Source: a virus | Length of the DNA: 36,304 nucleotides | IMG/VR virus record: IMGVR_UViG_3300043313_000942 | Location: 1-36,304 of that record | Direction: 5' to 3' (one strand) | Part shown: positions 1 to 36,304 of the stretch, piece after piece | How the letters are laid out: each line of letters starts with the position of its first letter | How positions within the stretch are numbered: position 1 is the first letter of the stretch | The notes under the pieces: generated by a model | What the model saw: the letters and a program-made list of their open reading frames with translations, nothing else | What the model was told of the DNA's origin: nothing | Database searches by the model: none | Translations under genes and position numbers: made by a program

Positions 1-69
1 GATGCTGTGGGGAGGCCTTTTTAATATTCTCGGTGGGCGGTAATGGCGTTCCGTCAACCATGGGACGTC
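1..69. repeat. Left copy of the 69-bp terminal direct repeat (circular-assembly overlap or terminal redundancy)
   Basis: Exact identity to 36236-36304, read directly. The repeat runs through the coding sequence of two genes. Confidence 0.95.
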
Positions 70-231
70 GCGTGCCCTCGCTGCAAAGCGAAGAAGGGTA
101 ACGTGTGCCGCACGCCGTATTCGTGCAACTCGCTTGAAGGCAGGGCGCACAGCGACCGCTGGAGCCGCTCGCTGGGACTACGCAACCCCATCGCCCCGGG
201 CCACCCCTCTACTACGGGGAGGCGACCGTGA
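43..231 (+). CDS. Small Cys/His zinc-finger-like protein (62 aa), function unknown
   Basis: ATG at 43 overlaps the TAA of the preceding gene (TAATG). Motif ACPRCKAKKGNVC...C...AHSDRW. The stop overlaps the next start (GTGA). Confidence 0.6.
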   Translation: MAFRQPWDVACPRCKAKKGNVCRTPYSCNSLEGRAHSDRWSRSLGLRNPIAPGHPSTTGRRP

Positions 232-467
232 GCGCGCGCATGAAACCACGGTACGAGCCGAAGACGCTGGAGCAGAAGCTCGGCTACCTCGTCGAGGAAT
301 GCGGCGAAGTGCTGGCGGCGGTCGGCAAGACGCAGCGATGGGGCTTGCAGTCGGTCAACCCCGAACTGCCGCCCGAGGAGCAGGAGACGAATCAGGAGTG
401 GCTGCTGCGCGAACTGACCGACCTGACGCGAGCCGTTCGCATGATCCGAAAGGCGCTTACCCCATGA
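228..467 (+). CDS. MazG-like all-alpha nucleotide pyrophosphohydrolase (79 aa, short)
   Basis: LGYLVEECGEVLAAVGK resembles the EExxE metal-binding helix of the MazG/dimeric dUTPase superfamily. GTG start overlaps the upstream stop; ATGA overlap with the next gene. Confidence 0.5.
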   Translation: MSARMKPRYEPKTLEQKLGYLVEECGEVLAAVGKTQRWGLQSVNPELPPEEQETNQEWLLRELTDLTRAVRMIRKALTP

Positions 468-1132
468 GCCGCTCCCCTGCGCTGGACCCGGCGGCGCGAT
501 ACCGAGAGGCGCTTGAGGCCATTGCCGCCGGCTGCTCCGGCGTTCGTCGCTGTCACGCCGGCCTGCACGACATCGCTCGCCGCGCCCTTACTGGGACACC
601 GACACCCGCGGCACTCTGCCTGGAATTGTTAAACGCGGGGCGTTGCTGCAACCTGGAGTGCCACCATGACGGGGAGTGCGATTTCACCGCAGCCACCCCC
701 GAGCCTACTCCCATGGCGGTACCGCTAAGGCCAGCACGGGAGGTGGCGCACGAAGCCGCGAGTCGCTTCTGTGCGCTCGATTCCGGCCGTCACACGAACA
801 CATGCAACATCGCCAGTGCCGCCATCGAACGCGACCGTGCTAGCCGTCCACCTGGGGCCCCAGCCCTACGTAGACGCATGCCGCGCAAACATGGCTCGCA
901 GTTGGTCGATGAGGAGAACTGGAACAACGAGGAGATGATGGAGTCGGCGCGCGCGGCAATGGACACGCCGCTTGTGCGCGGCTGCTACAAAGCGCTCGAG
1001 GTCGTAGCCGAGAAGCACGGACTCGTCGCATGCGACCCGGATGGCGGGGAGTGCCAGTTCCCCAGATGTCTCGTGGCCGGCTGCGAGGCTGAGCCCGGCG
1101 GCACTCCCACCCCGCCTGGAGGGGCGAAGTGA
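464..1132 (+). CDS. Cysteine-rich hypothetical protein (222 aa, 14 Cys)
   Basis: In-frame ATG at 464 (ATGA overlap) within ORF 134..1132. The upstream 110 codons overlap two better genes and look like wrong-frame sequence. Motifs HHDGECDF and DPDGGECQFPRC. Confidence 0.65.
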   Translation: MSRSPALDPAARYREALEAIAAGCSGVRRCHAGLHDIARRALTGTPTPAALCLELLNAGRCCNLECHHDGECDFTAATPEPTPMAVPLRPAREVAHEAASRFCALDSGRHTNTCNIASAAIERDRASRPPGAPALRRRMPRKHGSQLVDEENWNNEEMMESARAAMDTPLVRGCYKALEVVAEKHGLVACDPDGGECQFPRCLVAGCEAEPGGTPTPPGGAK

Positions 1133-1359
1133 GCTACGACGGCAGAATACCGGCCCCGGTGCTTGCGGCGTGGGCGCGAACGTGTCGCGACGGCTGCGGC
1201 GTCAACTGCGGCAATCGTCCGTGCGACGCCTGCTGCGCGGGCGGAATCTGCGACGCCTCGCCCTGCATCTGCGACAACGAGGTGGAGGACTATTACGACG
1301 ATGACGACGACGCCACCCCGCCTGGAGGTGGCCGGGCTACAAAGGACGGTGCCCCGTGA
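1129..1359 (+). CDS. Cysteine-knot-like miniprotein with a poly-Asp tail (76 aa, 9 Cys in 32 residues)
   Basis: GTG start 6 nt after GGAGG. CRDGCGVNCGNRPCDACCAGGICDASPCIC followed by EVEDYYDDDDD. 4-nt overlaps on both sides. Confidence 0.6.
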   Translation: MSYDGRIPAPVLAAWARTCRDGCGVNCGNRPCDACCAGGICDASPCICDNEVEDYYDDDDDATPPGGGRATKDGAP

Positions 1360-1646
1360 CGGCTAGGGATGCGCTGAGGGCTGCGGCACGGGAAATCGAC
1401 TGTCCTGTCAGTGACCTGTGTACAGCCGAGGACAATTGCACCCGCAGACCGCTAGCCGCAGCCCTCAGAGCGCTGGCTGCCAGGCTGGATGCTGAGGTGG
1501 AACTGACCCTGTCGCTTGACGACCTCGGCTGCTGCGACGAAGCCGACAAGGAAGGGCGGCAGATGTTACTCGCCCGTCTCGACGCAGACCTTCCGGTGAA
1601 GCCCGACCCCCAACAGAAGGACCACCAAGGAGGGATGAGCAAATGA
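1356..1646 (+). CDS. Hypothetical protein (96 aa, 5 Cys)
   Basis: GTGA and ATGA overlaps with neighbours; plausible amino-acid composition. Confidence 0.6.
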   Translation: MTARDALRAAAREIDCPVSDLCTAEDNCTRRPLAAALRALAARLDAEVELTLSLDDLGCCDEADKEGRQMLLARLDADLPVKPDPQQKDHQGGMSK

Positions 1647-1867
1647 GCACCCGGCGATTCAGCGGTCCCAGGCTCAAGGAAGCGCGCATTCAGCGAGGTC
1701 TGAACCAGCGAACCCTTGGCAAGCTGGCCGGCGTGTCATGTCCGTTCATCTCGCAGCTCGAAACCGGCCGAAGCACTCCGACGCTCGACCGCGCGTTCCG
1801 TCTTGCCGACGCGCTGAACGTTTCCATCTACGCCCTAACGACCGTTCGCGGAGGGAGCCGCCCATGA
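1643..1867 (+). CDS. XRE/Cro-CI family helix-turn-helix transcriptional regulator (74 aa)
   Basis: LKEARIQRGLNQRTLGKLAGVSCPFISQLETGRSTPTLDRAFRLADALNV is a textbook HTH_XRE pattern. Confidence 0.9.
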   Translation: MSTRRFSGPRLKEARIQRGLNQRTLGKLAGVSCPFISQLETGRSTPTLDRAFRLADALNVSIYALTTVRGGSRP

Positions 1868-2343
1868 CCACCGATCCAAGCCACCCCACAGGAGAGAGGG
1901 CGCTACTGGAAGCGCTGGAGCGAATCATCACGTCGGCGTTTCATCAAACCGGAGACGACACGTTAAAGCGATGTCTCTGGTGTTGGCTGCTGGCGTCGGT
2001 CGAAAAACTGCGACCACAGGGCCCGCACTACGACGGATGTCCCGTTGGCATTGCCGGCGCTGCCATCGAGGCCCACCGGAGCCGTCCTACAGCGGATGAC
2101 GCGAGGGCCGTTGCGCACGCCGCCTGCCCGACGTGCCCGGTAACAGACCGCAACGAGCAGGACATACCGCACTCGCCGCATTGCGACGACGTCGCCGACG
2201 CCATCCTCAGCGACCGAGCATCCCGGGAGGCTAAGGCGAGGGAGCTGCTCGAATGGTGGATTGACCACGCGCGGGACGCGTTCCCGCTCAAGGCCAAGGA
2301 GACCCGCGCCTTTCTCGGCCGCTCCCGAAAGGAACGAACATGA
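1864..2343 (+). CDS. Hypothetical Cys-containing protein (159 aa)
   Basis: ATG at 1864 (ATGA overlap with the XRE gene) inside ORF 1738..2343. Motifs CLWCW, YDGCPVG, CPTCP. Confidence 0.65.
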   Translation: MTTDPSHPTGERALLEALERIITSAFHQTGDDTLKRCLWCWLLASVEKLRPQGPHYDGCPVGIAGAAIEAHRSRPTADDARAVAHAACPTCPVTDRNEQDIPHSPHCDDVADAILSDRASREAKARELLEWWIDHARDAFPLKAKETRAFLGRSRKERT

Positions 2344-3512
2344 CCGACGATGACGCGAACGAAGTGCTACCAGGCTACGCCGAGATGACCGCCCTCCGCG
2401 CCAAGCTCGCGGCGACCGAGCAGGAGCTTGGCTGGTACCAACGGGCCGGTCACAAGGCAGCCGCCGACCTGGACGAAGCCAGGCGGCGGCTCGCAGCGAC
2501 CGAGGCGAAGCTGGCTGACATACAGGAACGGCTAGACTGCGACCAGGCGATCCTAAAAGGGCGAACCGAGAAAATGAACAAGGCGCACGCGCAGCTCGCA
2601 GCGACCGAGCGGGCGCTAGAAAATGAGCGCGGCTGGACAAGGGCCTTCAAAGAGGACGCGGCTAAGGAAATCGCCAAGGCTGATGCCCTTCGCTCGCAGC
2701 TCGCAGCGACCGAGGAGCAACTACGACGGGCTAGGGAGGCGGCCGAGGCAGCACTCGCGGGCGGCCCATGTGACTGCTACGAATGCCGTGATACGGTGCG
2801 CAAGGTCATCGCCGCCCTCGCCGCTCCCGCTACACCCGCCCCTGCTGGGATGCATGCATTTGGCAGTTGCGTCGAGGACTTCGGCGACAGGCCGTGTCGT
2901 GACTGCGCGGAGTATGCGCTTGAGGCCGTTGGCGCCCCGGCGGTAACCACTGCTGCGCGGCAGCGGATAGTCGGCTCCCGGCCGGCCGACGGACTGCGAC
3001 ACGACATGGCCTGCCCAGCGTACGATGGCGGCATTTGCGACTGTCGCCCTCCAGTCCCCGGGACACCGCCCGACGAGCGGTGTTCAACTTGCGGGCATCC
3101 GCAGTGTACGTTTGGGTCGGCCGGCCACCCGCCTGGGTTCGACGAAGCGATTCGGGCGGGCGAGCGCGAACTTGCCGAGCAGTTAAAAGGCCCAGCCGTC
3201 GCAGCCCAGAGGACGGAGCCCGCCCCGCCGCCCACGTGCGCTGCCGAGTGCGGGAACACCATCGACAGGTGGACGACGATGGCCGATGGATTCGCGACGT
3301 ACGGGGGCGGGGCCGTTCTTCGCGTCTACTGCACCCCCGCCTGCCGTGACGCCGGCAAGCCCCTCCACCCAGCGAAGCCGCCGCCGCCCGAGGCTGAGCC
3401 GTTTCCAGACTGCCGAACGTGCGGGGGCACGGAACGCTACTACGGCGCCGACAATGAACTCGTTGGCCCATGTCCCGACTGCCGCCCTACTCCTGGTGCG
3501 CCGAAGCCGTGA
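2340..3512 (+). CDS. Coiled-coil (LAATE repeats) plus Cys-rich C-terminal domain protein (390 aa, 20 Cys)
   Basis: ATGA overlap with the upstream gene. The N-terminal half is heptad-like with four LAATE motifs. The C-terminal half carries CxC/CxxC pairs. Confidence 0.75.
   Translation: MTDDDANEVLPGYAEMTALRAKLAATEQELGWYQRAGHKAAADLDEARRRLAATEAKLADIQERLDCDQAILKGRTEKMNKAHAQLAATERALENERGWTRAFKEDAAKEIAKADALRSQLAATEEQLRRAREAAEAALAGGPCDCYECRDTVRKVIAALAAPATPAPAGMHAFGSCVEDFGDRPCRDCAEYALEAVGAPAVTTAARQRIVGSRPADGLRHDMACPAYDGGICDCRPPVPGTPPDERCSTCGHPQCTFGSAGHPPGFDEAIRAGERELAEQLKGPAVAAQRTEPAPPPTCAAECGNTIDRWTTMADGFATYGGGAVLRVYCTPACRDAGKPLHPAKPPPPEAEPFPDCRTCGGTERYYGADNELVGPCPDCRPTPGAPKP
2405..2714 (+). repeat. 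Four copies of a 16-nt core GCTCGC(A/G)GCGACCGAG at 2405, 2489, 2594 and 2699 (spacing 84/105/105)
   Basis: Read directly; encodes (K/R/Q)LAATE at 28/35/35-residue intervals. Confidence 0.85.
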
Positions 3513-3514
3513 GT

Positions 3515-4444
3515 TTAGGTTGCGCCTGGCTTTCTCGAAACGAGCGGGACGCGGGAGAAATCCAGATAGCCCACCAGGCGCCCCCTGGCGCCGTCCTCCG
3601 GTCTCCAGATGTGTCTCCATACGGCGTCACCATTGCGTGACCCACCACGCGAGGTGTTCCCCTCGACACTCTCCAGCAGCCCGCCGCCGTTGACGCTCTC
3701 CACGATGCCCGTGTGCCCGTGTCCGCCGCCGTGGTCCATGATCACGATCGCACCCTTCGTCGGCTCGGTCGTTCGGGCGTTGTCGGCGGCGAGCTCCCAC
3801 AGGTGCAGGACGCCGCCGGTCTTCGGGCACGGGTTCAGCACGTCAAGGGCGAGGGACGCCTCTTGGAACACCCAGTGGACGAACGCCGCGCACCATGACT
3901 GGCCGGGGTGCAGGCCGACGCTCGCCAGGTAACGGTCAACCTCGGGTCCGGTGTTCGGGCCCGTCTCCCGCACGCCAATCTGCGTGAGGGCGATTGCAAT
4001 CGCCCCCTCCACGAGGTCAGCGGGCACGAAAAGCGGATCAGTCACGACCCGGGGGGTGGGGCCGTCGTCGTACCCGGAGCCTCGTGGAAGAAGGCCGCTG
4101 CGCCTCCGACCGCTGTCGCCACCGCCGCGAACGCCACCGGCAGAATCCCCGCCGTCACCAGCGAAGCCCCCACCATACTCGCTGCCATCAATCCTCTGTA
4201 GAGCCACTTCATGTTCGGTCCTTTCGGTTAGGCCGCCACTGAATCCGACGGCGTCGATGAGTCGCATGGTTCTTCGTGCGAGGCCGCATAGCTGCCGCTC
4301 GACAAGCGTTGCAGCGTCTCGTGAAAGGAGCGGAAATGCGTCGTTAGCCCCGGCGAATGCTCGAGCCAGAGCTTCAGCCGCTCCTTGGCATTCCCTGAAG
4401 AGCTGTCGCCTGACGTCGAGCTCGCTGGGCCTGTCATTTGCCAT
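3515..4444 (-). CDS. Endolysin: C-terminal CHAP/NlpC-P60-type peptidoglycan hydrolase with an unknown N-terminal domain of about 170 aa and a Gly-rich linker
   Basis: GPNTGPEVDRYL...SWCAAFVHWV...HGHTGIVESV...VEGNTS matches the CHAP catalytic Cys/His layout. The ATG at 4444 overlaps the holin-like stop. Longest ORF is 3515..4540. Confidence 0.8.
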   Translation of the reverse strand: MANDRPSELDVRRQLFRECQGAAEALARAFAGANDAFPLLSRDAATLVERQLCGLARRTMRLIDAVGFSGGLTERTEHEVALQRIDGSEYGGGFAGDGGDSAGGVRGGGDSGRRRSGLLPRGSGYDDGPTPRVVTDPLFVPADLVEGAIAIALTQIGVRETGPNTGPEVDRYLASVGLHPGQSWCAAFVHWVFQEASLALDVLNPCPKTGGVLHLWELAADNARTTEPTKGAIVIMDHGGGHGHTGIVESVNGGGLLESVEGNTSRGGSRNGDAVWRHIWRPEDGARGRLVGYLDFSRVPLVSRKPGAT

Positions 4445-4634
4445 CGCTCGCTTCGTGGTGGTCTGGTTTCTTCGTACTCCGCATCTGGGCCCCGGCGTGT
4501 CCGAAGGTCCCGGCGACGATGACGGTCGCAAGCTGGACAACGGCTGGGAATGACACCGCGCAGGTTGTCGACGTACCGCATGCGATGACCATGGCGGTAG
4601 CGATGAGGAGAGCGGCTACGTGGTGCCAGGTCAC
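4434..4634 (-). CDS. Holin-like small membrane protein (66 aa, two hydrophobic helices, charged C-terminus)
   Basis: VAALLIATAMVIACG and VSFPAVVQLATVIVAGTFG, then KKPDHHEASDGK. Sits immediately upstream of the endolysin. GTGA overlap with the lipoprotein gene. Confidence 0.6.
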   Translation of the reverse strand: MTWHHVAALLIATAMVIACGTSTTCAVSFPAVVQLATVIVAGTFGHAGAQMRSTKKPDHHEASDGK

Positions 4635-4834
4635 TTGGTCAGCTTTTGCAGCTTTGGTTGTTCCTTCGGCTCTTCGATCAACACCGGGAATGGCCAGGGA
4701 GGCAGGATCGCAATGAGCGGGGGTAAGTCAGCGGGAGAGCAGCCGTCAATCACCCTTCCCGTGTTGCAGCGGTCGAGGGCGGTTGGATTGCCCGTGGTAG
4801 CGCAGCCGGCGAACAGGAGAGCGAGGTACTTCAT
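4631..4834 (-). CDS. Proline-rich lipoprotein, o-spanin (Rz1)-like (67 aa)
   Basis: Signal peptide plus lipobox MKYLALLFAG|C. The mature 56 aa contain 10 Pro and 2 further Cys. ATGA overlap with the upstream gene; located in the lysis cassette. Confidence 0.6.
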   Translation of the reverse strand: MKYLALLFAGCATTGNPTALDRCNTGRVIDGCSPADLPPLIAILPPWPFPVLIEEPKEQPKLQKLTK

Positions 4835-6750
4835 GTCGCGTAAACCCCGATGTTGTTGATCTGAGCGGTCGCCGCTGCGCTGTTCGCGGTGACCTTCAGC
4901 CTTGTGGCCGTGATCGACGCGAATGTGTGCGTCGCGTTCGGGTCGGTGTTGCCGATGACGTCATCGATCTCGACGTAGGCCGAGCCGTTCCAGTATTCGA
5001 TCGTGTAGTCCGCCAACGGCGCGGGCGCCGCGGTCGTTGCGTAGTCCGCCCACACGACGCCGTCGGTCGTACCGACGAACGCCAGTTCGAGCCGTGAGAA
5101 CGTCACCGCGGTCGGCCATTCGAGGATGACGGGCGCCGGCGCATCGGTCCCCTTCCGCCACCCATTCCGCGAGGCGGACACGTTGGTGAAATTCCCATCG
5201 CAGACATTCTCGGGAGCCCCGAACCCTGTCGAGTCAGACGTCGCGGTGGCGTCGAGGGCAAGGTTTGGCGCGGTCGGCGCCGCAAGAGGGATCGTCGAGT
5301 AGATGACGACGCTGTGGCCGGGAACCACGTTGACCGGGAAATCGCGCTGGACGTTGTCGTACTTCTGATCCCACGCCACGAGTTCAGCGGTCGCCGGGGC
5401 GGGATATTCCCCGGTGTAGGTGTGGCGGTAAAACGTTCGCCCGTACTGCCCAGCGGCCCCCGGCGGAATGACATCGGTCAGTCTGATCTTGACCCCGAAG
5501 GCGGGCCCTTCGTTGATCAGAACGAACGAGTGCTCACCGTCTGTGCTGGCGAGGCGTACGCCGAACGGAATCTGCACGCCCGTGCCGTGAATCGTCGCGG
5601 TGTCGTTCTTGGCCCGACACAGGCTCGTCCCGTTCCCTCCCCCGGTGAGGTTGGCGTGCATCGAAAGCGCCCGCCAACTCGGCTTGGCGGCGTTCAGGGT
5701 CGAGTCGTCGCTGAAGTGTGCAATGCCGAACTCCTGCTGGTACGGGTCCGTGCCCACCCACTTTTGATCTTGCAACATCCAGAACAGCGACGACTTGCAC
5801 CCAGCCTGCATGTGGCCATCGATGAGCCGGCACCATTGCATCCCGGCGTCCGCCGTTGCGCGATACCCGACCGAGTCATCATCGCCGCCGACGAGCATGT
5901 TGCCTTCGTCGGCGATGATGCCCTTCGGGTCCGTGTCTCCGGCCCAGTTCGCAAACAGCGCGTTCCATGCCGAATACGCAGGGCAGTTGGACGCCGTGAG
6001 TCCGAGCGGCCCGAACGTAGGGACATCGCAGTAGGAGTGCGCGGCGTAGATATCAACGAGCGACGGGTTGTTGGCGATCAAGTCCTCGGTCCACTCGTCG
6101 GTCGTGAAGCTGAATTCGCTGGGGCCGATGATTTTGATCCGGGGGAGGATCGGCGTCCGGGACGCGTCATCGGCGGCGATTTGGGCGCGCGCGATTGAGA
6201 TGAGGTGCGAGTAATACTGGACCGGCGTGTACCCGCCTGGGATTGGGCCGCCCGCCACGTTCGGCTCGGTGAAGAATTGCGCGGCATAGATGTTGGTGAA
6301 TCCGCGAACGTTGATCGTCTGGTTCAGCAGTTCAGACACCCACGTCTTCCAGGTGGTTTCGTTCGTCGGCGTGGGGGTACAGCTCGGCGCGAGCGGCGTG
6401 GAGATGCCGCAAACGTCGTTCGGGAAGTGCCACCCCGTTTTCAGGATGACCATAATCCCGAAGTCCTTCATGGCCTGCAGCCACGTGTAGAACGCGAGCA
6501 TGCTGGCGCTGTTCCAGTCGGCGGACCCGGTCGGATAGGTCGCGTACGCCCAGTCCTGGCCACACCAGGTCGAGGCGATTTTGATCCCCGAGTTGTAGGC
6601 CCGTTGGTACTCGGCGGCCTTCTGCTGCGCCGTGAGAGCGAGCTGGGCAAACTCGACGAAGCCCATGTAGTTCGCGCCGACGCCGAGCCAGTCCGACTGA
6701 AAGGGCGCGGCGTTGTCGAAGATGATCGACTGATCTAGCTTCGGGGGCAC
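4831..6750 (-). CDS. Glycoside hydrolase (clan GH-A-like TIM barrel) with a C-terminal discoidin/F5-8 type C (CBM32-like) domain; putative polysaccharide depolymerase
   Basis: AAQFFTEPN (NEP-like acid/base strand), IIADEGN (candidate nucleophile strand). C-terminus CDGNFTN...WRKG...YTIEYWNGSAYVEI...ATRLKVTAN...INNIGVYA. GTG start 6 nt after GAGGGG. Confidence 0.6.
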   Translation of the reverse strand: MPPKLDQSIIFDNAAPFQSDWLGVGANYMGFVEFAQLALTAQQKAAEYQRAYNSGIKIASTWCGQDWAYATYPTGSADWNSASMLAFYTWLQAMKDFGIMVILKTGWHFPNDVCGISTPLAPSCTPTPTNETTWKTWVSELLNQTINVRGFTNIYAAQFFTEPNVAGGPIPGGYTPVQYYSHLISIARAQIAADDASRTPILPRIKIIGPSEFSFTTDEWTEDLIANNPSLVDIYAAHSYCDVPTFGPLGLTASNCPAYSAWNALFANWAGDTDPKGIIADEGNMLVGGDDDSVGYRATADAGMQWCRLIDGHMQAGCKSSLFWMLQDQKWVGTDPYQQEFGIAHFSDDSTLNAAKPSWRALSMHANLTGGGNGTSLCRAKNDTATIHGTGVQIPFGVRLASTDGEHSFVLINEGPAFGVKIRLTDVIPPGAAGQYGRTFYRHTYTGEYPAPATAELVAWDQKYDNVQRDFPVNVVPGHSVVIYSTIPLAAPTAPNLALDATATSDSTGFGAPENVCDGNFTNVSASRNGWRKGTDAPAPVILEWPTAVTFSRLELAFVGTTDGVVWADYATTAAPAPLADYTIEYWNGSAYVEIDDVIGNTDPNATHTFASITATRLKVTANSAAATAQINNIGVYAT

Positions 6751-6759
6751 GGCCGCCCC

Positions 6760-7476
6760 TCAGCCGACGATGTTTTTCGGCACCATCCGAAGCCATGAGC
6801 CGGCGGCGAAAGCCGATGCCTGGTTTCCGAGAATCTGAAAGCTCGTAAGGTTCGTCGTCGTGTCGGTCCAGATGCCCGAAAACACCAGCTCGTTGTTCGT
6901 GGACAGATCGAAAAACCCCGACATCGACAGCATGCGGATGCGGCCCGTGGCGGCCCGTAATGAGCCCGTGATGTAGAGCTTGTCCCCACTGGCGAAGGTC
7001 CACGGGTCGGAGCTGACGCGCCCCAGTATCCAGTCCGTGTGATTGACAGAGCCCTGTAGAAACGACCCCGTTACGGCCAGGAGGTTACTGGCCTGGCTCT
7101 GCGGCTTGAACGACACCGTCGGAGACGCCGAGTTGATCAATAGCTCGGCATCGAATTGGTATTCGCCGTCAACATCGCCATTGAGGCCTGACAGCGTGAT
7201 CGTATCGCTCGCCGATAGCAGCGTCGAGATGTTGATGTCCGGGAGGACGGAGACGACCGGATTGGCCGGGTCGGTCGCATCGACGTTAATATTGCTGCCC
7301 TCGACCACCGATTCGACGGTCCCATCTCCACCGCCGCCGATTGCAGCGGGCGCCGCCCCGTCGATGCTGACCTCCAGGCCAGAGGCGCCGCGGGATAGGC
7401 GAACGGTGCCGACTGGCCCGGTCCTATCGGCCCCGGTGACGAAGTCGATGGTGGTTGCTGTTTGCTGCTTGGACAT
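6760..7476 (-). CDS. Tail fibre/receptor-binding-region structural protein (238 aa), function unassigned
   Basis: Strong Shine-Dalgarno (SD) sequence GAGAGGGA upstream of the ATG at 7476. Ser/Thr/Gly-rich, beta-like composition. Position among fibre genes. Confidence 0.6.
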   Translation of the reverse strand: MSKQQTATTIDFVTGADRTGPVGTVRLSRGASGLEVSIDGAAPAAIGGGGDGTVESVVEGSNINVDATDPANPVVSVLPDINISTLLSASDTITLSGLNGDVDGEYQFDAELLINSASPTVSFKPQSQASNLLAVTGSFLQGSVNHTDWILGRVSSDPWTFASGDKLYITGSLRAATGRIRMLSMSGFFDLSTNNELVFSGIWTDTTTNLTSFQILGNQASAFAAGSWLRMVPKNIVG

Positions 7477-7496
7477 CGTGGTTTCCCTCTCGTCGG

Positions 7497-7525
7497 TGCT
7501 AATTCCCGCCCCTGTCGCCTGTCAA
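7497..7525 (-). promoter_or_regulatory. Candidate late promoter: TTGACA-N12-GGGAATTAGCA (copy A)
   Basis: Minus strand: TTGACA (7525-7520), then TTAGCA (7502-7497) 17 nt later. Same 6+12+11 architecture as 22615-22643. Lies in the 64-bp intergenic gap. Confidence 0.45.
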
Positions 7526-7540
7526 TGGGAACCGGCTGCG

Positions 7541-7867
7541 TTATCCGGCCGCGAGCAAATCGCCGAACATGGTCATGTTCACGATCGCCGTGGTGCCAGC
7601 AAACGCCTGGACGATCTCGGCGCTGTCCAGAACCATGTACGGATACCAGTCGTAGGTGGTGCCCGCGCCGACGGTGAACGATTCCAGGACGCGCGTCGTG
7701 GCACCGTCGGTGCCGATGCTGACCGTCACGCCGATCGAGCCCGCGGACGGGTTCATGAAGTGAACGTGTCGTACCAGCGCCTTTGAGAGGCCAGGGACCG
7801 TGTAGACGGTCGCCGCCGCATTGGTCAAACGCGTCGGGCCGACGAATCGAGTTACTGTGCGTGCCAT
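7541..7867 (-). CDS. Small virion-associated hypothetical protein (108 aa)
   Basis: SD AAGGGGA 5 nt upstream of the ATG; beta-rich composition; located between fibre genes. Confidence 0.65.
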   Translation of the reverse strand: MARTVTRFVGPTRLTNAAATVYTVPGLSKALVRHVHFMNPSAGSIGVTVSIGTDGATTRVLESFTVGAGTTYDWYPYMVLDSAEIVQAFAGTTAIVNMTMFGDLLAAG

Positions 7868-7891
7868 TTGTGTCCCCTTTTTGTGAGCAAA

Positions 7892-9412
7892 TCACCCTTC
7901 AAACAGTCTCCAAACCAACGTGTATTCAATGGCCCGTGCGCCGGCCGTAGCCGTGCTGGCGACGATGATGTACGTATCCGCCGGTGACGTAGACCCTGTC
8001 GTGAATTCCGCAGTGAGCAATCCCGTTACGCCGACGTTAACCGTGACGCTCGACGAGGCGACCCCTGACAGCGATCCTTGCACGCTGAGGTTGTAGGTTT
8101 CTGAGCCGGCGAGCGTATTTGTGATCACGTTCACCTGAATCGATCCGCGCCGGTACACGCGCCGAACGTCAGGTGAGAAATAGGCCGTGAACAGGCCGCC
8201 GCCGATCGCGACCTGGCTGCTGGGCACCAAGCTCCCCGACGCAGCGGTGTCGTTGATATAGAAGTGAAAGCTGACAGCGTCAGGCGGGGCGATGGCATTG
8301 GCCGGTACGAACGGCGGCTCTGGCGGATCATCCTGATCCACAGCGAGAACCATTGAAGCGCCGTCGCGGCCCGGTAGTCCCGGGGGCCCGATCGGGCCTG
8401 GTTCGCCGTCATCGCCATCGGCGCCCGGCGGCCCGGCGGCGCCGTCGCGACCGGGCGGACCCTGTATGCCAGGCGCGCCCATCTCGCCGTCATCGCCGTC
8501 GATCCCCGGGAGCCCGGGCGCCCCCGTCGGTCCAGTCGGTCCCACGGGCGGCGTCGCCGCGATGACGAGGCGACCGGTGCCAGGATCGGCCGCGACGTAT
8601 CCGCCCGCCGCGAGTGAGTCTATGTACCAGTCGCCCGTGATGTTGTGAATCCACCCGCGTTGTACTTGCGGGAGGGCGGTCTGGGACGTGATGAACCGGA
8701 TGTGCCCGCCGGCCGACAGCGCTCGACCGCCCTGCAGGATCAGGTCACCTTCCCCGTACGACGCAACGACAGCGTTTTGCGGGATGTAGAAAATCGCGTT
8801 CGTCGGGTCGGGGTCTACGTAGTTCTCGCCGAACACCGTGCACGCGAGGTAGGGCGGAATCCCGTACGTGTTCGACGGTGACGACTGGATGATCTGCTGA
8901 ACGCACGCATGGGTCCCCATGGAGTCGTTCGTCATGAACCACACGAGGGTGCCATCGATGTTGCGCAGCACCGTGATCGTCGCGCTGGCACTCGGCGAGC
9001 TGGTACCGAACCCCCACCGCGTGTTGTTGACGTCGAAAAAGAAGTCCGGACTGTCGGTCAGAAGTCCCGCGGGGCCGCCGTAGAGCACCCGCCCGCTTGT
9101 CGTCGGGAACGCCTGCGGGAGCGCGATCGGACCAGGCACATTCTGCTGCAACACGCCCCGCCCAAGCGCCCCCATGTCGACGCCGTTGGCCAGGTTGGCA
9201 TTTGCCCGCGACAGCCAGTAGTACGCATCCCCCGGGGCGACTGGAGTCCCCGGGGGACTTGGGGTCACGCCGAAGGTCAGCGTGATTTGTTGGATCAGCT
9301 CGTCGAATGCAGCCTTGATCAGGTCTTCAACGCGCGACAGGTTCGCCGCATGGTCAAGGCCGAAGCCCCTTAGCGGCACAAACGGATTCTTGATGCGCGG
9401 CCGCGTCGCCAT
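7892..9412 (-). CDS. Collagen-like repeat tail fibre protein (506 aa)
   Basis: 20 uninterrupted Gly-X-Y triplets ([25 protein letters not shown]...GLPGRDG) in the middle of the protein, flanked by globular N- and C-terminal regions. Confidence 0.8.
8360..8542 (-). repeat. Collagen-like (G-X-Y)x20 coding repeat
   Basis: Residues 291-351 of the fibre protein, counted from the translation. Confidence 0.9.
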
Positions 9413-9418
9413 CCGGCG

Positions 9419-9877
9419 TCAGTAGGCCTTTCCGCTGATGAACCCTTGCAGGGTTCCAGTGCCAGAGCCAGTGGCGATGCCAGCGATGACGATGCGGATG
9501 AAGCAGGCGTCAACCGGCTTCCCCTGCGAGCAGATTTCGCCGTTCGCGGCAGCTCCACCGGCCGGGGCAGTGAAGCCCGTCGTCCAGCGGGTTCCCGAGT
9601 CCACCCAATTGCCAGCCCGGAGCGCCAGGGATTCGTTCTGGTAGTCGGGCTCGTACGGCTGAAAGGAGTTGGACGTGTAGATTTTCACCGATGTGCAGGT
9701 GACGGCCGACCCGGTCCACACGAGTTGGATCGAGAAGTTTTCGATCTCCGACGTGGGGATAATCCACTGCACGTCCTGTGGGGTTGTCGTCAGCGCGATC
9801 GTTCCACCGAAAATCTTCCCCGCGTCCCGTCCCCGCCCGGGGCCGCTGTCGTTGTTGTTCCAAAGTTGACGGCTCAT
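9419..9877 (-). CDS. Virion-module hypothetical protein (152 aa)
   Basis: SD GAGAGGA upstream of the ATG at 9877; good coding composition. Confidence 0.65.
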   Translation of the reverse strand: MSRQLWNNNDSGPGRGRDAGKIFGGTIALTTTPQDVQWIIPTSEIENFSIQLVWTGSAVTCTSVKIYTSNSFQPYEPDYQNESLALRAGNWVDSGTRWTTGFTAPAGGAAANGEICSQGKPVDACFIRIVIAGIATGSGTGTLQGFISGKAY

Positions 9878-9887
9878 GATGATCCTC

Positions 9888-10688
9888 TCAGTCGGTTGGT
9901 TCGTTCGCTTCGATCTGCTGGGTCCGCGTCGCGCTCCGTGATGTCCCGCGCTTCCCGGCGACTTCCTTCTCTTGCGGCGTGGGCTGGTTCGTCTGCGTCG
10001 GCCCCGGCGTCTGCAGCAACGCCATAAGCGACGGGTCCACGCCCGGAATCGCCAGCAGTACGGCCAGGCCCCGCTCCCAATCGCACTCCCACTTCGGGTG
10101 CTCGCCCTTCTGGTCTGCGATGCGCAGGACGATTGCCCCTACGATCGCCTTGTAGAGCTCCGGGTAGACGCTCGACAGCGCCGTGGCCTGGGCAACGGTC
10201 AGCCGGCCGATCTGAACCATCCCGAACACCGACAGCGGCTTGTCTATGATTTCCAGCAGGTCCTCGAACAGCCCCAACGCGTAATCGCTAGGCGGCAGGT
10301 TCGTGACGCCCGTGACAGTCTTCTCGACGCTGATGGGGAAGTGAGCCTTCAGGTAGTTCCACGCCCGCGCCAGCGACCCCACGAATATCCCCGCCGAGTC
10401 CAGCAGCGTCGGGGGAAGGGCGTTGATGATGTCGTCCAGGGCCACCGGCGAGCCTGTAGCCGAGAAGGCGTCGAGCATGGCGTCGTACTTCAGGTCCGGG
10501 GAGCTGACGTCCTCGGCCGTCCCGTTCACAAGGTCCCGGGCGCCCTTCTCGACCAGGCGCATGATTCCGTGAATGTCGGCCCACTCGGGGGCCAGGATTC
10601 GTCCCCGCTCCTGCAGGATGACGTTCCGCAGGCCTACGACGGCCAGCATCGCCTCCCCGTGGTCTACGTCGATGGGTAGTTCGTACAT
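9888..10688 (-). CDS. Virion-module hypothetical protein (266 aa)
   Basis: ATG at 10688 (MYELPIDVDH...). The 54 upstream codons of ORF 9888..10850 are Arg/Pro-rich wrong-frame-like sequence and would overlap the divergent lipoprotein gene. Confidence 0.6.
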   Translation of the reverse strand: MYELPIDVDHGEAMLAVVGLRNVILQERGRILAPEWADIHGIMRLVEKGARDLVNGTAEDVSSPDLKYDAMLDAFSATGSPVALDDIINALPPTLLDSAGIFVGSLARAWNYLKAHFPISVEKTVTGVTNLPPSDYALGLFEDLLEIIDKPLSVFGMVQIGRLTVAQATALSSVYPELYKAIVGAIVLRIADQKGEHPKWECDWERGLAVLLAIPGVDPSLMALLQTPGPTQTNQPTPQEKEVAGKRGTSRSATRTQQIEANEPTD

Positions 10689-10753
10689 CAGTGGCCCCTC
10701 TGAACGAACGTTCCGGATGGACGGAAGTGGGGCCGGCGGTACGATCGGCGGCG

Positions 10754-11203
10754 ATGAGATGGCTCGCTGCGATCGTGTTGCTCGCCTCGGTAGGCTGCGG
10801 CGGTAATCCGACACCCGACGACAAGGTCCAGGGAAACTGGATTTTCGCATCGTCCGACGGGCTGACCGGCATCGGCCTGAAGTTCAACGACATCAGCTAC
10901 GACTTGAGCGGCCTCGTGCTCACGTCGTCGAACACCGCGCAGGCCATCGTGGAGAAGGGCAGCTTCTCCATCAACGCGACGACGCTCGTGTTCGCCCCGA
11001 CCGAGTCGACGTGCCCCGGCCCCATCCCCATCTACCAGATGGACTACCGTTTCAGCGGGTCGGTCTTGATGATCACCGCAGGCTCGAATCTGATTGCCTT
11101 CGAACGGAATCCGTACGCCGTCGATTCGAGCTTCGCGCTCACCCTCGGCTGCGACGTATCCGGCTCGTTCGTCCCGAGTCCGATCGCCCCGGTCAGCAAC
11201 TAG
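10754..11203 (+). CDS. Secreted lipoprotein (149 aa) encoded on the opposite strand inside the virion module; candidate moron or superinfection-exclusion factor
   Basis: MRWLAAIVLLASVG|C signal peptide with lipobox-like SVGC. High GC3 in this frame; the antisense ORF is Arg-rich junk. GNW motif and beta-rich mature part. Confidence 0.7.
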   Translation: MRWLAAIVLLASVGCGGNPTPDDKVQGNWIFASSDGLTGIGLKFNDISYDLSGLVLTSSNTAQAIVEKGSFSINATTLVFAPTESTCPGPIPIYQMDYRFSGSVLMITAGSNLIAFERNPYAVDSSFALTLGCDVSGSFVPSPIAPVSN

Positions 11204-11205
11204 CG

Positions 11206-12915
11206 TCATCGCGCGCGCTCCTGCGCGAACGGCAGCGCGACCGCGGCGGGAACGCCGTTGTGGATAGCCTCGAAGATGTCGGACAGCGGCGCGGCTCCTG
11301 AGATCGCTTGGCTCTGCGCCAATTTCGCGAGGTGGAAATCAGCCGCCCGCCCGAGGCGCTTGATCCCCTGGAATGCCAAGGCCGCGCCTGCGGTAGCGCC
11401 GATCGCATGCCCGGCATGCCCGCCGAAGTGCAGACCTGCGCCTGCCGCCAACGGCAGCACCGTGTGATGGGCGACGTGCTTGATGCGGTCGATGACGTTC
11501 TCGTGACCGGTGGCTTCCTTGGCTGCCCGTTCGGCCAAGGTCTTCTCGGTGTCGATCAGAACGGAGTCATCGCGGTTGTTCAGCTTGAACTCGGCGAAGT
11601 CGACACCGGGCGTGTTCTTCATGATCCGGTCCATCTGCTGCGAAATGGGCGTGTAGAGCTCGGCGTTGACTTTCGCCTTGTCCGTGACCGCTTCGCCCAT
11701 CTTGAACGCGCGGTTCCCGATCGTTCCCTTGAGGTCGCGCAGGTCGCGCGGGGAGATGACCGTGCCGCTGTAATCACCATCCGCGGGCGGTAGGCCCTGC
11801 GCCTCCCTCAACCGGTCGCCGAGACGCGTGACTTCATCGCGAGCACGCGAGAGAACGTCGTACCGGTCGAGCTTCGCGGTGTTCTGGCGCAGGAGCGCGT
11901 CGTAGTCGTCGAGGATTTGTGGGATGGACGCCTGAGCGTCAACCGGCTGGTCGGCATAGTGCTCTTGCGCCCGCGTGTAGTCGGCGTCCAGATTGGCGTT
12001 TACGGTTCGCTTGGTCGCCTTCACATGCTCGAGCGCCGACTCCGGGTGAAGGTCGGCCTTCAACATCGCCTTGTCCAACTCCGGGTGGCGCTGGACGACC
12101 GCGTCCAGGACCTCGCCCTCTTCCCCGCCGGCTTTCCTCGCAAAGTTCTTGGCCGCCTTGGATGCGCTCTCCCCGGTGACGTTCGCAACGCGCCGTCCGG
12201 CGTTCCTGGCGGCGGCGCCCGGCTGCAGCGGCCTCGTGAGCGCAGCAGCGGCCGGCCGAAGCTCGCCCGCCTGTGCGGCCGCTGGCAGGCCGCCGGCGAA
12301 CGCGCCCAGCAACGCGCCTTCCCTCGGGCTGCCGCCCATCGATGCCGATCCGGCTGCGCCTTCGCCGGCCGCTGTTGCCAAACGCGCTGCTGCAGGGGCC
12401 GCACCGCCCAGTAGGGGCGCGCCGATCTCGGTGAGCACCGGCCTGACGGCTGCCCCGAGCGGGCCGAGGACGGCCCCCGTGAGGACCATCTGCGCCAGCG
12501 GGTCGCCTTCGTTCGGGTTGTTTGTCCAGTTTACTGGACGCCCCGCAGGGCTGGACGGCGACGGCAGCAGTTCTCCCGAGGTTGCGGGAATGTCGAGCGC
12601 CGACCGCACGCCCGACGGCACGGGGATGCGCGTTGGAATGGGAGCGTTGATCGGCGGCGCCGCAACGCCCGCCTCTTCGTCGGTGACCATTCTCGGCCCC
12701 GGAGGAGCCAGCATCTGAGCCCTCGCCACCTCGGCCCCCTGCCGCTGCGCGCGGATGTCCTTGAACTGCTGCACCGCGGGGCGGCCGTCTACGGCGGGCG
12801 CTTCCTCAACTAGCTGCCAGCGGCCCGGAGAACGCACGGAGACGGGCGCAGCGGCCTTCTTCGCCAGCTTGGCCACGGGCGCCCCGGCGTCGTCTTCCAC
12901 GAGCTCCCAGGCCAC
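11206..12915 (-). CDS. Internal virion/ejection-type protein candidate (569 aa)
   Basis: GTG start abutting the upstream TAG. Ala/Gly-rich hydrophobic stretches (GAVLGPLGAAV..., LPLAAGAGLHFGGHAGHAIGATAGAALAF). Third of three consecutive ORFs in the position of podovirus ejection proteins. Confidence 0.45.
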   Translation of the reverse strand: MAWELVEDDAGAPVAKLAKKAAAPVSVRSPGRWQLVEEAPAVDGRPAVQQFKDIRAQRQGAEVARAQMLAPPGPRMVTDEEAGVAAPPINAPIPTRIPVPSGVRSALDIPATSGELLPSPSSPAGRPVNWTNNPNEGDPLAQMVLTGAVLGPLGAAVRPVLTEIGAPLLGGAAPAAARLATAAGEGAAGSASMGGSPREGALLGAFAGGLPAAAQAGELRPAAAALTRPLQPGAAARNAGRRVANVTGESASKAAKNFARKAGGEEGEVLDAVVQRHPELDKAMLKADLHPESALEHVKATKRTVNANLDADYTRAQEHYADQPVDAQASIPQILDDYDALLRQNTAKLDRYDVLSRARDEVTRLGDRLREAQGLPPADGDYSGTVISPRDLRDLKGTIGNRAFKMGEAVTDKAKVNAELYTPISQQMDRIMKNTPGVDFAEFKLNNRDDSVLIDTEKTLAERAAKEATGHENVIDRIKHVAHHTVLPLAAGAGLHFGGHAGHAIGATAGAALAFQGIKRLGRAADFHLAKLAQSQAISGAAPLSDIFEAIHNGVPAAVALPFAQERAR

Positions 12916-14316
12916 CTAATTGCTCCCCTTGAGGGCGCCCAAGCGGATGGCTTCGGCTCGGGTGACGCTGATGACGGTTCCCGTCTGGCTATCGCGAATC
13001 TTGACCATGCCGCCCTTTGCGGGCGCCGCGGGCGCGGCCGGCGTTGACGCGGCCGGCACAGGGGCTTCGCCGGTGGGTGCAGTCGGCGGCGCGAAGTCGC
13101 GCCCCGTGGCCCGCAGTAGGTTGCGCTGCTTACGGGTGGCCGCGGCCTTGTCCTCGCCGGCCACGGGGATGGAGCTTTCCATGACCGTGGCCAGGGCTTC
13201 CTTGTCCGTTACGGCGCGAGTGCTGTTGAACTGAGCCTGCGCGATCCGGGGAGTGACGCGCAGGACGGCCTCTGCCGATGCACGGTCTTCCTCACTGAGC
13301 CCACTGAAGAAGTCCGGCAACTTGCCGCCCTGAAGCAGGCCGGCCGCCTCCTGCAAGATCGTCGGGTGCTCCATGACTGCGCGTCTTGCCGCATCCAGGG
13401 CCGCCCTGCTCGGCGGGTGGGCGCGTAGCAGATCAACATCTGACTGGAGGTTCTCCTGGCCCTGCGGCTGGCCCTTCGCCGTCTTCCCTTCCTGAACCGA
13501 CACCTTGGGCGTCAGTTCTCGGGTGGTCGTAAAGTGCGCGTCGAAGTGGGAGAGGGCCTGGGCCTTCTTTGCCTCGGCCTCGGCCAGCATCTTTTGCACG
13601 AGGACGTTGTTCTGAAGCTTATCGACGGGGATACCGGCGCGGGTGCCGATTTCGACAATCTTGGCGGCCAACGCTTCCCGGGCTCGCTGTTCCTTGACGG
13701 CGGCCATGGCGTTCTGTTTCTCCCACTGGGAGTACAGGTCCATGACGTTGGCGCCCGAGCGCTTGGCCTTTTCGATCTGATCGTCGCGGTTCGCCTTCTG
13801 CGTGGCGAAGTCGTTTTTGATCTCGTTGTCGACCTGGCGGGCGATGGCGTCCATGCCGACCTGGGAGCCCGACAGCGCCGTGAACATCAACCCGATCTGC
13901 CGGATGAGCGACTTGCCCGTGACGTCGCTGGACAGCAGCGTGTGGAACGGCTCCTTGCTGACTGCCGCCTCGGCCTGCGAGTGGGCGGCCCTGGCCTCCT
14001 CAAGCCGGTCAAGCATGTCCTGATGCTCTGCCGCTGCGTCGGAGGCCTGCTGGCGTAGAAGGTCCGACTGCTCGGCCTGGGCGTCGGCCAGTTGCGTGGA
14101 ACGAAGCTCCTGCGCGTCGCCGATGGCGTTCTGGCTGGTTGCCGCCCCCGTCCCGGCAGCCAGCGCGGCCTGGATCGCATCCATCTCGCCCGGAGCCGCC
14201 CGGGTACTGGTCGCCTGGGACGTATCACCGCCCGTCGTCGTGGTCGTGACCGGCCCCACTGGGACCGGAACGCTCGCGGCCGGCTCGGCGTAGTCCTGTG
14301 TCTCTTCGTCGGCCAT
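12916..14316 (-). CDS. Internal virion/ejection-type protein candidate, coiled-coil rich (466 aa)
   Basis: Long Ala/Gln/Glu helical segments; position. Confidence 0.45.
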   Translation of the reverse strand: MADEETQDYAEPAASVPVPVGPVTTTTTGGDTSQATSTRAAPGEMDAIQAALAAGTGAATSQNAIGDAQELRSTQLADAQAEQSDLLRQQASDAAAEHQDMLDRLEEARAAHSQAEAAVSKEPFHTLLSSDVTGKSLIRQIGLMFTALSGSQVGMDAIARQVDNEIKNDFATQKANRDDQIEKAKRSGANVMDLYSQWEKQNAMAAVKEQRAREALAAKIVEIGTRAGIPVDKLQNNVLVQKMLAEAEAKKAQALSHFDAHFTTTRELTPKVSVQEGKTAKGQPQGQENLQSDVDLLRAHPPSRAALDAARRAVMEHPTILQEAAGLLQGGKLPDFFSGLSEEDRASAEAVLRVTPRIAQAQFNSTRAVTDKEALATVMESSIPVAGEDKAAATRKQRNLLRATGRDFAPPTAPTGEAPVPAASTPAAPAAPAKGGMVKIRDSQTGTVISVTRAEAIRLGALKGSN

Positions 14317-14319
14317 GGG

Positions 14320-15162
14320 TTACGCCATGAAGGCGGCTTGGCCGATGTTCGACCATATTTTTTGGTTCTGCTGCGTGTTGGCCAGCTTGGCTTCCTGCTC
14401 CTGCTTCTCGCGGTCGGATGCTTCCTTGGCTGCCGTGACGGCGAAGTTCGCAGCAGTGTTGGCAAACGTCCCCATGCCGGTGTTTTCGGCGGTGAGCTGG
14501 GAGTTGTAGAGCCCACCGAGGTTGTTTTGAGCCGCTGCGATCTCCTGCGCTCTCAGGAGTGCCGCCGATTGATTCTCGACCGCTTGGGCGTTGGCCGTGT
14601 TCCCCATCGCGGCGAGCTTGGCGTTGACGGCGTTCACGCCGTTGGACCCGGATGCCCCGGCGAGCTGTTGACGGGCAATGGCGTCCTGCCCCTGTCCGAG
14701 TTGGGCCAGGGCGACCGACGGGTTGGTGCCGTTGATCGTTCCCTCGAGGGATGTGCCGAGGCGATTCTGGGCATCGAACGTCTGGTTCTGCCGGTTGTGG
14801 AGCTCGGCCAGCGTGTTCAGGAGGTTGTTCTGCGTCCCGAAGTAGGCCCCGGTCTGCTGGGCGCTGTTGACGTTGCCGACCGGCACTTGGCCGTTTCTAT
14901 CGGCGTAGGTCTGACCGTTGGCGGGGTCCACGAACTTCCCGTCAGACGTGGGAACCAGGAACGGGATGTCCTGGGCCGGGGCCGGACCCTGGGTTCCGCC
15001 GGGGCCGCTAGTGTGCAGGCCGAGATAGTCCGGGATGGCAGCCAGGCCCCTGTATATGGTCTTCCCCATCGCGAGCGGGTTGGCTGGGCCGCTGCTCGTC
15101 GGATTGAGCAGCGAATTTGCGCCGGTGCCGGCGTAGGTCTTGATTGTGTCCCAAGTTCCCAT
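14320..15162 (-). CDS. Internal virion/ejection-type protein candidate, Gln/Asn/Ala-rich (280 aa)
   Basis: Position directly after the large tail protein; low-complexity Q/N/A composition. Confidence 0.45.
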   Translation of the reverse strand: MGTWDTIKTYAGTGANSLLNPTSSGPANPLAMGKTIYRGLAAIPDYLGLHTSGPGGTQGPAPAQDIPFLVPTSDGKFVDPANGQTYADRNGQVPVGNVNSAQQTGAYFGTQNNLLNTLAELHNRQNQTFDAQNRLGTSLEGTINGTNPSVALAQLGQGQDAIARQQLAGASGSNGVNAVNAKLAAMGNTANAQAVENQSAALLRAQEIAAAQNNLGGLYNSQLTAENTGMGTFANTAANFAVTAAKEASDREKQEQEAKLANTQQNQKIWSNIGQAAFMA

Positions 15163-15165
15163 CTG

Positions 15166-18100
15166 TCACCCCGGGTACGGTCGTTGACCGATTGCGATCT
15201 TGCGGGTGCCGGGAACAATCCCGCATGCCGCGCCGATGTTCTCGAGCGTGAAACCCAGCGTCGCGCCATTCGGAAAGCTGTCGACGATCTTCACCCCAAC
15301 GGCCTGGCACTCGGGATTACGCGGCTGGATGTCCCAGCGATATGCCTGCCCCCCGGCGAAGTCGATTGCGAGCGCGTTGCTGTCGAATACCGTGACGTCA
15401 GTCCCCGTCGTCTCGTCGTCGTAGAGCAACGTGATGGTCAGCGTATGCCGGCCCTCGCGGGTCCCGAGGAATTGGAGGTCCCATACCATTTGAAGGCCGG
15501 GTACAGACCCGAACGCCATGGGAGCAAGCTGGACGGTCGTGATGATTGCCGTCGAGTCGTCCGTCGACTGGCCGGGAATCGTCACCCACGTCCTGGCCGA
15601 GTCCATATAGGCGGCCTTGCCCGCCTTGGTCGCCATCATCACGGAGTTGGTCGGGCACTGGAACCGGTACCAGGTGTCGACGATGCCGTCGTATACGAGG
15701 TCCAGTCCCCCAGACATCAGGAAGTGGGCGCGCTGTTGATCGTCGATGACGCCAGCGAACGGGGCGCCGAGCGTAGACGTGTCATCCTCGACCGGGCCGC
15801 CGATGTAGTGGTTCTGCAGGTCGCGGGTGGTGATCCAAAAGCCACCCTGGTCCGACGAGTACACAACCCCGTCCTGCGTGGTCAGCGCGGCCCCCGTGCA
15901 GCCATTCGTGAACGGAAGTTCGATCGGGGTCGGTAGCTGGCCGTTCCCCGCGGCGTCCGGCCAGACGTTGTCGATGTACCACTGTGAGCGCTTGCAGTAG
16001 ACGATCACCCGCTGGTCCATCGTGCAGACCCGCTGAATTGGATCGTCCGTCGGCATCGGCATCCGCCTCGTCGCCGCGAACGACAACGCCTCGCCCTCTA
16101 CCTTCTCGTACGACGCCCACAGGGCATTGTCGTAGCCGGCAAGGACGACGATGTTCCCGATGACCGTCCCGCAATTGAACGGCGGCGGGGGATACCGATA
16201 TGAGAACGGCGGAATGATGCCGTCCGTGTAGAGCTGCTCTCCCACTGCAGCCGCGGCATCGCTGACCAGGTCCGTGATGGTCATCGTGTCGACGGCGATG
16301 GAGTTCGGGAACGACGGCGTAAGGTCGTTGCTCACCTTGTAGTGGTTCGTCGACATCACGCCATCGATGATGGCGGTGCGGTACAGGGACAGGATTGCGC
16401 TCGGGGCCCGCATCCCGGCCCGCAGCGTCTTGAAAATGAGCTGGACGGTATCGTCGCTCGCCCCAAGCGTGATGCTCGTGGGCGTACACGGAGCGCTGCG
16501 GATGCGCAGCCCACTCGGCGTCGTCGACTCCCAGACGCCGACGTATTGATACGTGGCAAGCGGAGTGAGATCGCCGGCCCCGTTGCTGCTCGAAAGCGTC
16601 GGGGCTTCGGGGGCGAGGAGGAAATTCACCTCTGCCAGTTCGGTTCCGCCGAAGGTAATCGGCAGCGGCCCAGGAAGAAGGGTTTCCCCGGCGTATGAAA
16701 TAGCAGTGCCAGCCGTCGAGAATTTCTCGTCAACGATTCCGATGGCACCCGTAAAGACGTATACCGGCCGATCTACAACCCCGACAGCCCCGGTACCCGT
16801 GCTCGGGCCGGATGCAGTCGATCCAGTCTGCAGCACCGTGAACGACGTTGAGCGGAAGCCGAGGGCCACATGGAAGTCGCCGGTTGACTCGGCCGCAGCC
16901 GAGGCGAGGTTGAACCACTGCGGAAGCGGATGCGCCTGGGTTCCGTCCCATCCCGTCCACGGCCAGTCACAAGCGGCCTGGCCGTACTCGAACCGACCGA
17001 CGATTTGCGGGTAGTACTGCGAAGCCACTTGGCGCGTGAAGTCCCACAGAAAGAACGTCGTCTGCGAAAACTGATTTGTCGCCGTTGATTGGACCGATGG
17101 GTAATAGAGGACAACGACAGGCCGACCGCCGAAGGAAATACTGGGGGCGGGCGGGGGAATCGCCGCGACGAACAGCCTTGAGGCCAGGCCCATCGACCGC
17201 TGAGTCGCGACGAGCGTCCCGAATACGACGTCCGCATAGTTGGACCGGTATGCGTAGGTGACGACCTTGTCCGGCGCATCGGCGGGACCGGCGACGTTGG
17301 TAGTCGCGAGTTGCGACACCACGACGTAGATGTCGTGTGAGCCGCCCGGGATAACATAGCCGGTCATGTTGCACCAGCCGTTGGCAGTGGCGTCGGCGGC
17401 CGACAGCCACACGTTGTACGTCTTGTCGATGGTCCCGGCCGAATTGATGCGCGCGACCTGGCCAACGGTCACGCCGCTAAAGCTGGTAACGGCCAGGTAC
17501 ACGAACCCGTCACCGGCAGGACGGAGAAACCCGATCCCGCCCGGAGGACCGAGGGACGCCACGTCATGGCCTACGGTCGTGACAGTCGATCCGGCAATCG
17601 TCAGCGTCGAGAACCTAACCCCACCGACAGAGGTTTTCGGCCGCGCCAGGCACAGGCCCACGGTGGCGTCGTAGACGACGTCCCAGAAGTCGCCTGCCGA
17701 CGTCAAGGTGTCGACGATGGCCCCGCCGACGATGACACCGTTGGTGTCGTAGACGTTCACGCCGATGCTCGCCGCCGTCCCGTTGGCGTTGTCGAAGAAG
17801 TGCCAGAAGTATGTTCCATTTGAGACGACCTTGGCCCTTGGGTTCGTCCCAAAGCCTGACGTGCCGAACGGCCCCGCGAGGATTGCCCCGCTCGCTAGGT
17901 CCTTGAACATGATCTGCGAGATGTTCGTCGCCCCCGACGGGTGTACGACCGAGTACGCCGCAACCTGGCCGATGATTGCCGTGTCCGGGAGGCTCGATTG
18001 CGTCTGCGTCGAGTAAACCGGCGTCCGCCGCATGGTGTTCGTGAGCACCGTGTTGGGCCAGGACTCAGAGCCTGCCGAACCGAGGACGTACGGGATCGAA

Positions 18101-18378
18101 TCCGTCCCCACCTCGAGCACCGACTCCCCGACGTCGTGAGCAAGCACCGGATTCGGGATGCCTCCCGAGGACAAAACCCCGCCCGTCTGAACATTGCGCA
18201 CGGTCAGCGACTGCGAGGACATGCCGTCGCGCTTCTGCACGCGCAACTGCCCCTGCTGGGTCTTCTTTACCTGGCCGTTGGTCACCACCTCGAGACGTCC
18301 CAGCGGCCCCGAGGACTTCGGCGCCTTCTGGTTCATCCCGAGCAGGGGAACGGAGATCGCGAGCTCGTCCAGCGCCAT
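15166..18378 (-). CDS. Large tail (nozzle/tubular-B-like) structural protein (1070 aa)
   Basis: ATG at 18378 gives an ATGA overlap with the upstream gene. The 161 codons further upstream in ORF 15166..18861 overlap that gene and are His/Arg-rich junk. Size and position resemble podovirus tail hub proteins. Confidence 0.55.
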   Translation of the reverse strand: MALDELAISVPLLGMNQKAPKSSGPLGRLEVVTNGQVKKTQQGQLRVQKRDGMSSQSLTVRNVQTGGVLSSGGIPNPVLAHDVGESVLEVGTDSIPYVLGSAGSESWPNTVLTNTMRRTPVYSTQTQSSLPDTAIIGQVAAYSVVHPSGATNISQIMFKDLASGAILAGPFGTSGFGTNPRAKVVSNGTYFWHFFDNANGTAASIGVNVYDTNGVIVGGAIVDTLTSAGDFWDVVYDATVGLCLARPKTSVGGVRFSTLTIAGSTVTTVGHDVASLGPPGGIGFLRPAGDGFVYLAVTSFSGVTVGQVARINSAGTIDKTYNVWLSAADATANGWCNMTGYVIPGGSHDIYVVVSQLATTNVAGPADAPDKVVTYAYRSNYADVVFGTLVATQRSMGLASRLFVAAIPPPAPSISFGGRPVVVLYYPSVQSTATNQFSQTTFFLWDFTRQVASQYYPQIVGRFEYGQAACDWPWTGWDGTQAHPLPQWFNLASAAAESTGDFHVALGFRSTSFTVLQTGSTASGPSTGTGAVGVVDRPVYVFTGAIGIVDEKFSTAGTAISYAGETLLPGPLPITFGGTELAEVNFLLAPEAPTLSSSNGAGDLTPLATYQYVGVWESTTPSGLRIRSAPCTPTSITLGASDDTVQLIFKTLRAGMRAPSAILSLYRTAIIDGVMSTNHYKVSNDLTPSFPNSIAVDTMTITDLVSDAAAAVGEQLYTDGIIPPFSYRYPPPPFNCGTVIGNIVVLAGYDNALWASYEKVEGEALSFAATRRMPMPTDDPIQRVCTMDQRVIVYCKRSQWYIDNVWPDAAGNGQLPTPIELPFTNGCTGAALTTQDGVVYSSDQGGFWITTRDLQNHYIGGPVEDDTSTLGAPFAGVIDDQQRAHFLMSGGLDLVYDGIVDTWYRFQCPTNSVMMATKAGKAAYMDSARTWVTIPGQSTDDSTAIITTVQLAPMAFGSVPGLQMVWDLQFLGTREGRHTLTITLLYDDETTGTDVTVFDSNALAIDFAGGQAYRWDIQPRNPECQAVGVKIVDSFPNGATLGFTLENIGAACGIVPGTRKIAIGQRPYPG

Positions 18379-19340
18379 CAGTCCCACGGCGTTCCGGGGA
18401 AGAGCCCCCTGTACGGGTACTGCGACGGTCCCCAGAGAACAGGCGCCGCCTCGGGCTCCCCGCTGCGCTGGGGCGCCATGTTCTGCACCCGCTGGGCGAT
18501 GCCATTCAAGACGGCAATCAGCGTGTCTGTGCTCTGCTTCTTCTTCTCGACGATGCGAACCGCCGTGAAGACCGAGATGTAGTCGTCGAAGTTGTCCGCC
18601 GTTATGTCCAGCGACGTCATCGACGCGGCCTGGTACGGGCTCACCGTCGGATAGGTCGGCGCGATGGCCTGCAGGGCAATCGAGGCAGATGCGGCACCCG
18701 TGAACGACTCGTTGACCAGGCCAGTCGTGGCGGTCGTGACCGTGGTCGGGCTGACGGCCGTGATGACGAACGCGGCGTTGTTGCCGGCGTTGGCTGCCCC
18801 CGAGACGATGAGGGACGCTCCGATCATAGAGGCCGTGAAATGCCCATTGACGAACGTCCACACGCCCGTGGACGCAACCACCGCATCAGCCGTAGGGGCG
18901 GTGACGATGTCGATGGCCGGGCCGAACTGGGCCGGCTTGGGAACGTAGGTCATGCGGTAGGGGGCCGCGGCGAGTTGTTCCGGGCCGAGCATGATGGTTG
19001 ACGTCCCGAACACGTAGCCGAGCTCGTTGAGCGAGTGATTAGTGAACGGGCGGGCGTAGACCGGGCGGGCCTGGAGTGTGTCCGGGTTCTGAAGCAGGCC
19101 GCGAATCTGGTAGAAGTCCGGGGGCAACGGCATTGTCGCTGCCGACTCGGTCCCGGTTCCGAACGTGATGTCCTGCGTGGCGTTGTAGTAGGACTTGTCA
19201 GCCGCGATGATCAGGTCATACAGCTCCCGGTAGCCCCGGTTGACGTAGTTCCCAATCTCGTCGTCGGTGACGAACTTCGACCGCTGCGTGTTCGAGGCGG
19301 TCCGCGCATCTGAGATGAGCTGTGCGAGCGTCTTACCCAT
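18378..19340 (-). CDS. Head-tail adaptor/tail tubular-A-like protein (320 aa)
   Basis: Position between the capsid genes and the large tail protein. The N-terminal TDDEIGNYVNRGYRELYDL helix is typical of connector/adaptor families. Assignment is positional. Confidence 0.45.
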   Translation of the reverse strand: MGKTLAQLISDARTASNTQRSKFVTDDEIGNYVNRGYRELYDLIIAADKSYYNATQDITFGTGTESAATMPLPPDFYQIRGLLQNPDTLQARPVYARPFTNHSLNELGYVFGTSTIMLGPEQLAAAPYRMTYVPKPAQFGPAIDIVTAPTADAVVASTGVWTFVNGHFTASMIGASLIVSGAANAGNNAAFVITAVSPTTVTTATTGLVNESFTGAASASIALQAIAPTYPTVSPYQAASMTSLDITADNFDDYISVFTAVRIVEKKKQSTDTLIAVLNGIAQRVQNMAPQRSGEPEAAPVLWGPSQYPYRGLFPGTPWD

Positions 19341-19358
19341 GATGCGCGGACCTCTCCA

Positions 19359-19574
19359 CTACTTGGCGCCGTAGTCCGAGAACGCCTCCTTCAAGGCCGT
19401 GCCCATCGCCGCCCAGTCACCGTCCTGCGCTGCGCTGACGGCGCGATCGATGCAGTCGTTGACGGTCTCGCCGCCTTCATCCGCTGGCTCATCGCCCTCG
19501 GCCCCAGACTTCAGGGCCTTGTAGCGATCGTCCCCTGCAGCGTCGTCAGCGACAGATGGAAGGTTGTCCATCAC
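19359..19574 (-). CDS. Small acidic hypothetical protein (71 aa)
   Basis: Overlapping start/stop with the upstream gene; strongly acidic. Confidence 0.55.
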   Translation of the reverse strand: MMDNLPSVADDAAGDDRYKALKSGAEGDEPADEGGETVNDCIDRAVSAAQDGDWAAMGTALKEAFSDYGAK

Positions 19575-20239
19575 GGCGCATTCGTCTTGAGGGAGATGGC
19601 GAAGTCCACCTCATTGCCAGACAGCACGTCCGCGGCAGCCCCGGTGTCGGAGCGGCCGAAAGAGATCGTGATGTAGTAGCCAGAGATGGCTTGCGTGACA
19701 CCAGCGCCGAACGTCTCGTCAGAGCCGCCCGGAACTTCCAACACCACAACCACCGTCGAACTTGTGACGGTGACGATGGTGTAGATGCCGTCATTCAGAC
19801 CTGACGTGGTCCCCGCCACCGTCAGCTTGGCGCCCACGTCCTTGAACGTGAACGCGCCGAGACTGAAGGTGAACGTCTTGGTTGCGACGACGAGCGAATC
19901 GGTGCCGTGGGTGATGGCGCGGGTGTTGAACCCGCCCGTTTCGTCGGACTGGATGTGCCCGACCGTTCCATCGGTGGTCGTCACATCCCCGATCACCCGA
20001 GGCACAGGCCCCGGGAGAAGCGGCGAACGGCTCGACGGGTCCACGTAGAACTTCGCCATCAGGTAGACGGCGTAGAACCCCGCTTTCAGTCGAGTGACGG
20101 CCGTGATGTGCTGGGACTGTCTCGAGGTCGAGGTGATCGCGCCCGAGGCTCCCACCAGGAACCGAGTCCCGATGTCGAACTGGCCCGGCTCCTCACAGAG
20201 CCGGTGATACCAGGTCAGGAATGCGTCGAAGATTCCCAT
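19571..20239 (-). CDS. Head-associated protein (decoration or head-completion candidate, 222 aa)
   Basis: Immediately downstream of the capsid gene; Thr/Gly/Val-rich beta composition. Confidence 0.5.
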   Translation of the reverse strand: MGIFDAFLTWYHRLCEEPGQFDIGTRFLVGASGAITSTSRQSQHITAVTRLKAGFYAVYLMAKFYVDPSSRSPLLPGPVPRVIGDVTTTDGTVGHIQSDETGGFNTRAITHGTDSLVVATKTFTFSLGAFTFKDVGAKLTVAGTTSGLNDGIYTIVTVTSSTVVVVLEVPGGSDETFGAGVTQAISGYYITISFGRSDTGAAADVLSGNEVDFAISLKTNAP

Positions 20240-20243
20240 GGGC

Positions 20244-21491
20244 TTAGCTCAGGACGATGACGCCGTTGGCGCCGGGGAAAGCGCAGGACAGGTTGCACAG
20301 CGACATCTGTCGAATCTGCGCCTGGACCGCGTTGTACGCGTCGATGTAGTCCTTGCCGTTGTTCGTGGCCGACTGCACCAGCTCCATGCCGAGCGGGGTG
20401 CGCAGCTTCCACGTGTCGCGGGAGAGGACGTAGATCAGATTGTCCGGGATGCCATACGACTGCATCGCCTGGGCGGTTCCGCTGGTGACGTCGAACGTGA
20501 CCGCCTTGGCGTTCACCTCGGCATCCGCGACGTTGGTGTACTCCCACATGTTGTTGAGCTCGTTCTTCAGAGCCATCATCGTGTTGGGAGACATCCACAG
20601 CGCGTTCGGGTCCGCGTCCGCCTTCGGCATGATCTTCGCGATCATCTGGTTCACCGCTGCGCGGATTGCGCGGCTGGAACCGGTCGCGAAGCAGCCGCCC
20701 AGGTTCTGCGGGTCCGTCGTGCGCGTCACCCCGCCCAGCGAGCTGAGCGCCGTGCGAACACCGGCCGTGTTGGCCGAGGGGAGCCACGCCTGGAGGCCGA
20801 AGATTTTCAGCGCCGTGGCGTAGCTGCCTGACTTCTTGTCCAGCGTGTTGAACAGGTAGTGGCCGACCGTGCCGGTCCAGCCACCGTTCGCCGTGATTGT
20901 GATCTTCCCGGCGTCGCGGTCCACCGCCGCCACAGTGGCCGAACCGGTGTCGAGCGACGCCGAGTTGTTGGCGGCCGAGGACACCAGCGTGTCGCCGATG
21001 TTGATCGGGATGGCGTTGCTGATTTGGTCGAGCGTCAGGACGGTCGATGCGACAACCGAGATGATCGCCACCGTGCCGAACCCGTCACCGGCGCACGCCT
21101 TCTCGAGGTCGCGAGCGCAGCTCTTGCGAGCGTCGCGCACGGCGTCCACCAGGAGCTCAACGACACTGGTGTCGCTCGACTGCGACAGCAGGATGTCCGT
21201 CATCGGCACCTGGGCGAAGCCGTACGACGCGCACCAGGGCGTGTAGAACGCCTGCCGAGCGGGGCCTGACCCAGCGACGCCAGCCAGACCGGCCGCGTCG
21301 TCGGCGCCGTGCTGAGTGGTGGAGCCGGTCTTGAGGACCTGCTGGACCTGACGTCCGCCTTCGGACTTGCCGGTTTCCTTGGGGACCCAGTTGAGGAAGT
21401 TGTTACGCAGGTACGTGTCGTCGAGGTAATCCTCGGCGAGCAGGTCCCGCATTGCAGTCGCGTCGTTGTCCGTGATGAAGGGCTGAGACAT
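20244..21491 (-). CDS. Major capsid protein (415 aa)
   Basis: Follows the scaffold gene; size and composition typical of HK97-fold coat proteins. No database check was possible. Confidence 0.7.
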   Translation of the reverse strand: MSQPFITDNDATAMRDLLAEDYLDDTYLRNNFLNWVPKETGKSEGGRQVQQVLKTGSTTQHGADDAAGLAGVAGSGPARQAFYTPWCASYGFAQVPMTDILLSQSSDTSVVELLVDAVRDARKSCARDLEKACAGDGFGTVAIISVVASTVLTLDQISNAIPINIGDTLVSSAANNSASLDTGSATVAAVDRDAGKITITANGGWTGTVGHYLFNTLDKKSGSYATALKIFGLQAWLPSANTAGVRTALSSLGGVTRTTDPQNLGGCFATGSSRAIRAAVNQMIAKIMPKADADPNALWMSPNTMMALKNELNNMWEYTNVADAEVNAKAVTFDVTSGTAQAMQSYGIPDNLIYVLSRDTWKLRTPLGMELVQSATNNGKDYIDAYNAVQAQIRQMSLCNLSCAFPGANGVIVLS

Positions 21492-21512
21492 GGGAAGCTC
21501 CGAAGGTCATGG

Positions 21513-22607
21513 CTATGCCCTTGCCCTTTCTGCGGCCTTGGCGGCGCGCAGCTTCTCGAAGACTTGAGCTTTGCGCTCGGTCTTCGATTTGGGAGCTGGG
21601 ATAGCCGGAACGGTCCCACCCCGGCCAATTCCGGGAGTGAGCGTCTGTGGCCTTCGGTCTTTCGGCCCTGCCTCTGCTTCGATCTTGGCCTTCGGCTTTT
21701 CAGCCTCGGCCTTCCGTGAAACTTCCACGGTCTTGCGCAACTTCGCTTCGATTTTGTCGAAGACGATTGCGTAAATCGTCGCAACCTCCTTGTCGGACGG
21801 CTTGCGCCCGAGGTCGCGGATCAACTTGGCGCCGTCTTCCATGGCGCGCGCGGGAACGTCCAGTTCCCCTTCGGCGGTGAACAGCCGGCAAAGCTTGTAC
21901 GGGGAATGGTCGAATTCGACAGCCCCGTCAGCAGCCTTGACGCCGTCTTTCATCAGAGACGCGGTCGCGGCGTACATAGCCTTCCGCTGCTCGGTCTGCT
22001 GCGCGGTGAGCTTCTCGGCATCCGCATCGGCCAGGCGCTTGTCCAGTTCAGCCTGCTTCGCCTTCACCTCGGCCAGTGCTTTGGACGCGGGGTCTTGGTC
22101 GGCCAGGTGCTTCTGACGGGCCTCGGCAATCTTGACCAGCAGCTCGGGGTCATCGATTTCCTTGAACAGCACCGTCGGGTCTTCCTGAATCTGCTTCAGG
22201 AGGTCCGCCTTCGACTCGCCGGGCTTCTTGTCCGCGAACTTCGCCAGCTCCGCCTTGAGCCGACGAACCTCCGCGTTCGACGCGGCCAGGGATTCCAGCT
22301 CGCTCTTCGGATCGGCGGCCGGCTTGGCAGCGGCCGGCGCGGCGGGCCTCGGTGCTTCCGCAACAGCCGGGATGCCGACTTTCGCGTTGTCCTTCTTCAG
22401 CTTCGCGAGAATGTCCGACTTGGCCTTTGCCTTCGCGTCTGACGCTTCGCGCGTTGCGGTCGCTTCCGCGGTGCGTGCGGCTTCCGCCGCCGCCTTATCC
22501 TCGGGAGACGGCGCCGGGCGCGCGGGGCCGCCTACGGGAGGCACCCCCGCCCCGACAGGAGCGGCCGGGGCGGGGGCTGCAGAAGCGGCGGACGCGGCCT
22601 TTGCCAC
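21513..22607 (-). CDS. Scaffolding protein (364 aa)
   Basis: Ala/Lys/Glu-rich, predicted all-helical; lies between portal and capsid. GTG start. Confidence 0.7.
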   Translation of the reverse strand: MAKAASAASAAPAPAAPVGAGVPPVGGPARPAPSPEDKAAAEAARTAEATATREASDAKAKAKSDILAKLKKDNAKVGIPAVAEAPRPAAPAAAKPAADPKSELESLAASNAEVRRLKAELAKFADKKPGESKADLLKQIQEDPTVLFKEIDDPELLVKIAEARQKHLADQDPASKALAEVKAKQAELDKRLADADAEKLTAQQTEQRKAMYAATASLMKDGVKAADGAVEFDHSPYKLCRLFTAEGELDVPARAMEDGAKLIRDLGRKPSDKEVATIYAIVFDKIEAKLRKTVEVSRKAEAEKPKAKIEAEAGPKDRRPQTLTPGIGRGGTVPAIPAPKSKTERKAQVFEKLRAAKAAERARA

Positions 22608-22614
22608 GGCTCGT

Positions 22615-22643
22615 TGCTAATTCCCGGCAAACACGGATGTCAA
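22615..22643 (-). promoter_or_regulatory. Candidate late promoter: TTGACA-N12-GGGAATTAGCA (copy B)
   Basis: Minus strand: TTGACA (22643-22638), then TTAGCA (22620-22615) 17 nt later. The 11-mer is identical to copy A. Lies in the 43-bp portal-scaffold gap, 7 nt before the GTG start. Confidence 0.45.
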
Positions 22644-22650
22644 GCGTCTT

Positions 22651-24579
22651 CTATGCAGCGAGCGCGGGTCGCATCGGCGGCGCCATGGTTGGCGCAACCT
22701 GCAACGGCGGCGGCGCGGGCAACGTCCCGACCGGGAGATCGCTCGGCGCGGTCACCGCTGGCTCGGGCGGCGCGAGGGTGACGCCTTCGGGGTGGTTGAT
22801 CATGTCTGTGATGGCCGCCATGTACTGCTGCAGCGCTCGCATGACCTTCCGGGGCGACTTGTATCGCTTCTCGAGGTTGTAGCGGGCCTGCGCGGCCTTG
22901 AGTGCCACGGCCAGGGATTCGTAGGTGGGCTCGGGTGGGACAAACCGCTGCGTCTTGACGATTTCGTCCAGCGTCGACTCCACCAGGTCGTCCGAGGCCG
23001 TCTTCAGCTTCGAGAACGAGGCCAGGTCGGGGAGCGCCTGCAGTCGGAACTTGACCCGACTATCGATGTCCCCGTCGGCGTACCAGTCGGCAATCTGCTG
23101 CGCCTTGCCCTCGGGCATTGCGGGCAGGCTCGAGATGGGGAACGCCTGCACCTTGCGTTGTTCCCGGGCCAACTTGACGTCGTTCCAGTTGAACGACCGC
23201 GACGGCAGTTCGGCCGTCATGATCTTGGGGTTGATCTCCTCGGCCACGTCGATGACCAGCTCGGCAACCTCGGCCGCGTGCTGCTCCGAGTCCAGCAACA
23301 GCGCCTTGTTCCGGCTGTCCTCGATGTTGACCATCATGCGCAAGGCAACGCCTGCGTTGACGCCGGGCTGCTTCTGCCCCTGCACCTGCTGCTGGGTAAG
23401 TCCGATTGCCGCGTAGCCCTTGTTCTCCCAGGCGTCCCGCTCGTTGTAGAGCTCGGCATTGACCGCCGTGGGCACGATGGGCTTTGGCTCCGAGCCGGCC
23501 CAGAAGTGGACAGCCCCGGGCCGGGCCCCCATCGACTGCGCCGTGACACTCGAGCCCTTCTGCGCCAACCACCGCGGATAGGCGACGGCTCGGATGGCTG
23601 CATTGATCTGCTCGGTGAGATTGCTCACCTGCATCTGGTAGGGCGACATCTTGAACGCGCCACCGGGGCTGTAGAACCCCATCTGCTGCGGCTCCCACCG
23701 CTCGACGGCGTACGGCAGGCGCTTGCGCTTCCACGCCTTCGGTGGGCGAAGGTGAACGTTGTTCAGGCACAGCACGTGTAGCCCGGGCTTGTCTTCCCTG
23801 TCGTCGCCCTGAGGCTGCGGGAGGGCGTAGCCCTCGAGCACGGCGATGAAGTCGTTCTGCACCGCGGACATGTAGTTGTTCACGAACACCGTCGGGGCCG
23901 AACGGATGGCCGCGTCAATCTTCGGGTCCTTCCCGCCCCACGCCGCGAAGGCGTTGGACCGGGACATGAACACCCGCTCGACGATGTTCGTGTCCGGCAA
24001 CCCAGCGGCGGCTGAAATCTCATCGATGATCAGGTTGTCGATGAGAATGCGCGAGATTTTCACCTGCTTCTCGTTCTCGTCCGGGGTGACCTTGCTCACC
24101 CTCATCCCCCACGTAAACTTGTCCCGGAACCCTAGCCGGCACTGAGCGCGGAAGTTGTTCTGGTCGAAAATGGCGTCTAGCCCGAGCGTCAGGTCGAAGC
24201 AGGCAGAGCGAACCTCGAACGAAACGTCCGTGGGTTCCACCTGCACGAACGGAACAACGGTCCCAATGCGGTTCTCGAGCACGCTGCAGCCGTTGCTGAT
24301 GATGTTCGAGTACGGCTTGGTGTAGTTCGACCCGAAGCCACTGGATGCCGTGGCGGCCTTCCTGCTCATCCACATGCCCAACGTGATGGGCGGGTCTTCC
24401 CCGGTCACCAGCCGGTACATGACGCTGTTCTTGGTTCGCCGGCCGTAGCCGTAAATCTCCATGCCGATGGCGTAGTTCTGGAGGGCCATCGGGATTTTGT
24501 CCTCGGGGTAGTCGAACCACGCCATCCCGATCGGACCGGGCTTGCGCTTCGCTTCCTCGACGAACCGACTACCTGCCAA
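22651..24579 (-). CDS. Portal protein (642 aa)
   Basis: Size and position between terL and the scaffold. TTG start at 24579 with GAGG upstream; an alternative ATG lies at 24525. Confidence 0.65.
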   Translation of the reverse strand: MAGSRFVEEAKRKPGPIGMAWFDYPEDKIPMALQNYAIGMEIYGYGRRTKNSVMYRLVTGEDPPITLGMWMSRKAATASSGFGSNYTKPYSNIISNGCSVLENRIGTVVPFVQVEPTDVSFEVRSACFDLTLGLDAIFDQNNFRAQCRLGFRDKFTWGMRVSKVTPDENEKQVKISRILIDNLIIDEISAAAGLPDTNIVERVFMSRSNAFAAWGGKDPKIDAAIRSAPTVFVNNYMSAVQNDFIAVLEGYALPQPQGDDREDKPGLHVLCLNNVHLRPPKAWKRKRLPYAVERWEPQQMGFYSPGGAFKMSPYQMQVSNLTEQINAAIRAVAYPRWLAQKGSSVTAQSMGARPGAVHFWAGSEPKPIVPTAVNAELYNERDAWENKGYAAIGLTQQQVQGQKQPGVNAGVALRMMVNIEDSRNKALLLDSEQHAAEVAELVIDVAEEINPKIMTAELPSRSFNWNDVKLAREQRKVQAFPISSLPAMPEGKAQQIADWYADGDIDSRVKFRLQALPDLASFSKLKTASDDLVESTLDEIVKTQRFVPPEPTYESLAVALKAAQARYNLEKRYKSPRKVMRALQQYMAAITDMINHPEGVTLAPPEPAVTAPSDLPVGTLPAPPPLQVAPTMAPPMRPALAA

Positions 24580-24653
24580 CGGGCCGCCTCAACATGTACT
24601 TCAACCGCCAGCCGGTCCCCTCGCGCCAGAAGTCGAGGACCTTTGCGCCGCCC

Positions 24654-24899
24654 TCACGTAGTTCCGTCAGGGCCTTGTCCAGGCCCACCAGCTTCGGAAT
24701 CAGGATTGTCGCGTGCTTCGGCGGCTGGTTCATCTTCGACCAGGTCCCCCGCCTCTAATTCCAAACTGGCGGGTTCCGCAAGCACGATGTCACGGAGCGG
24801 GTCTTTTGGGCGATGGCCATCCACGGGGTCTTGCACGGCGCCGGGAACTGGCACGGCGTCAGGCGAGTCAAATTCGATGCTCGCAAGACATCCAGTCAT
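24654..24899 (-). CDS. Possible small acidic, Pro-rich protein (81 aa)
   Basis: ATG at 24899 inside ORF 24654..25025. GC3 is moderately high. No recognisable SD; disordered-looking sequence. Confidence 0.3.
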   Translation of the reverse strand: MTGCLASIEFDSPDAVPVPGAVQDPVDGHRPKDPLRDIVLAEPASLELEAGDLVEDEPAAEARDNPDSEAGGPGQGPDGTT

Positions 24900-24963
24900 G
24901 TGGAACGTGGCCCGGGCGTTCAGTTTCTTGAGGCCCGTGGCGATTTCGAGAATTTCAGCTGGG

Positions 24964-25389
24964 CTAGATGTCGGCAAGGATTCCTCCAAAGTAGGGCGAG
25001 TGACGCACCAGCAGTCCCTTGCCATGGGCGAGACGAAAGGCCTTGGGACTACCGAGAACGGCGATGAAGTTGGTGAGGCCGGCGTGCTGCATCAGCATCC
25101 GCGCCACGCCCTTGCGCTGGTAGTCGGGCTTCACGAACAGCGAAGCAGCAGCCACCCCGGGTACGCACAGCAGGAAGCCAGCGGTCTCGTCGGGGACAGC
25201 GCGGAAGGCGGCGATGTAGAGCACCCAGGTCTTGAGCAGGCGGCCGATGATGGCGTTGATCATGGCGGTGTACTCGGCCTGGGGGAGGTCGGCGTAATAC
25301 TCCGACTGCCGCAGCATACGGGCCGTGGCCTTGTAGACCAATGGATGGTCGGCTTCGACCCCGCGGCGGATTTCAATCTCCGTCGGCAC
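24964..25389 (-). CDS. GNAT-family N-acetyltransferase (141 aa)
   Basis: VKPDYQRKGVARMLM matches the acetyl-CoA-binding Q/RxxGxG/A motif. The N-terminus IEIRRGVEADHPLV is typical of GNAT beta1-alpha1. GTG start overlaps the terL end by 17 nt. Confidence 0.75.
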   Translation of the reverse strand: MPTEIEIRRGVEADHPLVYKATARMLRQSEYYADLPQAEYTAMINAIIGRLLKTWVLYIAAFRAVPDETAGFLLCVPGVAAASLFVKPDYQRKGVARMLMQHAGLTNFIAVLGSPKAFRLAHGKGLLVRHSPYFGGILADI

Positions 25390-26902
25390 TGAACCCCAAT
25401 ACCTTCCCGAGCACGTCTTGCTCGCGGTGACCCCGCAGCGCCTTGTCGATGATGTCCTGTAGCTCTTCGGCCTGCGTCTGTTCGTGCGTCTTGACCACCG
25501 GCGCCACGTACATGTCGAAGTACGGCTTGAGTGAGTACCGGCCCGCGTCCCCGGCGTCGGGGTGCCACTGGCTGGCCCATTTGTATTGGCCCCGGGCTCT
25601 GGCTTCTGGGTCGAACCGCGCTTTCGTGTAGTCCTCTTCCAGCGACGAGTGAGCCATGACCTTGTAGCGGCCCCCGCCGAGCAAATCCCGCACCAGGCGT
25701 ACCTGACCGGGCATGTCGGACTTGTTCGCAGCCTTGATCACGGGAATCCCGTGGGTCCGCGAGAACACGTCCAGCTCGTTCTGGCTGCTCCCCGCGTCGT
25801 AGTGCCAGAAGGCGGGCTGAAAGTGCTGCTGGACCACCCGCGCCACGTCGGCAATCTGCGACCACGTCAGGTGGGCGTTCTTAGCCGACGTCCAGTCGAA
25901 CACGTGTTGGATGATCGGCGAGCCCGCCCCCCACCCGTGAACCTGCATCGACACCCTGTCCCGCGTCCCCGGGTCGATACCGGCGCTGAACACCTCAATG
26001 CCATTGTGCGGGACTGCGGCCGACACCACGCCCGAAGGAACCACGAGCCCGGCCAACCACGCTGGCTCGGTCGGCTCGTACCGGTTGAACGCGTGCCGGT
26101 AGCCGTAGGCCGTCGCGGACGCGTCGTAGACCGACCGGCCGTAGTAGTCCCGCTGCACCAGCGGGGATTCGAGCGTATAGCCGGAGTTGTCGCGCAAGAA
26201 GTTGTCGACGACCATCTGCGGGTTCGGGTAGTGCGGGTTGTCGAACATACTGAAGTTGTGGTTTTCCCACCGGCCCGACTCGGCCATCTCGTGGAAGTAA
26301 CCCGCCTGCACTTCGGGGAACACGCCCGACATGGTCAGCACGCCCTCGGACCCAAGGGCAGGCGGGAGAATCTTCCCGACTAGTGCCCGAAGCACGGCGT
26401 CAGACTGATCTTGGCACTCGTCGATGGTGACTTCGTCCAGGGCGGCGCCTAGCTCCGTGGCGATGTGGCGCAAGTCGTCTGACCCGGTGAACCTGACCCG
26501 CGAGCCGTTGGGGAACGTCGTCACCATGCGCGTCTCATTGTGAGCGCGGATGTCACATAGCCCCCAGGACGCACACAGCGGCTTCCAGATGGGCTCCCAC
26601 ATGATCTCCCGGGCCTGGTCCTTTGTGAGCGCGATGTACGCTCTGTTGCCGTTTGGCTTCGCCGTGGAGCGCTTGGCGTAGCGACCGCCGATTCCCCACG
26701 TCTTCCCGGCACGGCGGGAACAGCGCTTGAGAATGCGCAGGGCGACGGACGACATGTAGCGAAGCTGCGGGACGTGGATTGTCCCGTTAGCCCCGCGGGC
26801 GATCGCCTCAAGAGAGAACGAGCCGACCAATGCCGTGACCGCGACGCGAGCCCGACGCTGCAGTTCCTTCTGGGCGGCACGTCGTAATTCCGCCGCCGTC
26901 AA
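25373..26902 (-). CDS. terL: Terminase large subunit (509 aa)
   Basis: Walker A CSRRAGKTW (T4 gp17-like SRQLGKT), Walker B/catalytic Glu VTIDEC, C-terminal nuclease-like GIDPGTRD. TTG start overlaps the terS stop. Confidence 0.9.
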   Translation of the reverse strand: MTAAELRRAAQKELQRRARVAVTALVGSFSLEAIARGANGTIHVPQLRYMSSVALRILKRCSRRAGKTWGIGGRYAKRSTAKPNGNRAYIALTKDQAREIMWEPIWKPLCASWGLCDIRAHNETRMVTTFPNGSRVRFTGSDDLRHIATELGAALDEVTIDECQDQSDAVLRALVGKILPPALGSEGVLTMSGVFPEVQAGYFHEMAESGRWENHNFSMFDNPHYPNPQMVVDNFLRDNSGYTLESPLVQRDYYGRSVYDASATAYGYRHAFNRYEPTEPAWLAGLVVPSGVVSAAVPHNGIEVFSAGIDPGTRDRVSMQVHGWGAGSPIIQHVFDWTSAKNAHLTWSQIADVARVVQQHFQPAFWHYDAGSSQNELDVFSRTHGIPVIKAANKSDMPGQVRLVRDLLGGGRYKVMAHSSLEEDYTKARFDPEARARGQYKWASQWHPDAGDAGRYSLKPYFDMYVAPVVKTHEQTQAEELQDIIDKALRGHREQDVLGKVLGFSADGD

Positions 26903-27264
26903 TTCAACTTCTCGGACAGATACCGGACGACTTCGTCAGGCGCGTCCGAGAGGTCAACCTTGATTTCCTGCACCGGGCCGACGACGCGATTCAGGTACAG
27001 GTCCATGAACGCTGCGCTGTATTCGATTTCTTGCCCGCACACGATGCCCTTGTGCCAGACGTTCTTGACCACGCCCATCGCCACTTCGCGCAGCTTGGCG
27101 TAGACCGGCCGAAGGTTCTCGACCGTGCGGTGCTCGGCGTCGAGCATGTTCTCTATCTCGCGCAGTTTCTTCGGCTTGCCGCCGGGATTGCCGGACTGCC
27201 CGGGCTGGAACGGGCGCCCCGGGCCGTTGCGTCGCTTGCGCTCAGGCTTGTTGCTTTCTGCCAC
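26899..27264 (-). CDS. terS: Terminase small subunit candidate (121 aa)
   Basis: N-terminal GRPFQPGQSGNPGGKPK motif, common in small terminase/DUF5681-type proteins. Directly upstream of and coupled to terL. Confidence 0.6.
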   Translation of the reverse strand: MAESNKPERKRRNGPGRPFQPGQSGNPGGKPKKLREIENMLDAEHRTVENLRPVYAKLREVAMGVVKNVWHKGIVCGQEIEYSAAFMDLYLNRVVGPVQEIKVDLSDAPDEVVRYLSEKLN

Positions 27265-27267
27265 GGT

Positions 27268-27531
27268 CTACTTCGCGTCTACTTCCCGGGGCGGCACGGG
27301 GTCAATCGGCATTCCCATCACCCGTTCCCGATCTGTCGCTTGCCGCGCAATCGCCGTTGCCGGGACCCACCTTGCTTTGGCCCAATGCGTCAGCCGACCG
27401 TTGCGTCCCTTTGTCTTCCGCACGAGGGCCTGCGTCCCCTGCATCCTGACCACCTGCGCCACGGAGATGTTCGAGCCGACATGATCTGCCGGGAAGCGGA
27501 CGATTGCGACGGTGCCGGCCGGGAGGGTCAT
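27268..27531 (-). CDS. Hypothetical protein (87 aa)
   Basis: ATG at 27531 (ATGA overlap) inside ORF 27268..27621. Confidence 0.5.
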   Translation of the reverse strand: MTLPAGTVAIVRFPADHVGSNISVAQVVRMQGTQALVRKTKGRNGRLTHWAKARWVPATAIARQATDRERVMGMPIDPVPPREVDAK

Positions 27532-27779
27532 GTTCTCGCCGCCTTCCGTTTCAGCGCCCGTCCCCTTCGGTGGTCGTAACAGCGGACGAATGGCTTGCCC
27601 GGGTGAACCGGCATGCGGCACTCGATACAGCGGCGCCGGCTCTTGAGGGACGCCCGGTAGCGCCGCTTGTGGGTGGCCGAGCGAGCGCGGCAGGCGTCAC
27701 AGATGCGGTCGGGATAGCCAAGGGTCCCGCAACGCTGACAGGCCCCGGCGGACTTCCGGTTGGCGCGCATGACGCGCAT
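27528..27779 (-). CDS. Basic zinc-ribbon protein (83 aa); possible late-gene regulator
   Basis: CQRCG...CDAC and CIEC...C..H motifs; very Arg/Lys-rich; last regulatory-looking gene before terS. Start assumed at the ATG at 27779 (alternative 27770). Confidence 0.5.
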   Translation of the reverse strand: MRVMRANRKSAGACQRCGTLGYPDRICDACRARSATHKRRYRASLKSRRRCIECRMPVHPGKPFVRCYDHRRGRALKRKAART

Positions 27780-27793
27780 ACGGGCGGCGGTGC

Positions 27794-28045
27794 TCACAGC
27801 CCCTCCAGTTTGCGGCCGTGCCTCCCACCTCGGAGCGCCCACAGAATCGTACTGTGGTCGCGACCCCCAAGCGCCCTCCCGATAGATGGAGCCCGCCGTA
27901 GCTCGGTAGCCAGGATAGCCCTGGCCCTCACCAGCTCACGACTGCGGCACGGGCCCTTTACGGCCTGGGGGCCGAGGCAAAGCTCGTGACACCTCGCGCT
28001 GACGTAGCCGGCGATTGCTTCGTCGGTGATTTGGAGGGGGCTCAT
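27794..28045 (-). CDS. DnaA domain IV-like HTH DNA-binding protein (83 aa)
   Basis: RARAILATELRRAPSIGRALGGRDHSTILWALR mirrors the DnaA C-terminal ...IG..FGGRDHTTV.HA... signature. Confidence 0.65.
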   Translation of the reverse strand: MSPLQITDEAIAGYVSARCHELCLGPQAVKGPCRSRELVRARAILATELRRAPSIGRALGGRDHSTILWALRGGRHGRKLEGL

Positions 28046-28181
28046 CGCTTCTCATTCGCCTTCTGGCAGTACCAGCAATGCTTACACGGGGGCTCCACTA
28101 CACAGCGGACCAGGGGGGCCAGCGAGTAGGGAGCCGTTGGCAGCATCATGTCGCTGGTTGTTCCTCGTTTGCGCTTGGGCT

Positions 28182-28628
28182 TCAAAACGGCACTTCGGCA
28201 TCATCTCGTTCTGGCGGCAGCCTTGGATCGGGAGGCGGACTCGCCTCGAGCCGCGCAACCTTGGCTCGTTGTTCATCGAGCGCCCATTGCACGTAGCCGC
28301 GCCAGTGTGTCAGTTCGGACTTGGCCCGCAGGTAGTCGCCCTTGACCGTCTCCATCGCAGCCAGCCAGCGCACGCGCTCTTTCTTCGTCGCTGCCTTGAA
28401 GCCATCGACGTCAAACAGGCCATCGTACTCGGCGGTCTTTAGACGCTCCTGGGTGGAACGCAGGTCGCGCCTGGACTGCTCCACGTTCTCAAGTAGAGCC
28501 GCCGCGGGGTCGCGCTCGTATTCGGCGGCGGCTCGTTTCTGGTCGGCCTTCGTGATCACTCGCTCGACGGGGACGAAGGCGTCGAAGTGGGACTTCGCGT
28601 AGAGGTCAAGCAGGTCCTTTGTGTTCAT
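28182..28628 (-). CDS. Hypothetical protein (148 aa)
   Basis: ATGA overlap with the upstream gene; helical, charged composition. Confidence 0.6.
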   Translation of the reverse strand: MNTKDLLDLYAKSHFDAFVPVERVITKADQKRAAAEYERDPAAALLENVEQSRRDLRSTQERLKTAEYDGLFDVDGFKAATKKERVRWLAAMETVKGDYLRAKSELTHWRGYVQWALDEQRAKVARLEASPPPDPRLPPERDDAEVPF

Positions 28629-29260
28629 GGTCGCCTCCCGAATGCGAGCTCGGCGCGGCGCTCAAGCGCGGCGTCCTCTGCCTCCTCTCGGGCCCGGACG
28701 GCGGGATCAATCCGCTTCCGCTCAGGCTGTCGTTTCGCCGGCCGGTAATCCTGCGTAAAGCCCCACTGGTTGATCCAGGTAACGAGGTGCTGCGGGCTCT
28801 GCCAGCTTTCGAGGCTCGCCTCGTATTCCGCCCACTTTACCCGAACTGTCTCGAGGGCCGGCCGCTCGGCAAGTACCCAACTTTCCTGCGCTTTGAACTT
28901 GTTTCCCCGCTTTCCCGTGGCGTCCCAAATCCGCAGAAATTCAGGCTCGTAACTTGGCGCCTTTCGTGCTTTGCGCGCACGTGCGCGTTTCGGATTACCT
29001 GGAGAGTCCGGATTCACGATCCGGAGGTCCGGAGGAGAACCAGAAGAAGAGATAGGCGCGGGCTCTGTTATAGATGTGGTTACTAATAGCGGTTTGACTG
29101 CTACTAATGGCGCACTAATAGCGATTGTTGCTACCATTGCGCGTTGCTCCGACTTCCACGTTGCCATGCACTTCAAACAGCGGTGACGCCTAATGACAAC
29201 GGCGCCTGGGTAGGTGTTGGTAACCTTCGTTGGTTCATGGTTGCACTGCGGGCAGGTCAC
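28625..29260 (-). CDS. Replication initiator/organizer-like protein with an N-terminal zinc ribbon (211 aa)
   Basis: CPQC...CLKC ribbon. The C-terminus EFLRIWDATGKRGNKFKAQESW...LVTWINQWGF resembles the F..FW..YP.K.gK...W...WL motif of phage/plasmid replication organizers. An iteron cluster sits inside the gene. Confidence 0.45.
   Translation of the reverse strand: MTCPQCNHEPTKVTNTYPGAVVIRRHRCLKCMATWKSEQRAMVATIAISAPLVAVKPLLVTTSITEPAPISSSGSPPDLRIVNPDSPGNPKRARARKARKAPSYEPEFLRIWDATGKRGNKFKAQESWVLAERPALETVRVKWAEYEASLESWQSPQHLVTWINQWGFTQDYRPAKRQPERKRIDPAVRAREEAEDAALERRAELAFGRRP
29080..29142. repeat. Iteron-like cluster ACTAAT(A/G)GCG x3 plus a degenerate fourth copy, in an AT-rich island; putative origin of replication
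   Basis: TTACTAATAGCGG (29080), CTACTAATGGCGC (29101), GCACTAATAGCGA (29112), GCTACCATTGCGC (29130). ACTAAT cores are spaced 21 and 11 bp. Encoded with rare codons (TTA, CTA, GTA, ATA, ATT, AGT). Confidence 0.5.
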
Positions 29261-29297
29261 GCTACGGCGAGCTCCAATTGGGTCCCTGGGGTCATAG

Positions 29298-30020
29298 CTA
29301 GGCGCATAGCTCGAGCTGCTCCCGTGCTGCTGTCAGCCGCTTCACTGCAATCGCGTGGTACTTCGGGTCCTTTTCGAAGCCGATGAAGCGGCGACCGAGG
29401 CGGATAGCGGCTACTCCAGTGGTGCCGCTGCCAGCGAAGGGATCGAGGATGAGATCGCCAGGGTCGGTGAACAGGCGGACCAACTTCTCCATGAGCGCGA
29501 CCGGCTTCTGCGTCGGGTGGTCGTTGCCAGCCGGGTTCTCGCTCTTGCTGAAGCTCCACACGCCGTGTGAGCCGCCGCCGTTCCAGCGCGACGCGCCGGG
29601 GCCGTGCGAGCAGGCGACCGACTCGTAACCCATGCCAGGCCTGTCGCCGGTAAGTTGCGGCATGCCGTCAGGCTTCAGCCACACACACGAACGCTTCCAG
29701 CTCGCGCCAGCGGCGACCATGGACCTCTTCCAGACTCCAACCGCCTCCGCCTGGCAAAAGAACAAATGCCACCGACGTGCGACGCGTACGGCGTGCCGGG
29801 CGGAAGCGTCTCGACCTTCCTCGGTCATCGGCGCGAAGTCCAAGGCCTCGACTTCCGCGACGCACATATCGACCCCGTCCGCGGAGAGCCCCCGCTTCAC
29901 TCGCCGCTGCAGCGTGTGCGCTTCCGCCTCGTACGGCGGGTCCGTGATCACATGGTCCACCGACTTATCCCCGAGGGATGCCATCCCGCTGACCGGGTCC
30001 AGGCAGTCTCCCAGGCGCAT
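29298..30020 (-). CDS. Beta-class DNA methyltransferase (DPPY; N6-adenine or N4-cytosine), orphan
   Basis: Motif IV VITDPPY is N-terminal to motif [16 protein letters not shown]. No adjacent restriction gene. Start taken at the ATG at 30020 (MRLGDCL...); GTG alternatives at 30038 and 30044. Confidence 0.85.
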
Positions 30021-30129
30021 ATCCCAAGCCGCCTTCACCCGCACCCCGCCAAGCTCAGAGCCGCCACCACCCCAATAGCCCCCAGGAGAACCAGGATGGC
30101 GTGGCCTAGGGTCTTGACCTTTTCGGAGG

Positions 30130-30318
30130 TCATAGCTTCTTTCCCGTCGCTGAACCGAGTAAGGCGCGGGCGCACTTGCGGCAAACTCCAACGATGATCC
30201 GGGTACCCTCGTCGACCATGACCTTGGCGACGATTTCAGTCTTGCCGACGTAGCCCTTGTGCACGTCGCACAGGCCGCCAGCCTCCGAATGGCGCCGACT
30301 CATTATCCAGAGCTTCAT
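30130..30318 (-). CDS. Small hypothetical protein (62 aa)
   Basis: ATG at 30318 (ATGA overlap) inside ORF 30130..30456. Confidence 0.45.
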
Positions 30319-30653
30319 ACCCTCGCCGTCCTCTTGCGTGGGGTGCGCTCGGTTGTTTGCTGGGTGTCTTCTAGGCCGTCGAGGACGCGGTAGACACGGC
30401 GCTCGGCCACGGCTTCTGTCCCCACGGCGTAGTTGGCGAAAATCGACTCTATGCATGCAGGGGAAGGCGCGGTAATCCAGCCAGCGGAGGTGGTCTGGCG
30501 GCCCCTGTAGAACGTGGACGGCGATTTGTTCGGCTTGAGCAATATCCCCCGGTGCCGTCCTCCGCAGCCAGGAATGGCGCAGTCCTTGAGCACCACAATC
30601 ATCCCGGCCCGCAGCTCGTCGAACGACTCGACCAATTTGAGCCGCTCTTTCAC
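30315..30653 (-). CDS. Hypothetical protein (112 aa), first gene after the non-coding att-candidate region
   Basis: GTG start at 30653; reasonable composition. Confidence 0.5.
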   Translation of the reverse strand: MKERLKLVESFDELRAGMIVVLKDCAIPGCGGRHRGILLKPNKSPSTFYRGRQTTSAGWITAPSPACIESIFANYAVGTEAVAERRVYRVLDGLEDTQQTTERTPRKRTARV

Positions 30654-30891
30654 CGCGCCACCCCAGTAGCCAGCCTTTGTCGGCTAGCCTCGGAAGCCTT
30701 TACGCGCTCTGGGAGAAGGCGTAGGAGGGAAAAGTAGCGGGAGACGAGAGTTTGGGATGCAGGAGAGAGCCTTGGCCGGCGCTTCACGGCAGCAACCTAC
30801 GGGAGTGGTTGAACCCTCCCCCAATATCGATGCCCCCGGCGCGGATTGCCGTGCGGACCTTCAGACGGCGACTAGGGGTAATCCCTTGCGC

Positions 30892-30901
30892 GTCAATTGA
30901 C
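30892..30901. repeat. Perfect 10-bp palindrome GTCAATTGAC in the int-adjacent non-coding region
   Basis: Read directly. Confidence 0.8.
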
Positions 30902-31013
30902 CGTCCGTTCCGTACGCTTGCGTTGCCACTTCGTGAGATGTGCGGGTTGTCTAGCATGGCCCCTCCAAAAAAATCGGTCGCTAGAGTCCGGCCACCAACA
31001 CAGCAATCCGCAG

Positions 31014-31080
31014 GTTGGGCACCATGAAGGCGGCGGCGCTGATGGTCCGGCTCTGGCGATCGATTTCCATGGTGCCCAAC
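31014..31080. repeat. Perfect 13-bp inverted repeat GTTGGGCACCATG / CATGGTGCCCAAC with a 41-nt spacer, abutting the int stop codon
   Basis: 31014-31026 is the exact reverse complement of 31068-31080. Confidence 0.9.
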
Positions 31081-32043
31081 TCAACTAAAGCCACGCTCGC
31101 GCTTGTCTGTCAATGAATCGTTGCTAGTTTCGTAAACTTTTTTCTGCGCGGGCCTTCGCTCCATGGCCGCCGCAATCTCGAGGGCCCGATCTTCCTGCTC
31201 GCGGTGCATGTACCGCTCGGTGGTGCGGCTGTCGGCGTGGCCCAGTTGATCGCGGAGAGCCTTGAGGCCGATGCCGGCTTGGTCGGCGAGGCTCGCGTGC
31301 GTGTGTCTGAGGTCGTGCCAGCGCAGGCGCTTGTCGCCCGGGGCACAGACCACGTCGAGGCCGCACCGCTCCACGACGGCGCGAAACCACAGCTCGATGG
31401 TGGACGGGTGGATCGCCCGCCCGGTCTGCTTGCTCCAGAAGACGAACGGCGAGGTGTAGTGACGGGGAAGCGCGGAAACTTCCTCGGCCGCGCGGGGCGG
31501 GAGGGCAACGATTCGCTTCCGCTTGCTCTTGGTCTGGACGCTGTTGATCGTGACCTGGCCGTTGCCACCGATGCGGTCGTGACGGAGCGTCAGCATCTCC
31601 GACAGGCGGAGGCCCGTCGACACGGCCACAAGCACCGCCGCCCGAAGCATTGGGTTCGGCCTGCTGGCGTTCAACAACACTTCAACTTGATCCCAAGTCA
31701 GCCACGTCTCGCGAGCTGTCCTCGCTCCCGAGCCCTGGGCGGCGAACAGCGTGTTGACCGAGATGATGCCGGCGACCACCGCCCAGGCGTACATCTGCTT
31801 CGCCCTCAACAGCTCCGTGTCCAGCGTGGCGGCTGACACACGTCTCCCCGTGCGCGGGGATGCCTCGTACATCCGGACGGCCCGGAGATCACTCCAGGCG
31901 TCGGGCGTGACTTCGTCAGCGAACCGACTTCCAGCCAGCCTTACGAATGGCTCCAGTCGTACGCGCTCCAGCCTCCACGACCGCGTGAATCGACGCACCT
32001 TTTCCCAGCGCTCGTAAAGAGCGGCCACCGTGATCCGTTCCAC
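31081..32043 (-). CDS. int: Tyrosine recombinase / phage integrase (320 aa)
   Basis: STGLRLSE (Arg I), WHDLRHTHAS (His-x-x-Arg) and LGHADSRTTERYMH (catalytic Tyr) are all present. Confidence 0.92.
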   Translation of the reverse strand: MERITVAALYERWEKVRRFTRSWRLERVRLEPFVRLAGSRFADEVTPDAWSDLRAVRMYEASPRTGRRVSAATLDTELLRAKQMYAWAVVAGIISVNTLFAAQGSGARTARETWLTWDQVEVLLNASRPNPMLRAAVLVAVSTGLRLSEMLTLRHDRIGGNGQVTINSVQTKSKRKRIVALPPRAAEEVSALPRHYTSPFVFWSKQTGRAIHPSTIELWFRAVVERCGLDVVCAPGDKRLRWHDLRHTHASLADQAGIGLKALRDQLGHADSRTTERYMHREQEDRALEIAAAMERRPAQKKVYETSNDSLTDKRERGFS

Positions 32044-32192
32044 CCGCTAGCATCTTTCTCCCCCTTGCGCGCGATCCGACTCGCGCAGAGAAGACGCTTC
32101 GGTCTAACTTCTACTGACCTTGATTCTTGTACATCTCGCCGACCCCAACGTCGGCCCGCAACTACTCCCGGTATCCCCTCAGTCCTGCCTGC

Positions 32193-32594
32193 TCACGCCC
32201 GGCTCCATGCCGCCTGGGTCGCTGCCACCCAATGCATGAACATCGCGAATCGCGTCTCGTTGGACATCCCATTGAACGGGCGGCGATGCTGCTCCCATTG
32301 CTCGTGGAATTCGCGACACATCGGGACAGCGTTGCGGTCCGGCTCCTTGAGACCCAGGCCGGTATGGTGGCGAAGGTGAGAAGCCTGGATTCCGCCCCTG
32401 CAAACGTGGAGCGGGTAGACTGCGAAACCGACGCACGGCTGCTTGTGGAGCCACGCGAGATACGGCTTGTCGCTACCCTCCCCCTTGAGCCTCCGCGGCG
32501 GCTTACGTTTCATTCTCGTTCTCACCAGCGCCTTGCGGGGTTTCTTCCCCCTGGGGGAGGGCTTGGGGCAGGGCCTGACTGGTTCGCCGGTCAT
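32193..32594 (-). CDS. HNH-type nuclease, Ref/DUF968-like (133 aa)
   Basis: Basic N-terminus, then YLAWLHKQPC...ASHLRHHTGLGLKEPDRNAVPMCREFHEQWEQH (Cys/His HNH-like core), as in P1 Ref-type recombination-enhancement nucleases. Recognised from memory only. Confidence 0.5.
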   Translation of the reverse strand: MTGEPVRPCPKPSPRGKKPRKALVRTRMKRKPPRRLKGEGSDKPYLAWLHKQPCVGFAVYPLHVCRGGIQASHLRHHTGLGLKEPDRNAVPMCREFHEQWEQHRRPFNGMSNETRFAMFMHWVAATQAAWSRA

Positions 32595-32851
32595 GGCTCA
32601 CGGTCCACGAAGAGATGGAACACAAGTCCGCCTCGCATCTGCACGGTACCGACGTACTGACCCACGCAATCACAGGGATGGCCAGTGCCGCGCCAGCGAA
32701 AGGTGCGCTTGACGAGGCCGGCATCTGGATCGACGCGCGCCCAGACGAACGGCTCCATTCCCTGGATTTGGACGCACAGGATTTCCGCGCCAGTCGGCAT
32801 GCGGACCTCCTGCATGTCATCGACGGCGATGTGGTATTTGTAAATGCGCAT
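32591..32851 (-). CDS. Conserved small phage protein (86 aa, MRIYKY... family), function unknown
   Basis: ATG at 32851 inside ORF 32591..32983. The pattern MRIYKYHI...MPTGAEILCVQIQG...WARVDP...GTGHP...YVGTV...LVFHLF recurs in prophage small proteins. Confidence 0.6.
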   Translation of the reverse strand: MRIYKYHIAVDDMQEVRMPTGAEILCVQIQGMEPFVWARVDPDAGLVKRTFRWRGTGHPCDCVGQYVGTVQMRGGLVFHLFVDREP

Positions 32852-33861
32852 CACAGCGTCTCGCCCTTGAGAAGCATCTGTAACGCCCGCTCGGCCTGCA
32901 CCTGAGACAGCGACTCCGACGTGGCGACGTTGAAGTTTTTCAGCAGCCATTGGGGGGCGAGGTCTTTGACCTTCTTCCCCCACGCTGCAACTGCGGCCTC
33001 GCGGACGTTCTGCAGCGTGCCGGGGTCGGCGACTTCCCCCGTGTCGTCATCGTCCGAGCCGGGCTCGCGGTCGTTGTCGTTCATTGCCCCCGCGATGGGA
33101 GCCTGGGACTCATTGTTCTTGAGCGTCTCTGCCTGGCGGTCGATCATCCCCTGCATGCGCTTGATGAAGTTGCCTGCCTGTTCGTACGTCAGCATTGTCG
33201 ACGTCGTGCACGGCCTCCCCTGGGAATCCTTGTAGGCGGCGAGCCCTGTCCTGTAGGGGTGGCCGGGGTGCTCGGCCTTCCCTGTCCAGCCTCCGATCTT
33301 CTCTTTCATGATGTGGATTTGCTGGATTTGGGAGGCGTTCGCCATGAGTGCGGTCGGGGTTGCCTTGACCGTGTTCGCCTTCGCGGCGTTACCAGCGACA
33401 GGAGATTTGCCACTGCGACCCTCGGCTCCTTCTCCGTCGTCGTCCTCGGTCGCCACGCCCACGAATGCCTGGAGGGCATAGCGGCGCAGGTAGCTGGTGA
33501 CCGAGCCATACTCTTGTGGCCCCTGCGCTTTCGGGACCACCATCGCCACGCACGCCATCCACTGGCCGCTCGTGTGCCCCATTAGAGTCCGAAGCCCGAC
33601 GGTGTTACCGCGCGTGAATGGCTGCTGGATCACGCACAGTCCGTTCTTGGTCAGTGGCCCGCGGCACGTATCCCAGATGGCGGCGAGCGTGGCGTATGAC
33701 GCCTTCCGGCCATCTTTCGAAAAGAAGGGGTTCACGGCATCGCGGGATGCGGTGGTGATTTCGCCTTGCGCCGCAACCATGGCCTTGAACAGGTCCCCGC
33801 ATTCATTGCTCTGCTCCCACTCGGTCGTAACGGTAGGTTCCATGGTCATCTCCTCACTCAC
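32851..33861 (-). CDS. erf: ERF-family single-strand annealing recombinase (336 aa)
   Basis: NPFFSKDGRKASYATLAAIWDTCRGPLTKNGLCVIQQP...LMGHTSGQW...YGSVTSYLRRYALQAFVGVATEDDD fits the ERF core. Confidence 0.8.
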   Translation of the reverse strand: MSEEMTMEPTVTTEWEQSNECGDLFKAMVAAQGEITTASRDAVNPFFSKDGRKASYATLAAIWDTCRGPLTKNGLCVIQQPFTRGNTVGLRTLMGHTSGQWMACVAMVVPKAQGPQEYGSVTSYLRRYALQAFVGVATEDDDGEGAEGRSGKSPVAGNAAKANTVKATPTALMANASQIQQIHIMKEKIGGWTGKAEHPGHPYRTGLAAYKDSQGRPCTTSTMLTYEQAGNFIKRMQGMIDRQAETLKNNESQAPIAGAMNDNDREPGSDDDDTGEVADPGTLQNVREAAVAAWGKKVKDLAPQWLLKNFNVATSESLSQVQAERALQMLLKGETL

Positions 33862-34109
33862 TTGATCAAATTCGCCATGTCGTCATCCTCGAATCCGTAC
33901 CTAGGGCGCACCGGTGGCGCTTCGTCGCTGGCCTCAATCTCACCCTTCACGGCCGACCCCCGTGGGAGGTCAATGAGCACAGAGAGCGTCGAGAGGCACA
34001 CCGGACAGTTGCCCATGTAGTGAACCTCCGTCGGTTCATTGCCGCCCGCGAACACCTGGACAGCAACGAAGTTCGTAGAGAGAACGAAGGTCGCGAGGCT
34101 TGCCTTCAT
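33858..34109 (-). CDS. Hypothetical protein (83 aa)
   Basis: ATG at 34109 inside ORF 33858..34283. GTGA overlap with erf. Confidence 0.5.
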   Translation of the reverse strand: MKASLATFVLSTNFVAVQVFAGGNEPTEVHYMGNCPVCLSTLSVLIDLPRGSAVKGEIEASDEAPPVRPRYGFEDDDMANLIK

Positions 34110-34132
34110 GGAGTCGTGATCTGCGGTGCAGA

Positions 34133-34363
34133 TCACAGCGGCCTCGGCATCGGGTCCGTTGCAGGCTCCCCGGTCAGCACGTCGAGCACGTGCTCGAATG
34201 CCGCCTCCGCCATCAGCTTCTTGAGGTCGGCGAGATGACCCTGCGACGGCTGCTCCAATCCCTTCCTCGTCACCTGGAACCACATCAGCTCGGAGATGAG
34301 GCGGGTGAGGCGGTCGTCGTCAAAGGACTCCAGCAGCGTTGCGGCGTCGGCGCGGGTCAGCAT
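34133..34363 (-). CDS. Hypothetical protein (76 aa)
   Basis: Balanced composition; overlaps the upstream stop. Confidence 0.55.
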   Translation of the reverse strand: MLTRADAATLLESFDDDRLTRLISELMWFQVTRKGLEQPSQGHLADLKKLMAEAAFEHVLDVLTGEPATDPMPRPL

Positions 34364-34542
34364 TTCGTAGCCTCCTCCTCTCGGGCCTCATGCGCGCAGT
34401 CGCGACACAGGACCTTCAGGGCCCGTTCCACGTCCTGTCCCTCGACGAGCGTTTCCCCGCAGTCGGAGCAATACGCCAACTCGGCCCCGCAGATGCAGTG
34501 CTCCGGGAGGCGGTCACAGCAGCTTTCGTAGTAGGTGCTCAT
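34357..34542 (-). CDS. Small zinc-ribbon protein (61 aa, 8 Cys)
   Basis: CC...CIC...CSDC...CRDC. Confidence 0.6.
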   Translation of the reverse strand: MSTYYESCCDRLPEHCICGAELAYCSDCGETLVEGQDVERALKVLCRDCAHEAREEEATKC

Positions 34543-34796
34543 TACTGCACCGCCTTGGCCGCGCGCTCCGCCTTCTGGAGCTCGTCGAGCCGATCAAGGT
34601 CGTCCTGGAGATATGCGCGGCACTGCATCCATCCCGCCTGCGCAGCCTCGTGCAGATGCTTCGTCATCAGGTCGCACAACTCGGAGTGGTACGGCCTCGT
34701 GCGGCCGCGCTTGTGGCGGCACCGCTCGAGAGCCGCGATGAACTCGTGCGCGACTTCTCGCGCGCCCTGCCCGTTCTTGTTCTTGTACCAGCGCAT
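34542..34796 (-). CDS. First early-left gene, hypothetical (84 aa)
   Basis: ATG at 34796 lies 6 nt after a -10-like hexamer. TAATG overlap with the next gene. Confidence 0.6.
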   Translation of the reverse strand: MRWYKNKNGQGAREVAHEFIAALERCRHKRGRTRPYHSELCDLMTKHLHEAAQAGWMQCRAYLQDDLDRLDELQKAERAAKAVQ

Positions 34797-34864
34797 GTAC
34801 CCAACTTAGACCGACCTGGGTACGCCGTCAACGAGTTTGTACCTAATGCCCATCGCCTGGGTAC
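34797..34864 (-). promoter_or_regulatory. Early-left promoter with phased operator half-sites (genetic-switch candidate)
   Basis: Minus strand: TTGACG (34831-34826), 17 nt, TAAGTT (34808-34803). Half-sites GTACCC 34797, GGGTAC 34818, GTACCT 34839 and GGGTAC 34859 alternate in orientation every 20-21 bp. Confidence 0.55.
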
Positions 34865-34886
34865 AGAAAAAATGCAGCGCGTTACG

Positions 34887-35405
34887 CTAGCGGATGCCGT
34901 TCGGCCAGGACGCGTCTACCGGGGGCACTTCCGTGGTCCCCGTCTCGTCGCTCACGAACTCCTTAGCGATGCGCTCCGCCCAGACAAGGGGGATGGGCCT
35001 ACCGCCGCCCGAAGGGGCCTTCAGCCACGATTTGGCGGCCTCTACGGTGATTCCCTTCTGGGAGCGAGCCCACTCGGGCAGGGAGAGGTTGCGCTTGTGT
35101 AGGGCTTGCCGGAACGGCCACGTCGATTTTGTGCGGGCAATCGACACCTTCGCGCCTCGGGATGCAGATTCTGCTTCCATCTTGGGTACACCTAATGTAC
35201 CTTTCTTCTGGATGGAAGACAAGGGCTGCGTACCTGACTCCGCATTGGCCATTCGCCGCCAGTACGCCGCTTGTTCTCGAAGGGACGCAATTTGTGCCTC
35301 GAAGTCCAGGACGAGCTGGCGGGTTTTCGCTAGGAAGCCCTCGACCTCGTCGGCTTCTTCCTCGAAGCGCTTGGCTTTGGCCTCGAACTGTCCGGCTGAT
35401 GACAT
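34887..35405 (-). CDS. Coiled-coil plus C-terminal Cro/YdaS-like HTH DNA-binding protein (172 aa); repressor candidate
   Basis: ATG at 35405 inside ORF 34887..35789. C-terminus NLSLPEWARSQKGITVEAAKSWLKA...RPIPLVWAERIAKEF is HTH-like. Sits next to the switch region, divergent from the plus-strand operon. Confidence 0.55.
   Translation of the reverse strand: MSSAGQFEAKAKRFEEEADEVEGFLAKTRQLVLDFEAQIASLREQAAYWRRMANAESGTQPLSSIQKKGTLGVPKMEAESASRGAKVSIARTKSTWPFRQALHKRNLSLPEWARSQKGITVEAAKSWLKAPSGGGRPIPLVWAERIAKEFVSDETGTTEVPPVDASWPNGIR
35185..35201. promoter_or_regulatory. Perfect 17-bp palindrome GGTACA-cctaa-TGTACC inside the HTH gene (operator candidate)
   Basis: Read directly. Encoded by rare codons (ACA TTA GGT GTA). 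Overlaps a minus-strand TTGTCT-N17-TACATT promoter-like pair located 13 nt before an in-frame ATG (35180). Confidence 0.5.
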
Positions 35406-35435
35406 GCCCACCTGTAACATGAAAGGGAGATTGCG

Positions 35436-36278
35436 ATGAAACCAACGAAGCCCGAACGTGTAGAGGTGGGAAGCCGGTGGCAGTGCGGCGACAGACGAAG
35501 CACCGTCACGCGTCTTGAAGATGCCGCGAGGACACGCAAGGTGTGGCTTCGGTACGATGACACGGAACGCGAGGTCTACTCGCCCGAGGAGCTGTTCGTC
35601 GGCGCCAGCCCTTCCTACGTCTACCTCGGTACTACAGCGGGGATAGGGGTAGCGGCGCCGATGGCCGAGAACAAGGACGGCTATCCCGTCGGGTGCTTGT
35701 CGTGCGGGGCGAAGCTCAGTGAGGAAGAGGCTTACGAATGCGACGCCTGTGACGAGGACGGCTACGGCGCGCGCACAGACGCCTGGCACGCAGGCGCTCG
35801 CGACTTCCCACGTCGGGCACCTAGCGCCGCTACACCGACGCCCGCGCGCGACGAGGGGCGGTCTTGCTCAACCTGCCACGGCGTCCACGGCGAGCCCCCG
35901 TGTCCTCCCGGATGGCCGAAAGCCTCTGCCCCGAAGCTTCGGGAGGTGTCCACGAACGGAAAGCCCGGCTCGTGGGTCCCCTACTCCAGCAACTCGGGGT
36001 ACCCCTTCGATACATACCGGCACCGTCGGGAGAACGGGGTTGTTGTAATGGCAGGGCCACCCCGCGGCTACAACGGGAAGACCTGGGAACAGCACGTCGT
36101 CGGCGATCAAAACATGCGCGTCGGGATGAGGCAGCGCGACCACGAGAACCCGTCGGCCGGTCGGCGACTGACGGCCATGATGGCACCCCCCCCCCGGCAG
36201 CCCTCGAAGCCTCTCCCCGTTCCCTCAGCTCACTCGATGCTGTGGGGAGGCCTTTTTAATATTCTCGGTGGGCGGTAA
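35436..36278 (+). CDS. First gene of the plus-strand operon: Cys-containing hypothetical protein (280 aa)
   Basis: SD AGGGAGA 7 nt upstream of the ATG. CLSC...CDAC and CSTC...C motifs. The 3' end lies in the terminal repeat and its TAA overlaps the ATG of the 43..231 gene. Confidence 0.7.
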   Translation: MKPTKPERVEVGSRWQCGDRRSTVTRLEDAARTRKVWLRYDDTEREVYSPEELFVGASPSYVYLGTTAGIGVAAPMAENKDGYPVGCLSCGAKLSEEEAYECDACDEDGYGARTDAWHAGARDFPRRAPSAATPTPARDEGRSCSTCHGVHGEPPCPPGWPKASAPKLREVSTNGKPGSWVPYSSNSGYPFDTYRHRRENGVVVMAGPPRGYNGKTWEQHVVGDQNMRVGMRQRDHENPSAGRRLTAMMAPPPRQPSKPLPVPSAHSMLWGGLFNILGGR

Positions 36279-36304
36279 TGGCGTTCCGTCAACCATGGGA
36301 CGTC
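36236..36304. repeat. Right copy of the 69-bp terminal direct repeat
   Basis: Exact identity to 1-69. Confidence 0.95.

Follow-up and report, generated by a model that had tools for sequence, protein, structure and literature searches.

A nine-gene block of cysteine-rich proteins in an uncultivated temperate tailed phage: a probable hypervariable accessory cassette slot

The DNA analyzed here (the window, 36,304 nucleotides) represents the circular genome of a temperate phage of 36,235 bp, as judged from a 69-bp exact terminal direct repeat, with position 1 being equivalent to position 36236. The 69-bp junction is read straight through in L016 and L017, which are independent assemblies of this phage (99.97–100% identical). 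Across this contig end runs a gap-free block of nine plus-strand genes (35436–36278, then 43–3512), designated g1 to g9. The preliminary description counted ten genes, but its own list (seven unknowns plus one MazG-like and one XRE gene) also sums to nine. The block and the features around it are as follows.

32851..33861, minus strand: ERF-family single-strand annealing protein (Pfam ERF, E 2.7e-18; phrog_2324, E 3e-35)
34887..35420, minus strand: divergent conserved early gene, 172–177 aa, thirteen homologues
35436..36278, plus strand: g1, 280 aa, 8 Cys; ORF with a Shine-Dalgarno (SD) motif (GGGAG), first gene of the block
36236..36304, no strand: 69-bp copy of positions 1–69; exact terminal direct repeat, assembly overlap of the circular contig
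43..231, plus strand: g2, 62 aa, 4 Cys (CxxC-x8-C-x5-C), basic; TAATG overlap with g1
228..467, plus strand: g3, 79 aa; MazG-like all-alpha NTP pyrophosphohydrolase (phrog_4856)
464..1132, plus strand: g4, 222 aa, 14 Cys; fusion of two modules
1129..1359, plus strand: g5, 76 aa, 9 Cys in 31 residues, then an acidic tail; ORF with SD
1356..1646, plus strand: g6, 96 aa, 5 Cys, acidic, helical; ORF with SD
1643..1867, plus strand: g7, 74 aa; XRE/Cro-C1-type HTH protein
1864..2343, plus strand: g8, 159 aa, 6 Cys (two CxxC)
2340..3512, plus strand: g9, 390 aa, 21 Cys
3515..4540, minus strand: CHAP-domain endolysin (Pfam CHAP, E 2.7e-11), convergent on g9

All eight junctions within the block are start/stop overlaps of 1 nt (TAATG) or 4 nt (ATGA/GTGA), and each start is preceded by an SD-like motif, so that the coupled string reported previously is borne out. 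It is likewise correct that the block is the sole multi-gene plus-strand unit, lying on the strand opposite to all other genes and converging on the lysis gene. However, the same overlap pattern occurs at up to 20 of the 36 minus-strand stop codons, and the block therefore represents the tight end of what is normal in this genome rather than an exception. The nine called frames beat all alternatives in frame statistics, the AT skew changes sign exactly over the block, and protein-level homologues or family matches were found for g1, g3, the C-terminal module of g4, g7, the N-terminus of g8, and g9; together these data indicate that the block genes are real. Neither a sigma-70-like promoter nor an intrinsic terminator was detected in or around the block, with the reservation that the sigma-70 consensus may not be that of the host. 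We have assumed that the block is a single transcription unit, and its timing is likewise an assumption.

Family matches were obtained for three block genes, g3, g7 and, just below threshold, g2, while g1, g4, g5, g6 and g8 had no match in Pfam, PHROGs, NCBIfam, PADLOC or PDB. The presence of MazG-like and XRE genes in the string, noticed earlier, was thereby confirmed. The g3 protein matches PHROG 4856 (nucleoside triphosphate pyrophosphohydrolase, E 3e-11) and, over 28 residues only, Pfam MazG (18.0 bits, under the cut-off of 22). It possesses the metal-binding motifs EExxE ... ExxD (EECGE at residues 23–27 and ELTD at 62–65, read from the translation), contains the only DNA match to isolated phages, and is predicted to be a nucleotide pyrophosphohydrolase. 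The g7 protein matches Pfam HTH_3 (E 8e-15, 55.1 bits versus a cut-off of 23, profile positions 1–53 of 55), with sub-threshold matches to antitoxin and RstR-type models, and is predicted to be a local transcriptional regulator of the block. With E 6.4e-5 and 23.0 bits against Pfam Phage_zn_bind_8 (PF24623), g2 falls short of the gathering cut-off of 24; this near miss suggests a small zinc-finger-type protein, zinc-finger-like yet not filed as a member of that family.

g1 (five homologues) has an N-terminal domain rich in beta structure and an insert of the form CxxC-x12-CxxC, together with a CxxCH-x7-C motif and, at the C-terminus, the conserved motif PLPVPSAHSMLWGG; its AF2 model was unusable (pLDDT 46.9). 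The C-terminal module of g4 (about residues 138–215, nt 875–1108) belongs to a family of stand-alone proteins of 75–119 aa with four invariant cysteines, and an exhaustive HMMER search with g4 gave 10 hits, all but one restricted to residues 130–219; its AF2 model (pLDDT 65.7) had no Foldseek match. The N-terminal part of g9 is a coiled coil in which QLAATE occurs four times (2391–2722, spaced by 84, 105 and 105 nt); about six Cys clusters follow. Its C-terminal part contains two sub-modules, one reading PTC..CG...YCTxxCxDAGKPLHPA, the other a zinc ribbon, CxTCGG...PCPDCRPTPG; in the family libraries only coiled-coil-type matches were found. The 3' end of g5 is made of two successive junction remnants, with a 16-nt perfect repeat, CCACCCCGCCTGGAGG, at 1107 and 1313. 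No homologue of g5 was found in the family libraries or the relatives, and its gene call rests on frame statistics only. Any of g2 (with its sub-threshold match), g5 and g6 could be mis-called.

The cysteine-rich character of the block, claimed in the preliminary description, was upheld, and so were the individual cysteine counts except that of the 390-aa protein, which has 21 instead of 20. Cysteine accounts for 69 of 1438 residues (4.8%) in the block versus 109 of 9954 (1.1%) in the ORFs of the minus strand (p = 1.6e-23, binomial test), and CxxC occurs 12 times where 3.6 are expected, a number reached in 0 of 2000 shuffles. Clustered CxxC-type cysteines are present in six of the seven proteins of unknown function, zinc-ribbon-like CxxC-x12-15-CxxC pairs occur in block proteins other than g2, and several products are acidic. 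Since CxxC is enriched and none of the nine soluble block proteins has a membrane segment (maximum KD19 = 1.18), zinc-type metal sites are the likely reading, and the clusters are likely to be cytoplasmic zinc-ribbon or knuckle modules, a prediction from the protein sequences.

The same slot was compared in about five related loci (L014, L001, L015, L018 and L020), several of them short. All five keep the conserved early gene on one side and a block on the opposite strand, with the CHAP lysin at the far side wherever the contig reaches that far; the endolysin DNA is 77–85% identical in L001, L013 and L014. The content of the slot is different: 15 genes in L014, at least 6 in L001, three unrelated genes in L018, and a different first gene in L020, whereas g1 also opens the block in L014 and L015. 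A tblastn search of all nine block proteins against the relatives showed that these have g1, a part of g4 and parts of g9 in common with the block, but of g8 only 28 residues and otherwise only short junction patches, including one of 14 residues in g6; g2, g3 (MazG), g5 and g7 (XRE) had no counterpart in any relative. Between the two junctions that enclose g3, L014 carries an unrelated gene of the same length, 79 aa. The patch at the C-terminus of g6 is common to L014 (the 14 residues) and L001, and a 127-aa L001 protein shares with g8 the N-terminal 21–28 residues and the C-terminal ...KERT.

Fusion and fission are also evident: g4 and g9 each combine modules that elsewhere are encoded by separate genes. 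The N-terminal part of g4 (residues 1–132) is patchily related to L014 4808–5149, where a stop codon follows ...RASRPPGGES; g4 continues through the same point. The two C-terminal sub-modules of g9 assort independently. The P0002/L001 protein is 82% identical to g9 over 82 aa, and L014 7510–8052 and a 382-aa protein of L024 have sub-modules in common with g9. The two g9-like parts are encoded separately in L014, where an HNH-AP2 gene overlaps the end of the first. In L024, a distant relative (TerL 42% identical), g9-like and g4C-like genes lie on the main strand, upstream of the terminase, which indicates that the modules move. These two genes lie near each other in both the window and L024, which could reflect a functional link and not just a shared gene pool.

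Since related phages fill the slot with different genes, we regard the block as an ordinary reshuffled accessory region and not a new multi-protein system; the region is probably a hypervariable accessory cassette slot of an uncultivated temperate tailed phage.

The block and L014 share 15 exact matches of 18–36 nt, of which 11 reach 24 nt or more; they are collinear apart from repeat copies and cover 8.8% of the block, whereas the flanking backbone is 85–94% identical. These anchors, mostly 24–36 nt across the relatives, fall at gene junctions, those of g5 and g6 being conserved in the relatives, and at Pro/Thr-linker codons. The minimal efficient pairing segment of Rad52-like recombinases is reported to be 23–27 bp, and short, diverged sequences have been shown to recombine through Erf (PMC3945230); such recombinases have been implicated in mosaic phage gene exchange (PMC3945230, PMC2327257). 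The anchor length matches this value and fits the mechanism, and the phage encodes an ERF protein. The ERF protein is a candidate enzyme for exchange at short anchors: cassettes would be swapped by homologous recombination at SD-plus-start/stop junctions and Pro/Thr-rich linker codons, probably catalyzed by the phage's own annealing protein. Junction anchors could also persist in part through selection on the SD/start context rather than through recombination.

Several known systems resemble the block. Lambdoid phages have mosaic modules, sharply bounded at gene junctions, in the nin region and in further small-gene clusters, which contain densely packed, start/stop-overlapping and largely dispensable small genes. 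The block is similarly packed, varies in content and has exchange points at gene boundaries; unlike nin, which lies between replication and late-control genes, it occupies the opposite strand and is bordered by the lysin and the early control region; some of its anchors are intragenic, at Pro/Thr-linker codons, so that fusion and fission occur at the level of domains; and its proteins are unusually Cys-rich, none matching a nin family. Small phage zinc-finger proteins include the Ogr/Delta and Com types; g2 is like Phage_zn_bind_8 proteins in being short and basic with four cysteines in CxxC...C...C spacing, but only g2 nears a family threshold and nothing ties the block proteins to late-gene activation. 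Integron cassette arrays resemble the block by analogy only, being collinear, with short conserved sequences flanking interchangeable coding cassettes; the block has neither an integron integrase nor attC-like structured sites, its anchors vary in sequence and consist of coding or SD stretches, and its exchange would be homologous instead of site-specific. Like morons and lysogenic-conversion modules, the block consists of non-core extra genes, variable in position beside the lysis module and differing between close relatives. However, a moron is by definition transcribed independently, from its own promoter to its own terminator (PMC3594210), whereas neither element was detected here and the block is a coupled string of nine genes instead of one inserted gene. 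Finally, the block resembles anti-CRISPR (Acr) and other anti-defence operons with an HTH "Aca" autoregulator in its fast-turnover small ORFan genes, embedded short HTH gene and several acidic products. An Acr-Aca-type operon was rejected, as it needs an HTH regulator kept beside the variable genes, and no XRE/HTH gene is present in the slots of L001, L014 and L018.

The block could alternatively be a lysogeny operon, the plus strand being the prophage unit, g7 the maintenance repressor and the other genes conversion or exclusion genes. No other unit runs against the lytic-direction genes, and the block diverges from the first early gene, whose start codon is only 15–30 nt from that of g1 and which has a terminator-like hairpin at its stop (34889–34875). 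In addition, g7 resembles small repressors of the RstR/DicA type, and the stop codons of g9 and the endolysin are 2 nt apart with no terminator between them; read-through would then give antisense RNA against the lysin. The divergent gene was described earlier as repressor-like. The divergence from a conserved early gene is confirmed, but the label is not: this gene has a coiled-coil N-terminus and a C-terminal domain swapped between relatives, its Cro/C1 HTH matches are weak, sub-threshold and confined to the L014 and L015 copies, and the window's own copy has no family match. A lysogeny operon is unlikely, since no promoter was detected, the integrase gene belongs to the early genes of the other strand, and the lack of an XRE gene in the slots of L001, L014 and L018 indicates that g7 is not the core repressor of the lineage.

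It is quite improbable that some of the short frames g2, g5 and g6 are chance ORFs in DNA of 65% G+C. All three have weak coding scores (-0.13 to +0.09), no protein homologues turned up for g5 or g6, and a calculation from base composition gives about 3% Cys even for random frames of such G+C content. On the other hand, every alternative frame scores lower, each of the three has an SD and an overlapping start in a gap-free string, g2 almost reaches its Pfam cut-off, the CxxC spacing is non-random, and the g5 and g6 junctions recur in the relatives.

That the Cys-rich products form, or act in sequence within, one new machine, such as a metal-cluster complex or a defence/anti-defence system, would be consistent with eight coupled junctions favouring stoichiometric co-expression, with the Cys-rich character shared by seven proteins, and with the close g9-like and g4C-like genes of L024. 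The preliminary description saw the block as its best candidate for an undescribed system, and took shared motifs as a hint of paralogy among its members. However, the gene set is kept in no relative, an outcome which that description had itself named as contrary to its reading, L014 having fragments only and the L018 slot three unrelated genes, and tight coupling is common across this genome. Paralogy was not supported either: the motif strings are present (HHDGECDF, DPDGGECQFPRC and others), but the best composition-corrected E in pairwise BLASTP of the 36 pairs within the block was 0.004–0.02, and a profile of the g4 C-terminal family matched no other block protein. A search of PADLOC-DB revealed no defence-system component, only a generic HTH (g7) and coiled-coil noise (g9, E > 0.007). 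One common machine is thus very unlikely. Least credible of all is a toxin-antitoxin or abortive-infection pair of HTH antitoxin g7 and 159-aa toxin g8, suggested by their 4-nt ATGA overlap, PADLOC HTH matches and the best NCBIfam match of g7 (Y4mF/HipB-type antitoxin HTH, 50.5 bits), since this score is under the cut-off of 71.65, g8 matches neither a toxin family nor any other, and the L001 relative of g8 follows a 58-aa zinc-ribbon gene with no HTH partner; a type II pair was rejected, as the two families are not both recognisable in a conserved pair.

With the slot read as an accessory cassette region, one part of the earlier proposal of an early host-takeover, anti-defence or conversion module stands, namely that accessory, mostly unassignable Cys-rich proteins are encoded on the opposite strand, while the reading as one system does not. 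An early, anti-defence or conversion role is possible, the roles of the proteins being predicted from their sequences. Each product would act by itself rather than as part of one machine, binding or inhibiting its target as a small metal-stabilised protein; the targets may be host or phage proteins and nucleic acids, in host takeover, anti-defence or exclusion.

The first 69 bases of the window are identical to its last 69, and the phage was assembled independently twice more (L016, ENA; L017, Logan; 99.97–100% identical), both assemblies being continuous across the window ends; the genome is therefore circular, with a length of 36,235 bp (position 1 being position 36236). Once the ends are closed, the plus strand has a gap-free series of nine genes (g1 to g9, the block).

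Genes of the plus-strand block
35436–36278, plus strand: g1, 280 aa, 8 Cys
43–231, plus strand: g2, 62 aa, 4 Cys
228–467, plus strand: g3, 79 aa, 1 Cys
464–1132, plus strand: g4, 222 aa, 14 Cys
1129–1359, plus strand: g5, 76 aa, 9 Cys
1356–1646, plus strand: g6, 96 aa, 5 Cys
1643–1867, plus strand: g7, 74 aa, 1 Cys
1864–2343, plus strand: g8, 159 aa, 6 Cys
2340–3512, plus strand: g9, 390 aa, 21 Cys

TAATG, ATGA or GTGA overlaps occur at all 8 junctions, and a GGAGG- or AAGG-like motif is present upstream of every start codon. The coupled string across the ends is thus as given in the preliminary description, but that description counted ten genes where its own list sums to nine. It was right that the block is the sole multi-gene plus-strand unit, all other genes of the window being on the minus strand. 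These encode, in order, a conserved early protein of 172–177 aa, small proteins, an ERF recombinase, an HNH protein, a tyrosine integrase, a DNA methylase, a replication initiator, the terminase, structural proteins, a holin-like protein, a lipoprotein and the CHAP lysin. From this gene content, the phage is temperate. No tRNAs or Rfam families were found in the window. Near the replication-initiator-like gene with an NrdR-type zinc ribbon (28625–29260), an 83-aa protein (27794–28045, minus strand) matches the DnaA C-terminal HTH domain (E 4.5e-8).

The block occupies a slot between the divergent early gene (34887–35420, minus strand) and the lysin gene (3515–4540, minus strand). The start codons of g1 and the early gene are only 15–30 nt apart (35405–35436), so that their promoters, if located there, must fall inside neighbouring coding sequence; in more distant relatives (L018) a 277-nt intergenic region is present. 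At the other end, the convergent stop codons of g9 and the lysin gene are 2 nt apart (3510–3517) with no terminator-like structure between them, and transcripts from either side would therefore enter the opposite gene antisense. Promoter and terminator scans and the fold of the convergent junction were uninformative, and the operator-like repeats sought around the divergent starts were unconvincing. The early protein keeps its coiled-coil N-terminus among relatives (2193–2678 in L014, 1477–1977 in L015 and 393–899 in L020) while its C-terminal domain is swapped, being a weak Cro/C1 HTH in L014 and L015 and a domain without family assignment in the window; two ORFs take the place of the single gene in L020 and L021. 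These swaps could mark different immunity specificities. Two small proteins are encoded upstream of the lysin gene. One, of 67 aa (4631–4834, minus strand), begins with a lipobox-like sequence (MKYLALLFAGC) and ends in a Pro-rich tail; the other, of 66 aa (4434–4634, minus strand), has two hydrophobic stretches. No family match was found for either, and from their sequences they look like an o-spanin and a holin, a resemblance which would imply a diderm host.

Scored for codon usage with the long structural genes of the window as training set, the nine block frames reached modest values, yet above those of every competing frame, and plus-strand AT skew is positive over the block only, which fits a switch of coding strand there. 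Protein-level relatives or family matches were obtained for g1, g3, g4 (C-terminal part), g7, g8 (N-terminus) and g9; protein-level support for g2 is a sub-threshold Pfam match, and the calls of g5 and g6 are based on frame statistics and conserved junctions. The cysteine richness noted previously was borne out: Cys makes up 69 of 1438 residues (4.8%) in the block, compared with 109 of 9954 (1.1%) in the minus-strand ORF set (binomial p = 1.6e-23). C-x2-C was observed 12 times against 3.6 expected (none of 2000 shuffles reached 12), with C-x0-C and C-x1-C at expectation. No hydrophobic segment was detected in any of the nine products. In soluble proteins of the cytoplasm, CxxC pairs that occur in clusters usually point to zinc ribbons or knuckles, and we infer that the Cys-rich products carry putative structures of this kind. 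On the main strand, a 61-aa early protein (34357–34542, minus strand) has 9 Cys (14.8%) and a weak match to the DksA/TraR C4 zinc finger (E 0.009), and a gene in a similar position in L018 (6724–6924) specifies a 66-aa protein containing 8 Cys; Cys-rich small proteins are therefore a trait of the lineage, wider than the plus-strand block.

The embedding of a MazG-like protein and an XRE regulator in the string was confirmed: g3 matches phrog_4856 (E 3e-11; Pfam score under the cut-off) and has the EExxE and ExxD motifs, and g7 is a clear XRE HTH protein (HTH_3, 55 bits). Searches of Pfam, PHROGs, NCBIfam and PADLOC with all nine proteins returned, besides g2, g3 and g7, only coiled-coil noise at the N-terminus of g9, where four QLAATE repeats are spaced 28–35 residues apart (residues 17–133). 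PDB sequence and profile searches with g1, g4, g8, g9 and the alignments A2 and A4 (the latter of the g4C family, g4C being the C-terminal module of g4, approximately residues 138–215) gave no match. Six of the seven proteins earlier described as unassignable (g1, g4, g5, g6, g8 and g9) thus remain matchless in the family libraries and PDB, but the seventh, g2, falls narrowly under the Pfam cut-off for Phage_zn_bind_8. The AF2 model of g1, from 6 sequences, was unusable (pLDDT 46.9); that of g4C was moderate (pLDDT 65.7), and Foldseek found no neighbour for it in PDB or BFVD. The suggested paralogy among block proteins found no support in all-against-all BLASTP or with the A4 profile. A 1402-aa metagenomic protein (P0015) is matched by g4 in 17 separate stretches, the best-scoring one aligning to g4 residues 25–53, and may be a repeat protein built of a short unit related to g4.

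Five related loci with the slot were compared with the window.

Slot content in relatives
L014 (JGI): backbone 85–94% identical; same layout, 15 plus-strand genes, 2.7% Cys
L001 (ENA): slot with at least 6 genes (3.8% Cys); 77% identity in the lysin
L015 (JGI): g1 homologue and early gene, on a short contig
L018 (Logan): slot with three unrelated genes, among them one for a SLOG/YAcAr-domain protein; 44% identity in the early gene
L020 (ENA): first gene differs

In tblastn searches with the nine proteins, the relatives gave matches only to g1, to the N-terminal part of g4 (in patches), to 28 g8 residues, to parts of g9 and to one patch of 14 residues in g6; the MazG-like, XRE, g2 and g5 genes had no counterpart in these loci, and no HTH gene was found in the other slots. 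A RusA-like assignment of the 147-aa slot gene product of L018 was dropped, as Pfam gave no match. The string had been put forward as one undescribed multi-gene system. Since the slots of the relatives lack the gene set, an outcome that the proposal itself had named as counting against it, this reading fails.

What the loci share instead is a set of short exact matches (anchors). Between the window and L014 blocks there are 15, which are 18–36 nt long and in 11 cases no shorter than 24 nt. Repeat copies aside, they are collinear; together they account for only 8.8% of the block, and the DNA that separates them cannot be aligned and differs in length. L001 has the same pattern plus one 195-nt patch. 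The anchors are of two classes: 1) gene junctions, with the SD and overlapping start/stop (...TPTPPGG(stop)/M, ...HQGGMSK(stop)/M and ...STTGRRP(stop)/MSAR), and 2) Pro/Thr-rich linker codons inside g1, g4 and g9, encoding APSAATPTPA, ALTGTPTPA, PEPTPMAVP, LAAPATPAPAG and CRPTPG. In place of g3, L014 has an unrelated 79-aa gene with the same flanking junctions; it has a stop codon at the point where g4 reads on, and g4C, with four invariant Cys, stands alone as a protein of 75–119 aa in ten relatives from metagenomes and on three IMG/VR contigs. L014 encodes the two g9-like parts separately, and the two C-terminal sub-modules of g9 occur independently of each other in L001 and in the distant relative L024 (TerL 42% identical). 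Remnants of two junctions follow one another at the 3' end of g5, and one of them repeats 16 nt of the g4/g5 junction perfectly. In L024, the main strand carries g9-like and g4C-like genes upstream of the terminase, in the company of other small, coupled genes for Cys-rich proteins, suggesting that the modules come from a shared mobile pool and are not tied to this slot. These alignments show a slot that is kept and a content that is not, with modules apparently exchanged, fused and split at short anchors. The two g9-like genes of L014 are separated by an HNH-AP2 gene of the homing-endonuclease type (6954–7517), which overlaps the first of them at its end; the window lacks a gene of this type.

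The exchange would have proceeded by homologous recombination at the anchors, whose length (mostly 24–36 nt, exact) sits at the minimal pairing length of Rad52-like phage recombinases, 23–27 bp as compared with 31–34 bp for RecA (PMC3945230). The window phage encodes an ERF protein, and in experiments an Erf protein efficiently recombined sequences that were short and diverged (PMC3945230). As to function, we propose, with low confidence, that the products each act on their own, as small binders of host or phage targets that are stabilised by zinc, with g3 hydrolysing a nucleotide pool or signal and g7 regulating the unit. It is improbable, in our estimation, that the collinear anchors and Cys-rich modules form a combinatorial scaffold of cassettes dedicated to diversifying host-targeting binders. 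In such a scaffold, dual-use sequences (Pro/Thr-linker codons also holding the SD and start of the next gene) would allow zinc-binding modules to be swapped between phages through ERF-mediated exchange and to change from a "separate gene" to a "fused domain" state or back, a function like that of integrons but achieved through homologous anchors.

By sequence comparison, the phage lineage is new and distant from all isolates: the TerL of the nearest isolated phage shares only about 25% identity, no match was found for the major capsid protein, and blastn against isolated phages matched only 133 nt, within g3. No related prophage was found in 185,579 reference genomes (two contig scans, lysin and g1), no close relatives emerged when IMG/VR was scanned with g9 and lysin, and a metagenome scan returned one contig, by lysin only. 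Samples containing the lineage are JGI 3300045042, ENA ERZ27257267, ERZ27267979 and ERZ27258587, SRR8552918 and SRR29078252. A 53.7-kb viral contig, L026 (IMGVR_UViG_3300049448_000145), matched the window only through g4C and an integrase (10035–10985) 79% identical to that of the window (31081–32043), which suggests a shared integration site or host.

When compared with defence systems, Acr-Aca operons and toxin-antitoxin pairs, the block was found to belong to none of the three. Its closest known parallels are the mosaic small-gene clusters of lambdoid phages (e.g. the nin region) and moron or conversion regions, from which it differs in its own strand and position, the anchors inside genes and the Cys richness. 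The block is thus a known type of region in a new phage lineage and not a new system; it opens no long-standing question and gives no sign of a new kind of system. The locus is a clean natural case of mosaic exchange at anchors of about 24–36 nt, in which genes are fused or split at linker codons, and the block is useful as a source of ORFan, putatively zinc-type proteins. Since the slot holds at least seven protein families without known function, it is a reasonable place to seek new small inhibitors of host or defence proteins.
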